This document shows, piece by piece, positions 1-58,080 of a DNA stretch of 58,080 nucleotides. Every line of letters starts with the position of its first letter. Position 1 is the stretch's first letter. The notes under the pieces are model-generated. The model did not search any database and was not told where the DNA came from. It saw nothing but the letters and a program-made list of their open reading frames with translations. A program made the position numbers and the translations under genes. Source of the stretch: an uncultured virus (IMG/VR IMGVR_UViG_3300042894_007211) (Duplodnaviria > Heunggongvirae > Uroviricota > Caudoviricetes). The stretch is from the IMG/VR virus record IMGVR_UViG_3300042894_007211; one strand, given 5' to 3'.

Positions 1-1
1 A

Positions 2-247
2 AAACTACAAATCATAAGTTCAGATATTACCGGTGACCTACAACTATCTCAATTTGAAAAATTAGAAGAACTTCATTTAGTTTACACACTTGATTCATTA
101 GATGAAACACTAGAAGCAGTGTCTAATACACAGATTAAAAAATTAGTTATCTCTGGAGATTTAGTTTCAGGTGAAAATGGCAAACAAATGCTTCAAGATA
201 TCAGAAGAAAAGGTATAAGAGTTGAAACAATCGGACCAGTTATATGA
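2..247 (+). CDS. 3' end of leucine-rich-repeat-like protein (partial)
   Basis: Open frame from window start (FEKLEELHL...IKKLVISG); TGA overlaps next ATG (ATGA). Confidence 0.55.
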   Translation, partial: KLQIISSDITGDLQLSQFEKLEELHLVYTLDSLDETLEAVSNTQIKKLVISGDLVSGENGKQMLQDIRRKGIRVETIGPVI

Positions 248-1902
248 GAGAGTTAAAATATTTAAAACTATTTGAAGCATTTGAATCTATTAAGTTAACA
301 AAAACTTTAGGTTATGTCGATTCCAAGAGTAGAGAAGAGTTAATAGATAAGTTGAAGATTATATGTTCGAGTATAGATTTTCCAATTTCTCAATTAACCG
401 ACGATTATTTCAAATACCTTCCATTTAATAAGGCACTAAATCTACAATTTACCCCAGAAGACAAACCGTGTAAGGCTACTAGTAAAGATTTATTTGGGGG
501 TTCTGGTATAGAAGGTGAAGTCTGTCAAAGTGGAAAAATAAAAAGAATGTGGGGGTCTCGCCAAAGACTTGTTGACTGCTCGAATTGTAGTGGAACTGGA
601 ATACAACCACAAAAAAGTGAAGTACAGCTTCTAAAATTTTGGTTTACTAAAGAAGGTGAAATGGTAGCAATAACTGCAGTTGATAACAACACAAAACCAG
701 AGCTTAAATCGAAAACAACCTCAAAATTCAACAAAAATGTATCAAGTTTTAATTTAGTTGGTGAAGAATATTCAAGAAGAAGTAACGTCTCTTTTTTAAA
801 TCATGGTGATTTTGTTTATGCTAACTTAGTTGGACATTCAACACCAATCATTTGTTTTGTTTGGAAAGAAGGACGTAGATTATATCTAATTCAAGATGAA
901 CACGATGGAGATACACCAAGTGGTGATTTTAGAAAAATTGCTAAATATTCGTGGAACATCACAGATGGTGATTTTATAACTCTACGAAAAGCAGAACCAA
1001 AACAAACTCAAGATTACGAAGATGTTGATGATGAAATCGACCCATATTCTTTTAACAGATCTATAACTTTTAGCTACAGAGGTGTTCAGATGTCAAGATA
1101 TAATAATGCAAGAGAAGTAGAAAAAACTATTTCAAAGGCTCATTTTGCGCTTGTATTTGATATTTCAAAATTAAAATCCACAGATTTTAAATCAAAGAAG
1201 GAAATATCTTCAGAAAGAGAAAAAATCAAAAGTGGATCTAAATTGACTATTAAAGATGAAGACATAAGAAAAGCAAATATTCAAAGATATATGAATGAGA
1301 TTGCTAAAAGAAGTGATATCATTTCAGATATTAGCAATCTAAAAAAAGTAGTCAAAAGAATTTTAACTGGTAATTCACTTTACTTAATACTATACAACTC
1401 CAGATTTACCAATAATCTATTTTCAGTTATTGATAAATATCTTAGAGCTTTGAAAGAAGATGTTAATGAAGATTACTATAAACGAGAACTTTCTAACTAT
1501 ATTGCTGAAAAATATAAAAGTGTGGCTGAAAGAAGTTCAAACATTTCTAAAAATCTTAAAGAAGTAAGAGACCATTTACAAAAAAATGATATGGATGATA
1601 GACTTCAGATAATTGATGGATTGGACAAAATGTCAAAATCATTCAACAATTTAATCGATAATTCTAAATTAGAATGTATTGAAGATCTTGAAATTCTTTT
1701 ATCAAAACTTGACGGGTTGAGAACTATTTTTAGAGGAAATAGGTATGATGTAGATAAACTAGACTATTTTATAGACAGTTTAACAAATGAGGAATCAGGT
1801 AACAGCATAAGATACATAACTGACCATTATTACGTTAGAGACTATGTTGCTGAAATTAATAACAGTATACAAAAATGCCTTACAATTTTGGCAAGATATT
1901 AA
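244..1902 (+). CDS. Hypothetical protein with CTS-like N-terminus and DnaJ-like Zn-finger segment
   Basis: 552 aa; starts MRELKYLKLFEAFES; CSNCSGTG motif. Confidence 0.7.
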   Translation: MRELKYLKLFEAFESIKLTKTLGYVDSKSREELIDKLKIICSSIDFPISQLTDDYFKYLPFNKALNLQFTPEDKPCKATSKDLFGGSGIEGEVCQSGKIKRMWGSRQRLVDCSNCSGTGIQPQKSEVQLLKFWFTKEGEMVAITAVDNNTKPELKSKTTSKFNKNVSSFNLVGEEYSRRSNVSFLNHGDFVYANLVGHSTPIICFVWKEGRRLYLIQDEHDGDTPSGDFRKIAKYSWNITDGDFITLRKAEPKQTQDYEDVDDEIDPYSFNRSITFSYRGVQMSRYNNAREVEKTISKAHFALVFDISKLKSTDFKSKKEISSEREKIKSGSKLTIKDEDIRKANIQRYMNEIAKRSDIISDISNLKKVVKRILTGNSLYLILYNSRFTNNLFSVIDKYLRALKEDVNEDYYKRELSNYIAEKYKSVAERSSNISKNLKEVRDHLQKNDMDDRLQIIDGLDKMSKSFNNLIDNSKLECIEDLEILLSKLDGLRTIFRGNRYDVDKLDYFIDSLTNEESGNSIRYITDHYYVRDYVAEINNSIQKCLTILARY

Positions 1903-1924
1903 TCTGAAAATCTTTAAAAGAAAA

Positions 1925-2149
1925 TTAAAACAATCTTTTTATCTCATCGATTTGTCTTTGAAATTCCTTAAGTTCAATATTTCTAAGCATTTTAAACTTT
2001 TTGTGGATTTTGTCAATGTCTAAATTTCTATGAAATTCGTCATTTCGAGACAAAAGGATTAAATAAAATTCTTCAATTTCTACTTCAATTGTTTTAATTT
2101 CTCTTTTTAATCTCCAGATTTTATACTTTGATAAAATCTTTCTAAACAT
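1925..2149 (-). CDS. Hypothetical small protein
   Basis: 74-aa ORF with AATATATA upstream. Confidence 0.55.
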   Translation of the reverse strand: MFRKILSKYKIWRLKREIKTIEVEIEEFYLILLSRNDEFHRNLDIDKIHKKFKMLRNIELKEFQRQIDEIKRLF

Positions 2150-2271
2150 AATTTATATATTTTGACATTTTTTAGTATTTTTACAAAAACATTGATAATC
2201 ACAGGTTTTTAACGATTTACATCAAACCTCTTTTAAACTAATCTTAATTTTGATATATAAAAAAATTAAAC

Positions 2272-2279
2272 TATATTTG
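2272..2279 (+). promoter_or_regulatory. Bacteroidetes-type -7 promoter element (TATATTTG)
   Basis: Matches TAnnTTTG, 4 nt before ATG 2284. Confidence 0.6.
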
Positions 2280-2283
2280 CCTT

Positions 2284-2655
2284 ATGAAGACAGTTATTTT
2301 AAAAGGAGTCGAGATTAAGATTGGATCTCGAGTTCGCTTCGTGAATGATACAGACCTTTATACTACAGTTGAAGGTGTTATCAAACCTGAATTAGGAAAC
2401 GTTTATACAGTCAGAGATATCAATGACTTAGGTGGATTTTTGCTTCAGGAAATTAAAAATATTGACTATGAATGGTATTCACCACAAGGTGAATTAGACT
2501 TTATAGCAGAACCGGGATTTGCTAACTGGAGATTTGAACCGAAGCAACCTGCCAATAAAAAGAGAAAAATAGTTAGGATTAAAATTTTACCAGAAATCAA
2601 AGAAACAATTGATTTACCAGTAAGAAGAAAAGTAAGAGAATTAGAACCAGCATAA
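2284..2655 (+). CDS. Hypothetical protein
   Basis: 123-aa ORF between promoter and terminator. Confidence 0.75.
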   Translation: MKTVILKGVEIKIGSRVRFVNDTDLYTTVEGVIKPELGNVYTVRDINDLGGFLLQEIKNIDYEWYSPQGELDFIAEPGFANWRFEPKQPANKKRKIVRIKILPEIKETIDLPVRRKVRELEPA

Positions 2656-2686
2656 AAAAAGGGTGATTTAAAAATCACCCTTTTTT
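2654..2686. terminator. Bidirectional intrinsic terminator
   Basis: GGGTGATTT-AA-AAATCACCC stem flanked by A and T tracts between convergent genes. Confidence 0.85.
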
Positions 2687-2722
2687 ATTTCATATTAAAA
2701 TTAAATTGATATTTATTTTCTA

Positions 2723-3208
2723 TTATCTATTTCTGTAGCTTTCTTTAGCCATTGTTTCACCAGCTCTTTTAGCAACAACTGGCTCTTCTTGCATTGCGTA
2801 TCTTCCAGCTGTAAGTTTTCTACCAGCTTCAGCGCCAATACTCTGAGTGTCAATTCTTAAATCTTTAGCAAATGAAGATAAAACTTCAGCTAACATTTGA
2901 AACTGTTCAACATCAAAACCTTTACACAATTCATTATAGTATTTTTGTACTTCTGTAGCAGTAGTAGGGAAAATGTTTGCCCCTGTTTCTTTGTTATATG
3001 CAGTAAGACTTCCACCGTACTCAACTTGGTAAAAAGCACCAATGTTTAATAATAATAGGTTTAATAAGTCAAGTTTGCTTTTATCTAATGTAGCAGACAA
3101 ATTCAATAAAGCTGAGTTACGACTCTCTTTTGTAATTTGTTTAGGAACAAACTCTTCATTAACAGAGTTAAAGTTTCTAAAGTTTTTAATTGTTTTCATA
3201 AATATCAT
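2723..3208 (-). CDS. Hypothetical protein with CTS-like N-terminus
   Basis: MKTIKNFRNFNSVNEE; TAATATATA upstream. Confidence 0.7.
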   Translation of the reverse strand: MIFMKTIKNFRNFNSVNEEFVPKQITKESRNSALLNLSATLDKSKLDLLNLLLLNIGAFYQVEYGGSLTAYNKETGANIFPTTATEVQKYYNELCKGFDVEQFQMLAEVLSSFAKDLRIDTQSIGAEAGRKLTAGRYAMQEEPVVAKRAGETMAKESYRNR

Positions 3209-3326
3209 TTTATTTTTAATTATATATTATTATAAAAAAATAAAAAATTGATTTTTTTCAAAAAACTATTGTTAACACTGTAAATTATAAACAATCACAG
3301 CTTTTTTAATAAAAAAAGTAATCAAA

Positions 3327-3551
3327 ATGAAATTAAACCGACAACTAGCCTACTATAAGTTATCTCAAATCGAAGAACAACTAACCATCCAACAGGTAAT
3401 ACACGCCAGAAGATTTAGAAATTGGAGAAAATTTGACAAACTATCAGAAGATGAGAAATTGTGGGTAAGATTAGAAGAGTTTGAGATATATGCTGATGAT
3501 TTAGATCCAGAATACGTACCAAAAGGTCCTAAAGGAGACACAGATATTTAA
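3327..3551 (+). CDS. Hypothetical protein
   Basis: 74-aa ORF. Confidence 0.6.
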   Translation: MKLNRQLAYYKLSQIEEQLTIQQVIHARRFRNWRKFDKLSEDEKLWVRLEEFEIYADDLDPEYVPKGPKGDTDI

Positions 3552-3560
3552 TTTATAAAT

Positions 3561-3569
3561 TAATATATA
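3561..3569 (+). promoter_or_regulatory. Candidate phage late promoter TAATATATA
   Basis: Recurring motif, here 6 nt before ATG 3576. Confidence 0.6.
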
Positions 3570-3575
3570 CCTTTA

Positions 3576-3956
3576 ATGAAACATGTTAAGGACTTTAATA
3601 ACTACTTATTAGAAGAAGAGTCAATTTGGAAAAATTTATTTTTATCTATCGCACTTTCACTTGGTCTAAACCACGTTGATGCTCAAACGATAGAAGGCGA
3701 TTCAATCAAAACTGAAGTAATAAAAGACATTTCAAATTATAACAAAATTTTGTCAATGACTGGAAATCAAGATGAAAATCTTACAAAACTCACTTATGAA
3801 CTTTCTAAAAAATTAAATGAACCAAAATTATTTGTTGATAAATATCTTTTACAACAGGTTAATGGAACTTTTATAGTTAAGCCCGACTTCGTAAAGGGAC
3901 TGGAGTTACATCTAAGAAAAAATTTATTTGAATTAGGGTATAATATTAAATTTTAA
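3576..3956 (+). CDS. Hypothetical protein with CTS-like N-terminus and hydrophobic segment
   Basis: MKHVKDFNNYLLEEES. Confidence 0.7.
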   Translation: MKHVKDFNNYLLEEESIWKNLFLSIALSLGLNHVDAQTIEGDSIKTEVIKDISNYNKILSMTGNQDENLTKLTYELSKKLNEPKLFVDKYLLQQVNGTFIVKPDFVKGLELHLRKNLFELGYNIKF

Positions 3957-3972
3957 TTATTATCTTTGTAAG

Positions 3973-4182
3973 ATGAAAAAGATTTTATTTATTACCCTTA
4001 TGATATTACTAACATCGTGTGAAGAAAAAGGTTGCAGAATTATAGTTACTCTAACAGATGGAAAAGTTATTTCAAGCGAATACGTAAATGATTATGTTTC
4101 TGGAGTATCAAATATCAAAAAATGCGATGGTACAAATATGCAAATAACCACATCGAATATTAAAACCGTAGAAGAAAAATAA
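3973..4182 (+). CDS. Putative lipoprotein
   Basis: MKK + hydrophobic stretch + LLTSC lipobox; TATCTTTG at 3961-3968. Confidence 0.7.
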   Translation: MKKILFITLMILLTSCEEKGCRIIVTLTDGKVISSEYVNDYVSGVSNIKKCDGTNMQITTSNIKTVEEK

Positions 4183-4212
4183 ACTTTTAATAAATTATAA
4201 AATATATCAAAT

Positions 4213-4524
4213 ATGAAAACGATTTTAAATAAATGGACATTAGTCCTTTTTGGTATCTTTATCTGCTTTTCTCTTATGATTATGACACAATGTACAACTC
4301 ATAAAAAAGAAAAGTCCGAGTGGCGTTATGAAATACATAGTTTTGTCCTACACAAAGGACAACAACACGAAGCAATTTGGTTCACAGACACACTTGAAAT
4401 TGGTGATAATTATGTTAGTTATCAAAATTCAGACGGTAGTCAAGTGGTTATTCCATCACCTTTTGTCCTGATCGACCATAAGTTTGATAAAGTCGATACT
4501 AATATTTCTAATCCATTTAGATAA
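4213..4524 (+). CDS. Membrane-anchored or secreted hypothetical protein
   Basis: N-terminal hydrophobic helix. Confidence 0.65.
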   Translation: MKTILNKWTLVLFGIFICFSLMIMTQCTTHKKEKSEWRYEIHSFVLHKGQQHEAIWFTDTLEIGDNYVSYQNSDGSQVVIPSPFVLIDHKFDKVDTNISNPFR

Positions 4525-5730
4525 TTATCTAAACAAGTTTATTAGTTTATTCCACAATCTCTTTAGAATTGATATTAAACTAAATCTGTATTTTTTTACA
4601 TCACTTTTAGGACTTCCGGGTAAACTCCACTTAGTATAAACTTCTTCTCTTGTTGCCACCGCATACTTATTAGTAGATTGATTATAACAATCGTTTTGAA
4701 ACAACCAATCCGATAAAATCTTTGGAGCTTTATTTCCATCATTATCTGTTAATATCATATAATGAATGTGATTTCCAATATAGTGTCTATTACCATCTTG
4801 CGACTCATCAAATTCTAAGTATCCCCAAATAGAAGAATAATTGGTCATGTCTCTACTACCAACTTCCATTATAAATTGTAAAAATTCTTTTGAAGTTCTA
4901 CCATTTTCATCTGTTCCTATCATATAGTAAGGTGGAAATATAGTCTCTGGTCCTCCAACAAATTTCTGACACCAGAAATCATCATCAGTATGTGGATTAT
5001 ATTGCGAATAATCAAAATCAAAATGTCTTTGGCCATCATTTCTTGTATAGTAATCTTTACACCAATAAGATGGATAAGTTTTAACTCGCCATTTTACTGG
5101 AAGTAATTTTGAAACAACTATAGATTTACATCTTTGAGAAAGATAAAGTTGAAAATCATCATAATCAGGCGTTTCTTCATCCGGAAAGAAATCTAAAGAT
5201 TCCGCCATATCAGACATTGTTATATCTCCTTTAAGACCTAAATCAGAATAATCTTGGCAATGAAACACTTCTTGCCAATGTCCTTCTGGATCAACCACCA
5301 TCTGGTCAATTTTCTTTTTGGCTGCATCAAATATAGCAAGCATTCCTTCTCTAATCTCATTAGCTTTTGATTGTATTTCATCACCTGGTTGAGATTGTTC
5401 AATTAGTTTAGTAATAACACCTGATGCAATTTTCCCAATAATCATAGAAATATAAGCGGCCGGTGTACCACCTGGCCAAAACGCAGAAATGCCTTCGAAT
5501 ATTTTTGAGGCAAACATTCCTAAAATTTGAGCTGTTTGGTCTTTAACAGCATGAACCCCAACATTATTGATAGCATCTTGAAGGTCAATTTGTGCTTGTA
5601 TTCTTAAAGAATAAATTAATTTTGAAAGTGTTCTTAGATTGATATAAGTAACTTGAACGTGTTTATCATCATAAACTCTGATTCCCATTTCATTTACTGT
5701 GTAATGAAAGGATTGTGGAAAATAAGGCAT
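4525..5730 (-). CDS. Hypothetical protein (likely start MPYFPQ)
   Basis: Long ORF; GATATATA element precedes ATG 5730. Confidence 0.7.
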   Translation of the reverse strand: MPYFPQSFHYTVNEMGIRVYDDKHVQVTYINLRTLSKLIYSLRIQAQIDLQDAINNVGVHAVKDQTAQILGMFASKIFEGISAFWPGGTPAAYISMIIGKIASGVITKLIEQSQPGDEIQSKANEIREGMLAIFDAAKKKIDQMVVDPEGHWQEVFHCQDYSDLGLKGDITMSDMAESLDFFPDEETPDYDDFQLYLSQRCKSIVVSKLLPVKWRVKTYPSYWCKDYYTRNDGQRHFDFDYSQYNPHTDDDFWCQKFVGGPETIFPPYYMIGTDENGRTSKEFLQFIMEVGSRDMTNYSSIWGYLEFDESQDGNRHYIGNHIHYMILTDNDGNKAPKILSDWLFQNDCYNQSTNKYAVATREEVYTKWSLPGSPKSDVKKYRFSLISILKRLWNKLINLFR

Positions 5731-5789
5731 TTTTTTGATTTTTCTTTTATATATCAAAAATTAATCCTTAAAAAATGATATGACAATAA

Positions 5790-7037
5790 TTAATACTTTT
5801 TAGTGTTCTTTGGAACTATATTTAACTTTTCTAAAGCAGTTGTTACTAATTTAACTATCTCTGATCCAGTTTCTTTTCTATATTTCTTAAAAATAAATAC
5901 TACTTTATCTTCTTCTAAAATATATTTACTAATAGAATTTGCCAAATCTTCTAACGAATATTTATCTTCTAATTTTTTTCTATATTCAGTCTCTGTATTT
6001 TTAAGTATTTGAAAACTATCTTTTGATAATTCTTTGATATGTCTGTTCACCAAATCTGTTATCCATGGTTTATATTCTACATCATCTAGTAAATATTTAA
6101 GTGATTGTGCCTTTTCTAACTCATCCTTAGAATCCAAATCTAAATCATCATTGTAGACCTTTTTATAAGCAGATTTTAACTTCTCATCGTTATCTTCTTC
6201 TTCCTGTTTTATACCAGAAATTGTTTTCGACACACCAACTTTGACTTTTTTTGTATTGTTTTCATAAATTTGAAGAATTAAATTACTAAGGTCTATATTT
6301 TGTGTATTTTTAACACTCTCTTTTTGAAATTGCTCAGATAAAGATATACATAAAGATGAAAAATACTGAGTGAGATGTTGTAATTCATGTCTTATCGTCT
6401 CACTAACAACTTCTCTGCATTTTTCGTTCAAATTAAGTTCTAATGCCCAACTTCCACAATTTTTGTTTGATTTTAAATAATCTATAAAATTATTCACGTC
6501 ATAATTTACTAAGTTAGCAAAAACAACAAATCTTTTATCATCTGTCTCAGAGACTTTTTCACCAATATCATAAAAAGCCTCTACATTTAAATCAATAGTA
6601 GCCTCGTCAAGATATTTTTGTAAAACCGGGGTAAGTTTACCCGACTTCAAAGACAAATTAAACTCTGAAATAAATTGGGAATCAAAAACAAAATTATTTT
6701 CAGCTGAAGCTTTGAGAATCACAGCACCAAGTTGTTGTTTTATCTTTGGATATATTATATCACTTGCTTTGGCTTGTATTTTTTCAACATTATAATTTTC
6801 TTGGTAAAAATTCTTCCAATATTCATCTTGATTTTCAAATCCTAACAATCTTTTTATTTTAGAAAAAATTCCACTATCTCTAAATTTACTAGGATCTTCC
6901 TTTTTAGATATTTTCAATTTCTCGAAATTGTCTACACTAGTTTTATAATACTTCTCAACTTCGATTTTGAGAGGTTCAGAGTGTTTTAATTCTGATTCTG
7001 TAATAAGAAAACTTTCAAAGCATTTTAGATATTTCAT
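5790..7037 (-). CDS. HEXXH (zincin-like) protein with CTS-like N-terminus
   Basis: MKYLKCFESFLITES; IRHELQH; TAATATATA at 7042-7050. Confidence 0.65.
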   Translation of the reverse strand: MKYLKCFESFLITESELKHSEPLKIEVEKYYKTSVDNFEKLKISKKEDPSKFRDSGIFSKIKRLLGFENQDEYWKNFYQENYNVEKIQAKASDIIYPKIKQQLGAVILKASAENNFVFDSQFISEFNLSLKSGKLTPVLQKYLDEATIDLNVEAFYDIGEKVSETDDKRFVVFANLVNYDVNNFIDYLKSNKNCGSWALELNLNEKCREVVSETIRHELQHLTQYFSSLCISLSEQFQKESVKNTQNIDLSNLILQIYENNTKKVKVGVSKTISGIKQEEEDNDEKLKSAYKKVYNDDLDLDSKDELEKAQSLKYLLDDVEYKPWITDLVNRHIKELSKDSFQILKNTETEYRKKLEDKYSLEDLANSISKYILEEDKVVFIFKKYRKETGSEIVKLVTTALEKLNIVPKNTKKY

Positions 7038-7102
7038 AAAATATATATTAAATTAATAACAACTAAAAAAATACTTTTAATATAACAATAAATATCTAAC
7101 AA

Positions 7103-7744
7103 ATGGTAATTGATGAAATACTAAATAAAGAAACTGAACTTTGCCGTATTATGAAAAAGTGGGGTAGTGATAAAAGTACTTGGCATAACTACACCAGACT
7201 TTATTTTCACCTTTTTGATAAACTCAAAGAAAAAGGCGCAAATATCTTTGAACTCGGTCTTGGAACCACTAACTCTAATATCTCATCACACATGGGACCT
7301 TTCGGAAAACCCGGAGCTTCACTTAGGGCTTGGAAAGAATTCTTTGTAGATGCTAACATTTTCGGAGCAGATATTGATAACACTATTCTTTTCACAGAAC
7401 CACAAATCGAAACATTTTATTGTGACCAAACATCTCCACTTAAAATAAGTGAAATGTGGAATAATGAAAACTTAAAAGAAATCAACTTCGATGTAATCAT
7501 TGATGACGGCCTTCATGAATTCTCAGCCAATCTTTGTTTTTTTGAAAACTCTATACAAAAACTTAAGCAAGGTGGTTTTTATATCATCGAAGACTTAACA
7601 CCATTATCAGTAAGAATGTTCAATGAAATACTCACTGAACTTAAAGATAAATATCCTTATTTAGAAATTGAACTGGTAAAATTAAATTGGAACGGTAACC
7701 AAGGTGGTGATAACAATCTTTTAGTAATTAAAAGCAAACTTTAG
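7103..7744 (+). CDS. Class I SAM-dependent methyltransferase
   Basis: IFELGLG, GADID, FDVIIDDGLH, GGFYIIED motifs. Confidence 0.85.
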   Translation: MVIDEILNKETELCRIMKKWGSDKSTWHNYTRLYFHLFDKLKEKGANIFELGLGTTNSNISSHMGPFGKPGASLRAWKEFFVDANIFGADIDNTILFTEPQIETFYCDQTSPLKISEMWNNENLKEINFDVIIDDGLHEFSANLCFFENSIQKLKQGGFYIIEDLTPLSVRMFNEILTELKDKYPYLEIELVKLNWNGNQGGDNNLLVIKSKL

Positions 7745-7810
7745 TATCCGAACCGAGTTTTACCCGAATCCCAAATTGTTTGTATCTCAGTAACTGTCTT
7801 TTAATATATC

Positions 7811-8443
7811 TTAAATTTGACTTTGAAAATACCTTTCAATTCTTTGACTTAATCTAACTCTTGGTTCATTACTTTCTCTGTTTAATAAATGATAAGGCAA
7901 GACAAAACCAAAACTTAATAAAACTCTACGAGAACTAAACTCATCAGTCCAATGCTTGTAAAGAGATGCTTCAAATCCATATAGGTCTAGCTCTGATATT
8001 TCTAAAACATCTTTATCAATATAAAATTTATAATCTTCTGATAAAACCGATAAATTACATTTGTAATTAATATAACCAGTAAGAGAAGCATCATAATGAA
8101 CTCCAATGCTTCCACCTTTTGGCATATCAACTGCTTGAAAAAAGATATTATCTAAAGGAAAATTAAAATAATCAGCAATTCTTTTTTGAATATCTAAGAT
8201 AAATTCAGGAACTTCATCAGTTGAAACGTCACTGATTGTTTGAAACTTTGTAATGTAGTTTGTTAATTCAGTTTTAGATTGATTAAACATAAGAGCTCTT
8301 CCCTTTAAACTATCAGCCAATCTTGAAAGATGTATATTAGTAGCACCACCACTTTGATGAGTAGATTCAATCCAATCTAATATCTTTTTTCTTTCATCTT
8401 TAGAAATAAAAGATTTTACTATTTTATAATTTTTAGATTCCAT
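7811..8443 (-). CDS. 2OG-Fe(II) oxygenase-like protein
   Basis: GGSIGVHYD (HxD), later H (YKHW) and R (RRVLLSFG). Confidence 0.7.
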   Translation of the reverse strand: MESKNYKIVKSFISKDERKKILDWIESTHQSGGATNIHLSRLADSLKGRALMFNQSKTELTNYITKFQTISDVSTDEVPEFILDIQKRIADYFNFPLDNIFFQAVDMPKGGSIGVHYDASLTGYINYKCNLSVLSEDYKFYIDKDVLEISELDLYGFEASLYKHWTDEFSSRRVLLSFGFVLPYHLLNRESNEPRVRLSQRIERYFQSQI

Positions 8444-8727
8444 TTTTCAAGAAATTCTTTTGGTGAACCTTGTTCAATTGTTGAATAAAGTGAGTTGTTT
8501 ACAATTCTATTATATCCCTCATCATCTGTCGACATAAAACAAAACCAGTGAGTTGCTGGAAGTTGCCCAGTTTCTGAAACAGGAATAGAAAGATGTGTTT
8601 TTGGTAATTTATCTTTATCAATAAAGTTAGGTAAGTTAATTTCAACTTTTTCTACTTTAAACACATTTTTAGAATTTTCTCTTGCCTCAACAATATTTTT
8701 ATCTTCACAAAGAATACATAATCTCAT
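8419..8727 (-). CDS. Hypothetical protein
   Basis: 102-aa ORF in operon. Confidence 0.7.
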   Translation of the reverse strand: MRLCILCEDKNIVEARENSKNVFKVEKVEINLPNFIDKDKLPKTHLSIPVSETGQLPATHWFCFMSTDDEGYNRIVNNSLYSTIEQGSPKEFLEKWNLKIIK

Positions 8728-8742
8728 AATCTAATTTATTTT

Positions 8743-9717
8743 TTATAACACAACAAAATTTGTAAATGTAATACCACCTTCTAAAGGTTCAGGTAGTGCA
8801 ATTACATAATCTATTAATTGTTCTTCAATATTAATTTTACCAACACAAGCGTGTGGAGTAATACCATCGTCTTTATCTGTAAATACAACAATTGTCCAAA
8901 TCTCATCATTTTCTACTTGAGCATCAAAAACATACCAAACTTTTGTGTTTGATGAAATGGTTTCTGGAAGAGTACTAACATTCATTGAGAAATAATCAAC
9001 CAATTCAGTTGAACCAGTATTCAAGTCAATCAAATCTAAACTTGAAATATCACCACCCAACAATACTGAGTAATACTGACTATTATATTCGAAAATATTA
9101 ATTAGTGTTGAATCATTATCAAATGTTGAAAGTTGATTAACTGATTGTCCATCTATAGATACACTATAAATATTTTGTATGATTGGATATGTAATAAACA
9201 ACTCAGCTGAATAAATAAAACTTTGTTCACCAGCATAATAAAGAGAGTTAGGATTTAAATTAATTTCACTGTTTAAGTTAGTATCATCAATATCAATTCT
9301 TTGATAATTTACTTTATTAAATTTTCCAAAAATTACTTTATTTAAATCTGTATCGTAAGTTACAAAGTAAACAAAACTTGGATCATCAAAACAATCAGAT
9401 AAAACAGTTGGGCCATTAAATATTTGAGCAACATTTGTTAAATTTCCATCCATATCTATTGAATATAAACCATATGATACAACATCAACTGCTAAAAATT
9501 TACTTTGAACTTTTAAACTTCCACCACCCGCACCGGCCGCTGAAGAAGCAGCTGAAGGATTAAACGCCCTCTCATATAAACGATTTCTTTCAACCCATTC
9601 TCTTCTTTGTTGTTCAGCGATTTGCGCTCTTTTTTGCTCAGCCAACATCTCAGCTCTTCTTCTTTCAGCTTGTTGTTGTTGCATTTGACGATATATTTCA
9701 TCTAAAGATTTACTCAT
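8743..9717 (-). CDS. Hypothetical protein: Q/R/E coiled N-terminus, Gly/Ala linker, beta-rich domain
   Basis: 324 aa; TAATATATA upstream. Confidence 0.7.
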   Translation of the reverse strand: MSKSLDEIYRQMQQQQAERRRAEMLAEQKRAQIAEQQRREWVERNRLYERAFNPSAASSAAGAGGGSLKVQSKFLAVDVVSYGLYSIDMDGNLTNVAQIFNGPTVLSDCFDDPSFVYFVTYDTDLNKVIFGKFNKVNYQRIDIDDTNLNSEINLNPNSLYYAGEQSFIYSAELFITYPIIQNIYSVSIDGQSVNQLSTFDNDSTLINIFEYNSQYYSVLLGGDISSLDLIDLNTGSTELVDYFSMNVSTLPETISSNTKVWYVFDAQVENDEIWTIVVFTDKDDGITPHACVGKINIEEQLIDYVIALPEPLEGGITFTNFVVL

Positions 9718-9904
9718 TTCAAATTAATATTTTTATTATATATTATATTATATGTTTTTATTTATTCTGATTTCAAAAAGAAAAAATTTTTACTCGCTTT
9801 TATTTCCCTTAAAAATTTTTTGAGACACTTAAAAAAAATTTCCACATTACGTCGAAGACGGTTAAAAATTTTTCCGTGAGGAATTTCCACACCCACCACA
9901 GCAC

Positions 9905-10429
9905 TTAATATAAAGTAGACCTCTCACAAAAAGTTAACTGAACCTCTCCCAACTCCCTTTGATTATTAATCGCCAACTCTAAAACCTCTTTAGTAACAGG
10001 CCACTTATCTAATAAAAAACGATCAGGCGTATGGTGATATCCACATCTTAAACACTGAGTAAAACTAGTTAGATTATAGTTATCCTCTATATCATCACCC
10101 AAACAATTTGGACATCCTATATAATGCTGCCAACTATCATTTGAATACCAAGAAGCATCTAACAAAAGTTTTAACCCACAGTCTTCCATATAACCTAACA
10201 AATCAATTACACACCCATCTAAAGTAAACGGTGACTGAATATCTCCATTAAAATCAAAACCACCTAAATTAACAGAAACCCAATAAATATCTTTCTTATC
10301 TATAATCCACGTACCATCCGTAACATAAACACTAACCCCCTTATCAGAAATATCTAATAATAGATCCTCAATTATAGATTTACTCCATAACTTACTCTCA
10401 AATAAACGATATTTCTTTAACCTTTTCAT
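9905..10429 (-). CDS. CTS-like protein with CxxC pairs
   Basis: MKRLKKYRLFES start at ATGA overlap; CPNC, CLRC. Confidence 0.7.
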   Translation of the reverse strand: MKRLKKYRLFESKLWSKSIIEDLLLDISDKGVSVYVTDGTWIIDKKDIYWVSVNLGGFDFNGDIQSPFTLDGCVIDLLGYMEDCGLKLLLDASWYSNDSWQHYIGCPNCLGDDIEDNYNLTSFTQCLRCGYHHTPDRFLLDKWPVTKEVLELAINNQRELGEVQLTFCERSTLY

Positions 10430-10848
10430 ATCTTTAAAAACCACATTTCTACTCTAGTATTATATCTATTAGTACCACTGGATCTGGTAGTAACACGAGG
10501 TACATTTTCAGTATGAGAAGTTCCTTTATCCTTAAACCACTCAAACCCCTCTTCAGATAAAAAATCAATAATAGGATACATTACATCCTTCACTTGATTC
10601 CAAGTAAAAGAATTTGCTATCAATTGATTAACTTTATCTAAATCGTCGATTATGTCTAAAGTATGCCTATTTACAATTGCTGGCTTATAAACAGCAACTC
10701 TTATAAACTCCCTACCATCCTGACGTCTAATAACAGCATTATGTGAAAAATCATTGAAGTCTAACTCCCTTAACATATCCTTTACAATAGATAATAACTC
10801 ATCAGTATCAACACTCTCAAATAAACGATATGTCTTTAACCTTTTCAT
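10426..10848 (-). CDS. CTS-like protein, paralog of 10845-11264
   Basis: MKRLKTYRLFES; shares LSxVKDMLxELDF and VEMWF. Confidence 0.75.
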   Translation of the reverse strand: MKRLKTYRLFESVDTDELLSIVKDMLRELDFNDFSHNAVIRRQDGREFIRVAVYKPAIVNRHTLDIIDDLDKVNQLIANSFTWNQVKDVMYPIIDFLSEEGFEWFKDKGTSHTENVPRVTTRSSGTNRYNTRVEMWFLKI

Positions 10849-11264
10849 CTTATAAACCACATTTCTACCTTAGACTTAATATTATCCAATCGAGCACTTC
10901 CAGATGTAGAGATAATAGGTATACCTTCATATGATAAAGAACCCTGGTCTTTACGGTATAAAAAACCCTCTTCTTTTAAAAACTCAATAACAGGCTCCAT
11001 TACCGATTTAATATCATCCCAAGTATAAGAAGCCTTATAACCATCACCAATAGCATCCCCCCTTTTAATTGCCTTTTTAGATAAATTAATAACAATAATC
11101 TCGGGGTTTTCACTAATAGAAGCATCCATCTTCGTATAAGGAACTAATTCACACCTACTCTCAATATCTAAAAAGTCTAACTCCAATAACATATCCTTTA
11201 CAGTAGATAAGATATAATTAACATCTTCTGAACTCTCAAATAAACGAAATGATTTAATTCTCAT
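10845..11264 (-). CDS. CTS-like protein, paralog of 10426-10848
   Basis: MRIKSFRLFES; TAATATATA at 11270-11278. Confidence 0.75.
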   Translation of the reverse strand: MRIKSFRLFESSEDVNYILSTVKDMLLELDFLDIESRCELVPYTKMDASISENPEIIVINLSKKAIKRGDAIGDGYKASYTWDDIKSVMEPVIEFLKEEGFLYRKDQGSLSYEGIPIISTSGSARLDNIKSKVEMWFIR

Positions 11265-11280
11265 AAGATTATATATTAAA

Positions 11281-11499
11281 TTATAATCCCAATTCCTTTA
11301 ACTTAATCTCTCTAATCTCTTCTTTACTTAAAGCTACATCAAACCAAATCTCACCATTTAACTCCTGACGTTGCTTTAAATAACACCTCTTACATACCCT
11401 TACATTTAAAGTAATGTGATTTCCAGAACCCAATTTTCCAATATCAATCTTCTCAGTATAGAACTTCCAGTTATGTCTTATCTTACATAATATTTTCAT
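11281..11499 (-). CDS. Small C-tagged protein with Cys/His motif
   Basis: Likely start MKILCKIRH (ATGA overlap); ends IREIKLKELGL. Confidence 0.7.
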   Translation of the reverse strand: MKILCKIRHNWKFYTEKIDIGKLGSGNHITLNVRVCKRCYLKQRQELNGEIWFDVALSKEEIREIKLKELGL

Positions 11500-11783
11500 A
11501 GTATCAAATTTAATTTCATATCTCTTTCTATCTGAATAGTGATATCCCTCAAATAACCTTTGGTAATACATCCAGCAATTGACCATCTGGAACTTGCTGT
11601 CTTAGTCCAATCTAAAGTAAAGATAGCATCATACTCAGAATTATGAATGACTACTTTTGCTCCCGTTGAGTACATATTAATAGGGATAATATCTCCTATC
11701 TTAAACGGATGATGGTAATTGACATCAGTATCTATGTCTATACTTAAATTATCTTTGAGGACTTCTAAATAATAACGTGTCAT
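11496..11783 (-). CDS. Small C-tagged protein
   Basis: Ends IERDMKLNLIL. Confidence 0.7.
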   Translation of the reverse strand: MTRYYLEVLKDNLSIDIDTDVNYHHPFKIGDIIPINMYSTGAKVVIHNSEYDAIFTLDWTKTASSRWSIAGCITKGYLRDITIQIERDMKLNLIL

Positions 11784-11884
11784 TGGAGTATCTGATTTAT
11801 CTTAATATCTCTAAGTAGACAATTACTATGGAGTAACCACTGGGTAAAGTCTTCTTTGAAACAATTTTCGAGTTGATTTGTCAT
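11780..11884 (-). CDS. 34-aa C-tagged microprotein (not in ORF track)
   Basis: MTNQLENCFKEDFTQWLLHSNCLLRDIKINQILQ; ATGA-coupled to next gene. Confidence 0.6.
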   Translation of the reverse strand: MTNQLENCFKEDFTQWLLHSNCLLRDIKINQILQ

Positions 11885-11934
11885 GTATAGATTATATTTA
11901 GGTAGTGAAACAAAGTTTGGCGAGATTTTAATTA

Positions 11935-12192
11935 TACAGAAAAATGAACGGATTTCTGTATATTATAGTGTATTAGATTATACAGAAAAATGGTCAATTT
12001 TTTGTATCTAATATTTAGACTTTTGGGTCGGAAAGAGTGTGTAGAAATCCGGTTTTATTTCTGTAATCGGTTGGCAAAATGGTCGGATTTAATACAAAAA
12101 AATGTATGAAATTCTGTATAGGGTAAAAGTAAGATTACAGAAATCTGAACGGAACTTTGTATATCATACAGAAATATGGTTGTTTTTCTGTA
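11935..12192. repeat. Cluster of six 26-bp quasi-palindromes TACA(G/A)AAA..N6..TTT(C/T)TGTA
   Basis: Copies at 11935, 11981, 12040 (degenerate), 12093, 12136, 12167. Confidence 0.9.
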
Positions 12193-12331
12193 GAAATATG
12201 TGTTAGTTCTATGTCGATTTTAAAAATCTTATTTGAAACTCTTTTTTCGTATGTAAAAGTATATACGAGCAACTCATCGTTTAAACTCTCTCTCACTGAC
12301 AACTAATCGTCACATCTTTACTACAAATTTT

Positions 12332-12970
12332 ATGTCAGAATTAATCGAACCAAATCCACTTCTTATAGAGTATTATATCAAGGCTCAGCAGCTCACCGCC
12401 GAACTTTGCTTAGACGTTAGTGACCATAAATCTTTAGGTGAGTGGCATTATATTGAATCAAATATTGAGTATAATATTTTGTTATTACAGAGGCTTTCAG
12501 AGCTTGGCTTACTTCCGCTATCACCGATTAAGATATGTGATTGTGGTGTAGGTTTAGCAACTATTATGTATGATTTTTACTTACAGTCTAAAGAGTTCAA
12601 TTACAAGTTTGAGTTTTTCGGAGTTGAGAGGTATCAGCCTTATATAGATGCTTTTGAAGGGGAATTAAGAACTTACTGGAATAATGATTTGCAGATGATT
12701 TCAGACGATTTGATGGATCATAACTATAGTCGGTATAACTTTATATGGATATTCACTCCTTATAGTCAGAGTGACAAGTTAATGAAGTTTTTTGAAAAGG
12801 TTATATTGGAGATGCCACCCGGAGGTATTGTATTTGGATTAGACCATTATCGTATAATGACGTATGGTGGAGATGAGTTGAAGAAGGAGTTTATGAAATT
12901 AGAGGCTCATAAGGTGGATGAATTGTGGTGTTTCAAAAAGGTTCAAAGGGGCAGTGTCTACAACCACTGA
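12332..12970 (+). CDS. SAM-dependent methyltransferase-like protein
   Basis: ICDCGVGLA motif I, FGVE, IFTPY, MPPGG. Confidence 0.7.
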   Translation: MSELIEPNPLLIEYYIKAQQLTAELCLDVSDHKSLGEWHYIESNIEYNILLLQRLSELGLLPLSPIKICDCGVGLATIMYDFYLQSKEFNYKFEFFGVERYQPYIDAFEGELRTYWNNDLQMISDDLMDHNYSRYNFIWIFTPYSQSDKLMKFFEKVILEMPPGGIVFGLDHYRIMTYGGDELKKEFMKLEAHKVDELWCFKKVQRGSVYNH

Positions 12971-13040
12971 CGCAGCACTTGCCACGTTTAATATGATATC
13001 TTTCGGCAAGGACAATAGCCTCCTTTTCTAGTTTCTTCAT
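12933..13040 (-). CDS. DUF5522-like Cys-rich microprotein or remnant
   Basis: MKKLEKEAIVLAERYHIKRGKCCVSGCRHCPFEPF. Confidence 0.5.
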   Translation of the reverse strand: MKKLEKEAIVLAERYHIKRGKCCVSGCRHCPFEPF

Positions 13041-13158
13041 CTAAAACATAATCCCAATAATAGTGAGCTTTACCACAGTTTGAACAATCACCAACTTGAT
13101 AATCTTCACTTATGAAGAATTTATGATTACATTTCGGACATTCTAATTCGTGTTCCAT
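12988..13158 (-). CDS. 56-aa zinc-ribbon protein
   Basis: MEHELECPKC...CSNC. Confidence 0.55.
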   Translation of the reverse strand: MEHELECPKCNHKFFISEDYQVGDCSNCGKAHYYWDYVLDEETRKGGYCPCRKISY

Positions 13159-13181
13159 AATAACTGTTTATATTTGTGAAC

Positions 13182-13587
13182 GTTATAAGTAATAAAACAA
13201 AAATTATGAGTTTATATGATTTTGATACCAACTTTCAATAATCAACTCTTTTTCTCTTGTAGGTTTAACACCACCAGTTGACCAATCTGTCCACTCAAAA
13301 CTACCATCCTCGTTTTCAATTCTTCTAAATAAACACCAATATGGTTTACCATCTTTCGTAGACCAACCTTTCACTCGTATATCAAAATATGTTTTAACTT
13401 CAGTTTTTTCAAATTTAATTTCGACACCTTCAGGTAGTTTTGTTTTGTTAGATTTTGGTATTAAATAATAATCAACACCATCTAATGTAATCGTTCTTTT
13501 TTCCATAATTTTATTTTTTAATTTGTATAATTTTTGTTTTACATACTTATAACAAAGTGTAAAAAACATTAAAACGATTTTTTACAC
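13182..13587. mobile_element. Gene-cassette-like unit bounded by ~26-bp imperfect inverted repeats plus hairpin
   Basis: GTTATAAGTAATAAAACAAAAATTAT (13182) vs ATAATTTTTGTTTTACATACTTATAAC (ends 13553); GTGTAAAAAA..TTTTTTACAC hairpin follows. Confidence 0.5.
13204..13506 (-). CDS. Hypothetical protein (likely start MEKRTIT)
   Basis: ORF inside the inverted repeats. Confidence 0.65.
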   Translation of the reverse strand: MEKRTITLDGVDYYLIPKSNKTKLPEGVEIKFEKTEVKTYFDIRVKGWSTKDGKPYWCLFRRIENEDGSFEWTDWSTGGVKPTREKELIIESWYQNHINS

Positions 13588-13613
13588 TCATTCCCATTCG
13601 ACCTTCCTTTAGA

Positions 13614-13680
13614 TACAGAAAAACGTGCAGAATTTTGTATATTAATTTAATAAATACAAAAAAATGAACGGATTTCTGTA
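13614..13680. repeat. Two 26-bp quasi-palindromes
   Basis: TACAGAAAAACGTGCAGAATTTTGTA and TACAAAAAAATGAACGGATTTCTGTA. Confidence 0.9.
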
Positions 13681-13801
13681 GTAGTTAAACTTCTAATAAT
13701 TCATTTGATAATCTCAAATACATCTAATAGAGTAATTTCATTATAATATTTTTTTGTAAAGATAAGGAACTTTATTATAATGGTCAAATTATATATAAGT
13801 T

Positions 13802-14146
13802 ATGGATGTAGAAAAAGATTACATTTTTGTTTATGGTTTATTCAGGGACCAATCGAGGCCGCTGCTTGGAAAAGCTACATACTGTGGTAAATCGTTTATT
13901 TCAGGTAAGTTATATAAAGTAGATGAATTTTATCCTGGTTTAGTTCAGGGTAGTGTTGGAAAGGTGTGGGGAGATGTTTATCTTTTTGATACTAGTTTAC
14001 TCGAAGAGATGGATATCTATGAAGGAAGTGAATATAAGAGGGTTCGTGTTAGGACTGCTTCAGATATAGAGTGTTGGGTTTATGAGTATTGTCAGGATGT
14101 GTCTGGTTTTGTTGAGATAAAGTCAGGAGATTGGCATTTAAGGTAA
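13802..14146 (+). CDS. Gamma-glutamylcyclotransferase (AIG2-like)
   Basis: FVYG..., YPGL, VWGDVY, DIYEG, YKRV. Confidence 0.85.
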   Translation: MDVEKDYIFVYGLFRDQSRPLLGKATYCGKSFISGKLYKVDEFYPGLVQGSVGKVWGDVYLFDTSLLEEMDIYEGSEYKRVRVRTASDIECWVYEYCQDVSGFVEIKSGDWHLR

Positions 14147-14204
14147 ACCTTTGGGGTAGGTTGGAGTATACTCGCTCCCACCTGTTGTTGATGTTAGTAA
14201 CTTT

Positions 14205-14245
14205 ATTCTTACTACAAAGATATGGATTATTTTTAAATTGACAAA
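14205..14245 (-). promoter_or_regulatory. Full Bacteroidetes-type promoter (TTTG-19 nt-TATCTTTG) with no downstream ORF
   Basis: Closely matches the promoter at 17471-17511. Confidence 0.65.
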
Positions 14246-14264
14246 AAAAGTGCAGATTTTTGTA
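14239..14264. repeat. 26-bp quasi-palindrome
   Basis: TGACAAAAAAAGTGCAGATTTTTGTA. Confidence 0.75.
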
Positions 14265-14272
14265 TAAAAGTT

Positions 14273-14728
14273 ATGAAGATATTTTGTTATGGTTCTAATA
14301 TGAGTTCTGAAAGAATAACTGAGAGGTGTTCTTCTTCGCGTTTTATAGCAATAGCTAGTGTTAGGGGTTGGAAGTTACTATTTAATAAAAAGAGTAAAGA
14401 TGGTTCTGGTAAGGCTAATTTAGTTTGTACAGGTGATGGAAGTTTAGTATGGGGTGTTATATTTGATATATCAGAGGATCAGAAGCCGATATTGGATAAG
14501 TTTGAGGGTTTGGGTAAGGGATATGATGAATTGAAATTGCTAGTTATAAGTGATTTAGGTGAAGAGGTTGAGTGTATTAGTTATATAGCAACTGATGATA
14601 AGTATTTAGAAAAGAGTTTAAAGCCACATGAGTGGTATAAGGAGTGGTGTTTGGTGGGTGCTAGGGAGCATAATATACCTGGAGATTATATTTTAATGAT
14701 AGAGGGTGTGGGTGTTACAGAAAAATGA
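14273..14728 (+). CDS. Gamma-glutamylcyclotransferase family protein
   Basis: FCYGSNM, VWGV, LDKFEG motifs. Confidence 0.85.
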   Translation: MKIFCYGSNMSSERITERCSSSRFIAIASVRGWKLLFNKKSKDGSGKANLVCTGDGSLVWGVIFDISEDQKPILDKFEGLGKGYDELKLLVISDLGEEVECISYIATDDKYLEKSLKPHEWYKEWCLVGAREHNIPGDYILMIEGVGVTEK

Positions 14729-14782
14729 GCGAATTTCTGTACTATATAAAATAGGTTACAAAAATCTGCACGTTTTTTTGTA
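14716..14782. repeat. Two 26-bp quasi-palindromes
   Basis: Copies at 14716 and 14757. Confidence 0.9.
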
Positions 14783-14923
14783 TATATTTTGATTAATAGT
14801 CGAAACTATCATCTGGATATCTGACCTCATCTTCTATAAAGAATTCACCTTCATCATCTAAATCATCATCGCACATAGTCCGGTCGATTGGTTCTATTAC
14901 TTCAAATAGGTGGTTTTTTTTCA

Positions 14924-15448
14924 TTACTTTTTTAGGTGTCCCAGTTTTTTATAGAGGCAGATAATTTCTTCGATTGTTAGGTTATTCTTTTTACCGTTGA
15001 TATCGGATGTACAAGCAACTACGTTTCCTACAACATATCCCTTTTCGTTATCTAACCTATCAAAGGTTCTTTGATGAGGCCCATCTTCGGTGAATTGGTG
15101 ATTGGTATAGTAGCAAGTTTTATATTCAAGTAGTTTCTTAACATATTCGAATGTTAGGTTAAACTCAAGGTTTCTACTTTGTGCTGATGAATGTATATTG
15201 ACTAATTTTCTGGCTACTTCTAAGTCTGATATTGTCTTAGTTTCTTTTTTAGGTTCTTCTCCATTTTTACTTGACAAATCAGTTACGGTATCAAATATAT
15301 CTTTTGAAATTTTAAAATCTGGTAGGAGTTCTTGTTCAGGTTCTTTCTTAGCTTTTAGCTTTTTAATTGGTGTTGTTTCAATTGGTGTTGTTTCAATTGG
15401 TGTTTCTTCTCCGTTGGTATCTGTAATTTGAGTTTTTTTTCTTGTCAT
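14924..15448 (-). CDS. HNH-like domain protein
   Basis: CYYT...DRLDNEKGYVVGNVVAC...N; low-complexity N-terminus with ETTPI repeats. Confidence 0.6.
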   Translation of the reverse strand: MTRKKTQITDTNGEETPIETTPIETTPIKKLKAKKEPEQELLPDFKISKDIFDTVTDLSSKNGEEPKKETKTISDLEVARKLVNIHSSAQSRNLEFNLTFEYVKKLLEYKTCYYTNHQFTEDGPHQRTFDRLDNEKGYVVGNVVACTSDINGKKNNLTIEEIICLYKKLGHLKK

Positions 15449-15497
15449 TTAAAAGTTTTCTTTTATATATCTGGTTAATTTTTCTCCAGTCAAAAGT

Positions 15498-15716
15498 TTA
15501 ACGCAGCACATATTGGTGAATAGTAATAACTGGCTTTTGATTAAAGTAAGCTTTTTCACCTTCAATAGTTATTGATATCATACCTAAGTCTTCTTTTAGG
15601 CGATTTGCTTGTGTGTTAAGTTCTTTGATGGCGGATTCGTGTGTTTTAAAAAAACCAAAGTAGCTATCACAACCACCGGTTTTATCACAAACACCCCAAA
15701 CGAATTCTCTTTGCAT
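15498..15716 (-). CDS. Hypothetical protein
   Basis: 72-aa ORF in operon. Confidence 0.65.
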   Translation of the reverse strand: MQREFVWGVCDKTGGCDSYFGFFKTHESAIKELNTQANRLKEDLGMISITIEGEKAYFNQKPVITIHQYVLR

Positions 15717-15718
15717 AG

Positions 15719-15985
15719 TTAAAATATTCTTACTGACCAGATACCGCTCTTAATTTTGAGTGTATCATTTTTTTTATAGATTACGGGGTGGTCAAGTTCA
15801 AAACGAGACCTTCCAATACAATTAGCGAGGGTTTGACATCTGGCTTTAATATCAGCTTTCAGTTCTTGTGGAACATCATCTAAGATATAGATATTGAACC
15901 TCATCTTAGATTTAAGATCGAGTTTTGCCTGATAGATTTCGACTATCTCGCTAAATGTATCTTCGAGTAATTCTTGGGGTATCAT
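15719..15985 (-). CDS. Hypothetical protein
   Basis: 88-aa ORF in operon. Confidence 0.65.
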   Translation of the reverse strand: MIPQELLEDTFSEIVEIYQAKLDLKSKMRFNIYILDDVPQELKADIKARCQTLANCIGRSRFELDHPVIYKKNDTLKIKSGIWSVRIF

Positions 15986-16168
15986 TAGATGATATCTTTA
16001 CTAAGAATTAGAGGTGAACCATCTTTATGGTCATAAACAAAGAAACAATGGTCAGTTTCTTTAATGATGAGGTTTTTCTTTTCTAAAGTACGGTACTTTT
16101 GGTAAACATACGCCTCTACTTTTTGCTGCACATCAAGTGCTACTAATTTTGCTTTCATATTTTATTTA

Positions 16169-16606
16169 TTAAAGTTGATTTAAACGGGCTTCTAAACTAT
16201 CTAGTGAGTGGGTTACTTTTGATTCGGCATTTTTACGGAACTTTGCTCTACGTTTAGCAACTTCACGTGTAAAGATATTAGCACAATACTGTTCTACGTG
16301 TGAGCTTAAACGGATATCATAACCTACAACGGTATTAATTACCCTTAAGTTACCACTTTCTAGAAACAGATAAATAGTGCCATTGGGTGAATCCCACTGG
16401 GCGTAAGCTTCGTGTGTTTGTGGGTTATACATAAGGTCAGATTCTTTTTGATGGACAACTTTTTGCCAGATACGAGCCGCTTGTGATTCGGTTTCTGTCA
16501 TTTTAGGTTTTGATATACGTTGGTCGCGGCGGCTTGAGCCTAAGTTAAACCACATAATTATTAATCGTCTTTTTAAATGTGTCAATTTACCTTTAAAATC
16601 TCTCAT
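16169..16606 (-). CDS. Hypothetical protein
   Basis: 145 aa; TATATTTG upstream. Confidence 0.7.
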   Translation of the reverse strand: MRDFKGKLTHLKRRLIIMWFNLGSSRRDQRISKPKMTETESQAARIWQKVVHQKESDLMYNPQTHEAYAQWDSPNGTIYLFLESGNLRVINTVVGYDIRLSSHVEQYCANIFTREVAKRRAKFRKNAESKVTHSLDSLEARLNQL

Positions 16607-16771
16607 AGTTATTGTTTGTTATTTACAAATATAGTCATAATTTTTAATTTATTGAATAAATTGTAAAAAAAATTATCTTTTTGTTATTATAATAGTTGAA
16701 TTCAAAGAGTTAATCGATATCATATCTAATAAAAAAACCTACTCCATTAGTGAGTTATATCTTATATTAGA

Positions 16772-17458
16772 TTAAGAGTTTAACATATACTCGGCCATTT
16801 GTTTCCAACCATCTGGATTACACTGTCTAATTTTTGAAATCATAATAAGTGTACGCATATTAACATTTGGATGGTCTTTATTTTCATCTAAGAATGTTAA
16901 GGCATCTGCCTTAATATCTAAAGTAACCTCTGGTAAGATAAAGCCAATGATTGAAGACATACGCTGGATTTTCTCAGTTCCGGTCATTGTAAGGTCTACA
17001 GTAAGTGAACGGGACAGGATCGCACTATCAATTGATTCTTTCTTTTTGTTAGAGATAAAGATAATACGTCCGGTAAAATCAAACTGTTGTGGATAATCAT
17101 CTGATTTATTCATTTTAGTCATCCAGGTGATAGTTCGTTTATCATAACTATCAAGAGCTGATTTAAGGATATTTATGGCTACTTTATCTTCTAGTACCGA
17201 ATCACAGTCGTCGAAAATGATAAGTTTACCGTTGTTATCATAAAGGGTATTGTAAAGACCACGAGCAGTTGAATAGCCTTTAAAGAAGACGAATTCAAAG
17301 CCAAATAAGCCTTTTTTATCGATTGCTTCGGTAACAGCATGTGTTTTACCAAGACCTCCTTCGCCGGTTACAATAAGTGATGGTGTGATGCCATCAATAA
17401 CCATAGAGGCGAGGTTATTAAGGATTTCGAAACGTTTGTTGATATTTAAAGTTGACAT
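16772..17458 (-). CDS. AAA+ P-loop ATPase
   Basis: Walker A GEGGLGKT, Walker B LIIFDD, sensor FISN, SR finger. Confidence 0.85.
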   Translation of the reverse strand: MSTLNINKRFEILNNLASMVIDGITPSLIVTGEGGLGKTHAVTEAIDKKGLFGFEFVFFKGYSTARGLYNTLYDNNGKLIIFDDCDSVLEDKVAINILKSALDSYDKRTITWMTKMNKSDDYPQQFDFTGRIIFISNKKKESIDSAILSRSLTVDLTMTGTEKIQRMSSIIGFILPEVTLDIKADALTFLDENKDHPNVNMRTLIMISKIRQCNPDGWKQMAEYMLNS

Positions 17459-17470
17459 ATTGTAGTGATT

Positions 17471-17511
17471 TTTCTTACTACAAAGATAAGGAAATCTTTA
17501 TAATTGACAAA
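17471..17511 (-). promoter_or_regulatory. Bacteroidetes-type promoter TTTG-19 nt-TATCTTTG
   Basis: Upstream of the ATPase gene. Confidence 0.7.
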
Positions 17512-17530
17512 GTTATATCAAAAAAATAAG

Positions 17531-17749
17531 TTATAAATTCAGTAAATCAATCACTACTGGATTGTAATCAATCTCACTTAGTGTTGTTATCCAAGTTGTG
17601 AATTCTTGATTTTGACATTGATTAACTTCTTCATTTGAAATAATCCAATTTCCATCAGCGTCTTGAATAGGATTAAAAAATTGAGCTCCGTCATATGTCT
17701 GACCTGAAATCAGGTCTTTTTGAATTTCTGTTAATTGTCTTACTTTCAT
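17531..17749 (-). CDS. Small protein downstream of fibre-like gene
   Basis: 72 aa, co-transcribed. Confidence 0.7.
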   Translation of the reverse strand: MKVRQLTEIQKDLISGQTYDGAQFFNPIQDADGNWIISNEEVNQCQNQEFTTWITTLSEIDYNPVVIDLLNL

Positions 17750-17759
17750 AACTATTTTT

Positions 17760-19709
17760 TTATACTTGTCTACCTAAAGTTGTTTGGAAAGTCTGTACCG
17801 CAGTGTAAAAGTTAGCTGCTTCTGTGTCATTTAATCCATCTCCTATTGATGCTAAAGCACACTCCCTTACTGAATATTGATTACCTCCACCAATATTTCT
17901 GGCTCCTAAATATAAAGCAGCATTTGCAGATATAGTAATTGTAGTTGTATTTGTGCTTCCTAATTGACTTCCGTTTCTATATAACTTTTGAACATTATTT
18001 GCAGTCCTTGTATTTATAAATAATGAAGTTGTTGGGTCAGTAGCAAAATTTAAAAAAGTGTTTCCGTTCCATTGTGCACTACGTTCTAAAGTTAAATAAG
18101 CACTACCAGAACCTCCTCCCATATTGGCTGAATCAGTTAAATTTTGAGTTCTTGAATAGTAAGAAATATGATTACTATTAAAAGATGCTAAAACTGTACT
18201 TGGATTTAATTTAGTATCAGCAAAAGCATTAGTTCCGTTTGGTAATGCTCCCGTACTTGAGTGAGTCCAACCACCATTAAATACCAATCTATAAGCTGCA
18301 TCTAAATCTCTTGGATCTTTCAAGTTAAATTTATGTGAAGTAGCACTACCACCAACAAAAGGATATAAAGCCTTCATCTTAGTCCATATTCCATATCCTT
18401 TAAGGTCAGTAACTAATGTATTGACAGCACTCATTTGTGTAGCATCAGTAATGCCTGCTGCTGATACGAATGCTGCAGCATCTGAATCTGTTGGATATAT
18501 TGAGTAGTAGGTGTTAATGTTAGATTCAATTCCTGTTCTATTTGTATTCTGATTAGATGTATAAAAAATAACCTCAGAAAATTTATTATTTGAATATCTA
18601 TTTGCTGATAACTGCATACCTATATCAAAACCTATATGGTCTGATTGTATTGTTCCTGCGGATGCTACACTTGCTTCTTCTACAGAGTTATTAAACACTT
18701 TCCAAGGTGAACTACCCGGAAACATAACACTCATCAAATACATTGTATTATTTGAATATGAATTTGTTGATGTAAAATACCAACTAAAGTTAGGATAGAA
18801 AGGTAATGCAGCACCTGTATTTGATGGATTAACATAATGCAATGCTCCTACATTTGCACCGCTAGTAGTGTTTATTCCAATCTCAGGCTTATATCCATCA
18901 TTTGTGCCGTTCCCTATTTTTGAAAAAGAATAGAAAGTACATAGTGTAGTTCCATTTGCCACACTTAATGAATTTCTTAATGAGTCATTTGTTCCATCAG
19001 TAAGTAATGCTGGTTTAGAATTCTGTGTAATAACAGAACCACTAGACACTATTTGTGGCTGATTTGCAGCAGTGGTTTGAGTAGCATTTTTGCTATTACC
19101 ACTTTGGTCGTACCAAGTAGTTACAAATCCATTATTTCCTGAACCTACAAAAGTAGTCAGTGCAGATTCGTCTAATACATTGCTTCCGTCATATCCTATG
19201 TCTTGCTCAGTATTATCACTTGAACGTCTTACTCTAATTAGTGCCCCAGTGTATGTAGATGATAATCTACGAGCAGCAGAGTAAGCTGCCGCTGCACCTG
19301 TATAAGTGTCAAGCAGTCCTGTGAATGCTGGTACACTTGATACCCAAGAAGTCCAATAACCATTCGTGTTTAACCAAGTCTTTGCTGCAGATGCTGAAGC
19401 CAGTGAAGAGCTACCAGAAATTGTTTTAGCTAAGTTAAGAAAAGATTCATCTGTTTTAGCTGATGATCCAATAAATCCTAAATTACATGGGTAGTTTGTT
19501 GCCAAAACTCTTTCCGGACCATTACTTCTTTCTGAGTTGAGTGAAGAATAAGCTACAATATATCTAACATCTTCATCTGGTCCATTCCACCATTGTTTAG
19601 TAGGGTCAATTGAAACATCACCAGTTGCTGCTGCAATACTTCCAACTTGTTCAGTTCCGGATATTGTAGCTCCAGTAGGATTATAACAGAATATTCTATG
19701 AGTAGCCAT
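17760..19709 (-). CDS. Virion fibre or decoration-like protein with lectin/LamG-like domains
   Basis: S/T/G/N-rich; IRVRRSSDN..EQDIG, WYDQSGN, ALYPFVGG; TAATATATA at 19715-19723. Confidence 0.65.
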   Translation of the reverse strand: MATHRIFCYNPTGATISGTEQVGSIAAATGDVSIDPTKQWWNGPDEDVRYIVAYSSLNSERSNGPERVLATNYPCNLGFIGSSAKTDESFLNLAKTISGSSSLASASAAKTWLNTNGYWTSWVSSVPAFTGLLDTYTGAAAAYSAARRLSSTYTGALIRVRRSSDNTEQDIGYDGSNVLDESALTTFVGSGNNGFVTTWYDQSGNSKNATQTTAANQPQIVSSGSVITQNSKPALLTDGTNDSLRNSLSVANGTTLCTFYSFSKIGNGTNDGYKPEIGINTTSGANVGALHYVNPSNTGAALPFYPNFSWYFTSTNSYSNNTMYLMSVMFPGSSPWKVFNNSVEEASVASAGTIQSDHIGFDIGMQLSANRYSNNKFSEVIFYTSNQNTNRTGIESNINTYYSIYPTDSDAAAFVSAAGITDATQMSAVNTLVTDLKGYGIWTKMKALYPFVGGSATSHKFNLKDPRDLDAAYRLVFNGGWTHSSTGALPNGTNAFADTKLNPSTVLASFNSNHISYYSRTQNLTDSANMGGGSGSAYLTLERSAQWNGNTFLNFATDPTTSLFINTRTANNVQKLYRNGSQLGSTNTTTITISANAALYLGARNIGGGNQYSVRECALASIGDGLNDTEAANFYTAVQTFQTTLGRQV

Positions 19710-19794
19710 TGGAGTATATATTAATAAAAAAACTCATCTTTTAAGGTTGAGTTTTTTTATTGACATCTGGGCAAAAATTTCTTAGTTATAAATA

Positions 19795-20289
19795 TTAATT
19801 TGTTACTGTAAACTGTAACATAATCGGATGATAATTAGTTGGTTTGCTTTCAGTTTCGGCTAATTCAATAGCATCTTCTAACTTATCGGTTACATCTTCA
19901 ACTTCTCCAGTATGGCCATTTTTTCTACCAAGTGCAGTATGTCCAAAATAATCAAACTTAGTTAGTTTAACTTTACCTTGTGATTTAGTCATATCCATTA
20001 CTATTTCCATAATATCTATCCAACTGGATTTGATTTCGTTATTAACTAAGTTAATGTCAACTGGTTCATCTAATCTAAATACTACTTCATATTGTACACC
20101 CCATTTAGATTCATTAGCAACTACACCAACATTAAACTTACGCATTCCTCCAATCCATTTATTCTCCTGATTGATATGTGGGTAAAATCTTTCTTGTGCT
20201 AACAGTTCATTGATAGCAATTTGTATATCCTGAGCATATGAATAGGGAAGACCACTTTCAAATAATTTAAATGATTTAATAACTTTCAT
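19795..20289 (-). CDS. CTS-like protein
   Basis: MKVIKSFKLFES; TAATATATA at 20294-20302. Confidence 0.75.
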   Translation of the reverse strand: MKVIKSFKLFESGLPYSYAQDIQIAINELLAQERFYPHINQENKWIGGMRKFNVGVVANESKWGVQYEVVFRLDEPVDINLVNNEIKSSWIDIMEIVMDMTKSQGKVKLTKFDYFGHTALGRKNGHTGEVEDVTDKLEDAIELAETESKPTNYHPIMLQFTVTN

Positions 20290-20354
20290 ACTTTATATAT
20301 TATTTATTGTAGATTATTTTTTGTATCTTTGTAGTAAATAAATCCACTACACAT

Positions 20355-20786
20355 ATGACACTAAACTTTTCTCCAGCAAATCAATCTATTAAAAATTACA
20401 ACTCATCTAAAATAGCCGCATCTGAAAATAATGACTGTGTTGTAAGAGCATTGGCAGCTGCTTGTGATTGGGACTATGACAAATCACATCGATTTGTCGC
20501 TAAAGAGTTTGGACGTCAACCAAAAAAGGGAACTCCTAAATTTATCACTACTATTAACTCATGGGTTTTAGAAGGTAGAAAACTTGGTCGAAAGAAAATT
20601 AAACCTATCGATATTAAAGAAATCAAAACAGTAGGTCAACTGGTAAAGTGGTATGATAAGGGAACTTACTTAATAGTTATTTCTCGCCATGCTTTTACTA
20701 TTAAAGATGGTGAAGTGGTTGCTGGTAACCAACAAGATTCACAACGTATGCGTTGTCAGTTAAAAGCAGTTTGGAAAATAGGATAA
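20355..20786 (+). CDS. Hypothetical phage protein with NDCVVRA...H motif
   Basis: Cys/His pair; TATCTTTG at 20324-20331. Confidence 0.65.
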   Translation: MTLNFSPANQSIKNYNSSKIAASENNDCVVRALAAACDWDYDKSHRFVAKEFGRQPKKGTPKFITTINSWVLEGRKLGRKKIKPIDIKEIKTVGQLVKWYDKGTYLIVISRHAFTIKDGEVVAGNQQDSQRMRCQLKAVWKIG

Positions 20787-20910
20787 ACGGATTTGTATAT
20801 GTTAAAATAAATTATTATATTTGATATATGAAAATCTTTATGATAATATTAATTATACTTGTATCAGTAATAGTTTTTATTGATGAGGTATCACACGATC
20901 TTGATTAACT

Positions 20911-21270
20911 ATGACAGAAATTATTGCATTACTCGGTATAATACCCCTCCTCTGGGAACTAAAGAATTTTATTAACCCATCAGCATATGATGAATTAACC
21001 ACCAGTGTATCAGAGCAATTAAAAAGAGGTGAGATGAGACCAGAAAACAGCGGATTTATATGGTTTAATTTATTTTATTTCATATGGACTATATCAGGAC
21101 TATTTACTAAGATGTGGCCACTTTTTTTAACTCTAATTTTCTTATCTTTTCTAAGTGCTAATTTCACTAAGATTAAAACAGATGTCAGGCAAAGAATTAT
21201 ATCAAGAAGGATAGATTCTTTATTTTCTGTGATAATAATTTCATTTATACTTTTTTACTATTTTTTTTAA
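20911..21270 (+). CDS. Membrane protein
   Basis: Several hydrophobic helices. Confidence 0.7.
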   Translation: MTEIIALLGIIPLLWELKNFINPSAYDELTTSVSEQLKRGEMRPENSGFIWFNLFYFIWTISGLFTKMWPLFLTLIFLSFLSANFTKIKTDVRQRIISRRIDSLFSVIIISFILFYYFF

Positions 21271-21323
21271 AAAAAGTGTAACTTTCCTTGACTTTTGGCG
21301 TTTATATAGTATATTTATATCAT

Positions 21324-22166
21324 ATGAGAGCACTTAAAATAACCCAATCAATCACTACAAAAGAAACTGAATCATTTAACAAATATCTACGCGATGTTAG
21401 TGGTTTAGATATGATAAACTCCCAAACAGAAATCGAACTGGCTAAACAGATAAAAGCTGGTGATATTAAGGCACAAGATGAATTAGTAAAGGCTAATCTA
21501 CGTTTTGTTATATCAGTAGCAAAACAATATGTAGGTCGTGGTTTAGATATTGAAGACTTAGTATCAGAAGGTAACTTAGGTTTAATTAAAGCCGCACAAA
21601 AGTTTGATGAAACCAGAGGTATTAAATTTATCTCTTTTGCTGTATGGTGGATACGTCAATCTATTCTACAATCATTAGCTGATAATTCTCGACAAGTAAG
21701 ACTTCCCTTAAATCAAATAAACGCCTTAAATAAAATTAAATCAGCTGAAAATGATTTAGAGCAACAACTACAAAGAAAAGCTACTGCATCTGAACTATCT
21801 GAATACTTAGGCGTTACAGAAGATAAGGTTAATCTTTCTATTACCAGTAGTCAAAAGATATCTTCTATGGATACACCTATTGGTGATGATAGTGATTTTA
21901 CTTTAGCAGATACATTTCAATCTTCGGACTTTGCGGATACCGAAATTATACAATCTGATATTTTGCAAAAGATAAATACGGCCCTTAATAGCTTAACTGA
22001 AAGAGAAAGATTTATTATTATCAATCTATTTGGTATTGGAGTTAATGAAATGACTTTGGTAGAGATTTCAAATAAGTTAGACTTAACATCAGAAAGAGTT
22101 AGACAGATAAAAAATACGGCTATTAAGAAATTATCGAAGAGTGGTGTACTTTCTAGTTTAGTTTAA
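21324..22166 (+). CDS. rpoD: RNA polymerase sigma-70 factor, Bacteroidetes primary-sigma type
   Basis: MRALKITQSIT; ANLRFVISVAKQY; KFISFAVWWIRQSI; LTSERVRQIK; no region 1.1. Confidence 0.92.
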   Translation: MRALKITQSITTKETESFNKYLRDVSGLDMINSQTEIELAKQIKAGDIKAQDELVKANLRFVISVAKQYVGRGLDIEDLVSEGNLGLIKAAQKFDETRGIKFISFAVWWIRQSILQSLADNSRQVRLPLNQINALNKIKSAENDLEQQLQRKATASELSEYLGVTEDKVNLSITSSQKISSMDTPIGDDSDFTLADTFQSSDFADTEIIQSDILQKINTALNSLTERERFIIINLFGIGVNEMTLVEISNKLDLTSERVRQIKNTAIKKLSKSGVLSSLV

Positions 22167-22196
22167 AAGATGATAGATTTTCAATGTGAGTAATTA

Positions 22197-22523
22197 TTAA
22201 AGACTTCCATCGTGTAAGTCTAAAGACTCGGCATAGTTAGCTTCCATTTGAAATTTATATTCTTCTTCATCAAGTTCAGATACACCACTACCAGGAATAA
22301 TTTGAATCTTACCATTTATACTTTTTTCATCTAACCACTCTTCAAAGCCTGCTATATGTTCTATACCAACACCAAATTTTTTAGCTAATTCTGCATAACT
22401 CAAAGTTTTATCCACAAACCACTTTGATTTAGTGTTTGGGTCTATCTTTTTTTCTAACTCACCAAAGCCAAATATCTCTTCATTGGTCATTGTAAATTCT
22501 TTGTAAGATTTAATTTTTTTCAT
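22197..22523 (-). CDS. CTS-like protein
   Basis: MKKIKSYKEF...NEE. Confidence 0.7.
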   Translation of the reverse strand: MKKIKSYKEFTMTNEEIFGFGELEKKIDPNTKSKWFVDKTLSYAELAKKFGVGIEHIAGFEEWLDEKSINGKIQIIPGSGVSELDEEEYKFQMEANYAESLDLHDGSL

Positions 22524-22738
22524 TTGATTATTGTTTTATTTTTGAGATTTGAAACCCCTTTTATTTTTGGGGGTTTAGCTGTCTTATCATGTTGCTCTTT
22601 TGATTGAACTGGATTTTTAGCCATATCTTTTGCACCAATCGAAGTAGCCGTGCCTTTAGCAACCTTTTTAAATTGGTCAATTGATTTTTGATTAGCCATT
22701 GCTCCTTCCCAGATTTCAAACTTCATTAGGTGTTTCAT
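22520..22738 (-). CDS. Small basic CTS-like protein
   Basis: MKHLMKFEIWE; TAATATATA at 22744-22752. Confidence 0.7.
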   Translation of the reverse strand: MKHLMKFEIWEGAMANQKSIDQFKKVAKGTATSIGAKDMAKNPVQSKEQHDKTAKPPKIKGVSNLKNKTIIK

Positions 22739-22818
22739 AGAAGTATATATTAATTATCCAAATAAAAAAACCCCATCTTATTGATGAGGTTTCTGTGAAG
22801 ATTAAATGCTACGCCTAT

Positions 22819-23685
22819 TTAAATTATATCTGATATATCAAAAAGTATATCACCTGGTCTTATAGGACACTCCATAACTTCTCCTGTAAAACTATAATCA
22901 AAAAGATAAGAATTAGCAAGTTTGTTATCACCTGGTAGTTTAGCCACAATATTTTTATGAATATCATATCCAAACAGTTTAGGAGATGTTGCTATCCATA
23001 AAACAGTAGATTCGAGGCCTAAGGCAGCTGCTGCATGTTGAAGTGACGAATCTATTAGAATTCTTTTATCAGCTACAGCAAGTAAGTAAAATAACTCTAA
23101 ATTAGCCAGTGGTTGCCAAATTGATTCAACACCTGGTATAGCATTAGCCTCAGTTTTACATATTTGTATAATATGATGTGTTTCTTTATAGATTTCAATT
23201 ATTTGACTGGTGATACCCTGAGGTAGGTCTCTTGCCCAACTATAAAGTGGTCCGTTTTCTAAAAGTCCTCCATTAGTTTGGAGTACTAAAATTGGTTTTT
23301 CTCTTTTCCACATCTTTTCACCAATCTGTAGCTGTCTTAGATTAAATTGCAATTCGGGTAATTCACCAGAATATGTTAATCCGTATAACTTACACCAATT
23401 TTCAATTAAGGGCATTTCGCCATTTATATGTTCAGATGTGAAATAAGGTTCGTGTTTAAAAATTAGAGACTTTCCACCTTCTATATAATCCTGATAGAAA
23501 TAAGGAGTGTTTCCAACAGCAAACACTCTATCAACAAAATCTAAACCTAGAAATATTTGTGGATATGAACAAACCACTATTAATTTTAAATTAGGGTAGT
23601 TATTTTTAATACATTTAGCAACTGCCGTAGCTGCTACGTTTTTTCCTAAACCCCCTTCAATGTGAAATACTGTAAACTGTTTCAT
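22819..23685 (-). CDS. Glycosyltransferase (GT9/heptosyltransferase-like)
   Basis: GGLGK N-terminus; LIDSSLQHAAAALG. Confidence 0.75.
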   Translation of the reverse strand: MKQFTVFHIEGGLGKNVAATAVAKCIKNNYPNLKLIVVCSYPQIFLGLDFVDRVFAVGNTPYFYQDYIEGGKSLIFKHEPYFTSEHINGEMPLIENWCKLYGLTYSGELPELQFNLRQLQIGEKMWKREKPILVLQTNGGLLENGPLYSWARDLPQGITSQIIEIYKETHHIIQICKTEANAIPGVESIWQPLANLELFYLLAVADKRILIDSSLQHAAAALGLESTVLWIATSPKLFGYDIHKNIVAKLPGDNKLANSYLFDYSFTGEVMECPIRPGDILFDISDII

Positions 23686-24503
23686 ATTTTATATCCAAAT
23701 TTTTCATAGAACCAAGTAAAGTTATTGACGATGATATCACAATTTGCTTTTCCTAATACATCTAAAAAGTCTTCTTTTACTGGCTCAACTTTTCCTCTAA
23801 TCTCGTGGTCTCCAAATATTCCGTGAATTACATCATTTTCATATGTTAACTGCTCAACATTCTTAAAATCATGTTTGTAGTAGGGAAGACCAATATAATT
23901 ATACAGCTTTTTCATTTCTTTGTCTGGGTTCTTACAAAAGTCTTCAAACTTAATAAAAAGAACTTTATCATCATTTTTCTGTGTGATGAGGTCTTTAAGC
24001 CATTCAATACTTGGACCAACTGGTGGACTTACTGAAAAGTGGACCATTCTAGAATCTGTTGTCATGTTTTTAAGTTCGGCTACATTTACAATAAGAGGAT
24101 CTTTATGTGCGTTTTTTCTAAAGTTCTTTTCCATTGAAGCAAAAATAGATCTAAGGTCTCTAACCATTACTACAATTTTTGGCTCATCTACAACAAACTT
24201 TAAGAAGTTATAGTGACCAATCCAAGCTCTACTTTTATCAAATACATACGGTCTATCTGTGATAGCATCAAAAAACCCATAAAGACCTGACTCACAAAAA
24301 CACTGAAATCCTTTTTTCATATCTTCTTGATCCTGGGCTTTAAAAGCATCACCTGTTGAATAGATAGTTCTAGCAGTCAGAAGGAATTCAATAACACCTG
24401 AAGTTGGTGTTGAATAGATTTCGGGATTTTGCATAAGTATATTTTGTAAGAGTGTTGATCCGGATCTTGGAAATGAAGCGTTATAGAATATTTCTTTAAC
24501 CAT
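23682..24503 (-). CDS. Sulfotransferase
   Basis: PRSGSTLL (5'-PSB) and VRDLRSIFAS (3'-PB). Confidence 0.88.
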   Translation of the reverse strand: MVKEIFYNASFPRSGSTLLQNILMQNPEIYSTPTSGVIEFLLTARTIYSTGDAFKAQDQEDMKKGFQCFCESGLYGFFDAITDRPYVFDKSRAWIGHYNFLKFVVDEPKIVVMVRDLRSIFASMEKNFRKNAHKDPLIVNVAELKNMTTDSRMVHFSVSPPVGPSIEWLKDLITQKNDDKVLFIKFEDFCKNPDKEMKKLYNYIGLPYYKHDFKNVEQLTYENDVIHGIFGDHEIRGKVEPVKEDFLDVLGKANCDIIVNNFTWFYEKFGYKI

Positions 24504-24550
24504 AAATTAGATTTTTGTTTTTATATATTGGAATATTTTCTGCATAAAAC

Positions 24551-24582
24551 AAAAAAACTCCCTTTTTTTGGGAGTTTTTTTA
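24551..24582. terminator. Intrinsic terminator
   Basis: AAAAAAACTCCC...GGGAGTTTTTTT. Confidence 0.75.
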
Positions 24583-24600
24583 TTAAATTTAATTGACAAT

Positions 24601-26100
24601 TTATGCCAATAATATTTTCCTTTCAAGGCCATTAATTCTTACAGTCCATGTGCTGGTTGATGAGCAAGATTCTGTTGTAACTGTTCCAGCGTTTTGATTA
24701 CATGAACCAACAACGAATTGGTTATTACCAGTTGCAGCTGCAGCTGCTCCTAAAATTACAGAAGCAGTAAATCCACCGGTTTGTACATTATAACCAATAC
24801 CTACATTTAAACCTCCTATTGTGTTGGCAGCTAGAGCATTTCGACCTATCGCAACGTTGTTGTTTCCGGTTCTATTGGAATATAAAGCCTTGCAACCTAA
24901 CGCAATGTTGTAGCCTCCTGTTGTGTTGTATCGGAGTGAGTTTCTACCCAATGCAACGTTGTAACCTCCTGTTGTGTTGTATTGTAAAGCATATTGACCT
25001 AAAGCAACGTTGAAGCTTCCTGTTGTGTTGTAATATAATGCTTTGCGTCCCTGAGCTAAGTTGTAATTTCCTGTAGTATTCGTATACAAAGAACCTCTAC
25101 CTAAAGCAATGTTGTTACAACCTGTTGTATTGCTAGCTAAAGCCACTGTACCCAAGCCAACATTTTCGGCACCTACTGTGTTACCACGTAAAACACCACC
25201 ACCTAAAGCAACGTTGTAAGAACCGCACGTATTACAACCCATAGCAAGTATACCTATAGCAATGTTTTGATATCCTTCCGTATTCAAACATAAAGCAGAT
25301 TCACCTAAAGCAACGTTGTTGCCTCCTGTTGTGTTGCAACGTAAAGCATATTGACCTAAAGCAACGTTACTAGCACCTGTTGTGTTGCAAAGTAATGCTT
25401 TATAACCTTGAGCTATGTTGTGGTTTCCTGTTGTGTTTGAATAAAGTGAACCCTGACCCATTGCAACGTTAAAATTTCCTGTTGTGTTTGAATAAAGCGA
25501 GCCGTAACCCAATGCAACGTTGTTACATCCTGTTGTGTTTGAATAAAGTGACTCCCAACCCATTGCAACGTTGGCATTTCCTGTTGTGTTGTATCGGAGT
25601 GAACCCTGACCCATTGCAACGTTGGCATTTCCTGTTGTGTTTGAATAAAGTGAACTCTGACCCATTGCAACGTTAAAACTTCCTGTTGTATTACATCTTA
25701 ATGAGTTGTAACCCATTGCAACGTTGAAGCTTCCTGTCTCGTTTTTATATAATGCTTTATAACCTTGAGCTATGTTGTGGTTTCCTGTTGTGTTATAAGT
25801 TAAAGAATATTTACCTAAAGCAATATTATTTTGCCCAGTTGTATTATCATTTAAAGCATGGTAACCTAAAGCAACGTTGTAACATCCTGTTGTTGTTACA
25901 TTCAATGAAAAATCAGGAACTAATACGTTGTTACGATCATCTGTAATGTCGACACCACCACCGCCTCCACCTGAACTAACATTCGAGAAAGTTGCTCCGA
26001 TTTTTTGACTGAAGTTTGAACCATCAAAGCTCAACTCTAAAAATCCATCAGGTAAAGATCCTGACGAAGTACTTTGTTTAAGAATTATTCTTCTTGCCAT
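24601..26100 (-). CDS. Beta-roll repeat fibre protein (YadA-head-like NTTGxxNVALG repeats)
   Basis: About 20 tandem 17-aa (51-bp) repeats. Confidence 0.8.
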   Translation of the reverse strand: MARRIILKQSTSSGSLPDGFLELSFDGSNFSQKIGATFSNVSSGGGGGGVDITDDRNNVLVPDFSLNVTTTGCYNVALGYHALNDNTTGQNNIALGKYSLTYNTTGNHNIAQGYKALYKNETGSFNVAMGYNSLRCNTTGSFNVAMGQSSLYSNTTGNANVAMGQGSLRYNTTGNANVAMGWESLYSNTTGCNNVALGYGSLYSNTTGNFNVAMGQGSLYSNTTGNHNIAQGYKALLCNTTGASNVALGQYALRCNTTGGNNVALGESALCLNTEGYQNIAIGILAMGCNTCGSYNVALGGGVLRGNTVGAENVGLGTVALASNTTGCNNIALGRGSLYTNTTGNYNLAQGRKALYYNTTGSFNVALGQYALQYNTTGGYNVALGRNSLRYNTTGGYNIALGCKALYSNRTGNNNVAIGRNALAANTIGGLNVGIGYNVQTGGFTASVILGAAAAATGNNQFVVGSCNQNAGTVTTESCSSTSTWTVRINGLERKILLA

Positions 26101-26117
26101 TTCCTATCTAATTATTT

Positions 26118-26681
26118 TTATGCACCAAAGGTTAATACCTTATAGTATATTTTAACTCGTAGTGTGCCATCTCCAAAGCCTACATCACCGCTACTCATCA
26201 ATTGCACAGATTGATTAGTTATTCCAACATTTGAAACACAATGAGTACTTGCGACTGGAGTACTTGCCACAATATTACTATTCCAAAATAATATTACATT
26301 TTGTTCAAATTCAATTATTCCTCTTTCTAATCTAAATGGCGAACCGTTTACAGATATTACAGGATATTCATCATCACCATATATAAGGTATGGTTCTGAA
26401 CCATAAGTAAACTCAAATACAACCTTCTCAATGTCGTAATACTTACCAACTCCAGCAGCAGGTAGCAACTCGATAGGAGTAGTACCCATCGCAAGAATTT
26501 GAGCAGAAGTAATGTTAACTATGGTCTCGGTGTATTCCGAACCTCCACCACCAAGTCCACTAACTGTAGCCCCAACCTTTTGTGATACCGTTCCAGCATC
26601 ATCTCCTAAATATTTGTAGCCCGTTGGTGCCGTACCAGCCCCATTTAGACCATCCTCCTTTAAAATTATTTTTCTTGCCAT
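26118..26681 (-). CDS. Fibre or decoration-like protein (likely start MARKIILKE)
   Basis: Shares N-terminal module with 24601-26100; AATATATA upstream. Confidence 0.7.
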   Translation of the reverse strand: MARKIILKEDGLNGAGTAPTGYKYLGDDAGTVSQKVGATVSGLGGGGSEYTETIVNITSAQILAMGTTPIELLPAAGVGKYYDIEKVVFEFTYGSEPYLIYGDDEYPVISVNGSPFRLERGIIEFEQNVILFWNSNIVASTPVASTHCVSNVGITNQSVQLMSSGDVGFGDGTLRVKIYYKVLTFGA

Positions 26682-26946
26682 AATTAATATTTTTTTATAT
26701 ATATTTTTTTTTAAAAATGAAAAATGATATATATCCGAATGAATAATAAATTTCACGACATAGCTATTGATAATTTCAAACAATTATCAAAAATTAATGA
26801 CTACATTAAAAAAATCTTAGATTTAAATCTTTATATAATGACTAATGAAACAGATCAGTTATTATCTAATGGTGTTTTACCACAAAATATTTTTGACATT
26901 GACACAAAATCAATAATTCTTAAAGGGGATGATAAATACGAGAAAG

Positions 26947-27366
26947 CTATAAACATAATATTGAAAATTGGTCAACAAGCCAACCAATAGCACCCATATC
27001 AGCCCAGGTTAAAGTAGGGTAATTAAATATAGATGAATACTTAGCTTTTCCTAAGTGTAGGTCATCAATAGTCAATTCTCTATCGGCTCCAAGTGTTTCT
27101 ACTGAACTATAAAGATAAAGACCGTGACCAGCTTCATCTTGAACTTTGGCTAGCAGAACTGCTTTTCTCATAAGTGAAGGAGCACGAGTAATCCAATTAG
27201 CCTCTGGAAGCATTCCAACAATTTCAGAATGAGCGTGTTGAGAAATTTGTCTAATTAAAGTTTTTCTATAGTCATCAGGCATCCAATCATTAGGTTCAAT
27301 CTTAATATCGTTATCTATTTTAGATTGAAATATTTTTTCTAGTTTTAATAATTTGTTTACTTCCAT
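26947..27366 (-). pseudogene. paaA: Truncated phenylacetyl-CoA epoxidase subunit A
   Basis: [29 protein letters not shown]...KVQDEAGHG...GWLVD then unrelated tail and stop at 139 aa. Confidence 0.85.
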
Positions 27367-27485
27367 AAATTATATATTATATAAATTTATTATCTTTGAT
27401 ATATGACAACAATATTATTTATCATTTTTGCAATGTTGATGGCTATCGGAAATGAAGTGGCTAATGGAAATGAATTATAACTTAC

Positions 27486-27512
27486 AAAAAAACCCACTTT
27501 GAAAGTGGGTTT
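27486..27512. terminator. Intrinsic terminator
   Basis: AAACCCACTTT-G-AAAGTGGGTTT with A tract. Confidence 0.75.
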
Positions 27513-27518
27513 CTAATT

Positions 27519-28187
27519 TTATCCAAAAGGTTTATAAAGTTTACCAGCCATTCCTTTATCAGTAGAAAGCCAAGCATCTGCTCTTTTAATTATAGCAATG
27601 ATTGCAATTGCAATTAAAGATAATATGGCCCAAGCAGGAATAAACCCAAATTTTCCTGGATTAGTTAATACATCACTCATACCAAGTGAATTTGCCCATC
27701 CCATAAGGTCAAATTTAAAGATAGTTTCTGATAACCATTGTACAAAAACAACTACAATACCGCCAACTGCATTAAAACCAAAAATTCCCTGAAGAATAGT
27801 TCCTACTTTTTGTGTAAAGGATTTCTCCATATATTCTTCCATCTCTTCTTCTCTGGACTCTTTAAGTAATTCTGGGTTCTTTCTCATAAGTCCATCAAAT
27901 ACTTGTTTAAAAGTTAAATCTTGTGCAGTTGCTCCAAAATACTTACTTATTTTTTCAAGTACACCTTTAGAAAAATCAACTACTTTAAAGAATTCTTCAC
28001 ATAGATTATCCAATGATTTAAGAAAAAGATCTTTAGCACCTTTAAAGAATTTCTGAACTCCTTCCCAGATACCATCTAAGATATCAGCCCAAACTTCAGC
28101 AGCACCTTTGATAGGATCAACTGGCATCATAAACATATCTAATGTTTCATTAACACCAAACGACTCAAATGTTTTAATATACTTCAT
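27519..28187 (-). CDS. CTS-like protein with C-terminal membrane helices
   Basis: MKYIKTFESFGVNETLDMFMMPVDP. Confidence 0.75.
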   Translation of the reverse strand: MKYIKTFESFGVNETLDMFMMPVDPIKGAAEVWADILDGIWEGVQKFFKGAKDLFLKSLDNLCEEFFKVVDFSKGVLEKISKYFGATAQDLTFKQVFDGLMRKNPELLKESREEEMEEYMEKSFTQKVGTILQGIFGFNAVGGIVVVFVQWLSETIFKFDLMGWANSLGMSDVLTNPGKFGFIPAWAILSLIAIAIIAIIKRADAWLSTDKGMAGKLYKPFG

Positions 28188-28324
28188 ATTAATAATTATT
28201 TTTAATATCTTATATATTAAAACTATTTTTTATTTTTTTGTTATACTAATATGAAAAGATTTATTCAAAACATAATGTTTTGGTTTATGTTAAAAAACTT
28301 TAAAAGGGTTAAAAGAAAATCAAT

Positions 28325-28678
28325 ATGGAAACTTTAGATAAAGATTGGTGTTATTATTCTGGTATGCCGTCACCTAATGCCTACAAACTATCACTAAGAG
28401 ATTGTTTTAATGAAGACTTTACTGAGTGGTTAGAAAATAGTAATTATATCGGTGATATAAACCCTGATGCTGAATATGGGGTATTAAAAGATATATTAGA
28501 TATCTTACTTATTCACCCAGAAGCTGATTACTTTTGGTATGGATATCCAGAGCATGGTGGTGGGTTATCTTATTCATTACCTCATCACGATACAGTTCCA
28601 GGTGGTGCCTTAAGAGTAGATAAAGATAAAATAAAAGTTTTCTTAAGAGATATAAAATTAGATAATATATTAAATTAA
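28325..28678 (+). CDS. C-tagged hypothetical protein
   Basis: Ends FLRDIKLDNILN. Confidence 0.7.
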   Translation: METLDKDWCYYSGMPSPNAYKLSLRDCFNEDFTEWLENSNYIGDINPDAEYGVLKDILDILLIHPEADYFWYGYPEHGGGLSYSLPHHDTVPGGALRVDKDKIKVFLRDIKLDNILN

Positions 28679-28850
28679 TATATCAATGTTAATCCATATA
28701 GGGTCTATGCTCATTTATTATAATAATCAAATATCTTATTAATATCATTAAAATATATAAACTATGAAAAAAGAAAATTTATTACCTGCTTTATTAATCA
28801 TAGGTTGGTTTGCTTTAATAATGACGATTGCTATTTTAGTATCTTAACAT

Positions 28851-29414
28851 TTAAGGCTTTTGTGGTGAAAGCGCAATTGAAGTTTGAAATACGGTAAGTG
28901 ATGAAAGATGTCCTATAAGAGCAGTAGCAACAGCTCCAATAATTCCAACAACTGACATACTAGCACCAATCGAAATAGCTGCGGTAAAGACAGCAATAAG
29001 ACCAGCTCCGATACCTATTCTAACTAAAGCATTTTTAATTCTTGTTTTCTTTTCTTCTGCTGTACATTGACCCCATAGTTTATAACCATCTCCTTCTTCG
29101 CATTCAGATTCTATTTTATCTGCGTTTTCTGCTAATTGTGATAGTTCTTTCCATGTATCTCCATATCCTAAGCCTTTTTCTTTCCACTGTGGTAGATGTC
29201 TTAAAACATCTTTTAATCCATCAACTATGTTAATAACTTGTTGTCTAAATCCAGGGTCGTTATCCTGGCGTGTAATAAATTCTTTATAAAAATCACTATT
29301 GATATACTCTTCAATTTCCATAGCTTTTTCTTCTTCTCCTCTTTCTCTAAATTTTTTAGCAGCCGATTGATAAACTTCCGGACTTAGCTCTTCGAATGTT
29401 TTAAGATATTTCAT
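28851..29414 (-). CDS. CTS-like protein with C-terminal hydrophobic hairpin
   Basis: MKYLKTFEEL; TAATATATA upstream. Confidence 0.7.
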   Translation of the reverse strand: MKYLKTFEELSPEVYQSAAKKFRERGEEEKAMEIEEYINSDFYKEFITRQDNDPGFRQQVINIVDGLKDVLRHLPQWKEKGLGYGDTWKELSQLAENADKIESECEEGDGYKLWGQCTAEEKKTRIKNALVRIGIGAGLIAVFTAAISIGASMSVVGIIGAVATALIGHLSSLTVFQTSIALSPQKP

Positions 29415-29533
29415 TTTAATCAAATTATTTTTATAATGTTATATATATTAAAACAAAAAATTATTTTTTAATAAAAAATATATACCATAGCTCAATTAGG
29501 TTTTTTTATTCTACTTTTTAATATATAATCTTA

Positions 29534-30775
29534 GTGAAAATATCTCGTTACAATCAATTTATTTTAGAAAGACTAGGAGTTCCAGAAGGTATTGTTGAGT
29601 CCGCTAAAAAACTATATGCTGAAATTCTAATTAAGTATGATAGATGTGATGCTAATGAATTACTATTAGATTACCCTAATAAGTCTATTGAGTATTCTAT
29701 TGATATTCCTTTACAAATTAATGTTAATCAATTAGTAGCAACTGATGTTAAATTTACATTTACAATAGAGCCAATCTTAAATCCTAATTTAAAATTAGCA
29801 AGTAAGGTTGATGTAGCATCCTGGGGAGTTTCTGTTCGACCTACTGATGTTAAAGATATGGCTTTTCATCATCAACCAAAAGTAAAGTCGGGAGATAAAA
29901 TTATAATTGATAGTTTACAACTTATGGCAACGTTTGTTAGTACTGATAAGGGAACATTTGGTGAAATATCTAATCTACTTAAATCAACTAAAGATAAAAC
30001 AATAGGTATACTTGCACATGAATTAAAACATGTTTATGATAAGTATATGTTTGGCAAAGAGTACTTTGATGAGATAATTGATTATGCTACTTTTGCAAAT
30101 GTAAGAAGTGGTGTAGAGCCGGTTGATGAATTTATTTATAACTTATATGTTATTTCTAAATCAGAGAACTTAGTTAGACCATCTGAAGTGGCTGGTCAAA
30201 TTGAAACTATTGGTATTACTAAATCTGAATTTGGGAAGTTTTTAGAAGAGTTAAGACTTTATAAAGAGTTAAAAGAAATTAAACACTGGTCATATCAGGG
30301 TATGAGAGATTCTATAAGGTTAGATTTACCAAACATAAGAAAAAAGATACAGGGTGTACCAGACGATGAGCCAGATGAAAATATAATTGATTTTGTATGT
30401 GAGATGACTTATAAGAGTTTAACACAAGAGATGTCTAAGAAAATGGAAGATATTTTAGGCTTAGGCAATATAGTTGGGTTGTTAACTGGAAAAGTACCAC
30501 ACGAAAACATTGACTTTTATAACAAGTACATGAAACAAAGAACTTACAATAGTTACCGAGAATTTTTTGCATTCTGGGAAAAAAAGCTTAACTTTGAAGG
30601 AGATAAAATGATTAGAAAAATCTCTAAACTATATGATATGTGTAAAGACGATGTTATAAATACACTTATGACTAAGATTTCTGGAAGACAATGTATTGTA
30701 AATCCTGTTCTACACAATCAGTTAGTATTACAGGGTAGTGTACCATCTGAGCAAAAGCCAATGCCTACTAAGTAA
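29534..30775 (+). CDS. HEXXH protein with CTS-like N-terminus (GTG start)
   Basis: MKISRYNQFILE; LAHELKH; TAATATATA at 29519-29527. Confidence 0.7.
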   Translation: MKISRYNQFILERLGVPEGIVESAKKLYAEILIKYDRCDANELLLDYPNKSIEYSIDIPLQINVNQLVATDVKFTFTIEPILNPNLKLASKVDVASWGVSVRPTDVKDMAFHHQPKVKSGDKIIIDSLQLMATFVSTDKGTFGEISNLLKSTKDKTIGILAHELKHVYDKYMFGKEYFDEIIDYATFANVRSGVEPVDEFIYNLYVISKSENLVRPSEVAGQIETIGITKSEFGKFLEELRLYKELKEIKHWSYQGMRDSIRLDLPNIRKKIQGVPDDEPDENIIDFVCEMTYKSLTQEMSKKMEDILGLGNIVGLLTGKVPHENIDFYNKYMKQRTYNSYREFFAFWEKKLNFEGDKMIRKISKLYDMCKDDVINTLMTKISGRQCIVNPVLHNQLVLQGSVPSEQKPMPTK

Positions 30776-30848
30776 TTATATTTGCAATTTTTAACTTAAT
30801 TTAATTGATTATTTATAGTAATATATAAGTAATAAAATAAAAATTATT

Positions 30849-31148
30849 ATGGCAAATCAAGAAAAAAATTCACCATCTGCTTTTTTAGATGTGTTCTTTT
30901 CAAAGTTAAAAGAACAATCGTTTATAATTATTCTTATGATTGGTGTTATTTACTATCAACACAGAATGATGGAAGAAAGAGTTAGATTTTGGCAACAACA
31001 ATCACAAGAAAAAGAAGATTATATCGAACAAGTTACTTTAGAGGAAAAAAATAGTCTTCTCAAAAGGTGTGATTATCTACAATCAGAAAGAGACAAATAT
31101 GCCACACAATTAATTGAATTGAAAAAAAATAATCAAATTAGTGAATAA
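30849..31148 (+). CDS. Single-TM coiled-coil protein
   Basis: One hydrophobic helix followed by coiled coil. Confidence 0.65.
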   Translation: MANQEKNSPSAFLDVFFSKLKEQSFIIILMIGVIYYQHRMMEERVRFWQQQSQEKEDYIEQVTLEEKNSLLKRCDYLQSERDKYATQLIELKKNNQISE

Positions 31149-31842
31149 TAAACTTTTAACAGGGCTTTTTTTAATACTATTAATCTTTGGAGCAAAATCT
31201 CAATCAAATAAAAAACTTTATGAGTTATCTATGATTAACTCTCATAGACCTGATAGTTCTAAAATCTATTACGATTTAGTTGAAATTAATCATCTTAACA
31301 CTAATCTTATCAGAAAGACTATTAATTCAGAAGAATATATCTTAGTGTGTACTTGGAAACAAAATGTCAGTTTCTATCAAAAAGATACTATTTTTAATAC
31401 CGGGAGTTATAACATATGGGTCACAACGGCTCCTGAACTAAAGAAAAGAATTAAATTTGAATCTCCTAAAGATACTAACTTAAGACTACTTCAGTTACTT
31501 GGTCTACCACCAACATCTAAATACTCTTACTTTGTTGAGTTTTGGGTAAGACCTCAGGATCTTTTTAGACCGTGTCCGGATAGAGAAATTTGGGATGGTA
31601 ATTGTGACCTTTGTTTTCCACAAGGCACACCACAGGATCACATTAATTGGATAAATGAAAATCGAATTTCAAGATACTATCAATGTGACCTTTACAATCA
31701 ATATCCGTGGGGTCAATTAGGATACACTTGGGATTGGAATCCAGATAACAAATCACATGTTGGTTTAAGTGAGTTTATTATTACAACTGGCGCAACTATT
31801 TACGTCAATAAGATAGTGACTACATCTGAGTATTTAAAGTAG
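31141..31842 (+). CDS. Secreted hypothetical protein
   Basis: Signal peptide; LLGLPP, LFRPC, YPWGQLGYTWDW. Confidence 0.7.
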   Translation: MNNKLLTGLFLILLIFGAKSQSNKKLYELSMINSHRPDSSKIYYDLVEINHLNTNLIRKTINSEEYILVCTWKQNVSFYQKDTIFNTGSYNIWVTTAPELKKRIKFESPKDTNLRLLQLLGLPPTSKYSYFVEFWVRPQDLFRPCPDREIWDGNCDLCFPQGTPQDHINWINENRISRYYQCDLYNQYPWGQLGYTWDWNPDNKSHVGLSEFIITTGATIYVNKIVTTSEYLK

Positions 31843-32292
31843 TTGATTTAATTTAATTTCTCTTTTCCATTCTTTTAGGTCATACTTAGTTCTATCCATA
31901 TTATAACCTGTCATAAAATTATCATGATGAAAATGATGGTGCATATTATGGATTAAAGATTCAATCTCTTTATCAATTTCTTCTTCAGTTTCTTCTCCAG
32001 TAAATCCTCTGAAGATATTATAAGTAATTGGTCTATCTCCATTTTGATGTATTTGATCCCCACAACTCAATTCAATTTTCCATAGATGACCACATTCCCA
32101 ATACCTACTATCCATAGAGCGGGTAAGAAAGAAAAGACCTTCGGCATCTCTTTCACTAGAATGAAAAAAAATATATAATCCACCCCATCCAGATTTAATC
32201 TTAGTAAATGAATTTGACAGATTATTGCCTGTTACTTCAATACCTGGAAGTGCTTCTATTGTTTCGGTAAGTTGTTTATATAAGTCTTTCAT
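31834..32292 (-). CDS. C-tagged hypothetical protein
   Basis: Ends WKREIKLNQLL. Confidence 0.75.
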   Translation of the reverse strand: MKDLYKQLTETIEALPGIEVTGNNLSNSFTKIKSGWGGLYIFFHSSERDAEGLFFLTRSMDSRYWECGHLWKIELSCGDQIHQNGDRPITYNIFRGFTGEETEEEIDKEIESLIHNMHHHFHHDNFMTGYNMDRTKYDLKEWKREIKLNQLL

Positions 32293-32579
32293 ATTCCTAA
32301 TTCTTTTAGTTTCTCTTCTCTTTCGAGTTGTGTTTTAAATGGTTCTAGTAATCCAAAGTCATTTTCTTCCCAATTATATGACGATTCATCCATTTGTGGA
32401 TTAATAGAAAGAACTTGTAATTCATAACACATCAAATTAAAGAAATGGTCAACATCTGCTTGTCTTAAATTAAAGTGTTCTACAAAATCACTACCAGGTA
32501 AATGTGGTGGAATATATCCAGGTCTTGAATTCTTTCTAAATAACTGTATACAATCTTCTACTAAATAAGTTTCACTCAT
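32289..32579 (-). CDS. C-tagged hypothetical protein
   Basis: Ends LEREEKLKELGI. Confidence 0.75.
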   Translation of the reverse strand: MSETYLVEDCIQLFRKNSRPGYIPPHLPGSDFVEHFNLRQADVDHFFNLMCYELQVLSINPQMDESSYNWEENDFGLLEPFKTQLEREEKLKELGI

Positions 32580-32806
32580 ATTCCTAGTTCTTTTAATTTC
32601 AATTCTCTCAAAGATTGTTTATGTAATTCTAACTTACCCTCAGGTACCCAATGATTTATTAAATCCAATTCATCATTCTTTATTAGATACCACGTCTGAC
32701 CTCGTTGAGAAAGCCCAGGTTTTAAATTTTGTTCATCGTATTTTATTACTATACCATGATGATGAGAGCCAATCTCTTGTAAATGGTCACCTATATTAAA
32801 TTTCAT
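32576..32806 (-). CDS. C-tagged SH3-like small protein
   Basis: MKFNIGD...; ends LRELKLKELGI. Confidence 0.75.
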   Translation of the reverse strand: MKFNIGDHLQEIGSHHHGIVIKYDEQNLKPGLSQRGQTWYLIKNDELDLINHWVPEGKLELHKQSLRELKLKELGI

Positions 32807-33003
32807 ATTCCTAAATCATTTAATTTTTTATCTCTTATTTCACTAACTACATCAAAATTCCAATAGCAAAAAAGAGTATTGAACCCTTTGAGTTTATAAT
32901 AAAACTGATTATCAACACATTCAATATCTTCTACAAAGTAAGTCTTGTCAATGCTAAGAAGACCACCTCTCTCGGTGGTATTATCTTTACAAACAACAAG
33001 CAT
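32803..33003 (-). CDS. C-tagged small protein
   Basis: Ends IRDKKLNDLGI. Confidence 0.75.
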   Translation of the reverse strand: MLVVCKDNTTERGGLLSIDKTYFVEDIECVDNQFYYKLKGFNTLFCYWNFDVVSEIRDKKLNDLGI

Positions 33004-33174
33004 TATTTTTCTTTAGAAGTGATGTACAAAAAGGCTAAAAAGCTTATCACTGCGATTGGAGTTAAAATAGCGATTATAATTTCTGAGTTCATAATATAAA
33101 TTTTATGATAAAGATACTAATAAAATATTAATAAGAAAAAAAATTGATTTTTAATATTGGTATAAAGAAATATA

Positions 33175-33459
33175 TTAGAACTTTTGCTCAGGGTTAGTAA
33201 GTTGTTTTAATTTGTTAGATCTTATAGATTTTCTATCCCAGGATTTTATTCTACCACGAACTACCTTATAATCAAAATGGTTCCTATCACATCCACAACC
33301 ACAACCATCACCCCGATGTCTTGTGATTATAAGATTTCCATCTATGTAAGTTTCCTCAGATTCCCAGTCATATCCATCACGATAAAAGTCGTATTTTTTA
33401 CTATACCACTTAACATAGTGTTCTGCTTTTTTTATAGTATTAAATATAATCATAATCAA
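33175..33459 (-). CDS. C-tagged protein with CGCGC motif
   Basis: IRSNKLKQL near C-terminus. Confidence 0.65.
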   Translation of the reverse strand: MIMIIFNTIKKAEHYVKWYSKKYDFYRDGYDWESEETYIDGNLIITRHRGDGCGCGCDRNHFDYKVVRGRIKSWDRKSIRSNKLKQLTNPEQKF

Positions 33460-33460
33460 A

Positions 33461-33611
33461 TAAAAAAGGCTTCGATTTATCCATCTTCTGGACCAGCTCT
33501 ATACAGAGAGGTGGGTTTAATCCCAATCGCTCGAAGCCTAAGGCGAAACAAAAGAGAGAGGTCAAGTACTCAATTGATAGTCACACTCTTGACAGTGCCC
33601 CAACTGGGGAT
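33461..33611 (-). ncRNA. Candidate structured RNA element
   Basis: GC-rich intergenic segment; 9-bp closing stem enclosing three hairpins, then U tract; two more hairpins upstream. Confidence 0.45.
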
Positions 33612-33789
33612 CTATTCAAAATGTCTTAAGGTAAGAAAGTGGTCAATTGAAGCAACTGCTGCAGTCATCCAACCTAAAAACGCCATATAATCTCCAGAAA
33701 TGTAAGCACTAAAAGCACTTACAACACTAAATATAAAGGTAAGAAAAACAAAGTGTCTTTTCATATGATTTATATTTAATATATAAATT

Positions 33790-34095
33790 ATGTTTAATTC
33801 AGATAATAATATAATTATGATAATGGGAATCCTGTTAGGCTTAGGATTCATCACAGGTGCTGTCTACTGGATTAATAAATTATTTGTACAAAATACAAAA
33901 GACCAACTGGTAAAATTTGTACTTATTATATTTACTTCACTTGTTGCACTTTTTATTGTTGATAAAACGGTTGCTTTTAGGGTACACCTACTTACTGACA
34001 CAATGAATAATCAATTATTTGACCTTATTAAAACTTTAACACTGATGATATTCTCATATTATTTTGGTACAAAAAATTCTAAATCAGAAGAATGA
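33790..34095 (+). CDS. Three-TM membrane protein (holin-like)
   Basis: Three hydrophobic helices; SYYFGT then charged tail; TAATATATA upstream. Confidence 0.6.
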   Translation: MFNSDNNIIMIMGILLGLGFITGAVYWINKLFVQNTKDQLVKFVLIIFTSLVALFIVDKTVAFRVHLLTDTMNNQLFDLIKTLTLMIFSYYFGTKNSKSEE

Positions 34096-34478
34096 AACAT
34101 ATTAAATCATTTAATCAATATAAAGTTAATGAGACATTGGATATGTTTATGATGCCGGTTGATCCACTTCAGGGTTGGGGTGACGTATGGGATGATTTTA
34201 AATCGTCTATGAAAAAAAGTTATCAAGACTTTATGAAAAGATTAAAAAGAGAAGGTAAGGAAACAAAAGAGGCTTGGAACTTAGTAGTAAAATCAAGTAG
34301 AGGTGAAATAGAACTTACTGACAAACAAAAAGATAAAATCTGGACTCAATTAAAAGATATATTTAAAGCAATTGGTTTAGGTGTGATTTCTGCGATTCCT
34401 GGATCAGTTGCAATATTTATGATAATAAAGTTTTTCAAATTAGAAAAACATCTACTACCTTCTGCTTTTGTTGATTAA
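34092..34478 (+). CDS. CTS-like protein, N-terminal paralog of 27519-28187
   Basis: MKHIKSFNQYKVNETLDMFMMPVDP. Confidence 0.75.
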   Translation: MKHIKSFNQYKVNETLDMFMMPVDPLQGWGDVWDDFKSSMKKSYQDFMKRLKREGKETKEAWNLVVKSSRGEIELTDKQKDKIWTQLKDIFKAIGLGVISAIPGSVAIFMIIKFFKLEKHLLPSAFVD

Positions 34479-34863
34479 GTCTTTAGTTGTTTCATGTGTT
34501 GATATTGGACAAAGTTTATTATAGGATACATATCTATTTGTCCAATATCATTTTTGACCAGAATTTTATCACCGAAAATCCATTTTACAATATACACTCG
34601 ATTTAAGCTAAGATGTGATATTTTACCCCATTGATTAAATGTTGATATACAAAGCATTTCCATATACTAAATAAAAATTGGTTTTGTTTCAATTTGATAT
34701 ATTGGATAACCCCCTGAGTAAAACATTAACTTACCGTAAAATTCTTTACCGTTATACTTTGTTTCATCTTCTTGACCGGATTTAAAGATTACTTTTTGCT
34801 TTGAAAGGTCTAATCTAAAACTCAAATTGGAACTTAACTTATAGTGATATTTAACAAGCATTT

Positions 34864-35085
34864 TCATATTCCTAATTTTTGTAGTCTTTGTTCTCTTAAA
34901 TTACTTACCATATCAACTTCGTCTAAATTAACCCAAGTCATACAATCTTCAGCATTCTTTATGTGATAACGAGTTTTTCTGTGTTTGTTACTATACTTTT
35001 GTACTTCTGTGATCACACAATTTCCCTTAATGAATTCATTAAGAAAGTGTTCTGGTTTTAATTTAACTATATCTCCTACTCTCAT
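34864..35085 (-). CDS. C-tagged SH3/KOW-like small protein
   Basis: MRVGDIVKL; ends LREQRLQKLGI. Confidence 0.75.
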   Translation of the reverse strand: MRVGDIVKLKPEHFLNEFIKGNCVITEVQKYSNKHRKTRYHIKNAEDCMTWVNLDEVDMVSNLREQRLQKLGI

Positions 35086-35501
35086 TCTGAAAAGTGTACT
35101 CTAGTAATTGTAATATAAACTTTAGTTGCATCATCTAACCAAACATTTTCTAAATCACTGGTTTCCGCACCTGGCTTAATTGGTTGTACGATATTTCCAG
35201 AACTCCATCTGCCTTTACGAAATCCTTTGAGGTCATTAAAGTTATTATAAAAATAAGCAGTCCACTCTAATGCATCACAAGATTTTGTAGAGTTGTTGTT
35301 TTTAAATGTAACGTAATAGCCTACATTGGTATTAAAAAAGAGTTGAGTATGTGCTTCTTTTGGAATTACTCCAGACATTCCTTTATGTTTAGGTTTATAA
35401 TCAGTCGTAAAAGAAAGACATACTATTGTTAGTAATAAGAAGATTATCCTTTTCATATTATTTAATTTTGCTCCAAACTTTTTGAGGATTGTTTTTTTCA
35501 T
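35082..35501 (-). CDS. Secreted hypothetical protein (start likely at MKRIIF)
   Basis: Signal-peptide-like segment. Confidence 0.6.
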   Translation of the reverse strand: MKKTILKKFGAKLNNMKRIIFLLLTIVCLSFTTDYKPKHKGMSGVIPKEAHTQLFFNTNVGYYVTFKNNNSTKSCDALEWTAYFYNNFNDLKGFRKGRWSSGNIVQPIKPGAETSDLENVWLDDATKVYITITRVHFSE

Positions 35502-35790
35502 CTACACCGAATACACTCTTAAATGGCTTTTTATAAACTTTTACTACTTCGCCTGTGCCACTGTGCTTAAATTCTTTAACAGAATCAAAATCATCAGTTC
35601 CATAGGCATAAAGTGGTTTAAACTTTTTGTCGACTTGACCGGATTTTGTTATACGAGTTATTTGATAACAAAATTGATTTACGTTATTGGAAATTCCGGC
35701 ATGAAATCTAGTCATCACAAGTCTTCTTTTGACATCCGCTTTAGGTGAAAATTGTTTAAAATTCTTCATAGTGATTAATATTATTGACAA
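35458..35790 (-). CDS. Hypothetical protein
   Basis: ORF with TATCTTTG at its 5' end. Confidence 0.6.
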   Translation of the reverse strand: MSIILITMKNFKQFSPKADVKRRLVMTRFHAGISNNVNQFCYQITRITKSGQVDKKFKPLYAYGTDDFDSVKEFKHSGTGEVVKVYKKPFKSVFGVDEKNNPQKVWSKIK

Positions 35791-36198
35791 AGATAAAAAA
35801 TTTTTTTAAAAAAACAAAAGACTTTATAAAAAAAGAAGGTGATAAGCAAGTTGTTAACAACTAACACAAGTTATCAACAATCAGTAAACTATTACATAAT
35901 TAAGTCGTATCTTTACTAAAAATTATTTATTATGTTTATTTCTTACTTTATTTTCGCAGTCGTTGTTTATTTAGCGGCATCTTTTAATTTGGCTTGTTTA
36001 ACATACCTAATCAATGAAGGTTACTTTGACAATCCATTCTGGACACGTTCTAACAGAGCTGTATTTTTGCTACCACCATTTGCTATTGCAATTGTTAGTT
36101 TTATCTTAACTGTACAGTCTGTTAAGTCAAATTTTCAAAACATCAAACAAGTTTTAAAAAAAAGAGGGCAATAAGCTCTCTTTTTTTATATATACTCA

Positions 36199-36897
36199 AT
36201 GATTAACTGGAGTGGATATCAATGGCTTCAACAAGAAAGATGGGGACAGGTTCATCCTGAAAAGCCACACTGGTGGTATGATCCTTCTGCATCTTATATT
36301 GATAGTGAAGGTAATCTAAATCTTTTAACAAAAAGAAATCCTAGATATTTTCCAGAAATTGACAAAACATCAACAATTGGTGTAGGATTAGTTTCTTGTC
36401 AAACAAAATTTGGTTTTGGTGAATTTGAAATTGAAGCAAAGTTACCACACGGTGATAATCTTTGGCCAGCATTTTGGATGTGGTCTTGGGATAGTTGGCC
36501 ACCAGAGATAGATGTACTTGAGGCATATTCCGATAACAATCCTAATTATTTTAAATTTAGACTGGCAAAACTTTTTGGTTTTTGGAATGTTCAAACTAAC
36601 TTACATTATACTAAATCTGGTAACAATAAAATGTTGGGTGCAAAAACTCACTTTTTTGGATTTAAAGACCCAACAAAAAATTGGATTAAGTATTCAGTAG
36701 CTTGGACACCAAATAAAGTTGAATTTTATTACGGTGGTAGATTAGTTAGAAAGGTTAATGATCCATTAATTTTAGAACAACTTAGTAAGACAAAAATGAA
36801 TGTTATTATTAACAATGGAGTTACCGGTGAAGTTAACTTAGAAAAAGAAAACTTTTCAAACTTTGTTATCAAAAATTTTACTTACAATTCTTATTGA
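36199..36897 (+). CDS. Glycoside hydrolase family 16
   Basis: WPAFWM and catalytic EIDVLE (ExDxxE). Confidence 0.88.
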   Translation: MINWSGYQWLQQERWGQVHPEKPHWWYDPSASYIDSEGNLNLLTKRNPRYFPEIDKTSTIGVGLVSCQTKFGFGEFEIEAKLPHGDNLWPAFWMWSWDSWPPEIDVLEAYSDNNPNYFKFRLAKLFGFWNVQTNLHYTKSGNNKMLGAKTHFFGFKDPTKNWIKYSVAWTPNKVEFYYGGRLVRKVNDPLILEQLSKTKMNVIINNGVTGEVNLEKENFSNFVIKNFTYNSY

Positions 36898-37120
36898 TGT
36901 GATTAAAATAATCTTTTCTATCTTTTAGAACGGTTAGTAACAAAAAAAATCCACTGATCACTAATGCTAACAGAGTATAAAAAGTTTCCATATTATATAT
37001 ATCTACACAGTATAAAAAATTGTATAGATTTAACTTTATTAAATTGTTAAATATAATTTATATTATTATATTTGTAACTATTTTAGAAGTAAGAAAGTTA
37101 GAAAAAACTATCAGAATTAA

Positions 37121-37399
37121 ATGACACCAAATGAAATAATAAAAATTTGTCCTGGTATTGAAAAAATAACATTGGATGCTTATGGTGAATTTTTAGGCAA
37201 TGATTTCAATCCAAATAAAACTTGGAAAGAAATGGGACTAGATGATTTAGATGTTATCGAAATGATAATGAAACTCGAGAAAAAGTATGACTTTGAATTT
37301 CCAGATTATTTAATAGATGAGGTATTTGGTGAAAATATGAAACCAATCAACTTTATTAGTGTAGTAAGACAAAATAAATTAAACGACTTAGGAATTTAA
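37121..37399 (+). CDS. Acyl-carrier-protein-like protein, Ser-to-Asp, with C-terminal tag
   Basis: EMGLDDLDVIEMIMKLEKKYDFEFPD; ends VRQNKLNDLGI. Confidence 0.75.
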   Translation: MTPNEIIKICPGIEKITLDAYGEFLGNDFNPNKTWKEMGLDDLDVIEMIMKLEKKYDFEFPDYLIDEVFGENMKPINFISVVRQNKLNDLGI

Positions 37400-37509
37400 A
37401 GTTGTTTAAATTTAGCGATAATCTCTTCAGTTTTCTGAATTCTCTTTAGATTTTTAACTAAGTTAGCTTTATTTCTTTTCTTTTTTCCTTCTTTTCTTGC
37501 TTTTGCCAT
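37396..37509 (-). CDS. 37-aa basic microprotein
   Basis: MAKARKEGKKKRNKANL...; TAATATATA upstream. Confidence 0.5.
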   Translation of the reverse strand: MAKARKEGKKKRNKANLVKNLKRIQKTEEIIAKFKQL

Positions 37510-37737
37510 CGTAGTAGTTATTTTCTTTTATATATTATTCTTCATTATTAGAATTGTCTTCAGAAAGTAATTTATAAATTCTTCCTCTGAAAACTATAAA
37601 CTTGGTATCATCACCATGTGTTAAAGACCAAACTTCAACTTTTCCTTCTTTTTTTGTAGTAATTTTTAATTCCGAGATTTTAATAGTACCAACAACTTGA
37701 GACATACAAACAATTATATTTTTTGTATATATTGTTT

Positions 37738-37956
37738 CTAAATATCAAATTTTGTTTTATTGATGTTTTTAGACAAGCAGACAGAACACCAATTTTGTTC
37801 TTTGTCTTCGGTGGCAAATTCAAACCCACAATCATCACACTGAAATGAAAATAACGGATTTTTATCAAATAATTGATTGTTTACTGGTCTGAGTGAGTTG
37901 TAGTGTTGCCAAGTGCCAACTTGTATTTCCGACTCAAACTTTTTAAGATATTTCAT
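37738..37956 (-). CDS. CTS-like zinc-ribbon protein
   Basis: MKYLKKFESE; CDDC..CSVC; TAATATATA at 37961-37969. Confidence 0.7.
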   Translation of the reverse strand: MKYLKKFESEIQVGTWQHYNSLRPVNNQLFDKNPLFSFQCDDCGFEFATEDKEQNWCSVCLSKNINKTKFDI

Positions 37957-37966
37957 AGGTTATATA

Positions 37967-39238
37967 TTAACCACCACCAAGCATTTTTTTACTTCGTCTT
38001 TTTCTATGAAAATCCAATGAAAACCGGTGCACTTCATTTAGAATATGTGCAAACTCCGTATATCCTTTAATAGAGATGTCGGATCCGTTTGATAAATGGA
38101 TTAAATTTGCTTGATGTTTTTCGGATTTAGAAATTGAAATGACATCTAACTTATCAAAGATATGTAGAGATTTAAGCACAGATATAGCAACATTCAATTG
38201 AGGTCTTGCTCCATCTATGATAATCAAATTTGGAAGGTTAGTCTTTTCTTCAATAAGTCTTTTAAATCGTCTGATAAGTACCTCATCAAAACTTCTATAG
38301 TCATCACCACCGGCACCTGATTTAATGATAAACTTTCTCCATTGTGATTTATCGGCTTCTAATAAGGTATAACGAACCATTCCACATACTGCTTCAGTAC
38401 CAGCGGTGTGTGAGTTATCGAAAGCATCAATGACAGTTGGTAGATACTTTAAACCTAAAGACTTTTGAATAGATTCCACTCTATGTCTTTTATCAATTGT
38501 AATTATTGGCTTTAATAAATTTTTAATCTTTTCAATAACTAAGATTTTGATTTTGTATTTTTGAGCCAATTCATATTCTAAAACACTCGCATGATAAGTC
38601 ATTTTTCTTTTAAAATATTTTATTGATGTATTAAAGTTAAAATTAAAAATATCTTTAATTAATTTAATAGTATGTAAATAGTCAATTTTTTTTGCCAATC
38701 CAATACATGGAGCGGAACATCTATCCATATGCCATTCTAAACAGGCTTTAAATTTACCGCGTTCTACATTCTCATCAGTAATTTGATAAGAGCAACTTCT
38801 TAGTTTAAAGATATCATAGATTGAGTCATAAACTTCTTTTGCGACTTTTCCGGAAGTAAATTCACAAATAACTTCTCCTTCAAATTCTTCTTGTGGATAA
38901 AATAATTCTAATTTTTTCCACTCATCACCAGTTAATACTAACTTACTTCTGATAGTTTTACTATCTTTTCCTTTTATGTTAAATTTTGGTTTGTAAAGTT
39001 TGATAAGATCCTCTTCTAATACTAAAGCTTCATTTTCACTTTCAGTGGAAATAAAATCAACATTTTTAATTTCAGTAACCAACTTAGAGGTTTTAACATC
39101 TTTATGATTTTTTTGAAAATAACTGCTCACTCTCTTGGGTAGATATTTTGATTTACCAACATAGATGATTTGGTCTTTACCATCTTTGAAAAGGTAACAA
39201 CCTGCAGTTTGTGGAATAGAAAAATCCTTTATATTCAT
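37967..39238 (-). CDS. uvrC: Excinuclease ABC subunit C (short form lacking HhH)
   Basis: GIY-YIG (GCYLF..IIYVGKS), Cys cluster, UVR, RNase H-like (FDNSH, DD, IIDG, EVHRF). Confidence 0.9.
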   Translation of the reverse strand: MNIKDFSIPQTAGCYLFKDGKDQIIYVGKSKYLPKRVSSYFQKNHKDVKTSKLVTEIKNVDFISTESENEALVLEEDLIKLYKPKFNIKGKDSKTIRSKLVLTGDEWKKLELFYPQEEFEGEVICEFTSGKVAKEVYDSIYDIFKLRSCSYQITDENVERGKFKACLEWHMDRCSAPCIGLAKKIDYLHTIKLIKDIFNFNFNTSIKYFKRKMTYHASVLEYELAQKYKIKILVIEKIKNLLKPIITIDKRHRVESIQKSLGLKYLPTVIDAFDNSHTAGTEAVCGMVRYTLLEADKSQWRKFIIKSGAGGDDYRSFDEVLIRRFKRLIEEKTNLPNLIIIDGARPQLNVAISVLKSLHIFDKLDVISISKSEKHQANLIHLSNGSDISIKGYTEFAHILNEVHRFSLDFHRKRRSKKMLGGG

Positions 39239-39273
39239 TTATGGCAAATATAGTAAAAAATTTTTAAAAAAAA

Positions 39274-39774
39274 TTAAATCAAATATGTTTCAGAGCTAAC
39301 TAATTGATAATCTAAATAATCTCTGTGAACTTCTAAAAAATCCTCTCGCCATTTCACAGTAGTGATGATATAATGGTATCCAACAAATGTCATAGCCAGT
39401 TCTAAATTTTCAATATTAAATTCTTCATCGTAAAATTCGAATCTGAGTATGTCACCATTTATCCTATCTTCGGTAATTAAATAAAGTTCATCTTTTGGAA
39501 CAAATTCAAAAATTTCTGACTTAATTTTTGAAATCTCATTTTCATAGATTAATTCATTGCTTTCATCATAAACTGAAATAAATACACTATCATCATTATC
39601 TAATAAACCACACACTATAATACTTGCCTCTGTTTTATCTTCTAAATTGAGTTCAATAAGTGTATTAATATCGGATAAATCTAATTCTTTTGCCTTTTGA
39701 TGTGTTTCTTGACTTATGGTAAATAAGTATGCCTCTATGGCGTTTCCGGATAAAATAACTGAATATTTATTCAT
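39274..39774 (-). CDS. Acidic hypothetical protein (paralog family)
   Basis: Similar to 43158 and 46828 ORFs. Confidence 0.7.
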   Translation of the reverse strand: MNKYSVILSGNAIEAYLFTISQETHQKAKELDLSDINTLIELNLEDKTEASIIVCGLLDNDDSVFISVYDESNELIYENEISKIKSEIFEFVPKDELYLITEDRINGDILRFEFYDEEFNIENLELAMTFVGYHYIITTVKWREDFLEVHRDYLDYQLVSSETYLI

Positions 39775-40058
39775 ATATTTATTTCAATTTTATTTTCAAT
39801 TTTGTATTGTGTCCATTCTTCTTCACCCATAAGATTTGGAAATCTTTCATCACCATTACAAGAGACTGTTACGTATAATTTACCAGGAACAGTACAACCA
39901 CAATACTTACAGGCTCCTTCACTCAAACAGTCCTGACAAATAAGACTTCTCCAAGCAACTTGTTCTCTTACATGTTTTGGTAAAAGATAAAACATATCAC
40001 CTAACATCTTCAAATTTCCTTCTAAATACTGTCTAATTTTTTCAGGTGTAATCATCAA
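39771..40058 (-). CDS. Cys-rich hypothetical protein
   Basis: CQDC..CKYCGC..C. Confidence 0.7.
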   Translation of the reverse strand: MMITPEKIRQYLEGNLKMLGDMFYLLPKHVREQVAWRSLICQDCLSEGACKYCGCTVPGKLYVTVSCNGDERFPNLMGEEEWTQYKIENKIEINI

Positions 40059-40149
40059 AAAATTTTTTTTAATAGTTATATAGAATATAATCGAAATGGT
40101 TTAAAGAGAATATATTCGAGGATATATACAATAAAAAATATCTAAAATT

Positions 40150-41568
40150 ATGAAAATTATAAATTTTTTATCTTTGGTATTTGGTCTAATCATTTTTACA
40201 TCTTGTGAAGAAAGTGGTCCAGAAAATCAAAGGTTTATAAGAAAAGAAATTCATTCACCAGAGGCATTAGAAGATGTTAAGGCAATGAATAAAGCCTTAG
40301 AAATAATGAAGTCAAAAGGATGTCAGGATCCACTTAGTTGGTATTATCAGGGCGCAATTCACTGGGTCCCGGATTCAATTCCAAACAACCAATTTTGTGA
40401 TAGCTACCACACTTTCGTAGATAGTAAATTGGCTTGGAGAAATTGTACACATTCAAAATCTAAGGAAGAAGAAATACATTTTTTAGTTTGGCACAGAATG
40501 TATATTTGGCATTTTGAAAAGATTGTAAGAAAGTTGTCAGGTAAAAAAGATTTTGCTCTTCCATACTGGGACTATACTTCAGGTGATAAGTCAAAGATGT
40601 CACTGCATCCGCTTTTTAGAAATAATAAATCTTATTTATATGAAGACTGTAGATTTGATTCAATCAATAAAGGTTATCCAATTGAAGGTGAGGTAGAAAG
40701 AGCACTTGATATTACAAAATTGATGACCTATACTAGTTATGAGTTATTTAATAAAAATATGGATAGAGCACCACACGGAACAATTCATGATTACATTGGT
40801 CATGGAAATGATTATAATGATGGAAAACTGTGGTTTGATAATCCAATCACTGGAAAAAAATCACACGATGGTTTAATGGGTTGGGTACCAACTGCTGGTT
40901 TCGATCCAATCTTTTGGACACACCATTCAAACATTGATAGAATTTGGCAAAAATGGACTAATTCAGATAATGGTCAAATGATTACATTAGAATTATTAAA
41001 GTCAGTCGAGTGGCCTTACATCTTTTTTGATGAGAATGGCAAAGAAGTAAGGTATACACCAGAACAAATTTACAAGATACTTTATAGTATGGACTATGAT
41101 TATGATGATGCTAAAGTTGAGCCTAAATTAAATCAAATGCCTGTTAAGTTTTCAAATAAACAATTAATCAGTCAATTAAATCCTAAGACTTTATTAAGTG
41201 GTCAAAATACTAAAATTAATTTAGAAAATACTTTAGATGTAAAATCTAAGAGTGTTGTTATTGAAATTGAAGCTTCTTATAAAGAGGTACCATCTGGAGT
41301 TTACGAAGTTTATTTAAACACTAAACAAAGAAAAACAGGATCTAAAAACTTTGTTGGATTTATGACATTCTTTGGTGAAGATCACAAATCACCAGGCAAA
41401 TCTTGTAAAAATGGATGTTGTCAGGCGGTGACAACTGATGGTAGAACAAAGATGAAATTTGTTTTTCAACATAGTTTAGAAAAGAATTGGCAATTTCATT
41501 TTTACAATCACAATGGTTATTCAACAGGTGATTTACGAATAGATAAAATTACAATTAGAAAAAATTAA
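40150..41568 (+). CDS. Tyrosinase/polyphenol oxidase (type-3 copper), lipoprotein
   Basis: FTSC lipobox; CuA IHW..CTH..WHR; LPYWD; CuB PHGTIH..FDPIFWTHH. Confidence 0.9.
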   Translation: MKIINFLSLVFGLIIFTSCEESGPENQRFIRKEIHSPEALEDVKAMNKALEIMKSKGCQDPLSWYYQGAIHWVPDSIPNNQFCDSYHTFVDSKLAWRNCTHSKSKEEEIHFLVWHRMYIWHFEKIVRKLSGKKDFALPYWDYTSGDKSKMSLHPLFRNNKSYLYEDCRFDSINKGYPIEGEVERALDITKLMTYTSYELFNKNMDRAPHGTIHDYIGHGNDYNDGKLWFDNPITGKKSHDGLMGWVPTAGFDPIFWTHHSNIDRIWQKWTNSDNGQMITLELLKSVEWPYIFFDENGKEVRYTPEQIYKILYSMDYDYDDAKVEPKLNQMPVKFSNKQLISQLNPKTLLSGQNTKINLENTLDVKSKSVVIEIEASYKEVPSGVYEVYLNTKQRKTGSKNFVGFMTFFGEDHKSPGKSCKNGCCQAVTTDGRTKMKFVFQHSLEKNWQFHFYNHNGYSTGDLRIDKITIRKN

Positions 41569-41599
41569 AAAAAGAGTGGTGAATTTCACCACTCTTTTT
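41567..41599. terminator. Bidirectional terminator
   Basis: AAAAAGAGTGGTGAA-T-TTCACCACTCTTTTT. Confidence 0.85.
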
Positions 41600-41615
41600 C
41601 ATTTATAGAAATAAA

Positions 41616-41834
41616 TTAATCGAGCAACTTTCTTAATTTATCGTCTCTTAAGTCTTTTATAATTATATCTTTTGGTAGTCTATATGATGATCTTTTTCCA
41701 GTAGTATGAAGATAGTAAATTTTCAAGTGGTCACCATCATCTATAAAACCATTATAAGACCATTCTTCAGGAATAGAGCCTTTTGATTTCATAAAATGAA
41801 AATACCTCTCGACGTTTTCTTTGTTGAAAATCAC
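41616..41834 (-). CDS. C-tagged small protein
   Basis: Ends LRDDKLRKLLD. Confidence 0.7.
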   Translation of the reverse strand: MIFNKENVERYFHFMKSKGSIPEEWSYNGFIDDGDHLKIYYLHTTGKRSSYRLPKDIIIKDLRDDKLRKLLD

Positions 41835-42040
41835 TGGTCTAAAATAGAATCGTTTTTAGGTTTGATAAGTTTTTGTGTAACATAAAGATGATAGGTGATA
41901 AGACTTGCCAAAGAAACAGAAGAAGTCATCCAAGCAATGGTCTCCATCAAATTTCCTTCATTAAATGTTAGGTAGCTACAAAATGTTGAAGCTACAAAAC
42001 AAAAGCACCAAATAAAGAATAGAGTGTTAAATGTTTTCAT
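41831..42040 (-). CDS. Small two-TM membrane protein
   Basis: Hydrophobic helices; resembles MKRHFVF ORF ending at 33612. Confidence 0.6.
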   Translation of the reverse strand: MKTFNTLFFIWCFCFVASTFCSYLTFNEGNLMETIAWMTSSVSLASLITYHLYVTQKLIKPKNDSILDQ

Positions 42041-42093
42041 AATTTTTTGTTTTTTATAGTTTTTAATTATTTAAAAGTTCAATATATAAAAGT

Positions 42094-42333
42094 ATGAGAG
42101 TTGTATTGGCTTCGTTATTTTTATTCTTATTTAACTACTGTTTTACTCAAGATACTTTGAAATCAAGTTTTGATTTTACAATTTATAAAGAGGGTAAGAT
42201 AGTACAAAAAGAATTTAATAGCTCTCAAAATTATATAAAAATAGTATATCAATATGACGATTGTGGTGTTCTTATCAGAAGACTTTGGTATAACAAAGAT
42301 GGTATCGTCATTAGTGTTTGTTTAGACAATTAA
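42094..42333 (+). CDS. Small secreted protein
   Basis: Signal peptide. Confidence 0.6.
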   Translation: MRVVLASLFLFLFNYCFTQDTLKSSFDFTIYKEGKIVQKEFNSSQNYIKIVYQYDDCGVLIRRLWYNKDGIVISVCLDN

Positions 42334-42481
42334 CGAGTGGTAAAATAAGCAGCCCAAATAAAAATACCTAACCAAACTAATCCTTTAATTAAAAAGAAAA
42401 GAAATCCTACAAAACCAATACGTTTTAGCCACTTATTCATAAATTATATTAAAAAAGGAGACCAATTGGTCTCCTTAAGTA

Positions 42482-42697
42482 TTATTTAACGATTTGAGAT
42501 TTCATTTCTTTAGCTCGTAAGATAGCAACTTCTCGGTTTTTAAAACCACTTTCTACCATAGTTTTTCCACGAAATATACCGATTTCGGTAGATTTAGTAA
42601 CTGATTTACCTTTAACTGTTGAGGTTTTATCCGTTTGGCGGATTTTAAGACCTTCAACTTGACCGATAACTTTTCCTACATTTTTCTTTACTGCCAT
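42482..42697 (-). CDS. Small basic protein
   Basis: 71 aa, followed by terminator hairpin. Confidence 0.65.
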   Translation of the reverse strand: MAVKKNVGKVIGQVEGLKIRQTDKTSTVKGKSVTKSTEIGIFRGKTMVESGFKNREVAILRAKEMKSQIVK

Positions 42698-42749
42698 TTC
42701 TTTTAAATTTTTAAGTGATTAATAATAGTACAAATTTAATATCTTTTTT

Positions 42750-43151
42750 TTAATTCTCCAAATATTTTTTCAAAATATTTTCACAATTTTCTTTCCATTC
42801 AAAGTGGTCAACATGTAATGGTTTACAGCTATCACCAATTTCAAGAATATCCATTAGTTCAAATTCATCATCATCTAAGTGAAAAATAAAAGATTTACCT
42901 TTTAGAAATAAAGATTTAGACTCAGCACATGTAAAGTAAATATTATCTTTACTTATACCACACTGTTCAGCAACATCAAATACTTTTTCATTTTGTCCTT
43001 TAATCCAGTGCCAATTTTTTTGCATAGCAGTATCATCATCAAATCTAGATGTTACTATCCAAACTTCTAATCCTTTACTTACTAATTCTTTAGCAAATAA
43101 TTGAACGTCTTTTCTCGATAAAGTTGAATCAAAATCAAAACTTACTTTCAT
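42750..43151 (-). CDS. HAD-superfamily protein
   Basis: DFDSTL motif I, VTSR, HLDDD. Confidence 0.8.
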   Translation of the reverse strand: MKVSFDFDSTLSRKDVQLFAKELVSKGLEVWIVTSRFDDDTAMQKNWHWIKGQNEKVFDVAEQCGISKDNIYFTCAESKSLFLKGKSFIFHLDDDEFELMDILEIGDSCKPLHVDHFEWKENCENILKKYLEN

Positions 43152-43157
43152 CTTTGT

Positions 43158-43697
43158 CTAAAAATTAACTTTAATATCAAATGATTTACCCGTAGTGTCA
43201 CCACCCCAGTTATCAATTTCTTCACCATCATAAGTAATCTCACCAATTAGATTTCCATAAAGATAACAGTCCTCAAGTCCAACATCTTCATGCATTACAA
43301 TTCTTAATTTTGATGGATCGAAATACCCATCAATTTCAATCTCACCTGAAAAGAAATTACCTTTTTCTTGACTGCAACAAACAATACAATTTACATCTTC
43401 TTTTGGAAAATATTTATCTTCATATTCTAAAATTCCTTCTTCAAAATAATCTTCTAAATCAATTTTAAAAACTTCATTTCTTTCTTCATCTTCCACTGTT
43501 AAGGTAGAACAATCACTTGCACCAAAGTTGTGATAGATATCATCAGTTTCAGCCCAATGTCCAAAATCATCTTCCCACACTACATCATATAAATCTTCTT
43601 TGTCTGCCTCAGAGATTAATTTTGTTTGATCTTCTGTTAATCGACCAATGGTAATTTCACAACCATATCCATAAACATTAATTGTGTATTTCTTCAT
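43158..43697 (-). CDS. Acidic hypothetical protein (paralog family)
   Basis: MKKYTINVYGYG..EKG..FDPSKL. Confidence 0.75.
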   Translation of the reverse strand: MKKYTINVYGYGCEITIGRLTEDQTKLISEADKEDLYDVVWEDDFGHWAETDDIYHNFGASDCSTLTVEDEERNEVFKIDLEDYFEEGILEYEDKYFPKEDVNCIVCCSQEKGNFFSGEIEIDGYFDPSKLRIVMHEDVGLEDCYLYGNLIGEITYDGEEIDNWGGDTTGKSFDIKVNF

Positions 43698-43750
43698 AAT
43701 AATAAATTTTTAGTAAATATAAGAAATTATTTTAAATAAAAAAAGAGATG

Positions 43751-44176
43751 TTAAACATCTCTTCCAAAAATTTTCTTTTCGATATAATCATCGATTTCAC
43801 CTTTAGTTCCCTTTTTCAATTCAGAATGAATTTTCTTAGTGACTTTTTTAAGTTCTGAAATTGCTTTATTAAAATCTTTAAAAGAAGCACAATCTTCTAA
43901 GCTGTCAGCTTTTTCGGATTTACTTTCTTCCATTTTTTGCATATAGTCAAGTGTATCTTCTACTTCATCTTCAGTATAAGCGGTTATTTTATGTGTAACT
44001 GGACTATATTCGTTTCTAGTATTTGTTGGAAAGTTTTGTTTATCAGAGTTAGGTTGATAACTTCTTTTAACTTTTTTAAGTTTTTCTTTTTCTTCTTCCC
44101 AAGTATTACAAAAATCTCCGAAGTTTCTTACCTTCGAATTTGTATTAAATGTCGGTGTATTATCTTTGTATGTCAT
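43751..44176 (-). CDS. Charged hypothetical protein
   Basis: TAATATATA upstream. Confidence 0.7.
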   Translation of the reverse strand: MTYKDNTPTFNTNSKVRNFGDFCNTWEEEKEKLKKVKRSYQPNSDKQNFPTNTRNEYSPVTHKITAYTEDEVEDTLDYMQKMEESKSEKADSLEDCASFKDFNKAISELKKVTKKIHSELKKGTKGEIDDYIEKKIFGRDV

Positions 44177-44230
44177 AGATAATTTTTTCTTTTATATATT
44201 AAAAGAAAAAAACCACTTTGTTAAAGTGGT

Positions 44231-44659
44231 TTAATCTAAAATCTGATTGATTTTTTCTTCTCGATAACTTGATGTATCCACATCTACTTCGACTACCTCA
44301 TAAAAAGAAACAGTTACCATTTTATAATATTCATTTACTTCATCTTCATTTGCTGATGGATGTAATCTGTTTTCAGTAGATTCCCAGGTGTAGTTTTTCT
44401 TAACTTCACCATACTTTTTAATAAGTGAGTTGTTAAACTCCTCAAATACATCCCACTCGACATTTACACAGTTTTCATATTCATATGCAAAATCAGTAAT
44501 TGAACTTTCTTTATAAGCTTTAATATTTAGTTCTTTCACTTTTTCTTCTGCATCTTTCTTTGAGAAGCAAACAATTTTTGGAGTTCCGCCTTCGGTTTCG
44601 TTATAAATACTATCATCATATTCATAACCTTTTTTCATTACAATATAAGCTTTATTCAT
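44231..44659 (-). CDS. C-tagged hypothetical protein
   Basis: Ends YREEKINQILD. Confidence 0.75.
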   Translation of the reverse strand: MNKAYIVMKKGYEYDDSIYNETEGGTPKIVCFSKKDAEEKVKELNIKAYKESSITDFAYEYENCVNVEWDVFEEFNNSLIKKYGEVKKNYTWESTENRLHPSANEDEVNEYYKMVTVSFYEVVEVDVDTSSYREEKINQILD

Positions 44660-46451
44660 TTGTTTTATTTGTTAATTGATGTTTTACTAATTCTTTATAA
44701 TATTCACAATTTTCTAATAGATAATCATGAGTTCCTTCTGCTAACAATTCGCCTTGCTTAAGAACAAAAATCTTATCACAGTTTTTAACCGTTGAAAGAC
44801 GGTGTGCGATTATAATAGATGTCTTTTCTTTGGAAACGGCATCTATTGATTTTTGAACTACTCTTTCACTTACCGTGTCTAAAGCAGAAGTTGCTTCGTC
44901 AAAGATAAGTATTTCTGGGTTCTTAGCCAAAGCTCTCGCGATACCAATTCGTTGTTTTTCACCACCGGATACTTTAGCTCCACGTTCTCCAACAATGGTG
45001 TCCCAACCATGTTCCAGTTTTTTATAAAAGGCGTCAATACGAGCCATCTTTGATATCTTATTTAACTCTTCATCAGATAGAACCGTTTCGGTTCCATATG
45101 AAATATTATCACGAATACTTTTATCAAATAGATTTACTTCTTGATCCACACTTCCAATTTTCTTTAAGAATGATTTGAGTTCCAAGTCTCTTAAGTTATT
45201 ACCATTGATTAAAATTTCACCACATTGTGGATCAAATGCTCTTCTGACAAGGTTAGCAATTGTTGATTTACCAGAACCACTTTCACCAACAAAGGCAACT
45301 TTTTCACCTTCTTTAATTTTAAAGGATATACCTTTTAAGACCATTTCAGGTTGTAGTTCTTCTTCATCTTTATCATTATGATTTTTCTTTCTAACTGGAT
45401 AACTAAATTCAACATTTTTAAATTCTATATCTCCTGTGAGATTTTCAGAAATTGGATTTTCAATTTCTTCAACATCCGGTTTGATTTCAAGTAGTTCAAA
45501 ATATTTTTCAATGTTTATTTTATCGGTGATAAACTGTTTTTGCATATCAGTTATCATCCAAAGTGATATAATAAAATTTTGAGACCAAGTGAAAATAAGA
45601 AATATCGCACCGGCTGTAATATACCCATTAAATAATAACCAAACTGCAAATAGTATAGTTAAGTATCTAAAACCAGCAGTTCCTATTCTAATAAGTGTTA
45701 ATAAGTTATTACCTGGTATCCAAGTTCTTTGGAAAGCATCTTGATGAACGTCTTGAACATTGTCTAAATCACCTAATGATTTCTTTTCAGCTACTTCATT
45801 TTTAATTAAGAAAACAAAACGGTATAATTCAGAAATAGTTCTAGCTGTTTGGTTTCTAGCATCTCTTACTTCTCTTAATTTAGGTTGTAGATACTTGTTA
45901 AATTTATAAACCGACCATAAGAAAAGAATTGATATTCCTAAATATGAAAATCCAATAACGGAGCTTATGTAGAATAACATAACAATTGAAACAATAAAAT
46001 TGGCAATTGCTGGAAAAAGATGATAAACAAACATCTGAATTTGTCCTTGAACTGAAGTGAACCCAGCTGTTATAATATTTTGTTTAACACCAGAGTGTTC
46101 ATTTATATGTTGGCCATTTGAGAAATTAAAATACTTTGCTATTGAATAATGATTAAGATGATTAGACGCTTTAATATCTAAGTTTCTAATTTCAATATTT
46201 CCTTGAAATCGAATAATGAGTATTCGAATGAGAACTCCAATACCTGCAAATCCTGCAAACATTAAAGCAGTAGACATGTATTGAGGATCATTAGAATGCT
46301 TTTGTATAACATCAAAGATGTTACTTAAAAAGTAGGTACCAACTGCTTCGATAATTGAAGTAAGAAGTATACAAATAAAAATAATTCCGATTGTTTTTCT
46401 AAAGGGCTTAGCGAATTCCCAAATTCGTTTTATTAACGTCCAATTTGTCAT
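44652..46451 (-). CDS. ABC transporter, fused TMD-NBD (ABCB/MsbA-like)
   Basis: TM helices; GESGSGKS; VSGGEKQR; LIFDEATSALD; IAHRL. Confidence 0.93.
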   Translation of the reverse strand: MTNWTLIKRIWEFAKPFRKTIGIIFICILLTSIIEAVGTYFLSNIFDVIQKHSNDPQYMSTALMFAGFAGIGVLIRILIIRFQGNIEIRNLDIKASNHLNHYSIAKYFNFSNGQHINEHSGVKQNIITAGFTSVQGQIQMFVYHLFPAIANFIVSIVMLFYISSVIGFSYLGISILFLWSVYKFNKYLQPKLREVRDARNQTARTISELYRFVFLIKNEVAEKKSLGDLDNVQDVHQDAFQRTWIPGNNLLTLIRIGTAGFRYLTILFAVWLLFNGYITAGAIFLIFTWSQNFIISLWMITDMQKQFITDKINIEKYFELLEIKPDVEEIENPISENLTGDIEFKNVEFSYPVRKKNHNDKDEEELQPEMVLKGISFKIKEGEKVAFVGESGSGKSTIANLVRRAFDPQCGEILINGNNLRDLELKSFLKKIGSVDQEVNLFDKSIRDNISYGTETVLSDEELNKISKMARIDAFYKKLEHGWDTIVGERGAKVSGGEKQRIGIARALAKNPEILIFDEATSALDTVSERVVQKSIDAVSKEKTSIIIAHRLSTVKNCDKIFVLKQGELLAEGTHDYLLENCEYYKELVKHQLTNKTNE

Positions 46452-46826
46452 TTATTCAGGTTTATAGGTTTCACCTTTAATTCGTAAAACAATAACTGGG
46501 TTGTTAGGATCGTTTGTTGTTACAGTTACGCTTTTATTGATGAAACCTGGATTAGCATTATAATATTTTACAGTGATAGAACTACCTGTTCCAGCCGCGA
46601 CAGTTTTTGGAAAATCAGCAACTGTGCAACCACAAGAACCTTTAGCTTCATAAATTTCTAAAACAGAGATACCTCTATTCTTAAACCAAAATTGAGTTAC
46701 TAAGGTATCACCAGTGAATTCAACTCTACCAAAATCGTGATTTAGTTCAGCAAAGTCGACTAGTGATTGCGAATAAGAAGCTAATGAGATTAGTCCAAAA
46801 ACGAATGTTAAAATTAAATTTTTCAT
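46452..46826 (-). CDS. DUF1573 domain protein
   Basis: Signal peptide; FKNRG...SCGCT...TND. Confidence 0.8.
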   Translation of the reverse strand: MKNLILTFVFGLISLASYSQSLVDFAELNHDFGRVEFTGDTLVTQFWFKNRGISVLEIYEAKGSCGCTVADFPKTVAAGTGSSITVKYYNANPGFINKSVTVTTNDPNNPVIVLRIKGETYKPE

Positions 46827-46827
46827 A

Positions 46828-47364
46828 TTACCAATTATTTTTATAAAGTATATAGTTAAATCCTTTAGACCAATAATCTCTATATTCTTTAGTATCTGAT
46901 AAATCATCACCATCATAAATAAAACTTGTGATGATATCTCTTACTTCGGCTACTTCAGTAATTATTGGAATTAATTTATCTGGATTAAATTCTTCTTCTG
47001 TTTCTAAATAGAATGTGAAAAATTCACCTTTCACATAATCTTCAACTGCTAAATAGTCACTTCCTTCAATTCCGCCATCTTTCCACTCTGTATCGACGAA
47101 TCCGCTATCATTTTCCGAATTCCAAACTTCTTCGCCGGTCTCTTCGTTCATCACAGAAATAAAACACTCGCTAAGATAAGCTCCGGTTACCATATGTTCA
47201 GAGGATGAAAAAAGGTCCTCAAATTCTAAATATTCACATATTTCATCATAAGATATGTTGTCTGATTCGACATCATTTTCTTGTAAATAGTTAAATTGTT
47301 CTTCCGTAATTGGGAAAATTGCAATATCGCCGCCTCTTCCACTTAAACTGATTGTATATTTCAT
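46828..47364 (-). CDS. Acidic hypothetical protein (paralog family)
   Basis: MKYTISLSGRG..VKG..FNPDKL. Confidence 0.75.
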   Translation of the reverse strand: MKYTISLSGRGGDIAIFPITEEQFNYLQENDVESDNISYDEICEYLEFEDLFSSSEHMVTGAYLSECFISVMNEETGEEVWNSENDSGFVDTEWKDGGIEGSDYLAVEDYVKGEFFTFYLETEEEFNPDKLIPIITEVAEVRDIITSFIYDGDDLSDTKEYRDYWSKGFNYILYKNNW

Positions 47365-47371
47365 AGCTAAA

Positions 47372-48097
47372 TTATTTAGTAAGTACTTCTCTGTTGTAGT
47401 AATCATCAAAACCTTCAAGCATTTTCTCCATAGAGCTATCACCGATAACCTCATCGATTAAACCAAACTGAAGTGCTTCATGTGAATTGAACCATTTATC
47501 TCTACGAGAAGACTCAATCATTTCCTCAAATGTTTTACCACAGTTTTGTGCTAAAATGTTAAATAAGATATAATTGTATTTGTGTCCTTCAATGTGTGAG
47601 ATTGTTGTGTCCTGAATGTTTCCTTGCATTCCGTGAGAAACTTGGTGTGTCATAACTCGTGAGTTAAGGAGCGAAGAACGCTTTCCTTTTGTTCCTGATG
47701 AAAGAAGAACAGAACCCATTGATGCTGCCATTCCTGTATTGATTGTTTGGATATCCGAATTGATATAGTTCATAACATCAATCATTGATAGTCCTGACTT
47801 AACTGATCCACCTGGACTGTCAATGTGCATTGTAATATCTCGTTTCTCAACTGAATCCAAATACATAAGTTGAGCTTGAACAACTGTTGACATTTGGTCA
47901 TTTACAACACCAGCCACCCAAAGAATTCTATCTCTCATTAATCGTGAGAAGATATCCATTTGTGTTACACGCATTTCTCTTTCTTCTAAGATGTAAGGTG
48001 TCATTGATGCTTCAATTTGTTCCCCATAGTAATTGAGGTTCATTGATGAAATTCCTTCGCTTAGTGCGAATTTTTTAAAATCTTTTCCGTAATCCAT
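47372..48097 (-). CDS. clpP: ATP-dependent Clp protease proteolytic subunit
   Basis: DIFSRLMRDRI, IDSPGGSV, AASMGS, MTHQ, EALQFGLID. Confidence 0.95.
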   Translation of the reverse strand: MDYGKDFKKFALSEGISSMNLNYYGEQIEASMTPYILEEREMRVTQMDIFSRLMRDRILWVAGVVNDQMSTVVQAQLMYLDSVEKRDITMHIDSPGGSVKSGLSMIDVMNYINSDIQTINTGMAASMGSVLLSSGTKGKRSSLLNSRVMTHQVSHGMQGNIQDTTISHIEGHKYNYILFNILAQNCGKTFEEMIESSRRDKWFNSHEALQFGLIDEVIGDSSMEKMLEGFDDYYNREVLTK

Positions 48098-48157
48098 ATT
48101 ATTAAGTTTATAAAATTAATATACGAAGTTAAGGAAAAAGTTTAGAATGTTTATAAA

Positions 48158-48694
48158 TTATCTTGGAATTCCCCACATTTCATCTACTTCTATTCCAAAT
48201 TCAGAAAGTATATTTTCTAATTCAGCATGATTTACATCATTGTAATCAAGTATTAAGTGGTCATGAAAATCAACATTAAAATTAGCAGATACTCTTTGTT
48301 TTACTCCTGCTTCACTTTCATAAAAACAAAGATTAAAATTACCAGGCAATACAGAGTAGTGATGAACTTTACCCATATAAATCCAGTTTGTTTGGAAGTT
48401 TTTCTTTTCTGGATCTGGTTTACTATGAAACCAATCTGATTGAATATCACAATGAACCTCAACTCCAGGAAGCTCTGTATTAGAGGAACCCATTTTTCCA
48501 CCTAATCCAGTTGTATCAACTTTGTTTACAGTTTTAATAACAATGCCTTTATAAACCTGACTTATAGGAATTTGTTCAGTTGGTGGGGTAATTATACTTT
48601 TATCAAAAGCTTTTACAAGATCCATCATAGACTGATATCTTTCCGCTCTATTATCAGAAGTTATATTCTCATTAAATCTTTTTAGGTGTTTCAC
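48158..48694 (-). CDS. CTS-like protein
   Basis: MKHLKRFNE; TAATATATA at 48699-48707. Confidence 0.7.
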   Translation of the reverse strand: MKHLKRFNENITSDNRAERYQSMMDLVKAFDKSIITPPTEQIPISQVYKGIVIKTVNKVDTTGLGGKMGSSNTELPGVEVHCDIQSDWFHSKPDPEKKNFQTNWIYMGKVHHYSVLPGNFNLCFYESEAGVKQRVSANFNVDFHDHLILDYNDVNHAELENILSEFGIEVDEMWGIPR

Positions 48695-48732
48695 ATTGTA
48701 TATATTAAATTTTTTATTATATTTGGCGTAAT

Positions 48733-49071
48733 ATGAGAATTATATCAAATAGTAAGGGTGATTATGTTCAGGTGTTAGAGGAGTTCCTAGGAATAACCTT
48801 AACAACAGAAAATGAAGTTCGGTGGAGTGTTGTTCTTTATCACGGTGAGGTTATGATATTTCATGAGCCCTCAACTAAATTATATACTAAAGATGAATTC
48901 ATTGAGTATAAAGATAATTTAGGATTAGCTCAATGGCGAAGTTCTTCTCTTAAAAAAGATAGAATGAAACTTTTTGATGAGCTCTTAAAATCTCTTATTA
49001 AATTTGAGAGAGAATTAAAAATAGATAAAGTCTTAAGAGATGAAAATGAATATCAATATTGGCTATGTTAA
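48733..49071 (+). CDS. C-tagged hypothetical protein
   Basis: FERELKIDKVL near end; TATATTTG at 48718-48725. Confidence 0.7.
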   Translation: MRIISNSKGDYVQVLEEFLGITLTTENEVRWSVVLYHGEVMIFHEPSTKLYTKDEFIEYKDNLGLAQWRSSSLKKDRMKLFDELLKSLIKFERELKIDKVLRDENEYQYWLC

Positions 49072-49193
49072 ATAACGAATTGAAATACTTTTATGAAAAT
49101 TTGTTAAAGACATCTGGTGTTCCCTTAAAATACTTTGGTGTCAAAAACATTATTAGAATGAATAAAATAAAAAGAATATTTAATGAAAATTGA
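49065..49193 (+). CDS. 42-aa C-tagged microprotein (not in ORF track)
   Basis: MLNNELKYFYENLLKTSGVPLKYFGVKNIIRMNKIKRIFNEN. Confidence 0.55.
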   Translation: MLNNELKYFYENLLKTSGVPLKYFGVKNIIRMNKIKRIFNEN

Positions 49194-49719
49194 TTACAAC
49201 ATAAACAATACTCAGAAAATTAGTTTGGTCTTTTTAAGATGGTATCCAAATGAAAAGAATTTTGAGGAATTAACATCTGATGATTTTTTTTCAATTGATG
49301 ATATCACAGTTTCAGAAAGTGATGGAGTTATTTCCTATTCTCATGTTGAAGAGCGTCAGTTTTATAAAACTATGCCATCAAATTTATCAGAGGTAAATAA
49401 TAAATTCAATTTCATAGTTGAAATTACTTTTGAGAAAGTAAATTACTTTAAGTCAAAAATAGTTACTGGAAACAAAATGCAATCCATTAGACTTATGACT
49501 TATGAAATTTTATCAAAGTATAAAAAGAGTGAGGTCATTGGAGGAACAGATGCTTTAATGAAACTAAATCATCCTAACATAAATGTTGAAAAAACTCACA
49601 CTATGGAGATTAAACCAGTTAAGATTTTAGAGAAGGATTGTGTAGATGGAAAGTATGAATTGAATTTGCTTATTAAAGAGTTTTTAAGAGATAGTAAATT
49701 AGATGATTTAGGAATATGA
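49183..49719 (+). CDS. C-tagged hypothetical protein
   Basis: Ends FLRDSKLDDLGI. Confidence 0.75.
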   Translation: MKIDYNINNTQKISLVFLRWYPNEKNFEELTSDDFFSIDDITVSESDGVISYSHVEERQFYKTMPSNLSEVNNKFNFIVEITFEKVNYFKSKIVTGNKMQSIRLMTYEILSKYKKSEVIGGTDALMKLNHPNINVEKTHTMEIKPVKILEKDCVDGKYELNLLIKEFLRDSKLDDLGI

Positions 49720-50390
49720 AATTATTAAAACAATATATTGATAAGTTACCTAAAGACTTAAAGTTTGATACTTTTGAGTTTATAAAGAAAAATATACTCT
49801 ATCTTAATGAAGATTGTAAAAACGTTCTAATAGAAGATTTAATTAGAATTGATTTTAATAATCTTTATCCCAATATCATTTTAGGTCTTTATAATGAAGG
49901 TCTTATTGATACAAAGTGGGAAAGTGATATCAAACAACTAAAATCATTTTTAGAGAATGTTGATGAATTAAAAAGAACGACTAAAGAACTTATTGGAAAA
50001 CCTTATGATGATTTACAAGATTCTATTCTCAGTTCTTATAAGTCAGGAAGAATTCATGCTAATGGACTTTATGGTAAAATAAAATCACCATTAGTAGTTG
50101 AGTATTTACATCTAATTTATACTGACATAATTGAAAAGTATAAAGATGATATTGTTTATATTGATGTTGATATGATAATATGTAAAAAAGATATTGATAT
50201 TTCTAATATACCTGCGAAATCTGAAATGTCTAAATTAGAATACTTTTATATTGAAAATAAAAACAGATATATTCTTTTTTACAATGGTCAATTAGAAACA
50301 AAAGGTCATAGTAAATTTACTAATATGGATTTACTACAATTGGTCAAAAGTGAGATTAGAACTCGTAGATTAAATAAAATAGGAATATGA
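49716..50390 (+). CDS. Minimal family-B DNA polymerase-like palm/fingers protein with C-tag
   Basis: DFNNLYPNII (A), RIHANGLYG (B), YIDVD (C), NKNRY; ends IRTRRLNKIGI. Confidence 0.7.
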   Translation: MKLLKQYIDKLPKDLKFDTFEFIKKNILYLNEDCKNVLIEDLIRIDFNNLYPNIILGLYNEGLIDTKWESDIKQLKSFLENVDELKRTTKELIGKPYDDLQDSILSSYKSGRIHANGLYGKIKSPLVVEYLHLIYTDIIEKYKDDIVYIDVDMIICKKDIDISNIPAKSEMSKLEYFYIENKNRYILFYNGQLETKGHSKFTNMDLLQLVKSEIRTRRLNKIGI

Positions 50391-50692
50391 TTGAATTTTT
50401 TATAAAAGCTGAGTTAAAATACCATAAAGTAAGGTATAATTTACAATTTTCCGATGAAAAAACATCTGAAATAATTAAATACATCAAAGAAGGTGTTTAT
50501 GCTTTTCAACTTATTTATAATGAAAATCAACAAGTGATTTTAGTTAAACCTTTAGATTGGACTAAAGTTCGGTCAACTTTAGATTGTTGGTCTTATGATG
50601 GTGGAAAATATTTTGGCTATTCATCAATTGAAACCTTAAAATTAGATATACAAAAGATTAGAGAATTAAAATTAGATAGTATATTAACCTAA
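50387..50692 (+). CDS. C-tagged hypothetical protein
   Basis: Ends IRELKLDSILT. Confidence 0.7.
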   Translation: MIEFFIKAELKYHKVRYNLQFSDEKTSEIIKYIKEGVYAFQLIYNENQQVILVKPLDWTKVRSTLDCWSYDGGKYFGYSSIETLKLDIQKIRELKLDSILT

Positions 50693-51796
50693 TCTTTTTC
50701 TAAAACTCTCAAATGTTCTAATCCATCTTTTAGACTCCATTGTTAAATCAGGTTTCCCTAATATCTGTTTGATAATCTCAAAGGCTTCTTCTCTTGATTT
50801 TCCAACAATCTCTCTATTGATTTGACCAATCTGAGGACCAACAGCACCCATCTTCATTAGTTCTTGTGCAGTGAAAGAAGGTTTTTCTTTTTCCACTTTA
50901 ATCTCAACTAATTCAGCTTTCTTAAAAGTATCAACAAGCGGGCACTCTTTATCCCACTTTTCATAAGTTGGATTATCCCATTTCAATTTTTGAGCATCAA
51001 AAGGATAAGACATATTATCCATTTTAGAAAAGACAATTAACTTCCAAAAAGCTTTTGCTTTTTCATCTGGTGTTGCACCTGGAGCTTCCGAAAAAATCTG
51101 AAACTTTGTAGATGGATTAAGTGTTCCACCTTCAGAAGGTCCACCTGTTAAATCAGACAACCATCCTTTAATTTTCATATGGTTAGCACAGATATAAACA
51201 ACTACATCATTCATACCTGCTGCCTTTGATGACTCAGCTCCTGCTCTATCATGTCCAAGCGAAGTGGGCCAACCTTGGCTATTAAATGAAACGGTATCAA
51301 ATTTAGCGATGTCATGGAAAATTCCAGCGTTGATTAAATCATCATCTCCGGTATCAACTCCTCTACTAGTTACAATTTTAATATGAACAAGTGAGTTTCT
51401 TTCAGGATGCCACTTTGGATTTTCATTAATAAAAACATTAGAAAGTAATTGTTTCTTAGACCTATCATCAAGTGAATTAATAAGACTATCAACTTGTGAA
51501 AAGTTTTTCTTCCATTGGTTTTCTAAATCAAAACTAATTTCTTTCTTTGGTCTTTCACCAACCTTTTTTAAGTTATCTAATTTCTTTACTAATTCTCTTT
51601 GCATTTTAGGATCTACTTCTGCTGATATCTCTTCTTCCATTTGAGAAACAGATGATTGAAGTACTTCAGGTGTTACATCTCCTAACTCACTTTCTGCAAT
51701 TAAAATTTGTTGATATGAATTTGGTGTTAATCCTTCTTTTGGATCAACTCCATATTGGTCTAACATTGTTTGATAAGTATCTTGTAAGTTTTCCAT
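50684..51796 (-). CDS. HD-domain phosphohydrolase (CCA-adding-enzyme HD-like)
   Basis: WHPE..VH, FHDIAK, GHD, NHM; GPQIGQI tail. Confidence 0.75.
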   Translation of the reverse strand: MENLQDTYQTMLDQYGVDPKEGLTPNSYQQILIAESELGDVTPEVLQSSVSQMEEEISAEVDPKMQRELVKKLDNLKKVGERPKKEISFDLENQWKKNFSQVDSLINSLDDRSKKQLLSNVFINENPKWHPERNSLVHIKIVTSRGVDTGDDDLINAGIFHDIAKFDTVSFNSQGWPTSLGHDRAGAESSKAAGMNDVVVYICANHMKIKGWLSDLTGGPSEGGTLNPSTKFQIFSEAPGATPDEKAKAFWKLIVFSKMDNMSYPFDAQKLKWDNPTYEKWDKECPLVDTFKKAELVEIKVEKEKPSFTAQELMKMGAVGPQIGQINREIVGKSREEAFEIIKQILGKPDLTMESKRWIRTFESFRKRLG

Positions 51797-51828
51797 AACT
51801 TAATATAGTTTTTTTTATATATTATTTT

Positions 51829-52080
51829 ATGAAATTTGAATTAGTGATAGAAACAATTAAGAGTATTAAAAAAACTGCAATTGATAAACAGATGTATCAT
51901 TTAGCCGCAAATCTTAGAACAATTGAAAGAGAACTGGAATCTAAATATAAATCTGAAGACCAAGTTGAAGTTTCTCACTTCACGGTTTTACTACAAAGTT
52001 GTTTGATTAGACTTCCAGATGATCAGAGACTTCTTTTAACTCCAATTATTAGAGAGTTAAAATTAAGTCAGTTATTATAA
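51829..52080 (+). CDS. UVR (UvrB/UvrC, ClpC M-like) domain protein with C-tag
   Basis: KKTAIDKQMYHLAANLRTIEREL; ends IIRELKLSQLL. Confidence 0.65.
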   Translation: MKFELVIETIKSIKKTAIDKQMYHLAANLRTIERELESKYKSEDQVEVSHFTVLLQSCLIRLPDDQRLLLTPIIRELKLSQLL

Positions 52081-52102
52081 TTTTCCTTATATTTGCTAAA
52101 TT

Positions 52103-52708
52103 ATGATACCAACTGCATCAGATATAATACTTCATTCAGGACTTCACCCAAAACGCGTGCATAACATTTATGTCTTTGGAAGTCGTGTTTATAAAACCAA
52201 CTCAGATAATTCTGATTGGGATATCATAATGGTCGCAAACAATTCAGTAGAAGCAATTGAGTTGAAATTGGAAAAGTATAACATTCATATTTATACCCCG
52301 GATAAGTTTAAAGAAGATTTAGAGTGGCATCGTATAAACAACTTAGAATGTATTTATGCCCCCACTTGGGCTAAAATTCAAGAGAATATAAAATATGATT
52401 TAGATATAGACTTTCCTAAACTAAGACATGCAACTTCTCATATAAGTTCCAATAGTTGGGTCAAGTGTAAAAAGAAATTAGAAATTGGAGACTATTACAC
52501 TGGAATAAAATCTATTTTTCATTCACTTAGAATTCCGATGTTTGCAACTCAAGTTGCAACTAAAGGAACTATTTATGACTTCGAGGTGGCTAATCCGATT
52601 TGGGAAAAGTTAATAAGTAAAGAATGGACTTGGAAAGAGTTGGACAATGAGTTTAGAGAATTAAGAAATAGTATCCTAACTGAATTTAGAAAGGTGTGTG
52701 AGAAATGA
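52103..52708 (+). CDS. Pol-beta-family nucleotidyltransferase
   Basis: FGSRVY..SDWDI; TATATTTG at 52088-52095. Confidence 0.85.
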   Translation: MIPTASDIILHSGLHPKRVHNIYVFGSRVYKTNSDNSDWDIIMVANNSVEAIELKLEKYNIHIYTPDKFKEDLEWHRINNLECIYAPTWAKIQENIKYDLDIDFPKLRHATSHISSNSWVKCKKKLEIGDYYTGIKSIFHSLRIPMFATQVATKGTIYDFEVANPIWEKLISKEWTWKELDNEFRELRNSILTEFRKVCEK

Positions 52709-52839
52709 ATGAAAAGGAAGTAGAAAAGGCTGTTGAAAAGATGTATCAGAAGTTAAACCCTAAAAGAGGAGCTGCTAGTAGATACTTTAGAAACTATATA
52801 AGAAAAAGAAAAATTAAAAGAATATATGAAACTAAATAA
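52705..52839 (+). CDS. 44-aa tagged microprotein
   Basis: Ends IRKRKIKRIYETK; ATGA-coupled. Confidence 0.55.
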   Translation: MNEKEVEKAVEKMYQKLNPKRGAASRYFRNYIRKRKIKRIYETK

Positions 52840-52957
52840 CATTTCCGGTGGTGTTGATATGTATTATCAATCAACTTTAGTTTATGAGTTAGGTAAAAGA
52901 CTTTTAAGAAAGTCAAATAGAAAAGAAAAAATTAAAAAGTTATTTAATGAACATTAA
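52826..52957 (+). CDS. 43-aa tagged microprotein
   Basis: Ends NRKEKIKKLFNEH. Confidence 0.55.
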   Translation: MKLNNISGGVDMYYQSTLVYELGKRLLRKSNRKEKIKKLFNEH

Positions 52958-53078
52958 GAATTTTGACATAGTTTTAGAGATGCCAATAGGTTTAAATTCA
53001 TTTACACACTCAATGACTATATTTTCATCGAGAAAGAATTTAAGAAAAGAAAAAATTAAAAGAATATGGATGATGTAA
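52947..53078 (+). CDS. 43-aa tagged microprotein
   Basis: Ends LRKEKIKRIWMM. Confidence 0.55.
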   Translation: MNIKNFDIVLEMPIGLNSFTHSMTIFSSRKNLRKEKIKRIWMM

Positions 53079-53269
53079 TAAAAAAGATGTTAGACGAGAT
53101 TTATTTAGATAGAAAGTCTAAGAAATGCGCATTAACAACCGTTGATACATCTTTAGTTAATATGGATTTTGCATCTCTTTATCCTAATCAAATGAAGTGG
53201 TGGAATATAACTCCTGTTCCAGAAAAAGTGATTATAAGAAAAACAAGAATAAAAAGAATATTTCAATAA
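53066..53269 (+). CDS. 67-aa tagged protein carrying PolB motif A
   Basis: MDFASLYPNQMKWWNI; ends IRKTRIKRIFQ. Confidence 0.65.
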   Translation: MDDVIKKMLDEIYLDRKSKKCALTTVDTSLVNMDFASLYPNQMKWWNITPVPEKVIIRKTRIKRIFQ

Positions 53270-53655
53270 TGTATTGTATTTGTTGTAAGAAAAATAATGT
53301 GATTCCTGAGATACACTCTTATACTAAAGAAAGTATGAGAGGTGTGAAAGAGAAAGTTGAAGAAGAAGATATTCTTTGGAAAGATTCTAAAAGACCTGAT
53401 GGTAGTTTAGTTAATGTCAATAATGAAATGATTGACAATGGAATCATACACATAATTGATGCTGGTTATGGATCAACACACGATGGTGATCAATTTGTTA
53501 TTGCTATTTGTGATTATTGTATTAAAGAGAATTTAGAAGATGCAACACTTCTTTATTATGATAGCATGTTTGATCGAGAAGAATATGTTGAAGAAGAAAG
53601 GGAAAAATCTAAACAAAAATATAGAAGAAGAAAGAACTTAGATGGATTAGTCTAA
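53269..53655 (+). CDS. Zn-binding hypothetical protein (start MYCICC)
   Basis: CICC...CDYC; ends RRKNLDGLV. Confidence 0.7.
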   Translation: MYCICCKKNNVIPEIHSYTKESMRGVKEKVEEEDILWKDSKRPDGSLVNVNNEMIDNGIIHIIDAGYGSTHDGDQFVIAICDYCIKENLEDATLLYYDSMFDREEYVEEEREKSKQKYRRRKNLDGLV

Positions 53656-54006
53656 TAGATTATCCAATCTAAGCTCTCTTAAAATTCTAAGTCTATCTTC
53701 TTCTTCTGGAATAAACTTAATTGGATGAACATCTTTTCTATAGTTGCTACCAACATAGTCAACATCTAAATTCCATCCCCAAATATGTTCGATGTATCCG
53801 GTAATTTCAATTAAATTACCCCCTGTGTTTTTCCCAATCAAAATAGATTTTCCACGCATTCCAATTGGATACCATTTTTTAAGTAATTCTAATTGAAAAT
53901 CCTTATCAGTTCTATTCCAACGCATACAATCCAATGGAATTGTGTTTTGTTCAGAATTAAACCGATAAGGCCAGTAATTTAAGTATTTTTTACCGAAGGT
54001 GCTCAT
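53647..54006 (-). CDS. C-tagged hypothetical protein
   Basis: Ends LRELRLDNLLD. Confidence 0.75.
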   Translation of the reverse strand: MSTFGKKYLNYWPYRFNSEQNTIPLDCMRWNRTDKDFQLELLKKWYPIGMRGKSILIGKNTGGNLIEITGYIEHIWGWNLDVDYVGSNYRKDVHPIKFIPEEEDRLRILRELRLDNLLD

Positions 54007-54866
54007 CTTTGAGATTTTATCCAGTCAATTAAATTGTTTTTGGCTTTCCAACCAAGTTTATTAAATGTTTCTTCAACATCACAAAGTGTGTGTTGTCCTT
54101 CATTCTTTCGCAAAGGTACAAAATTTATTCTACTATCATCATCTGATGTCCATAATTTTGCAACATCTAAAATTGAAATTGGCATTCCTCTACCTAAGTC
54201 AAAATTATCACCTTTAGATTTTGTTTCACTTATCATAATAAGTCCTTTACAAATATCTTCAACATGTGTGAAGTCTCTTGTTTGTTGACCATCACCAACT
54301 ACTGTAAGTTTATCACCTTCTTTACATTGTCTTCCAAATTTAGCAACAACGGTAGCCCACTCTCCTATTTGTGGTTCTCTTGGTCCATAAACATTAAAGA
54401 ATGTTGCCATTCCGCAATTCATCTCAAAGCATTCTGAGTATGTCTTAACAATTCCTTCACCTGCAACTTTAGAAAAAGTATATGGGGTTAAGTAAGGTGT
54501 GCCGTGATTTTTAGAAGAAGTAGTTGCATAGACTAATGATTTACATCCTGATACTCTAGCAAACTCACAAGTCGCGACAGTTCCCATTGTGTTCGATCTG
54601 AAGTAAGACAGTGGTCTTTCAAATGAAGGTTGAATTCTTGCTTCTGCTGCTAAATGAAATATTCTATCGAAGTTTTTACCTTCAAAATATTTTGATATAT
54701 CTACTACATCTCCAACAACATAATTTGCACTTTCGTTTCTATAGTCAAATGACGAAGATTCGGAACTTAAATTGTCAATAACCCAAACTTCATCACCTAA
54801 TTCAACTAACATATTTACAAGATTCGAACCAACAAATCCTAAACCACCGGTAACTAAACTCTTCAT
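54003..54866 (-). CDS. NAD-dependent epimerase/dehydratase (extended SDR)
   Basis: TGGLGFVGS, HLAA, YTFSK, FNVYGP, RDFTHV. Confidence 0.92.
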   Translation of the reverse strand: MKSLVTGGLGFVGSNLVNMLVELGDEVWVIDNLSSESSSFDYRNESANYVVGDVVDISKYFEGKNFDRIFHLAAEARIQPSFERPLSYFRSNTMGTVATCEFARVSGCKSLVYATTSSKNHGTPYLTPYTFSKVAGEGIVKTYSECFEMNCGMATFFNVYGPREPQIGEWATVVAKFGRQCKEGDKLTVVGDGQQTRDFTHVEDICKGLIMISETKSKGDNFDLGRGMPISILDVAKLWTSDDDSRINFVPLRKNEGQHTLCDVEETFNKLGWKAKNNLIDWIKSQR

Positions 54867-54934
54867 AATATTTCTTATCTTAATTATAAATAAATGTTTT
54901 GTAAAACTATTGATTTTTTTTATATAAAATAATT

Positions 54935-56212
54935 ATGTTTGAACTCGAAACAATTAGTGATGATGAGATTGATTATTTTCATTATTTAAAAAATTCAAAT
55001 CCGGATACAAATATTATTGAATACATTTCTAGTTTTGATACTATAAATGATTTAGTCTATCCTGTTGATAAAAGTCTCAAAGTCACCGCAAATATTGCAA
55101 CTCAACCACATAGATTTGAGAGTTTACTAAAAACTCTTGAAACCATAGATGGTCAATTTGATGAAATAAGATTATATTTAAACAACTTTGACTATGTTCC
55201 TTCAGAACTTAAAAAATTTACAACTTATATTGGTGAAGATTTGACCGATAATGGTAAGTTTTTTTGGTCAAATAATGATAATGAATATTATTTTACTTTA
55301 GATGATGACATTCTTTATCCAAATGATTATGTAGAAAAAACACTACCATTAATTGGTGATAGAATTATATCTTATCATGGAAGAATTTTAGTTGGTCAAA
55401 ACAGAGGTTACTATAGTAAACATAAAGCATACATGTATTACTGGGAACTTGCTAGAGAAAGAAAACTTGACGTAATGGGAACTGGTGTTTCAGCCTTTAA
55501 TACAAATTTTTTTAAACCTAATTTATGGCGAACTCCAAATTATAAAATGACAGATTTAGTCATTTCACTGGAAGCACATATGTGTAATATACCAATTATA
55601 AGTCCAAAAAAATCAAAAAGTTGGCTTAGCTTTGAAGATTTATCTTATGCTCGTATAGAAGGTGGTATCGGACACGAAATGTATGATCGTGATGATATAT
55701 TGTCACCTTGGGTCGATATGATATATATACTCACTCAGTCTAACATAGATTTAAAGGAAATAAACTATAGTTATGACAAAGATTCCATTGTGAAAATTTG
55801 TGATTTTATTAATAAACAAACAATTGATAACTATGTTTTGGTTAATATTAGGACTGGTAATGGTAGTTTAATTGATGAAATTTCTAAACTAACAAATTTC
55901 AGAAGCATTTATTCATATGATACCGACGATAAAAGAATTAAAAAATGTAACCGTAAATATTTGCAGAATATAGTTCAGTATAAAGATTGTCAATTATACT
56001 CTGAAATTAATTTGCAATTAAAGGATTGTTTTGTTATTTTAGATGATATTAAAATAAGTAATAAAATTGCGACTCAAATATTTAAAAATATGAAGGTTGG
56101 TTCTCATCTTATTTGTCATAACTTAGTAAATAATGTTTTCCCAGATGATAAACTTAAATTAAAATTAGAAGATGGTAAAGAAGTTGATTTCTTTTATTAT
56201 CTTAAGAAGTAA
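54935..56212 (+). CDS. GT-A glycosyltransferase with degenerate methyltransferase-like C-domain
   Basis: YYFTLDDDILYP; later IRTGNG. Confidence 0.7.
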   Translation: MFELETISDDEIDYFHYLKNSNPDTNIIEYISSFDTINDLVYPVDKSLKVTANIATQPHRFESLLKTLETIDGQFDEIRLYLNNFDYVPSELKKFTTYIGEDLTDNGKFFWSNNDNEYYFTLDDDILYPNDYVEKTLPLIGDRIISYHGRILVGQNRGYYSKHKAYMYYWELARERKLDVMGTGVSAFNTNFFKPNLWRTPNYKMTDLVISLEAHMCNIPIISPKKSKSWLSFEDLSYARIEGGIGHEMYDRDDILSPWVDMIYILTQSNIDLKEINYSYDKDSIVKICDFINKQTIDNYVLVNIRTGNGSLIDEISKLTNFRSIYSYDTDDKRIKKCNRKYLQNIVQYKDCQLYSEINLQLKDCFVILDDIKISNKIATQIFKNMKVGSHLICHNLVNNVFPDDKLKLKLEDGKEVDFFYYLKK

Positions 56213-56823
56213 TCTAAAAAATTATCATAATAGTCTAAGTCTAACATATAATATTCTTCACAAATGAATGTTAGCTCTTGCCACTTAACTTTTTCAATTT
56301 CACCTTCTTGATAACCATCAATTATTTCTTGAAAGTCTCTCTTTTCACTTGAGTTCCAAAAGAAAGGTTCTTTGTTGTACCAACTTGTATTATCTCTTAA
56401 TTCTGTATAAAGGTCATCTATTTGTGGATTCCAAAAGTATCTAAATCCATTTTTTGGAAAGAATAGAAATGCCTCTTTTCTAAATCTACCATAATCTGTT
56501 GCAATTGAAAGATCTTTAGTCGCAAAAACACCCTTACTTCTGAGTGGAATTCCAAATTTATTTACAAATCCATCATCTAATAATTTACTTATATTTGATT
56601 TAGTATCTCTTGAGAGTCTGTTTTCAAATGGTTTCATTTTCCAAAAGCCATCAACAATTGGAGTGTCGTGAATGGTAGCTCCTCTATAAAGTCCTTTGAT
56701 ATTCTTTTCTTCTAAAAGGTCTAAAAATTCAGAACACTCAGTTGATAAAATTTCTACAATTTTATCAAAGTTCATTTCTGTTTCTAAATTTTCAAATAAT
56801 TTATATGGCTTTATATGTCTCAT
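56197..56823 (-). CDS. CTS-like protein
   Basis: MRHIKPYKLFE; LYRG..FAT. Confidence 0.7.
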   Translation of the reverse strand: MRHIKPYKLFENLETEMNFDKIVEILSTECSEFLDLLEEKNIKGLYRGATIHDTPIVDGFWKMKPFENRLSRDTKSNISKLLDDGFVNKFGIPLRSKGVFATKDLSIATDYGRFRKEAFLFFPKNGFRYFWNPQIDDLYTELRDNTSWYNKEPFFWNSSEKRDFQEIIDGYQEGEIEKVKWQELTFICEEYYMLDLDYYDNFLDYFLR

Positions 56824-57320
56824 ATTTCTATTTGTATTGTTGATAACTTTATATCACTCCTCTTAGTTCGTGGTTCATCTAAAACATCCATTACTTTGGA
56901 TTTAACATCATCTAATGAATATATTTCAAGTTTGTAAAGGTTACTAATTTGTATATCAAAGTCTTTAACAAGTATTCTTCTATGTTGGGAAATATGTGAT
57001 TTAACTAATTCATCAAGTTCTATTAGAGTATCAAAGAACTCTTCGATTTTTTCAATAGGAACTTCAAATTTAAACTTTGCGACTACATTTCCTATAAAAT
57101 TCCAATACTCCTCGTCTGATTTAGAAAAGTCTCTTACCTCAACTTTTGATGTATAATCATAATAGTCGGTTAATTCATAAAGACAATCAGAAACACCTTT
57201 AAGATATTCATCTTTGATTTCTTTTACACCTTTATCATAATCAGCTTTTACTTTGACCCACTTTTCGTAAGCATCATCATTTACCGATTCAAATAATTTA
57301 TATGTTTGTAAGTATCTCAC
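56820..57320 (-). CDS. CTS-like protein
   Basis: MRYLQTYKLFES. Confidence 0.7.
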   Translation of the reverse strand: MRYLQTYKLFESVNDDAYEKWVKVKADYDKGVKEIKDEYLKGVSDCLYELTDYYDYTSKVEVRDFSKSDEEYWNFIGNVVAKFKFEVPIEKIEEFFDTLIELDELVKSHISQHRRILVKDFDIQISNLYKLEIYSLDDVKSKVMDVLDEPRTKRSDIKLSTIQIEI

Positions 57321-57892
57321 ACACCTATTTGTTTTTTAAGTAAGTCAAAGAAATCAACTGGATTTAATCTCTGAATGTCATCAGACATCATTTGATAAAC
57401 CATATCACCTGCTCTTTCATTTCCTCTTAATCTCATTTCCTCAAAATTCATTTCTCTTTCAAATCCGCAAGCTCTCATTGATTGAATTGCAAAGTCATTC
57501 GCATCTCTTTCGAATCTACTATAAGATTGTAAAAATGATTCTCTATCTCCATTAACAACGGTATCATAATATCCTTCCATAAATCCACCTTCTCTATGTT
57601 GGTCACAATGTCTACTTTCATGAAGAGCTAAAAACAATTTAACATGTGGAGGCATTGGAAGTCTTTCGTTAAGAGCGATTATATTTTCTCCTAAAAAGAC
57701 ACCAGCTATTGGTTGAGTTGAATTAAAAGAGAAAAGATGAATTCTAATATCTCTTCTATTCTCACTCCACCACCTAACTATGTTTGGTCTCATTGGATTT
57801 GGAATTCCAATTCTTTCAAGTAATTGTTCGATAGTAACTAATGTGGAGTTATCCAATCTCTCAAATAGTTGGAAGTGTTTTAAATGTTTCAT
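57317..57892 (-). CDS. HEXXH metallopeptidase-like protein with CTS-like N-terminus
   Basis: MKHLKHFQLFE; LHESRH..FERDAN; TAATATATA at 57898-57906. Confidence 0.75.
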   Translation of the reverse strand: MKHLKHFQLFERLDNSTLVTIEQLLERIGIPNPMRPNIVRWWSENRRDIRIHLFSFNSTQPIAGVFLGENIIALNERLPMPPHVKLFLALHESRHCDQHREGGFMEGYYDTVVNGDRESFLQSYSRFERDANDFAIQSMRACGFEREMNFEEMRLRGNERAGDMVYQMMSDDIQRLNPVDFFDLLKKQIGV

Positions 57893-58080
57893 AAAACTAT
57901 ATATTAAACTTTTTGTATAAATAATTATGAGAGTAGTTCAGAATCCTGATGGAACAGTTAGTATAGTAAATGAAGATGAAAAACCTGATGGTTATATCGA
58001 AGAGATTATTGTAGATAGTGTGTCATCGGAAGTTCCAAAATCTTTAATAGAAGAATGTGAAAGATTGTGTAAAGATGGTC

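Follow-up and report, generated by a model that had tools for sequence, protein, structure and literature searches.

The locus analysed here raises the question of what is encoded by a run of very small genes that share a C-terminal end, one of which carries a recognizable piece of a family B DNA polymerase (PolB), in the genome of an uncultured huge phage that occurs in lake samples. The window, that is, the whole stretch of DNA under study, comprises 58,080 bases, and the closest complete relative used for comparison is G001 (436 kb). Four consecutive, overlapping plus strand ORFs of 44, 43, 43 and 67 aa, described in an earlier note on this DNA, are confirmed at positions 52705-53269, and each indeed ends with the common C-terminal pattern RKx[KR]IK[RK][IL][FYW] claimed for the array (RKRKIKRIY, RKEKIKKLF, RKEKIKRIW and RKTRIKRIF, respectively). 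The successive overlaps among ORF1-4 are 14, 11 and 13 nt long, and the stop codon of an upstream nucleotidyltransferase (NTase) gene overlaps the start codon of ORF1 in the sequence ATGA. The genes of this neighborhood that are relevant here are the following:

49065..49193, plus strand: additional (fifth) tagged microprotein of 42 aa with the tail RMNKIKRIF, not part of the array described earlier
51829..52080, plus strand: neighboring gene, 83 aa, with a general form of the tag at its end (IRELKLSQLL)
52103..52708, plus strand: NTase gene, 201 aa (Pfam Polbeta PF18765, E=9.8e-7; NTP_transf_2, E=1.7e-5)
52705..52839, plus strand: ORF1, 44 aa, tail IRKRKIKRIY, cargo without known relative
52826..52957, plus strand: ORF2, 43 aa, tail NRKEKIKKLF, cargo without known relative
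52947..53078, plus strand: ORF3, 43 aa, tail LRKEKIKRIW, cargo without known relative
53066..53269, plus strand: ORF4, 67 aa, PolB-derived microprotein with 21 database relatives and a match to a PolB profile
53647..54006, minus strand: neighboring gene, 119 aa, with the general tag at its end (LRELRLDNLLD), syntenic in relatives

Comparison with related huge phages shows that these ORFs are conserved, with dN/dS values of 0.13-0.56. When the NTase gene is used as a synteny anchor, tagged small ORFs are found immediately downstream at 14 of the 25 NTase loci. Orthologs of ORF1 are present in L006 and L060 (dN/dS of 0.25 against L006), an ortholog of ORF2 in L006 (0.53), and an ortholog of ORF3, 47 aa long, in L007 (0.13); the corresponding values for the NTase are 0.09-0.17. 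For ORF4, dN/dS was computed from distant pairs only because a metagenome scan, which recovered mainly true PolBs (62 long frames vs 8 short ones), yielded no DNA of a close relative; a search of viral contigs with the alignment of the ORF4 family yielded 508 matching stretches, none of which was confirmed. With respect to array content across relatives, the picture is mixed in that tagged ORFs recur in the syntenic position but the membership of the array varies. Contigs from the RNA libraries of three studies (such libraries can contain DNA, and gaps in the coverage are uninformative) cover positions 52421-52730, 52843-53061 and 52919-53182; of these, X22 (52843-53061) covers ORF2, and X21 together with X22 covers ORF3. 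In a partial table of contig differences within ORF3 and ORF4, 8 of the 12 listed are at third codon positions. Neither a promoter-like excess nor a terminator was found inside the array. ORF1-4 are real genes that are probably co-transcribed with, and translationally coupled to, the upstream NTase gene.

A six-frame scan of the 58,080 bases with the pattern [RK].[RK][IVL][RK][RK][ILVM][FYW] returns exactly four matches, all in ORF1-4 and all located 1-3 residues before the stop codon. A weight matrix of the tail assigns scores of 24.5-30.3 to ORF1-4, which are members of its training set, and 26.6 to the ORF at 49065-49193, on which it was not trained; no other small ORF scores above 3.3, and the highest control values are 17.5 with the reversed and 6.4 with the shuffled sequence. 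A more general tag, R-x-x-K-Φ-x-x-Φ-Φ, is present at the C-terminus of 14 of the window's 87 crude genes (0.3 expected) and of 32 of the 492 genes in G001 (2.0 expected), so that it ends roughly 7-16% of the genes in this huge-phage lineage. All four array tails satisfy the pattern [RK]..[RK][ILMV]..[ILMV][ILMVFYWG], again 1-3 residues from the stop codon; the array tail is a K/R-rich, aromatic-ended version of the lineage-wide C-terminal helix. An acidic or neutral form of the same spacing (R[DE].KL[DN].LGI) forms the C-terminus of many larger proteins. Given that ordinary phage proteins of 70-230 aa bear the general form, the tag is not private to a peptide library. The possibility that many large proteins carry the strict basic tag was discarded (outside the array, G001 shows this pattern in junk frames only), as was a derivation of the tail from the KxY or fingers region of PolB, for which the similarity is not significant.

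The resemblance of ORF4 to PolB motif A, which the earlier note had claimed, is significant in comparisons with PolB profiles. A profile of 60 true PolBs detects ORF4 with E=8.6e-10 among 2,125 small ORFs, and hhalign gives a probability of 97.9%, whereas single-sequence library scans of ORF4 give weak hits (PHROG DNA polymerase, E=0.003; Pfam PF00136, E=0.017, below the cutoff), and an ESM Atlas search with ORF4 gave no usable match. The core of the similarity, DFASLYPNQMKWWNI, corresponds to ORF4 residues 34-48, and the protein can be divided into three parts:

53069..53140, plus strand: N-terminal helix, residues 2-25, resembling a PolB helix (AF2 helix, pLDDT 83-90)
53147..53224, plus strand: motif A segment, residues 28-53 (LVNMDFASLYPNQMKWWNITPVPE; hhalign 97.9%, E=4.3e-13, 24 columns)
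53222..53263, plus strand: C-terminal tag helix, residues 53-66, without PolB similarity (AF2 helix, pLDDT 92-94)

The AF2 model of the whole protein consists of two helices and a flexible linker and is not compact (pTM 0.28); the motif A segment is modeled as mainly extended, with pLDDT of 55-66. Residues 28-53 show homology to family B polymerases (PF00136) in the strand and helix of motif A, with the conserved catalytic Asp, the conserved Tyr and the N-I-x-P that comes after them. For the N-terminal helix, the score against the first fingers helix of PolB is reached by 1 of 1000 shuffles, hhalign gives E=0.002 with a probability of 14%, and HMMER reports this region as a second PolB domain in 9 family members; alternatively, this helix can be matched collinearly to the one preceding motif A in polymerases of the KOD type. 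The two PolB-like pieces are in swapped order relative to the phage PolB profile but collinear with archaeal PolBs. An alignment of the family (22 sequences, with identities among members of 27-97%) shows that D34, Y39, R58 and I62 are invariant and that F35, S37 and L38 are at least 90% conserved, so that the motif A residues, including the Tyr that we take to be the steric-gate residue, are the best conserved part of the cargo. At the same time, synonymous sites vary: where ORF4 and the polymerase gene encode identical residues, third codon positions agree at 5 of 11 and 6 of 10 sites, and Ser is encoded by AGC vs TCG. The dissimilarity of synonymous sites to those of the polymerase gene implies selection on the ORF4 peptide, and because of these differences, gene conversion with polB and a copied DNA target site were both rejected as the origin of ORF4. 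As for membership in the PolB family, motif A is present, but the match within the 67 aa is confined to this motif and a single helix; motif B, motif C, KxY, exonuclease and thumb are all absent, and ORF4 is not a polymerase.

The PolB of this lineage is itself split: PolB-N ends just past the first fingers helix, PolB-C, which has 1412 relatives of the split form, begins upstream of motif B, and the two genes are located about 100 kb apart. The window also encodes a second small PolB derivative:

49716..50390, plus strand: mini-PolB, 224 aa, palm and fingers, with the general tag at its end (IRTRRLNKIGI); 64 relatives

In the mini-PolB, the motif A, motif B, motif C and KxY-like blocks are conserved, and D150 and D152 are invariant. 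A search of PDB with the mini-PolB profile identifies family B polymerases, with E-values starting from 2.5e-5; the AF2 model has pLDDT of 85.5 and pTM of 0.77, and among the Foldseek matches listed, 47 of 47 are chains of the PolB family. This lineage has reused PolB sequence on three occasions, in the split replicase, the 224-aa mini-PolB and the 67-aa microprotein.

Relatives of the phage encode two further families of tagged microproteins, conserved across 3-4 genomes, whose cargos are pieces taken from the Gp23-type capsid protein. One of these pieces, M2, aligns to residues 353-398 of the 590-residue capsid protein; presumably, the capsid pieces are core elements of the fold and not obvious subunit interfaces. 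The idea that fragments of core proteins are fused to the tag is borne out for ORF4 and for these capsid pieces of relatives but is unsupported for ORF1-3. Since ORF1-3 have no detectable parent protein, there is a single fragment within the array, which accordingly does not amount to the peptide library envisaged earlier. The suggestion that ORF1-3 are diverged paralogs of ORF4 is unsupported because they share only the tail (a tail-masked ORF4 profile detects ORF1 with E=0.45), and for the fifth microprotein, profile searches give no match to any family or to PolB. Several candidate cargos considered in G001 proved weak or unsupported, namely, a terminase Walker A (weak PHROG match, E=0.11), the N-terminus of the sheath protein (no profile match) and PolB motif B (E=0.65 and 1.0, not significant although at the correct profile position). 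A BLAST comparison with the 339 large ORFs of G001 supports the PolB link only.

Thus, it appears highly probable that these are real genes in which a variable cargo is followed by a C-terminal helix and that the cargo of ORF4 is derived from PolB. The broader reading, in which the array consists of address-tagged peptide mimics of core-protein segments, is plausible but tentative and, in our judgment, falls somewhat short of probable. Under this reading, the tail would be a docking helix read by one common partner, for which the phage ClpP encoded at 47375-48097 and a ClpX-like protein would be obvious candidates, and the cargo would be a flexible peptide that folds upon its target; cargos derived from core proteins would mimic the respective segments and serve either as decoys or as ligands of the competitive or dominant-negative kind. 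The clearest putative target in the case of ORF4 would be the PolB-C half of the split polymerase, given that ORF4 copies segments of PolB-N (the first helix of the fingers together with the strand and helix of motif A) that, we assume, should dock onto PolB-C. Several observations are at odds with mimicry: G001 possesses the split PolB but lacks an ORF4-type gene, motif A of the ORF4 ortholog in L007 is degenerate (YDRIIYP), for ORF1-3 no parent can be identified, interface mimicry does not obviously need an invariant Asp and Tyr, and the capsid pieces presumably map to the core of the fold. A more specific version, which is possible but doubtful, is that the lineage holds dispersed tagged copies of conserved, normally buried core-protein segments for use in conflict. 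As competitive ligands, such copies might occupy host sensors specific to these segments or act as poisons of capsid assembly and of the split polymerase in co-infecting rivals, with the common tail delivering the peptides to a shared hub. The cargos with support are PolB motif A together with a PolB helix and a central portion of the capsid protein; PolB motif B and terminase Walker A are possible further cargos.

Among the other explanations, the one that survives best is gene birth from a tag cassette, that is, a recombination-prone tag module that picks up DNA indiscriminately, fragments of core genes included; any function would then depend on the tag only, and it would be incidental that some cargos come from PolB or the capsid protein. 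Such capture would account for the lack of a detectable parent for ORF1-3, the fifth microprotein and most of the tagged microproteins of G001, as well as for the differences in array content among close relatives, where L006 lacks ORF3 and ORF4, L007 contains three other combinations and L060 has a different second member. It is compatible also with the existence of P0021, in which an ORF4-type N-terminus is fused to an ORF3-type tail. An incidental origin is, however, hard to reconcile with the ORF4 cargo, where conservation peaks at the motif A residues while synonymous sites are variable, or with the retention of the capsid-piece families across 3-4 genomes, and we consider gene birth of this kind unlikely.

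The association with the NTase suggests that the microproteins could be substrates, regulators or antidotes of this enzyme, with the Ser or Tyr of DFASLYP as a conceivable site of nucleotidylylation. The ATGA overlap and the downstream location of tagged microproteins at 14 of the 25 NTase loci are consistent with such a partnership, and the NTase gene precedes the motif A microprotein at 3 of 7 independent metagenome loci. The linkage is loose, though: 11 of the 25 NTase loci have no tagged microprotein, 4 of the 7 metagenome loci show no NTase within the available flank, the microprotein of L059 and L125 lies downstream of another gene, and other tagged microproteins adjoin unrelated genes. 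A role as NTase partners is quite unlikely.

The tail could also be a basic amphipathic helix that binds membranes or nucleic acids and merely localizes small effectors, in the manner of the membrane-targeting sequences of MinD and FtsA or of basic DNA-sliding peptides. It is short and strongly basic, ends in an aromatic residue and has hydrophobic side chains spaced i, i+3 and i+4, as would be expected of such a helix. Against this, the same spacing in acidic or neutral form ends many larger proteins, so that a specific protein reader fits better than a charge-driven surface, and we give the localizing helix only a slim chance.

It is very improbable that the tail is the by-product of a DNA- or RNA-level element, with the A-rich 3' repeat serving as a cassette for translation initiation or coupling. 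The tail-coding sequence is very A-rich, and each such stretch in the array runs up to, or nearly up to, the start codon of the following ORF, as this explanation would have it. Nevertheless, amino acid replacements in the tail are conservative (K/R, I/L, F/Y/W), the next start codon occurs in varying frames and at varying offsets, the dN/dS of the ORFs is below 1, and matches to the 16-nt core outside the tails are at the chance level (2 extra matches with 2 mismatches vs 1.65 expected). Moreover, L001, L015, L016 and L025 retain the tail although no overlapping, same-strand gene follows, which indicates that the tail is more than an initiation region. Finally, although PolB is truly split in this lineage and mobile elements often target PolB motifs, it is barely credible, and already refuted for the most part, that the microproteins are debris of broken or interrupted core genes, be it pseudogene pieces or exons that read through into a conserved intron or insertion, because G001, G002 and LR745206.1 encode an intact PolB-N that has its own motif A, no tagged microprotein adjoins the remainder of its parent gene in the context listings, no match to an Rfam intron or any other Rfam family was detected in 138 kb, and the ORFs are under purifying selection and conserved across genomes.

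A full-text search of the published literature found no description of phage peptides of this kind, that is, tagged fragments of core proteins, and the accessible portions of PMC7824862 and 10.64898/2026.06.04.730250 likewise do not describe such tags or fragments. Even the conservative reading adds at least five real genes encoding proteins of 42-67 aa, a size that ORF callers often overlook. Should the microproteins indeed be tagged mimics, phages would evolve dominant-negative or decoy peptides from pieces of their own essential proteins and a portable address helix, a simple and evolvable route to regulating or attacking protein assemblies. The widespread C-terminal tag of huge phages would then gain tiny cargos of identifiable origin, and these are the easiest handles toward the reader of the tag.

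With regard to known systems, the array tails are a basic, aromatic-ended sub-type of the C-terminal helix tag of huge phages, borne by microproteins of 42-67 aa. A parallel to the tag itself is offered by the C-terminal clamp-binding tails of T4 gp43, gp33 and gp55, which are likewise short C-terminal peptides on otherwise unrelated proteins and have a single docking partner, as the tag may have as well. Unlike the clamp-binding tails, the tag is basic or amphipathic and far more widespread; the C-terminus of the lineage's PolB-C (...LSVVMDIF[GS]GF..) is different and hydrophobic, so that a clamp-type tail shared with the polymerase is not observed. With respect to the cargo, the comparison is with eukaryotic microProteins (miPs), which, in the available parts of two accounts (PMC6003976, PMC4807768), are small relatives of multi-domain proteins that interfere with complex formation. 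Similarly to a miP as characterized there, ORF4 is a small protein that stems from one segment of a larger one, and non-productive binding is proposed for it; a relationship to part of a larger protein is found for ORF4 but not for ORF1-3. ORF4 differs from the miPs described there in being a phage gene, in carrying a sub-domain peptide and not a whole interaction domain, and in the additional lineage-wide tag. In bacteria, protein fragments can inhibit the interactions of their parent proteins, as stated in the accessible text of PMC9245647; in contrast to the engineered dominant-negative fragments considered there, the genes analysed here are natural and conserved. The T4 Gol peptide, which is linked to the Lit protease, shows that one small segment of the major capsid protein suffices to engage host defence (PMC3014915, as far as its available text goes). 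Judging by relative position within what that text reports, the M2 piece (353-398 of 590) probably represents a region other than Gol, which lies within the first quarter of gp23 and is not a separate gene. Gol, as presented in the same portion of PMC3014915, nevertheless provides a precedent for capsid peptides that matter in conflict.

The four consecutive ORFs with a shared C-terminal tail described in the earlier note are confirmed by their coordinates and by translating the whole window in all six frames, where the strict tail pattern has exactly 4 occurrences, all in the array and 1–3 residues before the stop codon (RKRKIKRIY, RKEKIKKLF, RKEKIKRIW and RKTRIKRIF, from ORF1 to ORF4).

52705–53269 (+), array of ORF1–ORF4, 44, 43, 43 and 67 aa

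Successive ORFs share 14, 11 and 13 nt with the next one; the start of ORF1 sits within the stop codon of the upstream 201-aa nucleotidyltransferase (NTase) gene (ATGA), and ORF4 overlaps the start of a Cys-rich ORF of 128 aa by a single base. Inside the array, neither an excess of sigma-70-like promoters nor a terminator is found (GC content of the window is 30%). The public records most closely related to the window come from two uncultured phages (635 and 642 kb), and the NTase of the window is shared with IMG/VR contigs of 284–476 kb. Other genes of the window encode an ABC exporter-type protein (44655–46451, −), a tyrosinase-domain protein (40150–41565, +) and a sigma-70 factor (21288–22163, +).

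The array ORFs are real small genes. Among the 25 NTase loci examined (22 from IMG/VR, two from GenBank and that of the window itself), tagged small plus-strand ORFs, 1–4 per locus, directly follow the NTase in 14 and are absent in 11, and a large protein database contains 21 relatives of ORF4. Pairwise dN/dS is 0.13–0.56 for the small ORFs, compared with 0.09–0.17 for the adjacent NTase, with small substitution counts. Metatranscriptome contigs from three libraries of different studies cover 52421–52730, 52843–53061 and 52919–53182 at about 95–97% identity, and 8 of the 12 differences listed in a partial table for ORF3 and ORF4 fall on third codon positions of their frames; this is only weak evidence of array transcription, given that libraries of this kind may contain DNA. 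The link with the NTase is lineage-specific: of seven independent metagenome loci with an ORF4-type (motif A) microprotein, three have the NTase upstream, and another gene takes this position in L059 and L125.

The shared C-terminal helix belongs to a genome-wide tag. A loose pattern, [RK]..[RK][ILMV]..[ILMV][ILMVFYWG], ending at most 8 residues from the stop, is found in 14 of the window's 87 crude genes, where the internal rate predicts 0.3, and in 32 of the 492 of G001, the closest complete relative, where 2.0 are expected. Typical endings are ..LRDSKLDDLGI and ..IRELKLDSILT, of the form (L/I)R.xK(L/I)xx(L/I)(G/L)(I/L). Six of the 14 genes of the window serve as examples:

49183–49719, general-tag gene
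50387–50692, general-tag gene
51829–52080, general-tag gene
53647–54006 (−), general-tag gene
28325–28678, general-tag gene
32289–32579 (−), general-tag gene

Because all four array tails fit the loose pattern, they represent a basic, aromatic-ended sub-type. A weight matrix trained on 18 syntenic tails identifies in the window a fifth tagged microprotein outside the training set (49065–49193, +; 42 aa; tail RMNKIKRIF; score 26.6), and in G001 nine untrained small ORFs score 11.0–18.8, compared with control maxima of 9.3 and 8.7; one of the nine, the Cys-rich gene, is probably spurious. The fifth microprotein, whose cargo has no known relative, is flanked by tagged genes of 112 and 178 aa, two genes upstream of a gene for a small polymerase-like protein. 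Amino-acid replacements between tails are conservative, the tail is kept where no same-strand gene follows (L001, L015, L016 and L025), and other occurrences of its 16-nt core do not exceed the chance level; to judge from these comparisons, selection on the tail acts at the protein level. The NTase may itself carry a tag: its C-terminus (52660–52705) reads ..FRELRNSILTEFRKVCEK, an ending that resembles another tail sub-type (R.NSI..F, carried by capsid-related microproteins) and is kept in both L001 and L058. In L125, from a more distant lineage, a tandem run of five overlapping paralogs of about 73–86 aa with tag-like ends, ..[YF]R[RK].K[LI].K[LI].. (1948–3088, +), is located downstream of a motif A microprotein. 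The window also encodes a ClpP-family protease (47375–48097, −; E=2.9e-53), a candidate partner for C-terminal tags.

The copy of motif A of family B DNA polymerase (PolB) that the earlier note had seen in the last ORF is borne out by profile searches. Single-sequence scans with ORF4 are marginal (PHROG DNA polymerase, E=0.003; PF00136, E=0.017, below the cutoff). In an alignment of 22 family members (27–97% identity), D34, Y39, R58 and I62 are the same in all sequences, with F35, S37, L38, I65 and F66 nearly invariant; hhalign places columns 30–53 of this family on the motif A block of 60 true PolBs with the probability of 97.9% (E=4.3e-13). A search of 2,125 small ORFs with the HMM of these PolBs returns only ORF4-type proteins at the top ranks (E=8.6e-10 for ORF4 of the window), and the 79-aa ortholog from the related genome LR745206.1 matches the PolB of its own genome with z=6.0, a score reached by none of 300 shuffles. 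Where microprotein and polymerase gene encode the same residue, third codon positions agree in only 5 of 11 and 6 of 10 cases, and a serine is encoded by AGC in one and TCG in the other; since synonymous sites vary freely, it is the peptide that is conserved and not a DNA copy. The ORF4 cargo is thus, by sequence comparison, PolB-derived and selected as a peptide.

The N-terminal helix of ORF4 also looks PolB-derived, with an ambiguous origin. It matches the first fingers helix of the phage PolB (score attained by 1 of 1000 shuffles; hhalign E=0.002, probability 14%) and is a second HMMER domain in nine family members; under this match, the order of the two PolB pieces would be swapped. The best alignment with KOD-type archaeal polymerases is collinear (helix-Y.GG-motif A, residues 376–417; best E=0.04), and 58 of the 60 chains listed in that search are family-B polymerases. 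In the AF2 model, ORF4 consists of helix 2–25, an extended centre of low confidence with DFASLYP (pLDDT 55–66) and helix 53–66 (pLDDT 92–94), with pTM 0.28; it has no compact fold by itself and resembles a peptide that would fold on a partner. ORF4 is no polymerase, and its tail differs from that of the lineage's own polymerase, which is split into two genes about 100 kb apart, PolB-N (508–513 aa) and PolB-C (474–477 aa):

L004, 385–1926, split replicative PolB gene of the clade
L003, 442–1866 (−), split replicative PolB gene of the clade
L028, 1498–3024 (−), split replicative PolB gene of the clade
L057, 1501–2934, split replicative PolB gene of the clade

The split point lies inside the fingers domain, so that PolB-N ends just past the first fingers helix and PolB-C begins ahead of motif B. 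The split-form PolB-C has 1412 database relatives; in the related genome G002, PolB-N is present and a PolB-C search gives no match. No replicative PolB gene was found in the window, which does encode a mini-PolB:

49716–50390 (+), mini-PolB, 224 aa, palm plus fingers, with the general tag at its end

This protein, with 64 relatives, contains in order the conserved blocks motif A (RIDFNNLYPNII), motif B-like (ANGLYGKI), motif C-like (VYIDVDM; YNDTDS in distant members) and KxY-like (NRY), with invariant D150 and D152 and without exonuclease or thumb. Its AF2 model (pLDDT 85.5, pTM 0.77) matches only family-B polymerases among the PDB matches listed. Its role may be that of a minimal nucleotidyltransferase or of a regulatory subunit.

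Sequence matches indicate that capsid-derived cargos exist in relatives. A tagged ORF of 66 aa in G001 has matches to the Gp23 capsid family in Pfam (E=5.5e-5; 23.2 bits, the cutoff being 24.4 bits) and to the PHROG major head protein (E=4.4e-4), and a genome-wide Gp23 search recovers the capsid gene in intact form (590 aa) together with three more small matching fragments. Two conserved families, M1 and M2, cover adjacent capsid profile positions 129–180 and 169–194 and carry tails of the R[RK].[NS]SINKIF type:

G001, 128112–128312 (+), capsid-piece microprotein
G001, 179021–179230 (−), capsid-piece microprotein
L128–L132, loci with capsid-piece microproteins

Small-ORF orthologs of M1 and M2 are present in 2 and 3, respectively, of the 5 related genomes searched. 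M2 matches residues ~353–398 of the G001 capsid protein (0 of 500 shuffles reach the score for 3 of 4 members); M1 is weaker (at best 4 of 500). A third small Gp23-like frame (G001, 350686–351078, −) has no clear tail. Similarity of a tagged G001 ORF to terminase is weak (E=0.11), and an impression of a sheath-like cargo in G001 is unsupported. Small tagged ORFs resembling motif B (..[KQ]I..NS.YG..) occur in L062 (~1380–1492) and L063 (3–125, +), directly upstream of the motif A microprotein, and in G001 (165670–165849, −); they align at the correct PolB-C profile position, not significantly (E=0.65 and 1.0). No tagged core-fragment ORF adjoins the remainder of a parent gene, and no Rfam introns were found in the 138 kb searched.

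The earlier proposal that fragments of core proteins are fused to the tag therefore holds for ORF4 and for the capsid pieces of relatives and does not extend to ORFs 1–3, which match neither a Pfam nor a PHROG family, resemble PolB-N and PolB-C no more than shuffled sequences do, and give nothing with hhalign against PolB. With a tail-masked ORF4 profile, ORF1 scores E=0.45, and neither ORF2 nor ORF3 appears in the match list; by these searches, only the tail is common to ORFs 1–3 and ORF4. The main rival explanation is that arbitrary DNA is picked up by a tag cassette and that it does not matter where a cargo comes from. Shuffling does occur, as shown by the variability of the array and by P0021, a 48-aa database protein on 5 contigs in which an ORF4-type N-terminus is followed by the tail of an ORF3-type protein and which is evidence of recombination between array members; for ORF4, however, the strong conservation of DF.SLY speaks against arbitrary capture. 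In the favoured reading, the tag would dock on a common reader, and the core-derived cargos would be mimics of parent segments, acting as competitors or decoys. For ORF4, PolB-C would be the best and most concrete candidate target because the segments concerned, namely the motif A strand and the first fingers helix, belong to PolB-N and presumably pack against PolB-C.

A full-text literature search found neither the tag nor fragments of this kind described, and the passages covered of a jumbo-phage survey (PMC7824862) do not mention them. Among the closest concepts are shared C-terminal docking tails such as the clamp-binding tails of T4. Others are eukaryotic microProteins (PMC6003976), engineered dominant-negative fragments (PMC9245647) and the Gol peptide, a capsid stretch active in conflict (PMC3014915).
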